Below, one piece after another: positions 1 to 64,000 of a DNA stretch of 64,000 bases. A program made the position numbers and the translations under genes. Positions within the stretch are counted from its first letter, which is position 1, and each line of letters opens with the position of its first letter. Under the pieces are notes generated by a model, which worked only from the letters and a program-made list of their open reading frames with translations, was not told the origin of the DNA and did no database searches. The DNA is from Pseudovirgaria hyperparasitica (Eukaryota): NCBI GenBank assembly GCA_010093815.1, contig ML996569.1; one strand, written 5' to 3'.

Positions 1-2295
1 AGGAGAGACCTAAATGATACTCCATATCCTTGCCACTATGCTGTGATCGCTCACCGAGGTAGGTGAGCCATAGCGCCTGGACGGTACCGTCTTCAGACAC
101 CAGTACGCCACTACCGCACTGCGACGCGAGTCCCGTGTCAACAGTGATGGCGTCCAGATTGATGGCACGGTATCTCGGAGTAGCCGCGCTGGCAGGAATC
201 GCAACAGTTGTGATATCGGTGACAGAAGTTTTAGCTATGACAGGTCGAAGATTTGTGTTGAAGCCGAAGAAGATTGTTTCTTCTCCCTGCTTCATGAAAT
301 CGGTCGATAGCTTTGGGGTTTTGACTGGGGCGTTGACCAATGATGTGTCATACTTTAGAATCGCATAGTTCTGGAGCGGATGCATGAAGACAACCTTGGC
401 CTCGATAATGATCGAGTCGGCAATCGTCAAAGTGATGTCGCACAGGTTGTATGGAACAAGGGCTCGAGAAACAATTACAAGACCTTGTTCAGCATCTACT
501 ACGAGGCCGTACCCGGTCTTCCTCGCTCGTGGAAACCCGTCGAGCTTGACCGGCATGGTCGCTGAGATCTTTACAAAGCTTCGAACGATATCATAAGCAT
601 TGGCATATGATTTATTGCTCGCCATCTTTACAAAGTTGGCCTTTCTTGGAACTGGCGGGACAGGCGGAATAGCGTCGGCAAGCTCTTTGAAATCCCACAA
701 GCCAGTCTTATCGTTCCTTGTCGCTAATCTCATCTTTGTGTTCCAGTGGCGATCAAGATAGACGATGCCAGTGTGGAGAGTGTGCAGGTCTCGCAAGTGC
801 TTGTACGTGATGACAACGCGCGCTTTGTCTGGTATAGCTTTCATGACTTGTATGAAGGTGTCAAGATCTGGAGTTGGTTTATTGTCAATTGTCTGGACCA
901 CCCAGCCAGAATCGCTGCCATCAAGCCTGAAAGAACCAGCGGATTCGCAAATGTAGACTCCAGCATCCTTCAGCGCAATGGCGTAGAGGCGGCCTTGTTG
1001 ATACGAAAGATCATGGAACGATGCCCCTGCGACAGACACAAAGCGGTCAGGAGTGATCGCGTGGAGGTCGCCGACATCGATTTCAACAGAAATGTTCTCG
1101 CCACCTCGTTGCACAAGAAGAGAGACTTTACCACCAACACTCTCGTCTAGAATTGAGTCCAACTGGACAAACTGTGTCAAAAGTTGCCCATTCACTTTCA
1201 CCAACAGGTCGCCTTCTTCCAATTTCTTGTCTGCAGGTCCCTTGGGCAGTACAACCTCAGCAACCAGCATGCCAGTCTCCTTGGGGAATGTTTTCCGTAC
1301 TTCCTTCTCCCAATCTTGCGTCAGTCCTAACCGCCGGCACTCGTCGAAAGCCTTCAGGAGCCATTGTACCTGTATAGTTCCCCGGGCGACCTCCTCGCCA
1401 TTCCGAATACAGTTCAAAGCTCTTAGGGGGCGATCCAAAGGCAAAAAGTAGTCTGTTGCAGCTCCATCTGACCTTCCACCAGCCTGTAGGGCCACTGCAT
1501 AGCCATCTTGATTTACCACAGGAGACCCAGAACTTCCACCGCTGGCAGCTGCAGCCGCTTGGATGTAGTTGGTGTTGAAATCGCTGTAGCCTTCACCGTA
1601 CTCCGGCGCATTCCTGTCCAGTCGACTGATAACTCCCGAAAGAATACTCAGCTTCTCTCCGGCGTCGTTACCGACGACTCGAATTTCTACACCAATTTTT
1701 GCTTGGTCCGGCCTCAACTCGAGCGCTTCCACTGGCATGTATTTGATGGCTTTGGGATCGAAGCGAAGGATTCCGAAATCGTGTACCGGATCGCGATAGA
1801 CAGGATGTACGTCGCATTCCTCATGGTTGTCGAAGATGCAATATCCCCAGAAAGGACCAGCACCTACAACATGCTACACACTATTAGTTTCGGTTCGACA
1901 CGGACGAAGCTTGATCTTACCCTGTTGGTAAGTATGAGACCCTTCTCTGCGTCCACCACGAATCCTGTAGCTTCGCTCGATATCGCCGCGTCCGTGTCAA
2001 ACGAGCACGTCTGACAGAAATGTATCGAGACCACGTTCTTGACAACCCTCTCTATAGTTTTTTGCCATTCGGCGGTATCCGCAGTAGCCGGTCCAATCGT
2101 AATCTCAGCTTCTGAGTCTGAGCCAGATTCGACTTCACTGGCGGGAGAAAATCCATTCGCTGGTAAGCCCTCAACAGCCATTTTGTTTCCGTTCTCTTCT
2201 GTAGCTGGTGCCTGAGGCTTTCGTTGCTTCATTGGCCGTTCAGGCGAACCGGTAGGAGGTAGTTTGCGTTTAGTACGTGCGTCTACGGAGTCCAT
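1..2295 (-). CDS. nma111: Pro-apoptotic HtrA-like nuclear serine protease Nma111 (3' end runs off window start)
   Basis: [11 protein letters not shown]... start; '[26 protein letters not shown]...[23 protein letters not shown]' joined across intron 1874..1920 (GTAAGA..TAG); GGSSGSP catalytic-serine motif encoded on the minus strand near 1524-1545. Confidence 0.93.
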
Positions 2296-3110
2296 GACGG
2301 TCGTGGTGAAATATCGTGAGATGGTAGGATTTTGAAGTGTGAAGGACGGCGCAACACTATTAGGCACTGGAGAAAGAAAGCGTCTGAGTCGGTAGTTTGA
2401 AGCAGAGAACAAGGGATAGCAGAACTGCGTAGCTTGTAAGCGACTAATAGAATTTATAGTTGCAAAACGAGGCCTCGCAGAAAGACAAAGTCCAACGTGC
2501 ATTCAGGTAGGCAAGGTAGCAGTGTGACGCTCCCTTGTTCCGACGCGGCAAAGAGAGAGGCAAATGAGTGAATGAGGAGCCCAAAGAACGGAGGTGGAAG
2601 AGTGAGAGACTGAAGCGGAGGTGAATGAGATGCGGTCGAGCTGTAGGTGGAATGGGTTCACAGAGATGCGGGTCGAAAAAGCATTCGCGCGGCTCGGAAG
2701 AGGTTGCAGGGATCTGTCGCAGGGATTTACAGCCCGCCTTCAAGGTGCTATCACCATATGTACCATGCTACTAACGCCACCGCTTAAAGGTAGCTCATGC
2801 AATTGAACTTAATGTATTAGGCGGAGGCGTTGTTGGTTGCAGCATCGCTGGTCCTGAGCTTGTTTTAATGTCACTCTACGTATCTTTGGCTGTCTTCCAG
2901 AAAGATCAGTCAACCATACTCAAACACGATGCGAACATGCACAATGCACTTAGAGGTTGTGAGATCTATAAAGGCAGCGTGTCTCAATGAATACATATAT
3001 GTCCCCTTATAATGGTTGCAAGCTTACTATAGCTTCGATGTGGCTCTAGTAGAGTATCTGAGGTCGAGTTGACTGCTTGTGTTCAACGCAACGTTGTCAT
3101 TCGGTGCAAA

Positions 3111-3673
3111 TCAGACATCTTCACCGGTCACGTCTTGGTCTGCTTCGCGCTTGATTTCCTTAGCCTTGGCCTTTGTCTTCTTGACCGCGCCTTTGCTCGC
3201 TATAGCGGAGCGCTTCTTGCCTTTGGGCTCCTCTTCAACATCCTCCTTGACATCCTCGTCGTCGTCGACGTCTTCAAGTGCCTTGCTCCGCTTGCGACCC
3301 TGCTTAGCATTGGTATCGGGAAAGGTCGCAGTCTTAAGGATGTCTGCGACCTCATCCTTATGCTTGGTTCGCAAGGCTCCGTACATTCGCTCACAAGCTA
3401 TTCTGGAGCGACCTGCGGGGACGGGCGCGTTGGCCCAGGTGATCTTCGATCCCGAGTGTTCCAAAAGAATCAACATGAACGTGATCTGCTACTAATGTCA
3501 GATACTAGTCAATAATATGCGAACGCTATTTAATGCAAGTCGTCGACATCATATAGGTACACATGCTGCTGTACTCAAAATGAAGGCCACAACTATCAAT
3601 CGAACGGTTTACTGACCTTCTCGGTATCAGTCCAAGCCTTCTTACTAGACACTTCACCGGTGCGTGGCGCCAT
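3111..3673 (-). CDS. Small Myb/SANT-like, Lys-rich hypothetical protein
   Basis: ATG 3673 MAPRTGEVSSKKAWTDTEK, intron 3486..3616 (GTCAGT..CAG), then ITFMLILLEHSGSKITWANAPVPAGRSRIACERMY; W..W..GRS spacing typical of fungal Myb-like domains; acidic/basic tail. Confidence 0.65.
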
Positions 3674-4245
3674 CCTAGAATTCAACTCAGCTTAGCTCAA
3701 GGTTATAGTCATCATAGTCCAAGGACACGTACTCGAATGTTTAATGATCTAGGTTAGAACAGTGACCAACGTCAAGATCGTGTAGTTGTATGTTGGAGTG
3801 GGCGAGGAGGGTGACTGTGAGAAAGATCTTAGATATAGACAGGACGGAGCTGAGCCATATCACGCGTGCGGGGTTAAGTGAAGTGAACAAGACGCTGAAA
3901 TAATATGTGTTTATAGTGAGAGATCGGCTATTGTATAACTCACGCATACAGCCACACGACTGTCAATCACGGCCCTATCCCCTTCCAATCGGTCTTGAGA
4001 TCTTACTCTCCTCTACCAGTCCGCTCTCCTTTACAGATGCTGGGGATAGAGATTGTATGGACATACGATATGGCTCCTGCGTCTGCCATACAATTCCTTC
4101 TAGGTGATATGCTCGACTGTGTGGGCATTGGTGACACTTTTGTCTAGATGTCGTAATCTTTATACATGATAGGTCAGTCATGCCGGGCATTCGTGACCTG
4201 ACGCCCTCGCCGCGGACATGGACCACTGACCGTCAGAATCACCTA

Positions 4246-4879
4246 TCATTCCAGCTGGTCCAGATGCGCCAGTCTTGTCAATACAACCTGCTTACTCGTC
4301 TCTTCGATCTCTCCAGCTAGGAACACCTCGTCCAGAATGGCGTATACCTGGTTATAGGTATTAGCATAGTCCGCTGGAATTGGCACCGCCTTCGAGTCTC
4401 CCCTCAAGCGCTAGAGACGAACCTTGAAGAAGTTGAATACCAAATCCAGCTCACACACGTTCCCAAAGAAGGCATCCAAGACCTCGACGAAAAAATGGAT
4501 TGCCTCCAGATAGGCCAGTTCGTTATCGTTCGTGTCGACGCATGCGCAGAAGAACAGTCCGGCATACCTCCGGTAGACGATCTTGGATGTATTGCGAAAT
4601 TCGACGAAGTTGGACTGGTGCTTCTGATCGCGCGGTGCGATCAGACGATGCACCTCACCCTTCAGCTTGACCTTTTCTTCGTCCTAGGGATTCATGAGCC
4701 TTGCTGTCAGGGGCTGCGTGGCATGCGCGTGGGTAGGACGAGGGGCTTACGCTGTAAGGAGCGTACCATTTGGCAAGGCGAGTTTTGCCTCTGGGGAAGA
4801 TCAGTCATTGCGCAAGAACGTATGAGCAGACATTAGGTACTCACTGCCGGTTTTGAATTAGTATAAAGGAGAGCACCAT
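4246..4879 (-). CDS. aps2: AP-2 clathrin adaptor complex sigma subunit
   Basis: [21 protein letters not shown]...[70 protein letters not shown]; introns 4791..4844, 4684..4750, 4348..4422. Confidence 0.96.
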
Positions 4880-6843
4880 GGCGCCGCCAGTTTTGTGTTC
4901 AAATGTATGAGGCCGGGCAGGCTGCGGAGATGTCGGAGGTTTGGTGATTGCGCAGTAAACAGCCGACCGTAAAAGAGACTAGGTACGGCGGGCTAAACTA
5001 ATCCTTGTAGCTGTCATTCGGTAGGGCTCAGGAGAGCAGATAGGGGAAGGAGGTTCTCAACAGCATCAGATATTCCGCGTTCCTGTACTGTACTTCAAGG
5101 AAATTTAGTATGCAACTCATCTATTAAGTAATCTCCATCTCCGCAGGCTATGGTAAGTAATTACGACGATAAGTGACGAAACGAATCGTCAGGAACTTGC
5201 GAAGAGGAGAGCACAAGGTTGGCTTTTGACGTAACATAACTCATCTTGCTTCTCGCGTGCCTATCTATAAATCATTGGGGTGTCAGATGTTAGACAACTG
5301 GCTGGAATGGCAAAGCAATCTTAATGCACCATCAGTACCTCTTTTTTCTGCGAATATTCCGCCGTTTCGAATCGGGTGTATTCAAGAAGCTGTGGCATTC
5401 TATGACAGTGCATACGAGCGCATATGTAAATCACGCATCTAGTATCCTACCAAAGAAAGCAAAGGAGACACAGACAGTACAGGTAGTAGTATCATGTATG
5501 TGGTGGTATGCACACTATGATGGACAAGTCGGACGAGTACCGGCACAGCACAGCACGAGACACACGAGAATAGAAACACAAGCACTCTCTCCCAATGTTC
5601 GATGGAGAGCGGATGCCACGTGAAATTAATAGCCGACCGAGCAGGGCTTAATGCAGACAACTACGTCAGGTACCCGTGCACCTAGCATTGTAGGCCCAGA
5701 CGGAGGTGTAACAAGTGTTGGCAACTGTACGTGACCCATAAGTTGTGACGAAAGGCATATCGATTAGCATGCATCAATCCAATCCAACCACCCGGATTGA
5801 AGAGAGATGGATAGGGAATGGAGAGAGGGTTTGGGGGTGGTGTTGGTGGTGATCACAATCTCCAGGGGCGCCCTCCCAACTTTCAAACAGGCGCCCCGGA
5901 CTGAGTGTAATTTCGGCAGAGAGAACCCCCCGATGCATGGCACAGTGCAGGTGATGATTGAATCATTGATCTATTTAGCACTTTTGATTTGATGGCGCGT
6001 CGAATCGAAAACGGCCGTCGCCCCAATCGGGAATGGTGGAAGAGCTTGCGCAGGTACAGGAGAAAATTCTGGTGTGTTATTGGCTGCATCGCTCATAGAC
6101 CGACTGGCATACCTTAAGGTTGACGTTCCTGGCTAAACCTTAGCTGGACAGAGCAACATGGGCTATCATAGTATCATACTATTCACGACTTACTGACTGG
6201 CTGGACTGGGCTGGCCTGTCCTTGCGCCCGTCCAAGTCCAGCTTCGAACGGCCTGGGGGGACAATCCTCAGGTGTTGGTGGTAGTGATGGTGGGTGGTAT
6301 TGTATGTAGTTAGTTAGTTCACTTACCTTAGGGCTTCTCCGGGCCTCGGGGAACACTGGGGCTGCCTGAGCCGCTGCTGAAGGTCGCCCGTCTCGTCTGG
6401 TGGTCCCTGGAATTCACCTCACCTCATTTCTTCCCTCTCTCTCTCCCTTCCTTTCTCTCCTTCGTCAACTGTCATCGCCCTCCTCTACTGCAACCTCGCC
6501 GTCGCCGTCGCTGCGAGTCTCGTCGAGTCTCACTGCCTGACCGACCTTGTCGTCCTTCTTTTATCGACAATCATCGCGACCTGTCACTCTTTTTCGCTTT
6601 TCCGAAAGCTAATTCACTCTTTGTTTGTTTGTTTGCCTTGAAGGAATCACTGACGTGCGCCACGCCTATCCTCGAGAATATAGCAAACATTGGATCACTC
6701 AATACATCTGTCTTTTCACGTCGTCGCTGTTACCTCACTCCGTTCTATACCGCGCATACTCGGGCATCCAACTTTCGTTACTCTCGTGGAAGAGCATTGG
6801 CGACACACGCTATATTGCGCGCCGAGCTTGATACCTCCACACC

Positions 6844-8798
6844 ATGGCTCACGGAAACCACCACCATGCGCACTTGAGGCATGGAAAACGTCAGATCCAG
6901 CTCCCTCGCGTTCCTGATCCGCAGGACATTGTAAACGCCGTCGAGACAGGTATGCATACACCTTTGATCGCGTCAGAGTGTTCACGCTAACAGCTGTGCT
7001 AGTGGTTCAGATTGTGTATGAGACAGGTACTACGAAGTGACGTGTGGTTAGTGGACCAAGTACTGATTCTTTGTGTAGCTGCACAAAACTTCGATGGTCC
7101 TGCTACCTTGTGAGTGTAGCCTACGTCTGTTCGTACCGTTCGTTGCTTAACAGTCGCAGTGTCACCCCGACCATCATGGTTGGTCCCCCAGTCCAGCAGA
7201 CCCAACAGCCAGAAGCGAAACCAACGGATAGTCCCAGCGATGAGAACAACAACCAGGACACTGCGCCCTCGAAAGCGCAGACTTCAGCAGACAGTGTGCC
7301 AACCGTCATCTCAGCTCCCGTCAGCGATATCACCCCATCTGCTACAGACCTGCTCTTTGATGGACCTCACGCGACATCCGTTTCATCCTCTGCCGGTCTA
7401 GCTTCCGATGCCACTGCAGCACCTTCGTCTACAACAAGCGCCGCTGCCTCTTCATCAAGCGGTGGCATGTCAGCCGCTGGTACTGCAGGTCTCGTCATCG
7501 GTGTCCTGCTCTTGGCGGGTGCCGCTTTAGCGTTCATTCTGTTCTGCATCAAGAGAAAGAAGAGAGATGCCCAGAAGGCGCGCCAGCCCATTGACGATGA
7601 GGACAATGAAAAGAACGACTTCTTGGGTGCTGCTCCATCTCCCAACATTGGTGGCAGTAGCGCAAGCGTTCGAACTGCTCGTACCCACACCGAAGCGCCG
7701 CGTCTGAGTTTGCGACCTGTCACTGAATTCGACCCAGCTCTGGAGGAGAAGCGTAGAAGTGCGGCGAACGCCCTCGAGATGGCTTCGGCTCCTACTGCTG
7801 GTGGCATGCTTGCTCCTGCGGCAAAACCCACCATCAGCGCCTGGGAACGACGAGGTGCCGAAAAACATCAGCAGTCGAATCCATTCTCTGATCCTGTCAA
7901 TCCTTTTGGCAACGATGCCGCTACTTCTAATGAAGCCACTCGTTCTCCAACTGGCCCGCTACCGGACAGTCCCTCTGACCAATCCAATACCCTCGTGGAC
8001 AACAGCGACGTCGCTACTGGAGTTGCTGCCGGTGTTGCTGCTGGGGCTGCTGCCGGTGCTGCTGCGGCTGTTGCTGCTCGGAAACCCCTCCCATCTCAGA
8101 CAGAGCAGTCCACGGGCGCCACGCAAGAAAAGCCCATCGTGGAGAGACGCCCAGTTCCTGAGCAGTCAGGTCCCGATCCAACTTGGGTAGAAGATGTCCC
8201 TGCTTCACCCGGGCCAGCTCCTACCGGACCACCACCTGTGGTTGCTCTTGCAAATGGCTCCGCACCCGACAACGTTCATCGCGTCCAGCTAGACTTCAAG
8301 CCATCGATGGACGACGAATTGGAAATCCGCGCTGGTCAATTGGTCCGCATGCTCCACGAATACGACGATGGCTGGGCTCTGTGTATACGCATGGATCGCT
8401 CGCGTCAAGGTGTTGTACCCCGTAGCTGCTTGTCTAAAATGCCCGTGAAGCCTCGACAAGGTCCCCCACCTCAGATGCGACGCCCAGGACCTCCTCGTGG
8501 TCCAACAGGTCCAGGTGTGCCACGTCCTTTGACTCCTAGTAGCGGCCGCAACTCGCCTGCGCATGGTCGTCCCATGTCTCCAGCCGGTCGTACTAGAGCC
8601 AATAGCAACGTCCAGCAGCGTTCGATGTCCCCTGGACCTTACGGTGGTGGACCCCAACAGATGCGCCCTCAGCCAGACGGTCGTCGTCGCTCTAATTCCG
8701 CCACTGCAATGCAAGCACGTCGTCAATCTCCGCCAAGCCCATTGAACCCTTCCTCCCAATCGCCTGAAACAAAGCCTGTGCCAGGCATGGCTCTTTAA
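6844..8798 (+). CDS. Single-pass membrane protein with S/T-rich ectodomain and cytoplasmic SH3 domain (Fus1-like architecture)
   Basis: ATG 6844; introns 6950..7002, 7027..7078, 7110..7159 join in frame; TM helix AGLVIGVLLLAGAALAFILFCI followed by KRKKR; SH3 'VHRVQLDFKPSMDDELEIRAGQLVRMLHEYDDGWALCIRMDRSRQGVVPRSCLS'; Pro-rich tail. Confidence 0.88.
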
Positions 8799-9907
8799 GA
8801 ACACTCTTTCAGCTTAACAGCTACCGAGCTGTCCGTCATGCACAGGCGAGAAAGATTGGCTAGGTACATGTGCTTTACGAGAGACGCCCATGGAGTTCTA
8901 TCGGACCATTGATTCCCCTTCAACAACCCGCTTTAGCAATACCCACTTTCGACAACAACGAATTTTCTTTGCGAGCTTGCTCGCTTACGCTCTCTACACT
9001 GCAGCCTGCAGCAGGCTGATTATTGGCCTTGAAGCTCGGCTCGCGACTATTTCTCTGCAAGTGCTACCAGAAGGTCACAATTTCCTTACAGCTTCTCGAC
9101 CTATAGTATCGAACGAATCGATAATGTTTTTTATGGCGGTCAGTGAGTGCGTTTTTTTCGAGAAGCGATTTTATGCAGATTCCTCTCTCCGCGGTCTTCT
9201 GCTACCCTAGCTCTTGTCATCACCACTCTAGTAGTCACTGTGGTGGAAGTCTCCTCGTGTGGCTTTAGAGGCGGAAGGGGGGCAGGTTATATTTTCTAGG
9301 GGAGGAAAGGCTCGTTGCTCTCTCTCTCTCTCTCTATGCACACTTTGAAAACTTTAGTTGAGAATATCAATCAATCATGTATGTGTAGTAGCTAGGTAGA
9401 TGATGGGCCGCCATATTCTCATAGCAGCGAGAAATGTATCATAGTGTCTGTGTGCTGTGTGTGTCTGTGTGTGTATTGACCTGAATCTGCCTGCTTATTA
9501 CACAACAAACTACAAATTATCAAAGATTAACGAGGAATGCACGTGTGACTTTTCATTTGTGATTATTTGTTTTCTCTCTTGCTGTATATCGCCAGTTAGC
9601 TAGCTAGCTAATTAGGTGTGCGATTTCCCGAATGTGTTGTGGAGTCTTTTCGATATTTTGTCTTTGTTATATCGTGGCTTGCGTACTGGGAGAGAACTAC
9701 ACAGATGAGCAAGGAGCTCCTGTCTCTCTGTCTCTACATGTGTATTTATACACCTAGCAGCCATTACGCTATCCAGCACCCGGCTCGCTCTCCTTCCACG
9801 TCCACAGCCCGGCCCCCTAAATCGCATCCTCTGACCCATCCATCAACTCATCAACCCCTCGACCCCTCAACCCCTCAATCCCAAACCACCCAACCCAACC
9901 CAACCCC

Positions 9908-11772
9908 TCAAAACCCAACCGGCCTAGCCCCCGACAAATTAACCACCATCCCGGGTCCAAACCTCTGCGCGCCACCACCAGCACCACGACCGCCATTAGC
10001 AACAACAGCCTCATCGCGTTTCCAGCCCGGCACATCGGCATCACAGCGCGCGACAAGCGCCGCGTAAACAGGGGGAAAGCCATTCTTCAGCGCGCCGCCC
10101 TCGCGTCGAGCACCAGACAGGGCTAGTTTCTTGCCGCGGTGCGACATGTAGCCGTTGAGTAGGCCCTGCTGCATTAGACTGGCGGCTAGAGCCTCGATTT
10201 CGGGGACGTCGGGTAAGGGGGGGCGGTTGTGCGGGAGGAGGGTTGTGTTGTTGGGTTTGTTGTTGTTGTTGCTGGTGGTGGTGGTGGTGGTGGTGGTGGT
10301 GGGGCTTTCGTCGTGTAGGTCGGCGTGCACGAAGCGGTTTTTGGACCATGGGATGGCGGCAAAGTCTTCGGGGCCGTGGAGGGCGGTGGTGGGGCCGAAG
10401 ATGTGGTTTAGGTTGCGGACGCCGGCGGGTTCCTGGGGTACCTGGCTCTGGGGGCGGAGGGCGCGGACTTCGAGCCAGGCGAAGAGGCGGGCTGTAATAG
10501 CGAGGTCGAGGTTCGGGGGTTTCTGGGCGGTCGGGTCGCCTGGGTCGCCGAAGAGGATGAAGATTTTGCGGAGGAGTGTGCGGTGGACGAGAACGAGGGC
10601 GGTGCGACGGAGGGGGAGGAGAAGGGCGTGTCTGTAGAGCCATTGGGCTGGGGGCGAGGGGTGGAGCGTGGGGTCGTTGAGGAGGGAGAGCGAGGTGAGG
10701 CGACGGAAGCGCTCGAGGTGGCCTTTGCGAATGGTGTCGATGAGGGGGCTGAATTTGGAGTGTAGGCCTCGGGCTTCAGGGAGTGCGTAGCAGGCGTGAG
10801 TTGGGAACCGGCCCAGGGTGATGTTGCTTGTTATGAGGTGGATGAGAATGGCGCGGCGTTGTCTGGGGTAGTATGATGGCGTTTGGTCAAATGCGGATTG
10901 CAGGGCGAGGGATGCACGGTAGAAGTGGCCGGTGGAGAAGTGGAAACGACCGAGATAGTATAGATATGTGACACGCTCGGCTGCGGGATAGAGGGACAGT
11001 GGAGGAGAGGCGTTTTGGATGTTGTTGAAGATTTGCTCGGTGGCGCCGACCTTCTTGGCTGCGAAGAGGACTTTTAGACATGTGTTAGCGATGGTATAAA
11101 TCGCTGCTTTCTTGCCCTCTGGCCGTCCACCTTTGACAGGTGTCCGGTCGTTCAAGCAGGTTGTGAAGATAACGCGTACTGTGTTCGCCGCTCTTTCGGG
11201 CAGCGACTCTGAAGTTCCATCTTCAGCAATCATGCGCGGTATGTCGTTCCGTTTGTCCAGCAGTATCGAAAACGACGTGAGTGTCTTGCAGTAGCCCACA
11301 GCTGTCGGTAAGATGATTTCACCAAATGCAGGACTGCTCAAGGCACCGTTGGTCCTCCTATATACATGTCAGCGGATACTTCCCTCGTGATGAAAATCTT
11401 AACCCACCCAACAAGCTCACTCAGCAAGTCGTATGCGCCCTTGATATCGTTTCCGTCCACATCTCGTATGTAGGCCAGGTATTGTGCCATGAATTTCGTA
11501 AACGCACCCCAGGTTACATCATCAACCCCCTGCGAAGCTATTGGCAACAGCGCAGCGCATCTCATCTCCAGTTTAGGATCCAGTGTCGACCATTGGCCAT
11601 CAGGTGGCTCTGTTCGTGGATATGCTTGCCGTAGTTCGGCGATCATCTGGTTATAGTCGTTTGCGAAAGGAGGTTCAATGAGTAGCCAAGCCTGGAGTTG
11701 TGCTCCATCTCGGGCAGCAATGAGGTTGTTGACTCCCTTCAGGAACTCGGTGACTTTGGGTCCAGAATCCAT
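9908..11772 (-). CDS. csn12: PCI-domain protein, CSN12/PCID2 (Thp1-like) family; start may lie further upstream (ATG 12612)
   Basis: MDSGPKVTEFLKGVNNLIAARDGAQLQAWLLIEPP...; intron 11358..11407; conserved 'FTTCLNDRT...GKKAAIYTIANTCLKVLF' and 'RVTYLYYLGRFHF'; C-terminal 'LMQQGLLNGYMSH'. Confidence 0.85.
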
Positions 11773-12957
11773 GGCTGGGAGTCCAAAAGACGAAGTGGAA
11801 GAACGCCAGGGACCAGCCCCAGAGGAGAAAGGATTCGCTAAAGCTGATGTATTTTGCGTCTGGTCACCTATCCATGGATTACTCTCGTCAGGTGGAAAAG
11901 ACCACCAAGAATCTGGTAGCGTAGAACAGATGTTGGGAAAAGCCTGGTTGCCGCCAATAACTCCGAAACAATTGCTTGCTGCAGCCGACACTTCGGGCTC
12001 CACGTCCGGCAAATCTATTTCTGGAGTTTCCAGTCGCAAGACAGAACTGTAGCTGTAGTCCGACGCACAGTCACTGTATTCTGAGTCTGGTAACTCGATA
12101 TTCCCAGCCCAGTCAACAGCAAAATTGCCCACTGAGGTTGACCGTATCTCACCGCACTTGCAATGCTTTTCGAGCTCCTTGTATACAAACTCGCAAAAGT
12201 AGGCTGCTAGCTTGTACACTCCCGACCTCTTGATATGCCCTTGTGGTGCCTGATTATTCCAGAATGTGTTGAACCAGGTATCGCGATACTGTTCCGGGAC
12301 GAGTGGACGGGGCTTGTCAAGGTCGTATACCGTGGGTTTGACGGTCGCGATGAACTGTTCGGCAGACAGTCCGGTCGATGGTATATGCAATTGGCTTTTC
12401 AGTCGCCGCTTCGCGTTCTTAATTGTGCTGCGCAATTCGTGGTCGCGTCGTTGCGCATCACTCCGGCGGCTTTTGCTGGTTTTGGAGCTTGGGCCTCTTG
12501 GTCCGGCAGCTCCTCCAGTTCGCGCTAGGCAGTTTTCGGCATAAGACTCAGACCAATCTGTCGCTTTGCCTGGTCCATGATTATAAACATACCCTCGCTT
12601 GTTCGTAGGCATCTTTGTCAGAAGTCTGCTGTGTGTGCTTTGGATATAGAATGAGGATAAGCAGCGCAGTTCGTCCATGAAGTACAAACTATGAGGTTCC
12701 TTTGTTCGTCGAAAGAATGTGACCCGTGCGGCAATATATGAGCAAGCATGCTTATTGGAATGCGCCTCTCGGGTCAAACAGACACAATTTAGCAGCAAGG
12801 TCACAGTCCTTGTGCACACGTCCGTGGCGTAGCAAGTATTTGACGTCCTGTTCTCATAATTTATCGCTGTATGTACAAAGCATTTCATTTTGGTGTCAGG
12901 CGCCTCCTTGGCGATCCTGTCTTCCATTAGGAGATCATTTCTATACTAACCAAGCAT

Positions 12958-13628
12958 CTACAGAGAGCCAGAGGCAGCCCATCCTTGCAGTTCAGACTCG
13001 CTCAAGTAGCGCAGCTTGTTGACGCTCGCAGCCTCGCCGGTGGCCACACCCTTGGCAAACTCAATGGCGCCACCAATGACAGTTCTCCGACTGATGGCGT
13101 ACTGAGCAGTCTTCGCCTTGACCCTAATCACACCAATACGAGGGTCGTTTGGACCACCGTCATGTTTGCCATCGCCAAGGTCGCCGAGCCATGCCTTGAG
13201 GGCAGGGGAGTAGTGCTTCTGAACAACAGCTCGGTCGGTCTCGACCGAAGCGGTGCCGGAGATAGACGCCCACTCACCCGAGGGATTGAGGAAAGCAAGG
13301 TTGATGGCCGCATCGTTGGTCAAATCGTCCGTCTTACCGGTCTCGGTATTGGTATGGAAGATGAGTTCGGTACCGTTCTTCTCCTGTAGCACGAGTCAAT
13401 ATGTTGTAGAGGGGTTGATCTGTTATAAGGTCTTACCTTTCCAGCCAGCGCCATGCAGCGACTGACTAGCAAGCCAGTCTCGCTATCCTTGGTGGTCATC
13501 ATGCAGAACTTGCTCTTGTCGGCGAAGGTGATGAGGTCCTTGACCTTCTCGTCTAACGAAGGCTCCTCCTTGTTCTTCTCCTTGTAGGGATCTGGGTTGG
13601 CAGCATCGGAATTGCTAAAAGTAGACAT
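12958..13628 (-). CDS. bli-3: Blue-light-inducible protein Bli-3 (pyridoxamine 5'-phosphate oxidase-like fold)
   Basis: MSTFSNSDAANPDPYKEKN...KFCMMTT...SRCMALAGK | EKNGTELIFHTNTETGKTDDL...AWLGDLGDGKHDGGPNDPRIG; intron 13384..13436. Confidence 0.88.
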
Positions 13629-14184
13629 CTTGTTGATTGCAGTACGGTTTGTGCTTGGAATGAATTGAGATGTAAGCTTTTGGGAAGGTCTGTCTATTGT
13701 CGTGAGTATAATTGATCTTGTCTGGACAGCAAGGTGTAATTGTTTGGGAGGGAAGCGTTGGAGTTGAAGGAAACGTCTGATAGGTAGCGATGCCATTGGC
13801 ATATATGGTGTGCTCAGTGGAAGATCTATGAAGATGGTGAACTTACAGTTTACGGTTCTCGGAGTGAAGAGTAACTGGAGAGGAGTGGATTGCGTAGTGC
13901 TGGTAAGGACATACGTGCTCTTTACATATGGGCGATGCTCCTTGTGCCCCACATGACATCATGACCAGCTTCACGTCCACCTCAGGCACCAACCACATAA
14001 ATGTCGATAGAAGGCGCCATGCAACTTTGGCATTTGCCATTCACTTGGCAGCTTTAGCCTTGGCCACGAAGCCTACGGATTTGTGGTTGGCAGCTTTCAC
14101 GACTAAATAGATTCCACTTACACCTATTGTTCCTGTCCTATCGATGATCTGATTGATCGCTCGCTCCTTTGGGCCCCAGTCAGT

Positions 14185-15377
14185 ATGTCCAACAATCTCC
14201 TATCACCAACGCAGTCTGGGATGGGCTTTCTGAGCTTCAACAGCATGCCACCTCGCCTGCATATCGCTGGAGACGACCCTGAATTTGATCCTGAAACCAT
14301 TCAACACTGGAAGGAAGAGGGCTACCATGTTAGCTACCACTTCTGCGACAGGAACGACCCAAAGCCTTTTCAGAGGCTTCTCAAGTCTCTGTCTGATGAT
14401 TTAGAGCTCGGCGAGGCATATGCGCTAGTGACATATGGCCATGCAGCATCACAGGCTCTAGCTGTACATATAAAGCCCCAGCCACGGCTCTGCGCGCTCA
14501 TTGCGTATTATCCAGACACAGTCGTGCACGCAAATGCAAAGTATCCTTCACAGTTGCAGGTACTCTGCCATCTGGCGGGAACGCAGCAGTTCAGTCCAAG
14601 CTTTAAGAGCTACCGATATCCACAGACGCAGGAGGGCTTCGCAGAGAGCGATCTCGAAGAATATGACAAGGTTGCTGCAGGTCTGAGTTGGAGTCGAAGC
14701 CTTGCTGCTGTTCGCAGGGGCTTCAAACGTGAAAACTCGGACCTTGAAGCTGTCTGGGAAGACCATGTCGCTTGTAGGTACCATAAAGGGCGAAATGCTA
14801 ACATGAGTACTGATTCTAGAACGTAGTGACATTTACGCATCGTGAAGCTGCTGGAACTGTAAGGACCATGCGACCTAAGGCAACTCTGCATTGCGTGCCA
14901 ACCATGACGGGAGGGATAGGCCAGAAAGAGCTCCTAAAATTCTACCGGGACTTTTTTATTCCTTCTACTCCTCAATCACTAAGTATCAGACTTATTTCGC
15001 GGACAATCGGGGAAGACCAGGTTGTTGATGAAATGTTTGTAGCATTGCGACATACGCAAGAGATTGACTGGTTGCTTCCAGGAGTTCCACCCACAAACAA
15101 ACAGATCGAGATCATGATTGTGAGCGTAGTCGGAGTACGAGGAGGCAGGTTGGTCCATGAAAGGCTATACTGGGATCAAGCAAGTGTTCTGGTTCAAATT
15201 GGCCTATTAGATCCAAAGCTTGTACCAAAAAGCATGCAAGACAAGGGCATGGAACGACTGCCAGTCGCTGGAAAGGAGGCTGCACGCAAAGTCCTTGACA
15301 TTGAGGAAATTCCTGGTAATACTTTAATACCGGACTGGAACGATGGAGAACCATCCAACGGTGCTCGTGGCTCCTGA
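14185..15377 (+). CDS. Dienelactone-hydrolase-like / SnoaL(NTF2)-like two-domain protein (carboxymethylenebutenolidase-like)
   Basis: ORF 14185 joined by intron 14774..14826 to ORF with 'VPTMTGGIG..LLKFYRDFFIP...RLISRTIGEDQVVDEM...HERLYWDQASVLVQIGLLDP'. Confidence 0.85.
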
Positions 15378-15451
15378 AAATTCGATCGAATCCGGTGGCT
15401 TGAATTGTATCGACAATTGAATGTGTCAGAGTGCTCTGGGAGCAATTGCAC

Positions 15452-16808
15452 TTACGCCATAAAGGTACAAGTCGGTAAACGATAGGTCTTGAGCTTCCAA
15501 TATGGCCGCTTCACCCCTTCCCACTCTCCGGAAGCAACAAGGTCAGGGATGTCAATGTTTTCCCAATCAACGTCGAATCCAGCTTCGAGAAGATCCATTT
15601 CCACGACCTAAATTCTGTCAGCACATTCATAGATGCTCTCATGAGAGATAACTGACATTCTTGTATACGTCGTAGCAAATCTGTCGGTCTGCACCCATCC
15701 CATTGAAGAAGCCGAACCTCCCTCCTTCCTCGAGTAATCCAATGACATGTTCGGTGAAGAAGTCCCGCAAAGCTTTGTACTCCTCGGCAAATGTATCGAA
15801 ATAGATGGCATTGAATAACAGCCCCTGCTGAGCGAGTTTCGGTACTACGTCTTGCCATTTCCCCTCGTGAATGACAACATTTTCTCGCTCATACCAGCCG
15901 TCCCGTCGCATCTGTGCTAACACGTCCGGATGTGCTTCCACAATATGATGTGCAATCGGTGACTGCTCCTGGAATGCCTTGTCGATCATGCCCATGCCGT
16001 GCCCAACATTCAACACACGAGCTTCAACACTCGGCAGCAAGAGCTTCGCACTCCGCTCCATGATAGGACCTTCCCAAGACATCATGACGCCGTTGGCAGA
16101 GCGATCCAGAATTTGGCTGTCGCTGATAGTCACGGGATGAGAGAGATATGTCGAATTATGAGCAGAGACATCACTCTCAATCTGCTCGCCTGTGGAGCCA
16201 GCACCAGCCAAATCAGTAGTCGAGTTATCTTGCACCTCAATCGCGTCCTGTGCCTCCTCCTCTTCATGCTCATCTTTTCCTCCCTCCTCTTCCCCACTCT
16301 CCTCCTCCTCCTCATCCTCAGCATCAGCCAGCGCCTCATACCCATCAAGCCTACCAAGCAGCAACTCAGCCCGCACCCCCGCATCAACCATCAAATCATA
16401 CACCTCCCTCACCCCCAGCCTCTCCGCCACACACCCGGGCGTCTCATCATTCACATCCAACTCATTCCAAATCGCCCCGTGCTGCAGCAACAACCGCACC
16501 GTGCGCACCGCCGCTGCTATCTCGTCTTCCCTCTCCTGTTTCTTCCGCCGCTCCTCTGCCCCCTCCTCCCCCTCCTCCCCTGTTGCTGTATCACCATTCA
16601 CATGCCCCCCGTCTTCATGCTCGTCATGGCTTATATCAAGCGCCGCGATCGCCGCATGCAGAGGCGTGAATCCGGTGTCGCTGTCTTGTACGTTCGCGGA
16701 GCTGTGGCGGAGGAGGTCGCGTAGGGCGCTGATGTCGTGGTGGGCGGCGGCGAGGAGGAGGGATTGCGTTGTGAGGTCGGTGTCGGTGGCGAATGCTGGG
16801 TCGTCCAT
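15452..16808 (-). CDS. rmt2: Protein arginine N-methyltransferase 2 (ankyrin-like N-terminus)
   Basis: 'ANVQDSDTGFTPLHAAI', 'NGVMMSWE..IM', 'VLNVGHGMGMID', 'IYFDTFAEEY', 'FFNGMGADRQICYDVY'; intron 15608..15656; last exon VVEMDLLEAGF...EWEGVKRPYWKLKTYRLPTCTFMA*. Confidence 0.93.
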
Positions 16809-17503
16809 TGTTGTGAATGGGGACTGCTATCGTGTCGGTTTTGTTGGTTCACATGCGTTGGGTTTGGGTGGTGGTGATAGGAGGAAGGGGGTTTTTTTTG
16901 GGGGGGGGGGTGTTGGGAAGAAATGTTTTGTTTGATGTTGTTGGTGGGTGTGTGGGTACGGTACCGTACCTGCAGGCGGGTGTGTGCGTGGTGCCTTTAG
17001 TGGGCGTGGCGCGCGTGTATTCAATGCGAGCCCACGTGGTGGGCCGGCATGCATGGTGGTGGGGGTACCCGGGGGGGTGTTGTGTGTTTTCGTAGAAGTT
17101 TGAATTTGCTGTGTATTTACTGGGTCATATCTGTATAATTGGCATAGAGCAAGGTCGTGGTCAGAGTCATGCATTCTTTCATTTCAGTCTTCATACTGAG
17201 TTTGTAGTGGATGCCCCGCCTCTGACGTCGGCATGCCCCTCACTACCGCGACTCAGATACTCAGAATAGACGCGATGCATACTATCCGGACTACTGCATA
17301 AACAAAGTGAAACAATACTGTTCGTGTTCCTCATCACAGACGTGGCTTGGACAATCCTCTGACACACAAAGTCAGTCATCCACATGGCTGCCCGCAGTGA
17401 CAAAGAAAGAGAGCTCAATCCATATCATCATCATATACATGTTGTTTACAATTCCCTCACCCATTATCCTACCTAGAAGAGTGTGTACATGTATGAATGC
17501 AAC

Positions 17504-18475
17504 TTACGCTTTGACATGCTCATCAAACCACTGCACAGCCTGATAGAACGCCTGCTCCTTCGCAAACCGAATCTGCTTCTGCGACACATCGCCCCTGACC
17601 GCAAAACCGTGCTCCACGCCCGAGAACAGGTTCAGCTGATACGTCGCCTTCATCTCCTTGAGAATATCCTCCGTCTGGCGCCTCTTCTCGGCTGGGAAGA
17701 TCTTGTCCGTCTCTGCAACACCACACACACATCTCATTAGCCATCCGCCACTCACTCACACACAGAATCCAAAAAACCAGACACCAAGAAAAACCACATA
17801 CCTGCAGCCGCAATACTCAACGGCCCCTCCACACCCCTCAACTCCTCCTCGTCCACGAAACTCGGATGCGCCGTGAACCCGGCATCCACGCCGCCCTTCG
17901 CGTTCAGGAATCGCGCCACATACTTGCCGCCGAAACAGTAGCCCACAGCCCCGAGCTTCTGTACGCCTGCGCTGCGCATCGCTGCGATTGTGGCTGCCAC
18001 GATCGGATCAACGTTGGCGGGCAGGTGGTTCTGCAGCCAGTCCATGATCTGGAAGCCCTCGGGGGGGTTCAGCTTGACCGGGTCGCCGGAGAAGAGGTCG
18101 GGCATGACGGTGAAGTAGCCGTTGGCGGCGAATTGGTCGGCGATGCTGATGGTGGGCGGTGTTAGAGACGTTTATATATGTGTGTGTATGTAGAGATGTG
18201 TGTTTGTGCATGTAAGGTAGGTGTCTGGCAGGGGCTTACAGCTGGGCGTTTATGAATTCGTGGCCGATGACGTCCGGCAGGAGGAGGACGCCGTAGGTAG
18301 TGCTTTTATCTTGCGGGAAAGAGACATAGGCTTGGTCTGCGCGGTGGTCAGTCTGTGTTTGCAATGGACGCGTTTGGGAGGACATACAGCCACCGAATTC
18401 CTGCACTTTGCCAGCTGCTTTGCCCTCGTGCTTGACGCCGACGGTGCAGCATTGAGCGGGGGCGTTGGAGGTCAT
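17504..18475 (-). CDS. Dienelactone hydrolase family alpha/beta hydrolase (Aim2-like)
   Basis: MTSNAPAQCCTVGVKHEG; 'LLPDVIG', 'ADQFAANGYF..MPDLF.GDP', nucleophile motif 'GAVGYCFGG', 'HPSF', 'GVEHGFAVRGD'; three introns. Confidence 0.9.
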
Positions 18476-19357
18476 TGTGGGGCGAGTCGATCAATTGAAG
18501 TTGAAGTCTTGAGGGTCAGAGGTATAAGAACGAGTAAGTTGAAGGAAGTGGGAGTACGAGAGCTGCAAGATAATCAATTATAAGGTCCAGCTGTCCCACA
18601 TTTGTCATCGGTATTCGCATGTCCATTTGAAACTTATCACTGGAGTTAGCCGGGAAAGCGGAGTTAGGTGATCCCTGAGGTCGATTTGCCGTTATCCATT
18701 ATGCCCTCTAATTAGCAGGTGCTAGTCGATACCCCTGCACATTTGTTGTCTAATCCGTTGGATGTGTCTGTTGGTTCTAGGGTGAAAACCAAAAATCCTT
18801 ATGGCTGCCGCAAGTGGATTCGCTGATTATAGTTATTACTGGAACAGGGGACAACATTGGAACGGCTCTCGACGTCTGGCCGGATATGTCATAGTCCATG
18901 GCACTTCGGCTTTGGGGTCCGGTCCGCGCACTATCTGTTAATCACTTACAAGTCACGGCCGAGGGCATGAAGGGACCGTAGGCCCTCGTACACAGATCAG
19001 CTCCGGCTCTCCTATATTCCATGCGAGTGATTTCGTTGTATTTGTTCCATTTCACTTCAATACTGTACAGTAACAACGCGACCTAGAAGTCTCTCTCAGG
19101 GACTCACCACCTCCCGTAGATCCCATATCGCCCAGCCTCGCAGGTCCTAAGATTATTTTGTGATATTTATGTGCTGACGCCCGGTCGTCATGTAAAGCAA
19201 ACGACCCTTCCCATAGTACGAACTCCATGATGCAAATCGCCCGTATCTGGTCTCTGGTTGAAGAGATGCCGCCGAGTATAGCTTGCTCAGATCTTTTCGA
19301 TAGTCTGCTCCATTGCACAACGGCTGGCATTAACATACGGTCTTCCAAACCTGTGCT

Positions 19358-22300
19358 CTATCGAGCATACGGATGATACCCCCGGTGCCCTCCTCGTCCA
19401 CCGCCTCGGTAGTTTGCACCAGGTCTACCAGCATTCTTTGGGCCCGTCGGCGCACCAGCAGGGGCAGCGCTCGGTGTCGATGATGATGAATCTGCACCTC
19501 CGCCTCCGCCTCGGCTGGCGGTGCCACCACGACCACCCCTGAAACCGCCTCGGCCGCCCCCAGGTCCGGACGGAGCATTAGGAATGTTAGGTTGCGGAAC
19601 GTCGTCGTACATGCCTTCCCAGCTCGTGGGTCCGTTCTGTCCATATCCGCCGCCATTGCCAAAAGAACCGCCCTGCATGCGACGCGCTTGCTGTTGCTCG
19701 TACTTCTGGTGCTCGAAGGCAAGCTGTTCCATGGCATTGTAGCCGGGCCGGGCGCCACCGGGACCTTGAGGGCCAGGGGATGGAGAAAAGTTTCCTCCAG
19801 GCCCAGGTGTCCCTTGCTGTTGTTGCTGTTGCATCTGCATTTGTTGCATTTGTTGCATCTGCTGCATCATGGCGGGATTCATTTGGCCCATCTGGCCGCC
19901 TGGAGACTGTGGGTTGGGAGAGCCTTGACCTTGGTTCTGAGCTTGCATCATCATTTGCTGCATCATTTGAGGATTCATCTGGCCCATAGGACCCCCCATA
20001 TTATTCATGCCCTGGCCCATGGCCATCTGTTGCTGCATCATCTGGAAATATTGTTGCATCCTTTGCCAGTACGACGCCATCATAGCAGGAGTCATGCCGT
20101 TCTGCCCGCCGTTCTGGCCTCCTTGATCACCCTGGTTTTGTTGATTGTCCTGACCACCATAGTTGTTGTCATTTCCTCGGCCAAATTTGCCGTCGAACTT
20201 GCCCCTTCCAAACCCTTTCGAGTTGTCCTCTTGCTGCAAATTTCCTCGGGGTTGTGCCCTCTTCACTTCAATCATCTTGCCATGGATCTCCAAGGGCCGG
20301 GACAAAGTGGCGTCAACAGCAGCATCACCATCGAATGTAACGAAACCGAAACCACGTGGTCGACCCGTGTCCTTGTCCATCATCAATGTCGCGTCTACGA
20401 CACGTCCAAACTGCATAAAGAAGGACTTGAAATCGTGCTCGGTGCATTCTTGGCTGACACCACCAACAAATATCTTACTGGTGCGTTCTTGCTCTTCTCG
20501 GGGAATAGCTCGTTTAGGATCAATCTATCACAAGTCAGAAAGCATTTTAGAACATGAGCTGGTAAGCCTACGATTTTTCCATCCAGGTAATGCTCCTTGA
20601 CCATTACGGTGTTGACACATTTTGGATCTTTGAACGTGAGAAAGCCAAAGCCACGTGATCGTCCCGACGCGCTATCACGCATAACGGTACACTCTATGAC
20701 CTCTCCAAACTGAGAGAAATAGTCTTTCATCGATTCTAAAGTGGCATCAGCATTATAATCCCGCGCACAGGGCACCATGGCGTCATGTAACGGAGTCAAA
20801 GCCAACTATGCATGGGACCGAGATTCTGGAGCGACTCACGTTCGGTTGTTTCCCAGTTCAAGCCACCGATGAACATCTTTCTATAAACAAAACAAGTTAT
20901 TAGCAGACATTTACATCAAACTGCGATATTGATACCCAATCATCCAGCAACATGGTGGTATTACAACTCCGTTATGGTCGCGCAGTCTCATTTCAACACT
21001 CCGAAGCCGTGGTGGTCGGTCATTCAAATGAAAAGTCAGAGGGCGTGTCATTCAGTCCATCATCAGCGGTGCGTATGGTGGTAGCAAGCAAAAGCTCTTG
21101 TTGACTCTCTCATGGGCTTCGTCAAACTCAGGCTACCATCTCCAATGTCTTCCAAAGCTTCTCGTTCAATATGAATTGCTCTAGCTGTATTGCGTAGCTG
21201 CTATCTTCGGGTTTGAGCAACGCTTCATTAACCCTTTTTGCGGCTTCCCACGTCAACGCAATGGTGTGTTGACAAATGTCCACGCCAGAGGAAATTCCTG
21301 CCACAAGGAATAAAGCAATCGGGCGCGCGAAGGCTGTCTCTTGGTATTGAGTCGGAGCTAGGTAATGTGTATCTGTGCGAGATATATACGCTTCGTTTGC
21401 CGAAGCAATAGCAGATACGATAGCCTCAGAATTTCCTTTGGTCCTTGACGTTTTGCATGTGCCCGCTTGCTCTATCAAGAATTATCGACATAAAGCTAGG
21501 ACTTCTAATGAACGGCCTTTTTACCCATGCCGCTGGGTAGGTTCGTCGGAGCGGCGAACAATATTACTCTGACGGAATGCTTGCTTTGACTGATGACCAC
21601 GACCACCCACTAGTCATGTGCCGCATTGCTCGCACATTCTAGCTTCAACTTTTGGAGTCCTGGCATATTTTGACCGTGTTCATCAGATCCAGCTAGAGCG
21701 CACCCTCAAGAATCTCCTTAGCACCATGTGACCCCCTGCCCTGAGGTTCGAAATGCTGAGCAAGAATGCCAGTCCGACAATAGCTTCTGCACCGTGCCAC
21801 CACGGCCCAGGAAAATCCATACGCTGTGAGACCTTGCGACTGCAAACCTTGACTGAACTGATCGACCTCGGATCGACCGCCCAAATCCGACCCAACCGGT
21901 CATCAAGTCGTTTCAGAGGTTTCAATGGCGTACAGCTAGTTTCAGGGCAACGACCATGTTGCAGATGATTGAGAGAACAAAATACATGAAATACAGATAG
22001 GGAATGTACTTACCCATCTTCTTTAATACCTATGGGTGGGTAGTTGTCCTCACCACCATTTGATTGATTATAACTGTTATCGTTGTAGTCCCCACCTTGT
22101 GTATTGCCGTAATTATTGTCGTAGCTACCACCTGCCCCATTTGACGTGTTCATATCGAAACCGGCATTGCCTGATACGACTGGTGCGGACTGTGGCTCAG
22201 ATTTGACTACAGGTTGAGCAGGTTCAGGCTCAGGTGCTGGTGCTGATGCCTGTGCAGGTGCCGGCGCTGGTGCATCAGTCGGTGGCGCATCTTCAGTCTC

Positions 22301-22404
22301 GTAGCTTGTCCGAATCAGCGAGAGGTCCGTGTACGATAAGTTGAAGGGCATACTCACATATCTGCGAAGAGATCATCCTCGTTGTAGTCTTCTCCATCAG
22401 CCAT
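19358..22404 (-). CDS. hrp1: hnRNP/Hrp1(Nab4)-like RNA-binding protein with two RRMs, Q/M-rich region, RGG boxes and PY-NLS
   Basis: Exons 22358..22404, 22014..22304, 20840..20880, 20572..20735, 19358..20524; 'KEDGKMFIGGLNWETT', RNP1 'RGFGFLTF' and 'RGFGFVTF'; C-terminus GGHRGYHPYAR. Confidence 0.92.
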
Positions 22405-22816
22405 GTTCACCCTGATTGCTTTTTTAATGAAGTCTGATCAGAATCGATGAGCAGATCGCGAAGAAGCGCCCTGTGTTGACGTTGTCAAACTATTTCGGGT
22501 GACGTCCGGTAGAGTTAGGAGATCGGTGGAGAAGAGATGTAGAGTCGCCCGACGCGATCAGAGTTATCGGTAAATGTGGAATCTCGACGCACGAACAGAT
22601 CCCTGGATGATCGCGGCTTGTAGTAGACAAGAAAACGGCGAGTGTGATACGCAAAGGTGAGTGTTTGAGGTTTGCAGGGCGCGCAGCTCTTCGGGAGCTA
22701 AGTAACTCCGGCGCCGGGGTCCTGCCGATACGTCACAGTGGATTGGGGTTGTTCGATAGACGTGGTCGCTGCGAGCTCGAATTGCCTGAGGGAGAGTGGG
22801 GCTGGCAGTCTTAAAC

Positions 22817-24855
22817 ATGGCCTCCAAGAAGAACCAACAGGTCAGTTATCTCGCGTTACTCATGGGCTCACTGAACTGATCACCTCCATAGGAGATGGTC
22901 CAGGTCGGTTCGTAGCTGTCCCGACACGATATGCTAGACGAACAGCAAAGCTAACATCTATTCCTCAATGACGCAGATCGTTCTGGGTAAGTTTCAACAC
23001 GTCGCTCTGCTCTCGGTCGTACTGAAATCATGCGCAGATCGGCATCACCCTTCTGGAAATCGTCTAACGCGAGCGCCTCCAAAGAGTACGAGAGCAAAAA
23101 GATCATAGGCGCTTCATACTCTCACGCCGATATACTCAAATTCGACTCCTTGTAAGGACATTACTATCTAAGAACGTGGATGTGGACTTATGGCGCAGGT
23201 CCGGCACCAATAGATCACATCCGAAGACACCGCCGGTATCCAACTCTCGTGAATCTAGTGCCCCGCCTTCAAGTAAACCCTCGAGTCGTCTATCACCCCC
23301 GCCCCAAAAACGATATACATCCTTCTTACAGTACACGAACAATGATTGGGACGCAGAAGGAGAGGACAATGATGATGACGAAGAAGAGGACTTCGTGCTG
23401 GAGGATGATGACGAAGATGAGTTTGGGCTCCCAAGTATAGCAAGCATGCGGCGCAAAGGCAAAAGAAAACCTCCGGACACTCCCGCAAATGATCAAGGGC
23501 AGTCTATAGATCCTCATAGTGGAACGGTGTCCCTCTGGCGCGTTGACACAGGTGACATTGCTGAAGAAAGAGGCATCCCGAATTATCCAGTAGCAAAAAA
23601 GAGCGAAGGAAAGATACTACGCCCCCAGTATCAAGAGATACTCCGAGACCCAGCCAACTCGCTACATCTGATCGATCACCCTACTGTCCACCCTGATGCC
23701 AGCTCCAAAGAAAAGGAAGCGCATTCCGCGCGCCTGGGCCGAATCAACAAGTTCAAGCGTATACTGCAGTCAAGTACGATCTCCTTGGCCGAACTGCGCG
23801 ATTGCGCATGGTCAGGAGTTCCTGAAGAGGTGCGCGCCATGTCGTGGCAGATCTTGTTGGGTTATCTACCTACGAGTAGCGAGCGACGTGTCACAGCTTT
23901 AGACAGAAAGAGGAAAGAGTACTTGGAGGGTGTACGTCAAGCTTTCGAAAAGGGGACTGCAACTGGACAGTCGTCTGCAGCTGCAAGCAACCGGGGCAGG
24001 GGGAGAGGCTTGGATGAAGCGATCTGGCACCAGATTAGCATTGACGTTCCCCGAACAAACCCGCATCTTGAGTTATACGGCTACGAAGCAACGCAAAGAT
24101 CTCTAGAGCGCATCCTGTACGTATGGGCAATTCGACACCCCGCGAGCGGTTATGTACAGGGCATAAACGATCTCGTGACACCATTCTGGCAAGTCTTTCT
24201 TGGAATGTACATAACCGACCCTGATATAGAGTTCGGCATGGATCCGGGGCAATTACCAAAGCCTGTCCTCGATGCAGTAGAGGCAGATACGTTCTGGTGT
24301 CTTACCAAGCTTCTAGACGGCATACAAGACAATTACATATACGCGCAACCTGGCATACAACGGCAGGTTGCAAGCTTACGCGACCTAACGGCGAGAATCG
24401 ATGCTAAGCTGGCAAAGCACCTGGAAAACGAAGGCGTAGAGTTCATCCAGTTTAGTTTTCGATGGATGAACTGTCTTTTGATGCGGGAGATTTCCGTCAA
24501 GAGCACTATCAGGATGTGGGACACGTACCTGGTGTGTTATGACCCACAACGCAGCGATAAAGATGGTACTAACTTTGTTCACCAGGCGGAAGATCACGGT
24601 TTCTCGGACTTTCATCTATATGTCTGTGCGGCCTTCCTTGCAAAATGGTCCGAACAGCTTCTCAAGATGGACTTTCAAGGCATTATGATGTTTCTGCAAG
24701 CTTTACCGACACGGGAGTGGACCGGGAAGGACATCGAGCTTTTACTCAGCGAAGCCTTCATATGGAAGAGTCTCTTTGGGGGTAGTGCTGCGCATTTGAG
24801 GAACGATCGCCAGGGTAGCTCAACATTTGGAGTAGGCATGGGTCCTGACAGATGA
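22817..24855 (+). CDS. gyp1: Rab GTPase-activating protein Gyp1 (TBC domain)
   Basis: MASKKNQQ|EMVQVD|RSG|SASPFWK via micro-exons; TBC motifs 'QISIDVPRT', 'GYVQGINDLVTPF', 'EADTFWCL', 'FSFRWMNCLLMRE'; introns 22841..22891, 22908..22976, 22987..23037, 23152..23198, 24532..24585. Confidence 0.93.
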
Positions 24856-25349
24856 CACTGAATGTATGAATCGAGCGGACTTTTAGACCAACGTTTGTGA
24901 TTCTTGCAGTGACTGGGCTCTCTCTCGTGAGGTCGACATGCTCCTGTACCAAACACACGTCTACACTTTTGATTACAAGTGAATCTCTGTCCATCGTTCG
25001 GGTCTTGAAAACTGTTACTCGATTTCATGTTGTGGTCCGTACTGGTGGCCACTTCAAAGGCTCAAGCTGGACTACGACATCATCAGGGTTGTCAAGCTCA
25101 TCGCCTGCACTCATCATGGCTCAGACTCGTCCCACACAAAAGAGGAGTCGGTTCAACCATCGCACTCTCGCACAGTGAGACCGTGTGAACCCCCAATCGA
25201 TACCACGATCGCAAAGACCCGAGTGTTTGCCTCACGTTTCCCGGCACCTTGCCTCTCAGATTCCGAGCTTTGTACATCGTGTTTGTCGGCGGTAGTAGAT
25301 CTCTCTCAGACCTGGCAGTCCAGAAATGGCTCGAAACGATAGACGGCGC

Positions 25350-25385
<36 letters not shown>

Positions 25386-28300
25386 ATGGCGGGATATGCG
25401 ATGATAAGCTCTGCATGCTGTCATGCCACGCACAAGGACACACGATCCGACGATGCGCTTGGCATGGAAAGGGTAGATAATCCGCAGACCGGGTTCACCG
25501 TCGACATCGACATCGGCACACATGCCCGTGCTCGTCTGTCTGCTTTTCCCATACGACCGGTCTCCATCCATATCAAAACGCGCTGAGCATCGTCATCCCG
25601 ATTCACCACAATCTGACGAAGTGCACCACAATCCCATCATCCACACCCAGAATCATCATCATCAGCATCATCCTCGCACCATCTCCCCCCAACGTCCTCC
25701 CAGCCCCCTCCCCTTCTCCCAACGGTCGCACCACAAAACCTGCACGACCGATGTGCCCCCCTGCCCCTCTAATGGCCCCCAGGTCGGCACTCGAACTCGA
25801 ACGCACGCGAGCCGCCTTAAGTCCCGACATATACGTGCCGCCAGAAACGCCCCTGAGTTGCACTGCGTCGTGCACTGCACCCGATCGTCGCACCGCTGCC
25901 AGCTGCGCTTTGCAACGCTGTGCCGTCGCACTCTTGGTGTCCTGAATGGCTTGGTTGGTGGTTGGCTCGTGGATCGGGGGCGTGGTGGTGTGATGGGTGT
26001 GTAGTGGTGTGTGATGGTGTACTAGAGAGGGGGAGGGGAGGTTTGTGGGATGAAGTGGAGTGGGTGGGACAGATTCTGGTCACTTGGGAGCGGGCGAGGG
26101 AAGTGAGGGTGAAAGCTGGGAGAATGGGGTGTCGTGGCAAGAGAATATTTTTCTCGAGGATTTGTGTCTCTTTGGTGTTGTGGTGGCTGGTGAGAAGAAG
26201 TATCTTGTACACGCGAACTATGGCTGCGGCTGCTGCTGCTGCGCTTCAGACGGCGCTTTCATGTACGTATGTATATAGAGGCCCAGAGCTATTCATATCA
26301 ACGCGTGTCATCCGTATGGTACAATACCTCACACTGAAGTAGAACTACCTTTGTTGTTATACGGATGTGAGTCGGAACACGGAAGTCGGTGATACAATAC
26401 ACTTCTCTTCGTGACGGTGACAGGGCAGCAGTATGCCCACTCCTCGCCCTTCCTTTAGAGTTTCTATTCCTGGTCCAAATAAGCTTTTCGATACGATACC
26501 ACTGACCTAAGAGTGGTCAGAGGGGTATTATGCTCTGCCAACTAGACGTGTCTGTCTATATGTCACACAGCCGTTGTTTCATCGTAGAAGGAATTGGTGT
26601 ATGCTCGGTTTTTGGGAAGTCGTGGGTGTACTTGTTGCACCAAGGAGGTGTTGTAGACCTATAACATCGTCGTCACTGGTGGGGGTTGTGATGGTACACG
26701 AGAAGACCCGATCATCGGAATAGATTCTGAGGTTAGTGTTCTGAAGGCGTGTTTGTACGAGAGCTTGGGAATCGTTTGTCTTGGTTGACGTTTATCGGTG
26801 TGAGCGTGGAAAGGCGTGTGCCATTCAACGGTACTGTTCACGGTATCAGCAGAACTAGATCATATCACAATAACAACAGCTCATATAAACACATGCCGTC
26901 AGGCACAAATGTTTCATTCAGTCTCGTGCTACCTGCGGGACCTGCTTTCTTCAAAACAAACGGCCGAGTTGTCCTTTAACGGGACTACAGTCGACCGCCA
27001 GTCGTTGATGTGCGGCTGGCTGCAGGTATGGACAGTCGAAGTTCGTGACACTATTATAAACTCGACTATAATAGAGTACGCAATATATACATGATGTACA
27101 CCTTACTTCACCACAGGCGCGCCCAGCGCATATACACACGTAGTACTCACACTCCAAGGCGCCCAAGCCGTCAAGGCCCATCTATCCATCCACCCAGCAC
27201 ACATCCAGTACAAAGAAATGGCCATCATACAATTTCATATCCAGCAAGTCCATCCACCCAACCCAGCAGCTAGGTCCCGGCACGTACCACACTCACCGTA
27301 GCAAGTCAGTCCATGCGTGGTCGCACCGCGGATAATAAAAGTCTGGGTCCCTATAACATAGAACGTGTGTGTGTGGATGGGAAAAACCGCCGCCCGGGGG
27401 GAGAGCCAGCCAGCCATCGCTGTCTATCCAATCCATCCATCCATTCATCCATCTCTGGTCGTTCCATGGTTCGTTCGAACATGCGGGCCGGAAACTCCAC
27501 TCGGCTGGATCCATCCATCCATCCAATCCATCAATGGAAGTTGCGGGAGCACGACAGTTTACCCGTACCCGTACCCGTACCCGTACCTGCTGCTGCTGCT
27601 GCCGCTGCCGCCGCCGCCGCCGCTGTGCAGGAAAACCTGCTTTTCTCGTGTCTGTCACGATCTAGCTCAGAACATGGCGCGGTTTCCATGCTGGCTGGCG
27701 GATTGGACCAGCCACACACAAAACGGGTTTTGACATTTTCGTGGTTCTGGTATTATGCGATTGCGGGCGCTGGGATTATGCTTGTGGGAGGGAAGCGAAG
27801 GCCTGGGATCCATATAGATCGCGTGAGTAGAAGACACATTTTCTTTTTCGGGCAATTGTGATCTTGGGGTGGTGGTGGGTTTTTGATGTAGATATGGTGA
27901 TGCGCTAGGCTAGGTATACAAGAAGAATATGGTCAATCTACGTGGCGGAGATGCTTTGTTCCGCTACCGTTAGTCTCTGCGATGAAGCTACAGCTTGTGT
28001 TTCACGACACGGATGCCTTGTACAACGTCGATGATAGCATCTGTACACCCCCCCCTCCAAACCATACGCACCGCCCAACTGACCACAGAAAAACACAACC
28101 GGGAAAGTAGGCCATCCAATTGACAGATATTACCAGGAACGGAGCAATCGAAATCCGAGTCCCGATATCTAGTCAGGGCACCAGCGGAGAAGAAGCACGA
28201 ACGGACCCAAAATAGAACGATTGAGAAGACGAAGAAGGGCCTTTCGATGGAGAAAACCAGAGGTGGCATGATCGTTTGGACTTGACTTGTCTGGACGGGA

Positions 28301-29413
28301 CCTGTCGGTGCTAGCCCAAGTCGAGCATCATGCATACATACATGTTGTTATGTATGTATGTATGTATGAGCGATGGATTCTACCCCACACACAGCACAGC
28401 ACAGCACAGCACAGCCCATCTGTGTATGTATGTTTTGTAGTTCGCACGTCGGATCGCGAGGCCGACCCACGTACATACATCCATACATACATCCTACATC
28501 GTACTGAATGAGAGAATAACAACACCTACCCGCACACACACACACAAGGCAAATGACTCGGATAGGGAGAGCATCATCCATTCATCATAATGGGTCGCTA
28601 TTCGGCCCACCTAGCACACACCCAGCAAGACAGCCAGAGAAGAAGACCCCCCCTTCCCTGGGCCCCTCGGAGCGCCCCTTCTTGCGGTCTCAAGCGAGTT
28701 ATGATAGGGTAGATTGAGGATGGTGGTCCAGATGCCAGCCGGGGATAATATAGATTGCACACCCTCGTCTCCCACTCACTCCCTCGACACAATTCAAACC
28801 AGGGGAAAGAGAGGCAAACAAGCGGTGAATAATCTGAAAAATTCCAGGCCTTCCCCCCCTCCCTGCCTCCCTAAATTGATGCACAATCAAGAATGCGGCG
28901 TAGAAAAAAACAAGAGAGACGAGTGAGGTATATGTGTGTGGAGCATTTCTTGAAGAAAGGTCTCAGACGGACCCTCCTCCTGGCCGGAGTGAGAGCCTGT
29001 TGAAGGAGGCGGCGACGAGATGAGGAGATTAATTAGTAAAGGAGGGAAGTATTTGTTGTGGTGGGTGGAGAAATTTAAAAAAACCAAAAAAAAACGTCGC
29101 AACTGCAATTGAACGAGGAGGAGGAGGGCTGAACTCATGATGACGGGCAGATCCAGCGGGCGGGAGCCAATGCGAGGACGGGACAATGAAGACGTGCCGG
29201 TAGGGGCGCAATCCTTGTCTCTGGCGAGCTAGGTATGTAGTAGGTAGGTGAAGGAACAAGATGGAGCATTATTATGGCTTTGCCTACTACCTACCTACTA
29301 TCAAGGCAGGCCAGCGACGAAGTGGCTTGCATTGGCTGATGGCTGATATTCGACATGATATGTATATATCTATCCAACACAACTCAACACAACACAGCAC
29401 TGTACGAGTGGAT

Positions 29414-29453
<40 letters not shown>

Positions 29454-32400
29454 CACCTACCTCAAAGAAAACATTTATACCTCTCACACCTCCCACCCAC
29501 TCCCACCGACCAGCAACGGAACTCCCCGACAATAAATACGAAATAACTCTGAAACAAGGTACGGCCGAAGTGAGTCCTCATCTCCTTATCCATCACGAAC
29601 ACAACAAACAAACAACAACAACATCAAACACCTTCCAGCAAGGCCAATAGGTTCGCAGCGAATTTTGTCTCTCCCTCGCTTTTTTCCTGGGTACCGAAAG
29701 CGCCCGGACCGGACGTGGATCAAATGGAGATAGATGGGAGGGGGGAGCGGGCGCAGCGGGCTTGTCCTTCCTTTTCCCCCCGGCCCCTTACCCTTGTCCT
29801 TACCTCCCTTCACCCCCCCTTCTGACAGGCCTAAATCCGCCGCCGGACCACCCCCCTGTCCTCACCCGTGTCACGTGCGGCCCCACCTCGGTCAAACCAC
29901 TCACTCGTTTCGGCCGTTCTTGTTTTGCCATCCATCTCTCTCCATTCCATTCAAGACCTGACTGACCTCAACAAAAACCCCCCACTCGGATACCCGCTCG
30001 CCCAATCCCATGCCATGCCATGCCAGCGCACTCTTTCTCTTCTGTCTGTCTGTCTAGTTCGTGTGCCTTGGTCTCCCCCTCCCCCTCCCCCCCATCTTCA
30101 TGATGATCCAAAAGAATTAAAAATCACACGCATTTCCGTCATGCACGGCGGCTAGATGCAGGTTGGAAACATGGCCAATCATGGGGCTTGCTTGGGGGGG
30201 GGAGACGATCTTCTACAGTATCTGGGCAGCGGGTAAGAGGCATAAGCATCTCTCTTGCGGATGGGATGCACGTCGACGCAGGAACGTCCCCGGGCCTGGG
30301 GGGGGTAAGCGTCGTGGTCGTTGTCGTTGTCGATGTGGTGGATTTGTGGTAGACTGGGACAAGTAATATCGAAACCCGTATATTCCCATCCCATCCCATC
30401 CCATCCCATCACCTTCCCCGTAATCTCTCAAGCGGTTCATGTTTCGACGATGATGATAATGTAGTCCACTGGAGCTAGATGGGGAAGTATGAAAAAAAAA
30501 TACCGGGTTCAAAGAGTCCGGTAAAGAAAAGGAAAAAAATAATTAGAAACCTCGATGTTCGGAAATAGGCATCGCATCGCATCCCATCGCATCGTGCCTT
30601 TCTTTTTTTTTTCCCTCCGACTGACTGACTGACTAAGAACAACGGGCTGGCTCTGGCTTAGGCTTAGGCTGGCCAGCTAGCTAGCTGGCCCTATCCGCCC
30701 GCCTAACTAGCTTGATTCGAGAACTTTGCACGCGCGCGCCCAGAAGACGATTGGCACATGCTGCGTTCCCTCTCCCTCCGTATGTGCGTATGTGATGGGT
30801 GATGGGTGACGGGTGACGGGTGACGACGGGTGACGGAATCACAGGGCAGCTGATAATTAGCGGCGGCTGCCATGGGGCTGCCGGCGAAGTAAGGGGCATT
30901 TATTTCAGTCTAGAGAGAGCAGAGCCAGCCTCGTGCAAGTTTATCACGGGGGGGTTCCGGAAAGCGTGACCTTGGTGGTAGAGTGGTAGATTGGTTATAT
31001 CGGCCAGCTCATAGGCAGGCAGTCAGCGAGCTATGAGGATAGACGACGACTGGACCGCTCTGGACGCGTTCCTTACGGCTACGACTAATTACTCCTACGA
31101 CTCCTACGAATAATTGTCCACGCGAGCAAAACCACTGGTTGGTTGGCTGATTGATTTGATATACTCCGGTATCCGGGACTCTCAGGGGTCAGTCAGTCAC
31201 GACCACGACCACGACGACGAAGCGAAGCGCGCCATGCCCCAGTATGTAATACGTACATAGCAGGTAGGTAGACAGACAGTAAGCATTATATCCGTATACA
31301 ATCTAGCAAAAAGAGCTCTCTTCGTCCGTGAATGTGTACGTGTAACGAGCAAACCCCCCCCGAGATCAACAGGGGGTGGGTGTTTTTTTGGTTGTTTCCA
31401 TCGGGAATTTGATGGTATGGCGACGATATATCCGTAGCTCTGTCTGTGTCATCTCTGGCGTCTCTGGCATTTGTGGCATTTGTGGCAAGGCAGGACGAGT
31501 CATGTCACGGGAGTAGGAAGGAAGGGAAGGAAGGAAGGAAAAGAAGGCAGAAAAAGTCCGGGTGGACGGACGGACTGACGGACCGGACGGACGGGGGTTC
31601 GTTTAGCTATGGATGGACAACAGGATGATCGCAAAACCGGAGTTTTTTCGAGGGATGGATTCGATTATGCAGGAGGTCACGGAGAGTGAGCGATGAGAGT
31701 CTGAATAATGTACGGAAGATTTGGAAATGAGCAAGGAGAGACAGCAAGGGAAAGGAATAAGGCTGAGAGGAGGTGGTGTGTGCGCAGTGATGGTGGTGGC
31801 AACAAAAGCGCGTAGTAAGTATGCAGGTAGGTAGTAGGTAGACTTGTGGCTCGGGACGTTCTGTATCTGCATATCATCATCATCATCATCATCATCATAT
31901 CGTCGCGTCGCCTCAGCCACCAGATTGTTCCGCGGGCGTATGTGCGTGTGAATGGGGGTGGGTGTGTGTAGGAGTGTGTGTATGAGTGTGTGTGTGTATG
32001 AGTGTGTGTATGTATGAGTGTGTGTGCACAAGTGTGTTCGACAGAGGGCGGTCCCGTGGAATGAATGGATGGTGATTGATGGCGAGCTCGAGCAGGATGG
32101 ATGATAGTGATGGTGATGGTGATGGATGGTGATGACAATGTCAGGATGTGTATACCATCACGACAGTCTACTCTCTGCCCCCCAAAACCAAACCAAACCA
32201 AACACACGATCCGATCCATAAGTTCGAGTTCGAGTGGATGAGACAGAATTCAAGGAAAGCAGTAGACTCCTCCACCTCCCCCCAGACCTTAAGCGCCCCC
32301 ATCCCCCATCACCCATCCCCCATCACCAACACCCCCAAGTGACTCCATCCAAAAGCGGTTTAGCAACGGCCAGCGCATCACCAGTCCTCACCGCAAGACT

Positions 32401-32913
32401 GCGCAAGCACCTATCACGATCACGCTACGCTCCTGGAATGGTTTCGCACACGACGCGACGACGGCCATTGCTTTGTGTAGTTTTGGGTGGGTAGGTAGGT
32501 AGGTAGGTAGGTAGGCAGGTAGGTAAGTAGTTGCACAAAATCGTTGGTATCGTTCATCAATCATAATACCGTCTTGCATGCAGACTGACTGACTGACTGA
32601 CCCAGCGCGCGCCGTTGACAGTGCCAGGTGCTGGCTGGCTGGTATGTGCTAGCTAATTAGTACTGGAGATCACACACCCTGCGCCAATTCGCATGCTGTC
32701 TGTCCGCCGTCCACGTAGCACCCACCAGGGCCGCCGCCCAGCCAAGGAATATTTCTCCGTTGCCTGCCTGTCGTCGGCCTTGCCTTGTCTTGCGGGCGGC
32801 AGGCACCCCTGGTTCGTGCGATTCGATTCATCACGGGTTGTGCCTATATAGGATGTTGCGTGCTACATGGACGTCTCTGTACAGTTGGATGGATGGATGG
32901 ATGGGTGGATGGA

Positions 32914-32945
<32 letters not shown>

Positions 32946-35900
32946 GAAAGAAGCAATGTCCCTGAGCATCAACAGCACCGCTCCCAAACCCAGCCAGCCA
33001 GACCTCATCCACGCAGCACGAGCAGAACACGACGGTTGTTCAGCAATAATGCTCCCTCCCTACTCGGAAATTAATCACAAAGTCACCGTCTTGTCTTCCT
33101 TCCCTTGCTCTCTCTCTCTCACTCTCACAAAAGAGAGAAAATCCGAGCGAGTGGTTCCCTACAACCTCCCAACCTCGCTCTACACAACAACAACAACAAA
33201 CCCACGGACGATAATTACGGACCGGGAAAAGCACCGAGATCGCGTCTCTTTCTTTCGTTCTTTCTTTCGTTCCTTCCTTACTCTGCTTGGTGCTTGGAGC
33301 TTGGAGCCCCCCTCCCCCTCGCGTACGCTAGACTAACGTTGGAACGTCCGACGAGGGTGTAGTTGTGTTATGTTGTGTTGTGTTATACAAATATCGTGGA
33401 GACGGGTAGTATTCTCTGCCTCCTTCTGCTTTATTTCAAGGAGAGATGGAGATGGATGGATATGATGGCTGGGCGTGCGTGTGTGTGTCGCTTCGTGTAA
33501 TTAAATTAGTCTTTTGAGGCGTGCGTATCTATTATCTGTCTAGCTATCTGCTTAGCTATCTGTTTCGATCTAGCTATCTATTATCTATCCGTCAATCTAT
33601 CCGGTCTAGCTGTTCTATCCAATTCTAATAGCCTTCCGGGGGGGGAGGGGAGGGGAGGGGCCAAAACAAGAAAGTCCGTTCCGTAGTGCGGGCTTGGCGG
33701 TCTGGTGTTTCTTTTTTTTTGCTTCTTTTTCGTCTTCGTTGTTGTTGTTAAGCGATTTAGCGAATAAGCGAAGAGGCGAGTGATGTTGAACAGTTGATAG
33801 TCAGTTAGTTAGTTGTGTAGTTGGTGATTCAGCTAGTCCGTCAAAACCGCGTGTAGCATGCACGCAAGCAAGCATATACATATATACAGACACACATGCA
33901 TGCGTTGCAAATGAATGGATGGATGGATGGAGAAGACGGCACGACGGGCAGGTTTGAGATGATCCCTGCATGTCAAAGTTGATGCAGCCGATGGTGAGTG
34001 TCTATCAATATCAGGCGCACAAGACCGTCAAGAAGATGATGCACAAAACTCCCGTCCATCTGCACGTCTTTCTAAGGCCCGCCGTTGAATTGCAAAAAGA
34101 AAACGAAAAAGAAAAAGAAAGAAAAGACGTTTATGGTCTGGGATGGCATGGCATGGCATGGCATGGCATGGCGTGCAGGCAGTAAGCAGTGGCAGGCAGT
34201 AGGGAGGAATTAGTACGTAGCAGAAGTACCTAGCAGTAGTGGGTAATTAGTGGAGGGTAGGGTAGAGTACAGTACGGGTAAGGGTAGAGAGGGTCAGGGC
34301 AGGGTAGCGAGCGGTAGGGAGGGCCGTTGGCGTGAAAGAGCAAGTACAGCAAGAATTAAGCTGGCTGGCTGGCTGGCAAGTAAGCAGGTAAGCAGGTAAG
34401 CAAGCAAGCACATCGCACATCGCATCTCGCGCCGTCCCGCAACACGCAGCCAGCCAGCCATGACGGTCGTGCATATTGTTGTACTAGAGGCTGAACGAGA
34501 GTGTGAGAGAGTAAGAGAGCAGGGTCTGCAGAGGGTTTGTTGGTGTTATTCTTGATGTTGATATTATTATCATTAGTATTGATATTATTGTATCATCACC
34601 ACCGACAGTCCAGACTGACTCTGGATGGAAATACGAAAAAGCGAGGGTGTGGTCGTATAGCTATTAGCTAGCCAGCCAGCTAATATACAGGTACAGGTAC
34701 AGGCCAAGCAGCAGCAGCAGCTTCGTTATTAATCTACTAAGCTGCCGAAAAGCGCCATGGAGGGGCGTGTGCTTGCAAGCTGCTATTATTCGCGCGCGCT
34801 GCATTCTCCCTCTCGTTCCTCGTCTTCTACTTATATAGTAACCCTGTCCTGGATTGAGTATATCGTCCATCGTCTAGCAATTAGTCTTAGATGGAGCTTC
34901 TAGTAGATGCGTAGAATGTGTCAAAAGTGCATACATAATCTGTTAAACAAGGAAAAAGGCCGGCGAAGACGAGACGATGCAGCGTGGAACTGTAGATACA
35001 ATACAGGCCAAGACAGGCAGCAGATGGCGGTGCAGCGGGTCCACAATTTGGATCGCTGGCCCAAGTGGAGTGTGTGATAGTGGAGTGGTGTGGAGTTGTG
35101 TGGAGTGGGATGGGAGGGATGGATGGATGGAAGAATGAAGTGGAGAGAGGTTGACAGCAGCGAGATTAATTGTTATTCACGCAGGCAGGTGGGAGGCAAA
35201 AGAGGTGTTTGTGAGGTGCTGTTGCTGTTGTTGTTGTTGTTGTTGTATGTAGTATGTAACCAGATATCTGGGTATAGTATCAGGTGTAGAGTGAGTTGTG
35301 CAGGTGGTTAGCATGTAGAAGAGAGAGTGTTTGCAGACTGTATGTATAATAGTTGTGTTCGAGGGTCGAGGGTCGCGGGACGGAGTGGCAGTTGTAATGA
35401 GTGGCGGTGGAGGCAGGCCCGGTATGTGCGCTGCCGTCCCCCCCGGTAATTAGCAGTCCGGCCTGGCACTCGGGGGGATTTTGGGGGGATTTTGGGGGGG
35501 CTTTATGAGAGAGAGGGGTGGTCGCTTTGGCCTGCCCTGCCGCCCTGCCCTGCCCTGCCCTGCCCTGCCCAGTCCCGCGCCATCATGCCCCCCCATATCA
35601 CCCACTAAATTGCCGCCCTACCAGCCAGTCTAGCCAGCTAATTCTCCCTCTCTCCCTCCCTCTCTCTATTATCTCACACACACACACCCTCCCTCGCACT
35701 CATTCTCTCTCTCCCTTGATATTATTAACCCACCCCTGCCGTTTGGTACGTGCGTTGTGTGTCTGTGTGTGTGTCTGCGTGTGGGTGTGTGCGAGTGTGC
35801 GTCTGTGTGTATGGATGTGGGTGTGTGTGATCCCGCTGTCCCGTGCTCCCGCCCCTGCCCTGGCTGCTGCTGCTGCTGAATGTTCTCTTTTCTATTTCTT

Positions 35901-36757
35901 GTTCCCCCCCTCCCCCGGTATGCTTTCGGCGGGCTTGTTGTTCTTCTACGTCTGTGTGTTGTATCTGGTCTGTGTGTGTGTGTATGAGTGCGAGAGAGCG
36001 AGTGAGTGTGTGTTTGTCCGTCGCGCGCGTGGTGTGGATCCTCGACTCCATCCATTCCATCCATCCATGCTCGTCTGTTTTCCGTGCCGTCTTTTTCGTT
36101 TCTGCTTCTTCTGCTTCTGCTGCTGCTTCGGTGGTCTGCTCTGGCTCTGGCTCTGGCTCTGGCTCTGATCCGGTCTCGGTCAATCATCCGTCTCCCGTCC
36201 TGCAGCTTTCTGCAATGCACATGCAGCTCCCAAGCCCAAAGATCAGATTTGATGCGGTTTTGCTTGCGTGCAGGCTGCGGAAAGTATACATATGCGCCAT
36301 CGAGGCCCGCCGCTCCCAGATCTCACTACTCATCCTGCAATCCACCCGTTGTCTCACTGACACACACACACACGCACACACATACACACGTCCAACATAA
36401 TCATCATCAGCATCGTCATCATCATCTCTTGCCATCCATCCTCACTCTCCTCAATCTAGCCTTGAGAGCTCGTTTGATCTATTGTACTCTACACACACAC
36501 AACAGCCGACTGGTCTTCTTGTTGCTTGCAGCTTGTCCCCGCCAACGCTCTTCGCCTGACGAACCCTTCTAACCCGTCCATCCTATCCAATCCAATCCTC
36601 GACTATCAATTGTCTATTCGTCTTCATTATTAATAACTCCAACTACTACTACCACTACTATTACTCCTACCACCACCACCACCACCACGCACACGCTTGC
36701 CACGGATCTACCCACGAGTCCGTCCGCTGAACTGTCCTCCCGCTACACTACTACAAG

Positions 36758-37500
36758 GTTAGCCACACTCCCCGGAACAACAGACGGACACACAGACACA
36801 CTTTTGCTCTTCCTTACACCTCTTCTCTAACCCCCTCCCCCCCCCCCCCCCCCTCTCCCCTTCGTCTCTCATCCCCAGCCTTTTACTTTTCCCTGGCCTT
36901 CTCAGCCAATCCAGCATCACCACCCAATCCATCCATTATACACACAGACACTCTGTCCATCCATCCACACGCACGCACACACACACACACCACACACTAC
37001 ACACTACACACTACACACTACACTGCATTCGTCTGTATTGTCTCTCCCATACACACACACACACACAACTGCCATCACACATAACCACCACCACCACCAC
37101 CATCACCATCTCCTCCACCCTCCCTCTCTCCTCGGCGCTCCGACCTCAATTGTTCCCGCCTCCGCCTGTCGTTAGCTGTGGCCTGGCTTCGTTCGCGCCG
37201 CGCTAGTAAAAAGTCACAATCCCAACCTCCTCCTCCGCTTGTAAACCTCCTACTTCCGCCGCCCATTCCCCACTCACTGTCCTGTGCGAGACAAGACCCT
37301 CTTCCATTTTTCACCTTGCCCTCTTCCTGTCCTGTCCTGCTCTCCACACCCGTCCGACCACCTCTCTTCCTCACTCCCTCCCCTTCAAAGGCTCGTGAGA
37401 GGCGTGTCTTTGTGTGCTGTCACGACACACTCACTCTCCTGGTGCGCTGTTCGCTCTATTTCTCCTTACCAGCATTCTTTGCTAACCTCCATCTGCACAG
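36758..37500 (+). other. Putative intron in the stuA 5' leader
   Basis: Strong branch point GCTAAC 37481 with acceptor CACAG ending 37500; candidate donors AAG|GTTAGC 36758 or TG|GTGCGC 37442. Confidence 0.45.
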
Positions 37501-37669
37501 CCGGCGCCTCGCTTTTTAGTGCGCATCCATATAGCTGCCGCCCGCACGCACGAAGCTCTGCCACTTCACCACCCAGCTCCACCCCCATCCATCCATACAT
37601 ACATACCTGGTGCATATACCCACCTCCGACTACGAACACACACAAGCATTGCTCCCATCCCTCCTCCGG

Positions 37670-37693
37670 ATGTCGCGAGCTTGCTTCTCATAA
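37670..37693 (+). promoter_or_regulatory. Candidate upstream micro-ORF (MSRACFS*) in the stuA leader
   Basis: ATG TCG CGA GCT TGC TTC TCA TAA; the only + strand ATG found between 36295 and 38750. Confidence 0.5.
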
Positions 37694-38750
37694 CAATACC
37701 TCAGTCGTTTGGCTTGCCCATTGCCATTGTCTTCGTATTGTCAGCTTGCGCGCCATTGCTCGCCCTTCACAAAACCGTTTCGACCTACCTCTTTTAACGA
37801 CCGCAACGAAGTAACGACGTCAAGTTTTACTCTTCTGTTCAGCATTGCAGCGTTTCACTTCTCCGGACTTTGCCCCCAGAAACATCCATTACCATCTCCC
37901 CGACCGACACCACGTCCAATCAATACTCGCCTTGATTGCCCTCCGTATCACACCACTTCCTTCGTCCTACAGCGCCGGTCACCTCGTCCCTACCTCGATC
38001 ACAACCACACTAGCCACCTTTTTTCGGCTTCTGTCACCCCTTGACCTGGCCCTCGATTCAATCACCGAAAAACACACAACGCTTCGCTTAGCCACCGTGT
38101 GTTTGCCCACGTGTGCTCAGGTCTTGCCCGCTTTCTTGCCCCAACTCTCACGAGGGCCGACTTGTTGTCAAAAGGCAAACACGTCCCATTCAACCTCGAC
38201 TCTGCCACGCTTGCGACCGGCCACTGCCGTCCGTCCGTCCGTCGACTCGATCCTCAGAACCGAGGAACTGCGTAGACTATAATCGTGCGGGTTGAGACTT
38301 GGTTCCAGTCTTTCAACCCTCAATACCGAAAAGCTGGCTCTCCCGTCGATTTCGCAGGTTCAGTCCCGAGGCGCCGCCGATCCGTGGAGCAGTCCCCTCT
38401 ACCCATCTCACCACCAGTCTACTGGCTACTCCGACAGACTGCCTCAGATTCAAGCTCCGGCAAGCACGCCGTCCACCTCGTCATCTCCAAGAGGTGGCTC
38501 GTTTAGCTCGGCTTCTGTAATCAACAGTGCCGCCTCAAACACGTCCTACGCCTCGTCTGTCCACGGCGCGCATCACGACTACAAAACGCCCTCGCCAGAG
38601 CAGCCGTCCTTGCCGCTGAAACGCGAAGGATACTCGCACTCTGCGCACTTGTCCTACGACCAGCCACCAAACGGCCAGAGTTACGCCTATAGCCAGGAGC
38701 CTTATAGCAGCAACAACAACAACAATAACAACCACAACCACAACCACAGT

Positions 38751-40811
38751 ATGACCACCATGCAGCAATATGGAGACGTGCATCAGCCTCATTCTTCTTC
38801 TCTAGCTCACGCCCCTCCCAACGGAGCGCAGTCCTCGATGAGCCACTATCCCTCCCAGTATCAGCAGCCTCCGATACTGCAACATGGCCAGCCCAGCTAC
38901 GGCTCGCAGAGCCAGTACGGTCATGCCTACAGCAACGGCGTACCGTCCGGCTACCAAGTGCAATCGCACATGAACCCTTCGGTTGCCCCACTGCCTGGTA
39001 TGCTTAAATTTTTTTGGTTTTACAATGTATTTGTGGTACGCTAACGGCATGCAGCAATGTCAACCTCCGGGCCCGGCTCTACGCTTCCCGCGTCCCAATA
39101 CAACGGAAGCCATACCTTTGACCAAACCGGCCAGGTTGCCCCACCCGGCATGAAGCCTCGAGTGACTGCAACTCTCTGGGAAGACGAAGGCACACTCTGC
39201 TTCCAAGTCGAAGCCAAGGGCATCTGTGTTGCTCGACGCGAAGGTACGATGACTTTTGTTTGAACCTTGACGCGTGCAACAAGACTCACAAGTCCAGATA
39301 ATCACATGATTAACGGCACGAAGCTGCTGAATGTCGCCGGCATGACACGTGGTCGACGTGACGGCATTCTGAAGAGCGAAAAAGTGAGACATGTGGTCAA
39401 GATTGGACCCATGCATCTCAAGGGTGTCTGGTAAGAAGGCGACTTCCGCGTCGAGTCGTCGGCTGGTCACTAATCTTGTCTGCCCAGGATCCCTTATGAG
39501 CGAGCATTGGAATTCGCGAACAAGGAGAAGATTACTGAATCTCTATACCCTCTGTTTGTCCACGACATTGGCAGTTTGCTGTATCACCCGTCGAATCAGA
39601 ACGGCCGCACTTCCGTTAGTGCCACCATGACGGCGGTTGAGCAGAGCAGAAGACGTCCCGACCAGCGCTACATTGGTGCGCCGCAAACTTCCCAGTCGCC
39701 TTCGCTACATCACCACCACTCCATGAGCAGCTCCATTCCTTCGCACATGCCACAGCCAAACTCTATCGCTCCTCATCCCAACGCGGCCAGACCAGGCCTT
39801 GATCGTGCTCACACCTTCCCCACTCCTCCGGCCAGCGCCTCGAGCATCATGGCCATGGGCAGCCAGGGCAACTCCTACGAGTGGAACAGTCCCTCCGTAT
39901 CGAACATGCAGAACGGTCAGCCACTATCAATAGATACGGGAATCAGCAACACTCGCTCTGTCCCGACAACACCAGCCTCCACTCCTCCAGGCGCAATGCA
40001 GAACATGGCGGCATACAGCACCACGCAAGGCTATGACAGCTCCAGACAGCTGTACTCTGCTCCTCCTGCCCAGCAAGGACAGTACAGCGCGGGCCCGCCG
40101 CCGGTGGATCGCTACAGCCAACCGATGCAGGGTGGCGTCTATCCCAAGACCGAAATGGCACCACCCTCCCGAACAGCCACGGAACAGGACCACCATGCTG
40201 AAACGAAGCCTTCGGAAGCTCTGTTGAACCAAGCATCATCAGGACATGATGACGAGGCCGAGCATGAGAGTGAATACACACACACCAGTGCTCCTTACAA
40301 CTCCAGCAGGAACTACAGCTACGCGGCCACGAATGGCGTGCACGGCGAGACGGCTCACCTCTCGCCGGATATGACTGGCTCCCCACACCAAAACGGCTCT
40401 GGGAGGGCGACTCCTCGAACGACCACGACTGGCACTGCATGGAATCCAGCATACACTGCACAGCGAGCACAGCCCGCCGCTACCAGTCTGATGAATGTCA
40501 TGAGTAACGACAGCCGACACGCCCCTAACGGTGGCAGTGACGGTTACACAGCCCCGCCCATCCACAGTGGCTACCCGAGCCAGTATCCATCTGCCAACAC
40601 CGTCCCGTCTGCGAAGCGGGGACGCGATGACGAAGACGAGCAAGACTACGCACGTCATCGGGACGGCGGTGCTGACGACCTTGACGGCCTGAAACGGCGC
40701 AAGACCATGCGCGAAGACAGCGTTGGCGGTGGAGCGGTTGGCAGTCCCTTTAGCGGGAATGGCAGCATTCAACGCAGTCAGCAGCCCACGGTCCAGCAGC
40801 GGAGGAGGTAA
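38751..40811 (+). CDS. stuA: APSES-domain transcription factor StuA (Asm-1/Efg1 family), from first in-frame ATG; frame is open from 38283
   Basis: '[102 protein letters not shown]'; introns 38998..39054, 39244..39297, 39431..39487; C-terminal KRGRDDED and LKRRKT. Confidence 0.97.
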
Positions 40812-41931
40812 GGCACCTGCTTGAGTGCCCTGGGTTTAGGTCACCAGTCCACATATATTATGAGCCGCACGACGACATAGACACGACCGAGCAGTGCCTG
40901 TCTGCCTGCCTGCCTAATCCGCTGCCATTAATTTTTTTTTTTTTACACAACAATCCTGCAGCCTGTCCATACTTGCCTCTCTCCTGCGACTGCGAACACG
41001 ACGACCGTACACTCGGCCGCCGCCCTCACCGCACCAACACTCTCTACCGATTTCTTTACATGTTCTCATCGAAATTTCCCGGCATTAACGACTTACGACC
41101 TTAAATTCGCGCTCCCAGACTCCATCTATTACAACTACCATTCACGACGTGGATCCCCCCATCACAGGTTTCCAGCACACCATAATGATCATGGTGTATG
41201 TGGCAGCGATTCAATACACAGCGTGACGACTTGTACTTTTTTCCAGCGCTTTCGCGACAGACGGCCTCGCCACATTAAAAACGAAGTCGAGCCAGACAAA
41301 GCAAACTTTACGGCTACGACGGATTTTAACAATACTTTTTTTTCTCTCTCTCTCTCCTCTCTCCTCTTGTTCAAATTCATTCAGGAGGAGCAACACGGCG
41401 AATACCGGGGAGGATACGGGGAGGGGGCTCGCATACAGGCTACACTCTGGTTCGATTGTCTTTTTCCCTTTTCCTCCCGAACGCCAGGACACACACACAC
41501 ACACAATATATTGGGGTTTTGGTCTTTTTGGAATATGAAGAATTTTTTTTATGAAAGCTAGCTAGCGAGCGAGCGAGCGGACATGATGGTGAAATTCTCA
41601 CGTACCGGCCCGCCTCGTCCTGGGAACAGACGGCGGCGGCGGCGGCGGCCGGGGCATCACGGCGGACATGAAAACAGACAGACCGATCGATGGCAGTTAT
41701 GATGGAGCTTATGATAACGAGACCAATCAATCCAAAAGCGACGTGTGCTTGCTCTTCCACGGCCTGTGTGTTGGCTTGATATTTGATGTGATGTGACGTG
41801 ACATGGACTTGATGTTGACTGTGACAGGACAGAGCAATGACAAGACAAGACATGCAACTCACGTCTAGTAATCTCTAGCATCCCCTTTTTGATTTCCCGA
41901 TATTGATAGGATTACTAGATTTACGGCTGGA

Positions 41932-42003
41932 GGATGGATGGATGGATGGATGGATGGATGGATGGATGGATGGATGGATGGATGGATGGATGGATGGATG
42001 GAT
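41932..42003. repeat. (GGAT)n tetranucleotide microsatellite
   Basis: Perfect GGAT run of ~18 units. Confidence 0.95.
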
Positions 42004-42389
42004 CTATATATAGTAGTACTAGGGAGTAAAGATGGGGTGAGAGGTAAGATACTAAGTATAGTTTAAAGTAGAGATAGAGATAGAGATAGAGATAGAGAAG
42101 AAAGAAGATGGAGAGGAAGGTCCTTAGGAGGAGGAGAAAGTAGTACTTCTTATATTCATATATATATATATATATATAGATACTACTCTATACTACGTAC
42201 TATATACTAAGACTACTCTATACTACTTTACTACTTTACGCCTCTTAGACCTACTCTAGTCTAGTCTAGTCTAGGTAGGTAGATAGAGAGAGAGAGGGAG
42301 GTAGAGAGGGAGGTAAATAGTGACAAGGGGGTTATGTTAAATCTATTTCTTTGTTCGTTTTTTTGGTTCGCTGTGTTTTTTTATGTATT

Positions 42390-42391
<2 letters not shown>

Positions 42392-42442
<51 letters not shown>
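42392..42442. repeat. (TG)n dinucleotide microsatellite
   Basis: Perfect TG run of ~25 units. Confidence 0.95.
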
Positions 42443-42444
<2 letters not shown>

Positions 42445-42912
42445 ACCGCGTGTGTTTATTCGCTTCTTCGTTTGTATATATCCATTAAATAGATAGTAAG
42501 ATAAGAAGTAAGTAATACAGCGTGCGTACTAGGAGTAGAAAGTCTGTCTCGACGTATAAGATACGGGCTATGGGTGGTAAGATGGATAGGCTAAAGGGTT
42601 CTATAAACGAAATTGAGTCTATATAGATAAAGGTCTATGAATGAAGGGCTATGTCTACGGCGGCTATGTCGTTTTTTAAGCTAGACATGTAGATTCATAA
42701 GTCAGGGTCTATGAAGCAGGGTTGATAAAAGTAAAGTATCCATGAGTAAAAGTCCACGAATGACTCAAACCCTATATCAAGCAAAGTCTGATAATAAAGA
42801 AAGGCATAGATTCATTCCTTCGTTGTTTGCTCTTCGGCTGTTTTCGATTCCGGCTGTTTTCTGGCGCTTGCTTGGTTGCTTGATATCTGCCTGCCTGTCT
42901 GTCTATCTGTTC

Positions 42913-42972
42913 TGTTCTGGATATGCTGTTCTGGATACGCTGTTCTGGATACGCTGTTCTGGATACGCTGTT
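42913..42972. repeat. 14-bp minisatellite (TGTTCTGGATACGC) x4
   Basis: Four adjacent near-identical copies. Confidence 0.85.
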
Positions 42973-45900
42973 TAGGTTAAGCTGCAGTTCTAACTTCTAG
43001 TCTACTGCGAGGGAATGGAGCAGATGGATGCATGCATGCATATATACTTGTGTACTATATGTGTTATGTTCATATAGATTTAGCCGGAAAAAGGGGGCGT
43101 TTAGCAGGAACTTGATGGTTAATTTCAAGTGGAGGATCCGAAAGGGGACGTAGTCGTATACATATATATGCAAAGTCTCAACGGTACTCAGGAAGTTGTC
43201 TCTAGTCCTATCTTCTCGCACCATGTCTCGTAGGGGGGGCGGATACTTCTTATCCTAGGGTAGGGAGCAAGAAAAGGTTATATCACCAAGCGAGAGGGTA
43301 GTGTATATATATACACGCCATATACACACTCGACATTCAATAGCACGAGCAAGTAGGATATCTAGCATATATATTCTAAAGCATATAACGTATCTTCCCA
43401 GTCAGGAAGTGCGCGATGCATGATATACGATATACGACAACCCCCCGTCTGACTCGAAACCTGACCATGCCAAAGGACAATCATTTACGTGCTTTGCATT
43501 CCTTGCCATATAATCGCCCGCTTTTCCTATGTAGCCTTCCCATGTTCATCATCTCTCCCCGCAATCTCCCCTTATCCCGCCCTCTTCTCTCCTACGCACG
43601 ATGTGTATACATATATGTACGAATCAACATGCTACAAGCGCGAACATATTCTACATACGGGAACATATACTACATGCGAACGAACGAACGTATACATCCC
43701 ACGCATACATCATGCACGCACACACGCTCGTATCCATACATACATACACATACATACATCATGCACGCACGGCACGGCACGATACATATGTATGTGGGGA
43801 GTGCAGCGCCGGGGATGCTGTATGCCCCCCATATACCCCATATCTGTGAATGTGTCTGCATCTGGGTTCTATAAGACTGTAGACTCTGCAGACGTGTAGA
43901 CCAACCCCAGACAGACGTGTGAAGAAAAGCCCAGCCGCGACGAACGGCCGATGAGCGGGCGATACTCATGCGCACGTCGATGCCAAGATCTTGCATGTAT
44001 GCATGATTTGATAGATGGGGGTTTGAGGGGGGGTGGGTGGTGTGATCGATCAGTCAGTTAGTTAGTAGGTTCTAGGCCGCCTTGTAGAAGACGATAAAGA
44101 AGATGATGAAGATGAAGAAGGATCGGGGAAGCGGATTAGACTGGGAATGGCTGACCAACTAACGGACGGACTCATTCACGGGCTAAATCAACTGAATATT
44201 CGTGGAGACAGGTTTATCAGGTTATGGCCTCTATCGATCTATGTATCTATCTAGACATCTACACCATCGTAGCATTGCTTCGGAGGTCCCAGGTCAAGGC
44301 TGTCCGAGGAGGAGGCAACTTGGCTAGCCAGCTACCGAGCCATCGTTCCGGGCATGTCCAGCCGACGCAGAAAGCAATGATATCACATTATCCAAATCCT
44401 AGGTGCTTCACGTATAGTGCCGTATAGTATAGTATATCACAGCCCCCGATGATAGCATACAGCATGTATGAGATTACCGCCGCCCGTAGCATAGCATACC
44501 CGGAGCACACGAAGAACGCCTCGCCGCTCTGCTCCACAAATGCCCCCCATCTATATCTTATCTATATTTCGATCTCTAGAAATTGCCGCTCGGTCGGGCA
44601 ATCTATGGATGGCATCGCGGAGCATGGCATGGGCTACACGGGAACGTCTGTGCAGGTGGATGGATGGGCACGCGGACAGGCAGGCAGGCAGGCAGATACG
44701 TCGTACATGAACACCTACATACATACATTAAATCTACAACCTCACACAGCCAGCCAGCCAGCCAGCCAGCCGGACAAGACAAAAAAACAAAGCAAACACA
44801 CAGCGCAAACAAGCAGGCAGAAACGCGCTGATCCCCACCAAGCCATCTCCGTCCACCCTGCAACGCTGCGGCGCACGATACCACTAACTACACTACCACC
44901 ACACACCCACACCCACAAACCCACCCACAGACAGCACAGCACAACCCTCAACATCGCCTCCTCCGCGCCTCACCCCCGCATATCCTGCGCACCACCCACG
45001 CACCAAACAATAAGCCAGATAGACAGATAGCCAGACAGACAGCCAGACAGGCTAACTAGAACCCCAATACCACCGAGCGCGGACGCTCCGTGCCATATAG
45101 AGCCTGGGACGGGGCCACGGACGACAGGGGAGAGAGGTGTGTGCTGAGTTAGGGGAGAAGAAGGGCGGGAGAAGGAAGGAAGGAAGGAAGGAAGGAAGGA
45201 AGGAAGGAAAGAAAGGAAGAAAGAAAGGAAAAGGACCGGGCGGGGGGATATGGGAGGGAAGGGCCGAAGCGGCGCCTTTTTTTGGGGGGGTTGTTGCTGG
45301 TTGTTGTTGTTGAGTATGGGAGGTATTATTTGGTTTTGGGGGTGTGCGTGTGTGCGTGCGTGCTGGAGGTGTGATGCGAACTGGAATTGAGGTTGAGGTT
45401 GTTGTGTGTTAATTAGCCTGGCGGGCTGGCTGGCTGGCTTCTAGCGTTTCTGCTAGGGAGGCGGATTTTACTAATTAGGGTTTTACTATTACTATGAACT
45501 ATGAATCGCAGTTGACGCGCTGGCTAGAGACGGATGGTCGTGCTCGAGCCTTGTCGTTGCTCTGGTGTAGTGTGTATGCCTATTTGATATACTCTTTCAC
45601 TCTATTGAGTCCTTTCACTCCGCGCCCACGATAATCACACGTTCACAATCCAAAACTAGACAGTCCATTCATCCCCTCCATCCATCCATCTATGCACACA
45701 TGGATCTCTCTCAACAGTGAATCTACTACACACACACTTCCCATCCCATCCCATCCCATCTCAAAGCACAGCCCCCGCCCACCGGCACTCCCACACGCAC
45801 ACATACATAACGCATGCATGCATGCATATGCATCCACATGCACACACCCGCGCCCCAACTTTCACCCCACCACCATCACCACGATTTCCTACACGCCTAA

Positions 45901-46757
45901 CGAACCAGTCAACCATCCAACCAACCAACCAACCAAAGCAGATCCAGCGCAGTATAATATCGTCCCAATATACTCCATACAACACAGTACAGTATATACA
46001 AACCCCTCAAACACTGAAACAAACAATATACCACACACACACACATTACAAACCCCGAACCCAACCCCCAACGAAAGCGAAAAAGCACACACATCTCACT
46101 CATCTCATCCCAGCCTTGCCGTTTGCAAAGCACACACACATACACTACACTACGCATCCTACCCTACCCTACCCTACCCTATCCTACCCTTCCCGCATAC
46201 ACACATACATGCATGCATACGGCACGGGAGACCAGGATCTAAACCCTTCACCCTGCGCGCGCGCCCTCCACACGTCGGCCCTAGCCTCGCTGGCCTCGCT
46301 GGCCATTCCATTCATTCCATTTCACCCTTCACCCCTTCCGTCACGCCCACGGGCCCAGCGCGCCGGCATTCCTGTTCGCAGCGAGGCACCGACCGGCTTG
46401 AGATATGCCACGCTAGATAGTGCTAAGGAATGGTAATAGCAGTGCCAATGCCATGTGTGTACATTTAACTAGAGCGTAGCTGCGTAGGTTTATATGTAGA
46501 GTTGTATATATGGAAAGTGTATATATGTACTGTATGGACTGTATGTATGTGTGTTATCCGTACATGTATGTATGTATGTAGCTATCCGCACCCGCTCCCG
46601 CACACCCGTGCCCGCGCCCGCGCCCGCGCCCGCAATCGCAGCTGCATACATGCATGCATGCGCACTGCGATGTATGGTGCCGTCTGCTGCGTTGCTGCGA
46701 GATGACATTCTGCTGGGTTTGGTTGGGTTTGGGGCTTGGGGCTGGAGGACTAGGGAT

Positions 46758-47004
<247 letters not shown>

Positions 47005-47262
47005 GGAGCATGGGGTCCGCGTCGGGGTGCAGTGCGGTGCGGTTGCGGTTACGGTTGCGGTTGCGGTGCGGCGCGGCGAGTTAGCCGAGCAGTTAGTTGG
47101 TTAGTTAGTTCTACTGTGGTTAGTTAGTTCGTTAGTTGATAGCACGGTTGTCAGTCAGCCAGGTTAGTTACGGTAGCTAGGCAAGGGTATTCGGGGCCAG
47201 CGAAGCATCGAAGCATCGAAGCATCGAATAACCTTCCTTTCCTTTCCTTTCCTTTCCTTCCT

Positions 47263-47299
<37 letters not shown>

Positions 47300-49289
47300 C
47301 GTTAGTTCCTTCGGGGTCTTCGGTGCCTTTGCTCCTTTCGGCTGATGACGGGACTGGATTTACTTATGGTAAGTTAGTAGGTCAGTCAGTCAGTCAGTAA
47401 GTAAGTAGATAGACGCCAGCCCGTGCGTGTGTGCGTGTGTGCGTGTGTGTGCATCGTAAGGCAGACCAGACCAGACCAGACCAGACCAGACTAGAACGGA
47501 CCAACCCAAACAAGGGCATCACAAATAACCGCTTTCTCTGCCTGCCCGAACAGCAGAAGCACGCACAGAAGCACGGAAGCACGGAAGCACGGAAGAACAA
47601 GAGCAAAAAGAAGAAACGAACCGCCCGCCAGTCCCAAGTCCATGTCCATCCATAGCATGAGATAGATGACTAAACCATATCATCATCACCTCATCCCCAT
47701 CCTTGTCTTCCCTGCGTTCCCCTTCTTCCCTTGCCCCTTCCCGAACAAGAGCGAGGAGGGGGAGGCAATTTTCGTTTCGCTCTGCTCTGCTCTGCTTTAT
47801 TGCGCGCTCTGCTCGAGCAAGAAAGGGAGGGAGAAGGACCGTGGACAGGGATCCATGCTGACACATAAATTACCCGAAAGAGAAGGTACGATTAGGTTTT
47901 TACGAGGGAGGAGGATGCGAGGCGCGGGGATAGGCGAGTGCCCGTGCGGCATGGATGGACTGGATGGACTGGATTGAACGGATGGGTGTGTGCACTTGGT
48001 AGGGAAGAAGGGAGGGAGGGGGGTGTGGTGCGTCTATGCGTTGTCGTGACTCGTGTGCCGAGTGCTGGTTTAGGGGGGGGGGGGGGGGGACGCGACCGGG
48101 GCTGGGATGCAAGGGAAGGGATGGAAGGATGGGAGGAAAGGGAAGAAGTGCGCGAGGAGAAGACCGGGGAGGGATAGAACACGAGAAGAGGGGAGAGAAG
48201 ACAATTGAGGGGATTGTGAAGGTTTGCTGCTGAGCCATGTCGGTGACAGACAGTGACAGTTCCACGTGCTGTGTGATTGGCGTGCATGGACGGTCTTGCT
48301 GTGTAGCTCTGGCTATCTTCGAGGCTGAGAGGACTCCCAGCACTGCCCCCGGGTGGATGAAGACAATCTGAAGTCCTGGAGTTTTGCATTTTAACTGAAT
48401 GTACGGTTTGATTGCTCACTACGTCCCGTCCCGTACCACGGCGCCGTATCCTAAACACCAGTCGTGCTTACACCGCCAACAGTGGCAGAGTATCACCACA
48501 GTCTTGCCGTCTGTCCATCTTCTAAGCTGACTTCAGTTTGACCCCATATTCCGATGTCCTAGTCCCGGCAGACTTCCTGCACGCTATGCTGCAATCAAGC
48601 TGCGAACCACTGCCAAATCACCTTGGCGACATTCCAGATCTGTCGGTCTATCACTGCACGCCGCGAGATGGCCAAGCAGAAGGCGGTAGATCAGCCGTCG
48701 TGACTTGGCGGGTCTCTTAAGTCTGAAGTCCACACGTAGAGCTTGTCTACCATAGTCCCATCGCCAGGCACAAGACACTGTCTCCATGGTCGTATCGTGT
48801 TTCGTTACTTGGTGGTTTGCTGGTCGAGTCGACTGGGGCACCCCTCAAGCCCTTATCACGCATAGACGCAGACCTCTTGGAGGACGTGAGCTGCATGAAC
48901 TCGTCGGGGAAGTATGGGATGGACCGTTCCTCAGACTAGTCGCCTTCGCTCGTAGGGCTGTATGTATGGTCGTCCATGCGTACGGAGACATCGTGGTAGT
49001 CCAGTTGTGACTGGATATGGGTGTTCTTGATGATGTAACAAACACTACCTCAGTAGTATGCTTTGACCATGATTCTTCGATGATACCTGCTACAATGAAT
49101 GGTCAGCATTGTCGTCGTCCACCTTCCAAATCGACCATCACTTACGGGTAGAAACACAAGCCTGATGGCTAGTCAGTTGTGTTGAAATTGAGATCACCTG
49201 CACATGGTATTATAAGAGTACAGCTTTGTGACATTCTATGATCTATCTCTGTCCACCACCATCGCTACATTTACACCTTAGATGCAGCT

Positions 49290-50176
49290 CTATTTCCCAA
49301 CATTAGTGTACCGCAGGTATGGCTTGACCTCCCTGACGTCGCCAAACTTCTTCTTCGCATCTTCCGTCGACACCGGCACCGGGATTATGACATCGTCACC
49401 CACATTCCAGTCGATCGGCGTAGCTACACCCTTCTTGTCTGTGGTCTGTAGCGAGTCGATGACCCTCAAGACCTCGGCAGAGTTTCTGCCCGTCGACGCG
49501 GGGTACAGCATCGTGAGTCTGATCTTCTTGCTCGGATCGATCACGAAGACGGAGCGGATCGTCAAGGGCAATTCGTTCTTCTTGTCAATGTCCTCTTGCG
49601 CAATCATGTCGTACTTGTATGCGATAGCACGGTCGCTATCGGCAATGATGGGGAATGTCACGTTTGTCTTTGAGATTTCGTTGATATCCGAGACCCATTT
49701 TTCGTGGTTGCCCAGGTCGTCGGCACTCTGTGCGAGTGCGATTAGCTCAAAGTCCTGCGACGGGTACAACAGGTAGTCGAGTTCGTACCAAGCCAATCAT
49801 TTTGACGCCTCGCCTATCAAACTCGCCCTTCAGCTTGGAAAAAGCCCCCAGCTCTGTCGTGCAGACAGGAGTGTAGTCCTTGGGGTGGGAGAACAGAATG
49901 GCCCAGCTATTGCCAATGTATTCGTGGAAATCGATGTCGCCAATGGTCGTTTTGGCCTTGAAATTCGGGGCTACATAGCATCAGGACTTGTATATATGTC
50001 TCAATAGAGCTGCAAAACATACCTGTAGCCCCCAATCGTAGACGTGGCTGCTCCGTCGACGTTGCTAAGAAGCGACGAGTGTGGAATGCAGGGCGTGTAT
50101 GCGCCACATTCGGTCGCGCGACGGACTTCAAGTAGCCTAAAGCTCTGGGAGCTGTACGAGGAAGATATGAAGCCAT
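49290..50176 (-). CDS. prx1: Mitochondrial 1-Cys peroxiredoxin Prx1
   Basis: Arg-rich presequence [14 protein letters not shown]...; '[20 protein letters not shown]'; '[14 protein letters not shown]...YPASTGRN'; introns 49971..50022 and 49728..49788. Confidence 0.95.
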
Positions 50177-50347
50177 TTGATATGTATGCAAGTGACGACT
50201 TCGATGGTGCAACAGACAACATGTGGTCGCAGAGTATCAATTAGAAGCACTATCTCGAGATGGCGTCATTACCCGTGTAGAGCCACGCTAGGTCTCATTA
50301 GGTTAGTAGACACCTATCGGCCTTTCCGATTAGGTAGGTACGATATT

Positions 50348-50905
50348 CAGGGTCCAGCCATCACTTTTGACCACGAACTTCCACGATGGTGTTCTATAGA
50401 CTACCTATTTCGGTGTATACACTCTGAGAGGTCATTATTATTGGTTATCGGCTGCCATGACGTATGACACGGGGTTGGTCGTGTTTCAGGTTTGTTTATA
50501 AGTATACAGGGTCCAGCCAAGAGCATCACTTTTGACCACGAACTTCCACGATAATGGTTATTGGATTGCCTCTTTCGGTGGCTACGCTCTCAGAGGTTCT
50601 ATCATTGGTTATTAGCTGCTATGATCAACGCACGGTCGTGTTTCAAAGTGATGTTTCACTTTGTTTATCTTCTCCACGTGTGATATTCAGGGTCCAGCCA
50701 AGAGCATCACTTTTGACCACGAACTTCCACGATATTAATCATTGGATTGCCTATTTCGATACTTATACTCCGAGAAGTTACTATTATTGGCTGCTGGCTG
50801 CTATGACGTAGAAACGTTTAGTCAAAGTGATGTTTCACTTTGTTGATCTCCTACACGCAGGGTCCAGCCAAGAGCACCACTTTTGACCACGAACTTCAAC
50901 GATCA
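50348..50905 (+). repeat. Four-copy imperfect tandem repeat (period ~160-180 bp) with hairpin-forming units
   Basis: CAGGGTCCAGCCA...CACTTTTGACCACGAACTTC at 50348, 50507, 50688, 50858; distal parts homologous but diverged. Confidence 0.9.
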
Positions 50906-51835
50906 CGCACTCTATTACCTCTTTCACCGGTGCCTAGCTAATCCAGGCCTTCTATTCGTTCTAATACCTCTAGTGGCGTTTCAGTAAGGTCTCCAGTCGA
51001 CGACATCTCAGTCTTCTTGTTGCTATATCCGTTTCGTCGACAACATTACTCTCCTGCAAGTGAAGCGGTTACTGAATACCACGTTAAGTATCTTTCGATC
51101 TCTGCCGACAACAGCGAACTCCTTCTCTAAGCATAACTTCATGACTGCATACTGCACGAGATTTTCCGCGTTCACCATATACTAGCCTCTCTTGGCCAAA
51201 TGCTAGATCGAGCTTCATGTGAGTATTGTTGTCAGCAAGGCCCAGTGCGCTCTGTCTCATACTTCCGCTCCAATAGCTAGGCAACCATCCATCATGAGAC
51301 TCAAAGCATACTTGTGTTTGATCAGGTGCTCGTAGAGAATCAAGAGATCACGGGACCTGCCCCTCGTTATGTTCTTGAAATTACTGTCCTTAAGGTTTTC
51401 TTGCAGTTCTTGTCTAGGACCTGGAAAGGAACGTGACACCTCCTGTTCTTTTGTCGACCCGTTCATGAGACTATGTGAAGGAGATCTGGCCTCACTTCTT
51501 AATTGTCATATTCTGTTCTCTGGATTCTCTGCCATGTGGCTTCACTTCTAAGGAGCAAAGTCATTAGATGTGAGTCATGGTGTTGATCAATCCCGAAAGT
51601 AAGACTGCCCTGACTGCTATAGTGAAATGGACTTGAAGTAGTGCCGGGTCAGTTGGGGATACTTCACTTGTGAAGCTCTCCCCCAACAGTTTTCGCCTAG
51701 TGTGAATGCTGACATATCGACCCGAAAACAGTGTTTATAAAAGACTGCGCAGCTGCAAACTTTCTTCGACCGCACTCCAATCATTCCTTACTTCAACGTC
51801 TTGTCGTTGTATTCAAAGACCTCGAGTATTTCAAT

Positions 51836-53038
51836 ATGGCCGAGAATGATGCTCCCACATCGTGGACAGAACGTCATACGAGAATGCCAGGATATGATCC
51901 TTCGCGAAGGTATACAGAGGACCATCTGAGTACATTCAAGATTGAGCCTCCTCCAGCATTTCAACTAGAAAATCATTATTTGGGGCAAAGAGAAGAAGAA
52001 GCCTTCTACAAGGTATCTAAACACTGCCAGTAAAATTCTTCACGTCAGATCCTCAGCCACAGTCATTGCCGAGAGACTTTGGGACAAAGCACCCTTGTTA
52101 CTCCTCACTAACAACTTACAGGACATGGACATCCCAGATGCCGAACAGAGAAAGAGACTGCCTCCTTCTCGCTTCCTGTCTGTGCCTGACGGCCCTTCGC
52201 GCCAGCCCTCTCTGGGTCCCCCAAACGTATACAGACCAATGCAACAGTACCTGCGCGAGCCGACTCCAAATGAAGCCATCTCTCATCCAAGAGCAATGAC
52301 AATGCCCCCGCCCGGTGTCCTCCAAGACCACATGCCCGGGCATTACATGGCAAACCAGACCTTCATGCCAGCCATGGGACCGCAATACACATTCCATAAC
52401 GGGCCTATGATCCCTCACAGAATTATCAAGTCAGAATATCATGGTCCAGCGGGTCCTCAACCACAACAACAGGCACAAAACTACGTCGAGACGCTCAATT
52501 TCGGCGGCTTTCTGCACCCTCAACATGCGCCATTGCAGCTTCATCCTCCGATGCGCAACGACCCGCCTCCCATGTGTCAGTTTGGCTTTGCGGACGAGTT
52601 GCTCGCTGGAACCCAGACACTCGAATCAGTACGTACAAACCCTTTACAGTGAAATTCCTTGACTTATATCACTGCGTCTCCCGTGATGAACTACGAGCTC
52701 ACCCTGAGAGAATCTCAACTTGTCTCTCAACTCCCACTATCATAAAGCAGTTCTACACTCACAAACTACCTCATATCCTGTACTTCAACTCATCTCCCTG
52801 GCTTCCAATCTCCCTCACTCAAGAGACTAACATCTGCCAGACCCTCCACGTCAAAGACCGCCTCCTCGCCGAACACAACCGCCTCACAAACCAATACTCC
52901 GCCCTCGACTCCCGCGGCGCTTCGCTCGAGCAGCGCCTCCCCATCGTTGCACGCGCCCGCGAGTGCAAACGCAGACTTGAGATTTTGAATCGCAGACTGC
53001 ATGATCTGGAGCATGCTGCTGGGCTTGGGTATGCATAG
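51836..53038 (+). CDS. Hypothetical protein, Pro/Gln-rich middle and C-terminal coiled coil
   Basis: ATG 51836 MAENDAPTSW...; intron 52013..52121 (GTATCT..CTAAC..CAG) joins in frame; probable short intron 52576..52616 (GTCAGT..CAG) joins the ORF ending 53038; no recognisable family. Confidence 0.5.
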
Positions 53039-53864
53039 TTTGGGATGAATTGGGATGGACAGGTGTGAGGAACGGGGAGTTGGTGTCTGGGTGTGAATAT
53101 GAGAGATTGTGGTTTGTGGTCTGCTTGCGGTGGTGTGGCGCTGAGTGGAGGGTCTTGGGGGGGGGGGGAGATGGCGTCGACGTCGGTAATATGGGAGGTT
53201 TGGGAGATAGGGCTGTACGTAGGTCAAATATACTGCGGTTTCGCATCTTGCTTGTGGGTTGTTAAGGCGTCGGATGTTATACTATCGCCAGAGATTCACA
53301 AACACTATTCTGTGCCACTGGAATTTATGGGCTCTTGAGCGCATGGAACTTAGGGTGGAGGGTATTGTGCTTGATGGACATGGTATAAATGAGAGGATGA
53401 GGGGACTCTGATAGGAGAACAGTGATGATGATATCGAAAATATCGAATTACGACACACGAATCTTAACACTGACTTTGCACGGTTGGAAAATTGGCGGCC
53501 GAACGATAACCATTTAGTGTGGATCTCATGCTCAGTCTTACTCCTGGGAAAGCAATATTGTCGATCGGTATTCACCTATAGTAAGCATGTACACGCATAT
53601 CAGTGTGTTTTGGCATGGAGAAGGCCTCGGGTGTAGCCTCTCGCCTGCCGAAAGGATCGTAAGAGGAAGTCTTATACTGTATTGATAACCAAAGCTATGG
53701 AGAAGCACGCGCTTTTACCCGCCGCATGCATTCGTTTGACAACTCCTTCACACGCTTATTTAGCACCACCCATCCATCCATTGCATCTCATCAGCATTAA
53801 CCTGAGCGAGCCCGCGATTCTGCTGTGATGTGGCATCGGAATGAACACACACTCTTCCGAACTA

Positions 53865-55996
53865 TCATCCCGATCGTTCGGAAGTGGACATCAGACTGCC
53901 AATGAAGGTGGTGATGAGTCGACTGCGGACATTGGCAATATCCTCGGGAACCAGCCAGATGGTGGCCCCCATCTTACGAGCAATACTGATAGCGAGTTTG
54001 GCATTCATGTACGCTTCCTCGTCTGATCTGCCGCTTGCAACCATGTCATAGTCGACGTAGCTGCTCTTCATGCCGCTCAGAACATCGAGTAGGAATACAC
54101 CGGTACCAAGAGTAGAGTCCTTGAAGCTGCGGATTGCTGGAGACTTGCCGCCGCCTTGGCGTGCCTTGTCGTTCGCCCATTTGACCATGTCTCCATCTGT
54201 AATTTCGCGTTTGCCTAGTCGTTGAGCTAGAGCCGAAAGAGTCGAGATTATGTCACGGCGCATCAGTTGCCACACCATGCCCAACGTCAGAGTCCGCTGA
54301 CCGTCAGTGATGTCGGCTCCTTGAATACCGACTAGTGAGAAGTGATTCTGTTTCCCGAGCTCTACAGCGTAGTTTGTGTTTTCCACAGCCTTGAAGCGCA
54401 TGACTTCACCACCACTTGCAGGTCTCTTGTTGACGTGCCGCCAGTTCACACTACCAGGAATGACTTTGTCGTACGCCTGTAAGAGAATAGTGCCATCTTG
54501 CAGATCATCGAAGAACGATACTACCGTGGGTTGCACGTCCAGGGAGTTGAGCCACAGGGTAAACACACGAGCTTCACGTTCACCTTCGGCATCAAAGTCC
54601 TCAATATCCGCCTTTTCTTCTTCCGTGATGGGATCTAGACCAGGGTGGGTATTGAACAGATTGGCAACGAATGCAAGATTGAGCTTCGGATTTCCAGCCA
54701 CCAGTGACTTTGGCGTAAGAAATTTGCGGCAATCTAGGCGGTCGGCGTTATCGAGGACTTGCTCGGCGCGCTGATGAAGATCCTGCGTCTGAAGTGGTGC
54801 TCTCGAGCAAATATCAGGTTTCAATTGGTTGAGCAGGACGGTATAGTTTTCACCATCGGATACGTCTTTGGAAAAGTTCGACACACTACAGTCATCATGA
54901 ATACTGGCCTCTAAAAAAGGGGACAGTACTTACTTTCTGTGCCACTTAGCATTTTTAAGGTGGTAGTTGAACCATCGAAGCAAGATTTGCTCTGGCGGTA
55001 ACCTCAAGAACTGCTCCAAAGTTTCATCATCGTCCAAAAGACGATACAGCTCCGGGTGCAGCCTGATATCGATCTTGCCGAGCAGACCTCTTCTGATCAC
55101 CTGCCAGATCAAGCCAAGAATGAGATGTTCTCGTACTTCAATAATGTCTCCGCTACCAATATTCACGACTGAACATCCAATACCCTTTGCGGATTCGATA
55201 ACAATATTATTGTTCTCGGTCATGTGGAAAGCATTCAACTTCTTAATCTTCTTGCCCTCCCTATTGAGAACACGCTCGTCAATCGTGTCTGGTACGCTAT
55301 CGTTGATCAGCTTTGCTAGTACCAAACCATCCTTGCATTGGTCGAACATCTCGAACGTGTCGGTCGGGAAAGGTAGTCGGTCCCCAATGTCAGCGTCGCC
55401 GGCCAAAACTGTATTAATGTGTCGGGTGAACTCGGTGCGTTCATCCTCGTTGATGGTATGGGTGACGTTGGCAGACGATCCTTGCACTTGGATTCTTCCT
55501 CCGCCACTGGCACCTTGACTGCTCTTGTGCGCATGCTGTGGGGATTGGGGTGGCGCTGCGCCACTGAGACCTCGTGGTCGTGTTGGACCAGTCGACATGC
55601 GCTGTTGCGCAGGAGAAGATTGTCTCAATTTCGAGATGAGCTGGAGGAGCTGCGTTAGTGATTGTTTTTCGTAGCGACGATGATCGCTATAGAACAACTA
55701 ACGTCAACATAGTCGTCGAGCTCGACCCTCCTTGAGCTATCTAGTTCCACTTCTTTCAGCGCCTGGCGGACGACATCATACGGCTGGCGCTCTGATGTTT
55801 GTGTAGCCTTTATGACGGTGGCCTCGTCAAGGTAGCCTTTATCGTCAACGTCGAGTTTACGGAATGCATCTTGAAGCCCGAAGATGGCACCTTGGTCGAA
55901 CTGTGGGTATTTTCTAGAATCAAACATCTCATCAGCATCGACTCTTGATTATTGTAGTGGCGGGAAGACTTACCTTTGAAGCTTGATCACATTCAT
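53865..55996 (-). CDS. fimA: Fimbrin (actin-bundling protein, EF-hand-like region + 4 CH domains)
   Basis: MNVIKLQRKYPQFD...; 'THTINEDERTEFTRHIN', 'LRLPPEQILLRWFNYHLK', 'GEREARVFTLWLNSL', 'NAKLAISIARKMGA'; introns 55914..55973, 55641..55702, 54886..54933. Confidence 0.97.
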
Positions 55997-58117
55997 AATT
56001 GCGACTGTGGTGAAGCGCGCAGAGGTTAGGAGGGGTCGCTGTCAGATTCAAAGGTGGTGCGATGGTAGAGGAACGATTTACCGTACCGCCGGGCCTAATT
56101 ATACGATGGAAGCCTTGGAGTGACTATATTTGAACAATGCTTGAGCACGACACGCGCGTCGAAGAGAACAGCTGCAAATAATATGCACTCTTGGCACACT
56201 TTCGCTGACGTACCCCTTCAAGGAGAGAACGACCTGAGGGGTACGGGGTACTTTGGGGCTGTGCTTCTTGGCGGGGAAATTTCTCACTAGCCACAAGGCG
56301 TGGTGCTGGTGCCTGAGGCCACTTTTGATTATGCAGTCAAAACGAGTCACGAGCCATCACAAACGTCGCCGTTGAGGTCGTGGCTAGGCTCCACGCACTC
56401 TAGGAGATCGACGAGATGCTCCCCGGTCATCAACGAACGAGATCTAGTGAGTTGATGAAGTGGAAGTCATATTGTTGAGGCTCAGCCTTGACTGGCAATA
56501 TCGCTCACGAACAGTATCAAAAAGTCTGTGTGGCAGTCCGTTCTCACATACTAGAATCAATCTTGATCGAGTGCAAACACGAGTTCTCTACTATGTAGGT
56601 CAAAGTGGTGCCCCATATCTTACATTCTCAGTCATACAACAGATGATATTGAGCAAGTATGACTTGCGGATGGTCTTACCCCTGTAACAAGGTTGTCCTG
56701 GTTGGCGAACACTTTTCTCAGGATAACGCCATCGTTATATCGAAGCCAATGCGCAGTCTCCTGCCATCGGCGTAGCATGATAGCGGATATTCTGGAAAAT
56801 TAGTACATATGAGTTTGAGAGAAATGATCACGCTCGCATATCAGTGCTCGTGCCATTGATGACGTCAAAAACTCCTCAGGACTTTTACATGAGGCTGGCC
56901 GGCCGCGATTCGTTCTCGATTGAGGTCATCCACAAGGAAACTGAGTGTGTACTGTGAGGTAGGTTCCTCATACACATTGAAGTCTGTGCTATCATCGAAG
57001 CCTCTGTCATGATACCGTGTCCATGGTGGAAATGAAGACGAATGTAGTAATCGCGTGTAAGGGGACCCTGGAAATATGGACCGCCGACGCTCTTTATGTT
57101 TCGGACACGCTAAGGCTGGCGAGATGTAAATTCAGTTCAAGTTGAGTAGAGGTAGTCACGTAACGTGGGAAATGAGCAGAAAAGCTACTGCTCTGTGCGG
57201 CCATATAGAGCTTGATGACTTCCCTTCCAATAAAGTTATATGCAAAGTAGGGTTCCGGTGACTACTTCGGACTGATGCCAGACAAATCACGCGTAAGGGT
57301 TATGGTAGGAGGATACACGGTGTATTTTTTTTGATAATGGATTCGAATTGTAAGAAACGCGGCGTGCGTGACTCGTGAGTTTTCACTTGAATAGCGCTAA
57401 GCCTGCGGAACATGGTGCGGGCCGCAGCGTACACAGCGAACAAGCAATCATCGGTTGCTTATCTGTATGCTTTCTAGAGCGAGCTTTGAGTGTTGTGGCG
57501 TCATGAGAAACAGCACTGCTCATCATGCCACCAAGCATCAAGCACACATGGTTGGAGATCACTAGAACTTGATAATAATTACATTGAAGCAGGGTCGCGT
57601 GTTGCCTTGCATAAACCCATTCATATTTTTGTGGTCAGATGCCCCTTCAGCACTGTGCACCAACATACCTCACGCATTGCTCATAGTCCGTGAATCACAC
57701 TGCCTTGAAGGAAACGAGACGTCTCGCCAGCAACCAAAAGAAAAGTAATGAACATATAGGGTGGCTGTAGGTGTGAACGGATAAAACGTCGAGTGCAGAA
57801 GATCTCAGCGATCATTGAAGCGCGTATTCGGAAGCCAAGTAAGTCTATAAGACGCCGAACCCGAAGCCCCCTAAGTCGTAACATCAAATGTCGAAGTGTC
57901 GAAGAATATGCGGACGAGCCCTTCGCCGGCGAGCGCAAGTCTGAGAAAGAGGCGAGGCCGGTACCATAAAGAGAGGTGAACATGCCAGCGCCGTGGGGAT
58001 TAAAAAGATATATCTTTTTGTGTTACATGCGTTTTCTATGCGCTACCACGTCATGTGGTCAATATCCTTTGCAGGTCGTCATGCTTTCCCCCTGGTATCG
58101 CTCGGCCCGGGAGTCGA

Positions 58118-59515
58118 TTAGACTCCCTTCTCACCGAGCATGCTCGAGACTGCAGAGTTATACTGCTCCGGAGCGAATGTTGGGGCGAGGCCACCAAGCA
58201 AAACAAACATCGTGAACAGAATGACACCGAAGACAATCAGCTTGCGCAAGGCTGGGCGGGTTGCTCCAAATTCCGCCCATGAGCGTGAGCCCTGACCAAT
58301 GTACTCCTTGAGCTTATCAGTACCAAGCTTGTAGTAGACAAGGCCACCGAGAGCCACAGAGTAACCAAAGGCTTGTAGTAGAGAGACTGGGTCGTGGAAG
58401 AGAAGCATGGAGCAGAGAACAAGGAGGATATCCTTCAGTACCCCAGAAAGAGTTAGGACAAGAGAGGAGGTTTTGCCAATCTGTGATATGAATTAGTATC
58501 AAGTTTGTCCTGTAAATCGATAGAACGTACCAGGAAGACGACAGAAACGTTGAGGAGGAATGCTACAGTAGCGTTGGCGAATAATGTAAAACCACCGACG
58601 CGCTGGATATCGACCATGCCCATCTTATGAGATTCAGCGAAGATCCATACGATGAAGTTCATAACAGCACAGCATGGGGCGTAATAATAAAGAGACACCA
58701 GAGGATCCATCTTGAACTCGGAAGAGCTGAGAAGGCGCTGGACCATGACGAGGCGAGTAGCCTCGAAGAGGATACCTGCGACCTGGTAGAGGAAGCCCGT
58801 CATGTCGAATTTGATCTCGCCGAAAGAAGCGATCATTACACCGAGTACGATGAACGACACGTTCCCGAGCTGCTTCCAGTTCGGGGGAGCGACGCCCAAA
58901 GCCCAGGTGACAAGAAGAACAGCGACGGGCATGGTGGCCTGTTATGGTTAGAGATTCCCTTCATATTAACATAGAACGCCATACCTTGAGCATCTGGATG
59001 AAAGCCACAGAGAGATACAGATAGGTCTGATTACCACAGATCAAGCTGACACTGAAGAAGATACCAATTGGGACAATAGCACGGAGGTATACACGGCCAC
59101 TCATGGGCACCTTCTTCCGAGAGTCCAGTAGATTTGTGAATCTAGCCAAAATCTGTGTCATGATTGTCGCAAATAGCAAATGCCATGTGGTGAGGAAAAT
59201 TGGGAAGGCTGAGAGAGTCAGAATGAATTGTCTTCTGAGATGTCGCAATAGGCTTACGGAAACCCGCTCTGTCCAAAATGTACTTGTTGAAAACAATGAC
59301 GCTACCAGACATGGCAATCCATGTTCTGCGGTATAGTTAGTATTTAGCAGTAGGCGTGTTATTGCATTCACTGAAGAGACTTACGCAATGTAAGCGGCTG
59401 GGTGAAGCGCTGCCTTCTCCTGTTGCTTCACCTCCGGGTTGACAGTCGGAAGGACCGGTTGAGCTGTATCGCGAGCGGCGTCAACAGACGACCGCATTTT
59501 CTCGTCGCTCGACAT
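58118..59515 (-). CDS. glfB: Nucleotide-sugar transporter (TPT family), probable UDP-galactofuranose transporter
   Basis: MSSDEKMRSSVDAARD...HPAAYIA; 'FPIFLTTWHL', 'AIVPIGIFFSVSLICGN..YLYLSVAFIQMLK', 'KMDPLVSLYYYAP'; multiple TM segments; divergent from UDP-galactopyranose mutase as for Aspergillus glfA/glfB. Confidence 0.85.
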
Positions 59516-61228
59516 TGTGTTTTATAGATGAATTTGGAGGAAGAGGGTAAGGACGAAAAAGAGTGTGTTGGGCGCTGTGGTAGAGGTGATAAGGAAGGCG
59601 TCAGTGGAAGTATTCGAGCTGTGCTCAGACGCAAAAGTGGGGAGGAAGAAAAGATGTGGACGGAAGAAAGAGGAGGTCAGCACACTGCGATTTCGTGCAG
59701 GTGGTGTTGGATACAAATGGCTGTCGAAAACGACGAGAGGAAGGGATGAAGAAGACTCTTGTCCGTACGAGACGGCGACGGTAGGGATTATTATTAGATG
59801 CGAGGGTGGGATTTTCGGTGAGAAGGCACGAAAGGGGGCTAGAGAGGAAAAGCAATCAGAAATGATGCTTAGGTAAGTTCGGAATTGTTCCAGGTTTCAA
59901 GATTAGGAACTTATCCCACCATAAATTTGATCCCGACGGCGAGTGATTGCGCACGCTTTGGAGAGTGGCTTGCCATTCCTGCATCTCCTTTTGCCAATCG
60001 CCATCTCCAGGACCCCCTGAACCTGCGAGGCTTGCTGGCTGGCTCTGCAGTTGCATCTCCATCGAACAATTTTGGCAATGCAATCTGTTCTCTACTCACT
60101 ACTACATAGTACAAGAAATATCTGGATTCGGCGCGTGCAACGTTGAAAGGCTGGCTGCGATACCCTGCACAGGGCAAAGAGCCCCTAGGCCAGGCAAGCT
60201 TTGGCTAAGACTGACTGTACTCCCGTAACGACGACCAGCCTAGAATGTCGTGATCGCTGGTTCAGTCTTCCACGCAACAACGTAAAACGTAGCTAATTCC
60301 CCTTCGAAGTTCGTAGGTGTTGGTGGCTCCATTTGGCCCTAATTACATCGGATAGGTAGTGTACTACCCTTTAAGGCTGAGGCTCGCCAGGGCTTCATGC
60401 TTCGAGGCTCAGCTGGATTACGCCTCTCAAGAATAATTAGTCGCGACATGTCCACCTGTCAACATCGTCTCACAAAAATGCTTGCTTGCTTGCTTATTAC
60501 ACTGTACCTACATGATGATGTAAGGGATGTTATGCGACATTGCCTCAGTCGATTCTGGATAGTTGACAGGTCAACTTCGTCGTCCTCTACTAACATGAAA
60601 CGCAGTGGCACGGAGCACCAATCGCGGGGGCGCACGTTAGATAGAAATCGGGTAGTGTGTGAGCGTCTTGTATTCTTTTCAATGCGCCTATCAGTACCTC
60701 TAAGGGACACACGCTGTACAGAAAACTCCAATGACAAGTCAGCCTTCCAGACCGCTTCTAGAGACATTAATTACTTTCTCTTAATTACAGCGGCCCTGGA
60801 GGATCTCCTTTCCTCCCATTGCCCCTTTTCCTTAAACAGACGCGAGCAGATGGTGGTGGCAGATTAGTGGAATGGGCAGCCGATAAGTAGCCCATAGCTT
60901 TTCTTATTAGCCGCTGCCCCAGTGGCCAGGTGGGGATGCAACGCCCGCTAATAGCAGCTACCCAGGTAGCTAGCTGATCTGATACGAGTCTTGGGGGCGC
61001 TCAATTTCTGGTAAACCTCGAAAAATAAAACCTCCCACGGCCCTATTTGACATCTGCTCTGACCATTTCCCCTCATCCCGTCCTGCCTCAACGCACACCA
61101 CTATCCCTGATTCATCTTCCTCTCTGTCTCCTCCTTGACAGAGAACCGTCTAATTACTCTCGTTAATGCTGGGAGTTGCAAAATCTCTTTATAAGAAGAT
61201 CAGTATCCCGGATTTTCTACGAGGCAAC

Positions 61229-63093
<1,865 letters not shown>

Positions 63094-64000
63094 ATGATAC
63101 CGCATTCTTTTCAAGTTTGAGCATTTGAGATGCGCGGAAAAGAAAAACGACGTGATGAATGGGCATTTGGAGATACTAGACGGAACGTGTCACGGACACC
63201 TGGGAAACAGATGATGTGTACAGCGAATTTAGATAGATTCCTGTTTGAGCGTTTGTACGCCCTTTGGGAAGCTTGCTCACAGATACAGCGTAGAGCTAAT
63301 TACAGCCTCTTTAGATGTGCTAGAACGAACCATCTGTCAAGTAAAATAATCAAAAGCTGTGAACGGAAACGGGAATGGATGGATGACATTCAAACATAGC
63401 TCTTCCGACAGTCCTCGTAGCCATCTACTGTGAATGCAACTCAATCTATTGCCCGTCTTACTAACGATACCACATCGTCTCTTTTCGGCCAATTCCTGGC
63501 ATATATCTGCTAGTGCTAATGGATTGCCCGGGCGCCACCTGCAGGGTGCGACTACCCTACCACCGCTGGCGGCTGGCCCTGACAGTGTGGCCCTGGCTTG
63601 CCGGCATACCCTGGCGCATGTAATGTAATATATTTTGGATATTATTCCATCTCACCATGCTAAAAACCTGCATCGGATCCACATTATATTTCTTCTCTTT
63701 TCATTATCTATTCTCCACCCCTGTGCCGCTATCGTCGCCAGCCAGTCTAGATTCCGGCTGGCTTTCCTGGCTTTTACAGTATACACTTTTTACTGTACCC
63801 ATTTACTTACTTATTACTGTCCGCAGTACCATGGAAGGTAGTGTTGATTGGCGTTGATATGGATGGATGCCCGATATGTTACAAGGTGGCGCGCTTCCAC
63901 TTTCCTGTCTTACTCTTGTTCCTCGTCTCAGCCCTAGGTTCAGCCGTAAAACGTACCTAAGTATATCTCCCCTTTTCGATGCGTAAGCGGGGAATGGGCT

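Follow-up and report, generated by a model that had tools for sequence, protein, structure and literature searches.

N-terminal extensions made from near-cognate start codons are described for Neurospora crassa cpc-1 and for CPC1 of the Pezizomycotina more widely (Ivanov et al. 2017, PMC5487733). The near-cognate starts of cpc-1 gave less than 1% of the reporter activity of the main AUG in vivo (PMC5487733). The same article cites Podospora anserina IDI-4, for which a conserved CUG start was proposed. Neither stuA nor asm-1 is mentioned in its main text. StuA of Alternaria alternata was published as a protein of 631 amino acids (PMC10715145). The sections available of that paper and of a review covering A. 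nidulans (PMC3749384) present StuA/Asm-1 in its AUG-started form only, and the accessible part of PMC3596290 gives no protein size for StuA. The literature searched, which left out most subscription papers, the original A. nidulans work included, contained no description of StuA starting at a codon other than AUG.

StuA, the subject of many studies, regulates sporulation, the formation of fruiting bodies and secondary metabolism. Its gene was analyzed in a 64,000-nucleotide stretch of Pseudovirgaria hyperparasitica contig ML996569.1, referred to in full as the window. The region had a single match in the 35.4-Mb genome of this fungus. The stuA coding region was placed at 38334..40811 on the plus strand and is comprised of four coding exons (38334-38997, 39055-39243, 39298-39430 and 39488-40811, all plus strand) with GT-AG introns, a single terminal stop and intact APSES junctions. 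The main AUG (38751..38753, plus strand) has A at -3 and corresponds to the position where other StuA proteins begin with MNQ. Sizes computed from the spliced frame were 769 amino acids (82.7 kDa) from the CUG at 38334 and 630 amino acids (67.8 kDa) from the AUG. PF04383 (APSES/KilA-N) scored above the Pfam cut-off in the CUG-started ORFs of two orthologous loci, L024 and L011, in frame with the extension, and the spliced stuA frame of the window has the same APSES motifs. Exon 2 of the window's stuA alone gave no Pfam match, and positions 34000-43000 gave no Rfam match. Between 25000 and 52000 the ATG-started ORFs of at least 150 amino acids other than stuA resembled repeats or chance frames. 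The gene seems to be placed in a long gene-poor stretch there.

Upstream of the main AUG the StuA frame had been described in the initial annotation as open and free of ATG, and this was confirmed on reading the sequence. The frame is bounded by an in-frame TAA (38280..38282, plus strand) and its first ATG is at 38751. The near-cognate codons named there, TTG at 38292 and CTG at 38334 within AAG-CTG-G with A at -3 and G at +4, were present, as was the protein-like text LALPSISQVQSRG, DRLPQIQ and YKTPSPEQ. Over positions 36292-38751 the plus strand contained one ATG only, at 37670. A single ATG in 36295-38750 compares with 17.1 ± 3.5 expected from 500 dinucleotide shuffles.

The part of this frame from CTG 38334 to ATG 38751 is 139 codons long (38334..38750, plus strand), Ser/Pro-rich and lacking Met, and no Pfam family was found in it. 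Of 1083 candidates, 18 were homologous to the 139 codons at E <= 1, with 42-55% identity, and the named ones were Dothideomycetes. Similarity to the homologues started at T-x-K-L-x-L-P-S-I, with none upstream. Orthologous DNA was searched with APSES exon 2 as the anchor so as not to select for the extension. This gave 299 stretches encoding a relative, of which the best 80 were used, making 81 sequences with the window. Eight had too little upstream DNA, leaving 73 informative sequences, 64 with the extension and nine without. The 64 fell into 41 clusters at 93% identity; the clusters are kin and agreement among 41/41 is not 41 independent events. On a quick tree of 65 rows, with 10 loci dropped as too short, the clusters spanned Dothideomycetes, Leotiomycete-like loci and one Colletotrichum-like locus. 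The start codon itself was read in DNA, and Eurotiales and Onygenales were represented by proteins only.

Selection was estimated from 16 of 20 disjoint closest pairs, four being dropped as too divergent, and none of the 16 includes the window. The dN/dS of the extension was 0.16 and that of the first 70 codons after the main AUG, the annotated N-terminus, was 0.086. The three frames of the 150 nt upstream gave 0.81, 1.04 and 0.90, with the caveats that in the closest pairs this control also had pN below pS (0.12 vs 0.26 and 0.10 vs 0.22) and that the distant upstream alignments were near saturation. The wrong frames of the extension gave 2.0 and 2.7. Gaps came in multiples of three in 37 of 49 cases in the extension compared to 15 of 82 upstream. 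The extension ranged from 95 to 139 codons, with 18 different lengths, and was always in frame. Frame conservation and a dN/dS below 1 among orthologues, which the initial annotation had proposed as checks, were therefore both observed. Given the 42-55% identical homologues and the purifying selection in orthologues, the extension is more than a chance open frame. Because purifying selection starts at the CTG and not upstream, the 156 codons first proposed were cut to 139, which removed 17 unconserved open codons and with them the TTG. This TTG (38292..38294, plus strand) has a weaker context, with G at -3 and A at +4, lies in an unconserved region and was rejected as the main start. The original suggestion of a CUG or UUG start was accordingly retained for CUG alone.

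Sites were detected with the codon at the start of conservation left free. The rule required Lys before it and Asp, Glu or Ala after it, which fixed positions -3, -2, -1 and +4, and LP[SPA][ILN] and KTPSP also entered the detection. The first conserved codon was CTG in all 64 sequences and all 41 clusters, in keeping with the expectation that the near-cognate codon would be conserved. As a control, the Leu of LPS, two codons on or more, was CTC in 19 clusters, CTG in 12, CTA in six, CTT in three and TTG in one, and CTG was used at 71 of the 281 other Leu codons of the extension. The context consensus was ACCGWAAAR-CTG-G, seen in the window as ACCGAAAAG-CTG-G (38325..38337, plus strand) with the proposed CUG start at 38334-38336. 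Among the 41 clusters A-9 and G-6 were found in 41, C-8 in 40, C-7 in 39 and A-4 in 36. A-3, A-2, a purine at -1 (G in 35, A in six) and G+4 were each found in 41, at positions which the rule had fixed. The -2 codon was always GNN and encoded Glu, Val, Asp, Gly or Ala. This constant first G with a varying residue points to a context selected as bases and not as residues. The nine loci missed by the rule matched neither extension profile, the first of which did detect three positive controls, so no extension was hidden by the rule, with the fixed context positions still not free. In the genome of P. hyperparasitica the context-plus-LP pattern matched exactly in stuA only, and with one mismatch it had four matches against eight for the control. 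Consensus folding of 20 sequences found no hairpin after the CUG (-1.1 kcal/mol, three pairs, no compensatory change), which makes the primary context the likely enhancer. The protein model P0072 (Apiospora hydei) has Met exactly at the CUG position, either by a natural CTG-to-ATG change or by annotation choice. Comparison between orthologues shows an extension that is coding, begins at CTG and has no AUG start, with the CUG, its context and the downstream AUG all conserved. The extension is judged real, conserved and very probably CUG-initiated, with a probability of roughly 0.87. Initiation at CUG 38334 in vivo is, on this comparative evidence, highly likely.

No in-frame ATG was found between the upstream stop and the CTG in any of the 64 sequences, in one of which (L015) the contig ended after seven codons. 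The upstream stop lay 3 to 176 codons before the CTG. Twenty-six loci (19 clusters) were intron-less with an unbroken frame from CTG to APSES domain and were classed as transcript-like. Among these, L005, L051 and L055 had the in-frame stop three codons upstream. Pairs of transcript-like and genomic loci (L006, L007 and L010 with L070 and L081; L031 with L039) showed two leader introns removed, at about -591 and -225, and no AUG added, and L011 compared to L080 showed no leader intron removed in the part covered. The claim that no upstream AUG exon could splice in was thereby upheld in the orthologues. An AUG exon joined to the extension had been set beforehand as grounds for abandoning the proposal, and was absent from all 26 transcript-like orthologues. 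The longer non-AUG isoform originally suggested is strongly supported by this comparison, and its start is narrowed to the CUG by the CTG in 64/64, the stop three codons upstream in three spliced transcripts and leader splicing that supplies no AUG in the pairs compared.

The strongest of the competing explanations is still improbable. In this view the AAG before the CTG, or another site nearby, is the splice acceptor for an upstream exon that carries an AUG, and the extension is ordinary AUG-started coding sequence. AG does directly precede the CTG in 35 of 41 clusters, but the other six have AAA, and a CTRAY branch site within 45 nt was found in two of 41 clusters only. Six database models (P0011, P0013, P0063, P0151, P0169 and P0171) turn to unrelated sequence exactly at the Leu, as a splice junction would produce, but their N-termini have no mutual similarity. 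The leaders of stuA do contain introns. Where these could be followed, in the same L006/L007/L010 and L031 comparisons, the last leader exon began about 225 nt upstream and included an in-frame stop 43 codons upstream, and in all 26 transcript-like loci the conserved context was contiguous with the CTG. This splicing evidence comes from orthologues, and rare splice forms drop out of assembled contigs. Slightly less probable again is that initiation uses a different near-cognate codon upstream, such as TTG 38292, the -1 AAG or several scattered ones, and that the CTG is an ordinary Leu. The window's frame stays open for 17 codons upstream of the CTG, many orthologues have further near-cognates there, and changes at the -3 and -1 codons (Thr and Lys) are mostly synonymous, readable as selection on protein. 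However, L005, L019, L034 and L067 have no near-cognate between stop and CTG. L051 and L055 have AAG only, and this AAG is AAA in six of 41 clusters. CTG in 41/41 is not expected of an ordinary Leu, and the pooled upstream sequence showed no coding selection.

Very improbable is the reading in which the extension is untranslated in the window, being a relic or a non-coding element. It draws on the loss of the extension in one clade and in two divergent copies, on the low complexity of the stretch and on its being known from sequence and not as protein. Against it, purifying selection is specific to one frame and the gaps keep to threes as given above. Sordariomycete annotations, starting at the internal Met, already treat three quarters of the extension as coding, and the window copy retains all four conserved blocks and an in-frame repeat. 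Least credible of all is a frameshift into the extension frame from an overlapping AUG-started uORF. The A-rich conserved run before the CTG could pass for a shift site, but all 58 loci tested were without ATG in either other frame between the last stop and the CTG, the +1 frame was often closed one codon upstream, and every uORF listed ends before the CTG.

Initiation at the CUG, the preferred reading, would give a stuA mRNA with two in-frame starts. Ribosomes would scan a long AUG-poor leader and part of them would initiate at CUG 38334, aided by the conserved nine-base context, to make the 769-amino-acid StuA. The remainder would leak on through a stretch depleted of AUGs, reach the strong AUG at 38751 and produce the 630-amino-acid form. 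The main AUG was present in 41/41 clusters with A at -3 in 38 of them. In-frame Met was found at two of 5,073 codons in the extension compared to 151 of 3,075 after the main AUG, and at none of 3,171 codons in 26 Eurotiomycete extensions. The extension had 40 out-of-frame ATGs where codon-resampled controls had 108 ± 8.6, and each of the 40 had a pyrimidine at -3. These weak AUGs after the CTG occurred in 27 of 41 clusters; 14 clusters had none, nor did the window. The 19 transcript leaders contained 27 ATGs where 135 were expected. A strong main AUG and a purge of AUGs between the two starts are what leaky scanning past the CUG would select for. These patterns make production of both forms likely. 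By analogy with the low activity of the cpc-1 near-cognates, the long one may be rare. The predicted N-terminal peptide of the long form, probably acetylated, would be (M)ALPSISQVQSR in the window and MELPSISQVHTR in Aspergillus.

The internal Met at codon 30 occurred in two of 41 clusters. These in-frame AUGs have a weak context (L030:991 and L076:1362), and the same position is the start of many Sordariomycete models (among P0092-P0147). Sordariomycetes with a codon-30 AUG may make three forms of StuA.

Several elements were identified in the leader. A conserved non-coding block (37199..37250, plus strand) aligned by blastn to the leaders of L047, L016, L035 and the transcript-like L024. A leader intron is predicted at 37395..37500 (plus strand) from GTGAGA ... 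CTAAC ... CAG, the only donor, branch and acceptor set in 36300-38340, and is probable because orthologues have spliced leader introns. The sole ATG of the leader opens a uORF of seven codons (37670..37693, plus strand) with its stop at 37693, 664 nt before the CTG. uORFs similarly spaced from the CUG (genomic -664 to -691) were found in L007, L031, L004, L050, L008, L035, L041, L044, L052 and L057. The Pleosporales-like ones had 19-31 codons, with a loose YSSR-like core in those of 19-27 codons, and no sequence likeness to the window's uORF. The stuA gene of A. nidulans is said, in 1997 work by Wu and Miller, to be under translational control by a leader micro-ORF. The uORF at -664 to -691 may correspond to this micro-ORF.

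A further conserved leader element (37792..37862, plus strand), exonic in orthologous transcripts, contains clustered ACGAC and ACGAA words. ACGAC was the most enriched 5-mer of the stuA leaders of 19 transcript-like loci (98 vs 21 in shuffles; antisense 24). It was also enriched in their 3' regions (56 vs 16 expected; antisense three), which correspond to 40869-41320 in the window. The extension had seven against eight expected and hence no enrichment. Clusters of at least three ACGA[CA] words were present in 30 of 37 leaders (antisense three of 37) and in four of the five loci of the clade without the extension. On sequence grounds the clusters look like a site for an RNA-binding protein. 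ACGAC was also frequent elsewhere in the window, at 30001-34000 (plus strand) and 48001-50000 (minus strand). It is doubtful, but conceivable, that the CUG acts as a switch at which start stringency, the leader uORF and the ACGAC elements set the ratio of long to short StuA. In that case the ratio and not only the amount would decide cell-type and sexual/asexual thresholds, ACCGWAAAR would enhance non-AUG initiation in fungi, and some stages might make mainly the long form.

Four conserved blocks were found in the extension, all on the plus strand. Block 1, LPSISQVQSRG (38340..38372), contains LP[SPA][ILN] in 41/41 clusters, a pattern used in site finding, and an RG motif in 39/41. Block 2, DRLPQIQ (38433..38453), contains a second LP motif, with [DE][RK][LI][PA] in 34/41. 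Block 3, SSPRGGS (38481..38501), contains a Ser-Pro site, with SPR in 39/41. Block 4, KTPSPEQ (38583..38603), contains Thr-Pro and Ser-Pro sites, with KTPSP, which was part of the detection rule, in 40/41. An in-frame Asn/His repeat (38712..38747, plus strand) was unique to this gene among the aligned sequences. The extension had on average 4.5 Ser/Thr-Pro sites. From its Ser/Pro-rich make-up, short blocks and Ser/Thr-Pro sites we infer a disordered regulatory tail with binding motifs and proline-directed phosphorylation sites. Structure prediction for the extension with the APSES domain from 18 sequences gave an uninformative model (mean pLDDT 41) in which even the APSES domain was unfolded. 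An atlas search returned one cluster at 0.75, counted as no result.

The interaction motif suggested in the initial annotation is plausible but putative. Phd1, a yeast relative, recruits Tup1-Ssn6. The best guess for the putative partner of the LP motifs, at a little under even odds, is a transcriptional co-regulator. No paper linking Tup1 with LPSI was found in the literature searched. Docking of a kinase, with phosphorylation-controlled turnover or location, is somewhat less probable, and some other partner would be a minor possibility. LP docking by the fungal G1 cyclins Cln1/2 is described in PMC8177710. There, as in the putatively disordered tail of StuA, short Leu-Pro motifs are set apart from the Ser/Thr-Pro sites, a likeness of motif resemblance.

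A profile of nine other extensions matched 127 proteins, and Leotiomycetes and Sordariomycetes were among the matches listed (the best 120 of 127). A third search added 26 Eurotiomycete proteins (Aspergillus, Penicillium, Paracoccidioides and Onygenales), 23 of which have T[EG]KL-ELPS (TEKL/TGKL-ELPS). The annotated Eurotiomycete N-termini ahead of this motif were mutually unrelated. Many Sordariomycete models (Fusarium, Trichoderma, Verticillium and Colletotrichum) begin at the internal Met near codon 30 and therefore include three quarters of the extension. The view that annotation had missed the extension was partly true, in that many automatic models hold the stretch behind unrelated, invented N-termini and Sordariomycete models begin at the internal Met. 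In the nine informative sequences without the extension, L002, L017, L029, L037 and L045 formed one clade with support of 99, beside Onygenales and Eurotiales. L038 and L059, near copies of L037 kept outside the tree, also had no trace of it. This suggests a single loss, and the extension is thus dispensable in one lineage. The remaining two, L020 and L028, are divergent stuA-like copies with a short first exon and are possibly paralogues; L020 formed a long branch and L028 was dropped from the tree. The seven loci of the extension-less clade (L002, L017, L029, L037, L038, L045 and L059) are a natural control for the role of the long form.

If the CUG start is real, the StuA protein now accepted in four fungal classes lacks a conserved N-terminal part. 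The long form and its conserved phosphorylation-type sites would then escape any tool designed from the AUG, be it an N-terminal tag, a cDNA complementation construct, a two-hybrid bait or a proteomic database. The many unrelated N-termini of StuA in databases would be explained. A single base change at the CUG would separate the two forms, making the tuning of StuA dosage and activity directly testable. The present analysis contributes the exclusion of splicing from transcript-like loci, a single loss of the extension, the Sordariomycete internal Met and the ACGAC clusters in both untranslated regions.

Compared to the systems described, the 630-amino-acid short form of the window is close to the published length of A. 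alternata StuA (PMC10715145). With cpc-1 (PMC5487733) stuA shares a Pezizomycotina transcription factor as product, a long leader and an open frame under purifying selection upstream of the main AUG. In both, a near-cognate codon flanked by A at -3 and G at +4 is conserved, and automatic annotations hold the stretch without settling its start. The traits of the cpc-1 type were found at stuA as an open frame in 64/73, no in-frame AUG (0/64), a conserved CTG and purifying selection, and the stretch was present without an AUG exon in the mature mRNA as judged from 26 transcript-like orthologues. The narrow uORF1/uORF2 bypass system of cpc-1 and GCN4 was not found at stuA, where uORFs number 0-10 and all end before the CTG, and neither was the stable downstream hairpin of a structure-assisted non-AUG start. 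Unlike cpc-1, stuA has no conserved strong inhibitory uORF to bypass, its conservation starts exactly at the CUG with stops down to three codons upstream, and its context is kept to -9. It uses one invariant CUG whereas cpc-1 uses several codons (ACG, AUU and CUG). The cpc-1 start is known from in vitro, reporter and footprint evidence (PMC5487733), whereas that of StuA is proposed from comparison. IDI-4 (cited in PMC5487733) is like StuA a fungal transcription factor with a proposed, conserved CUG start. It is a bZIP protein described as starting at CUG and not at AUG, while stuA keeps a strong downstream AUG. The stuA gene would offer an unusually clean natural case of a non-AUG start context.
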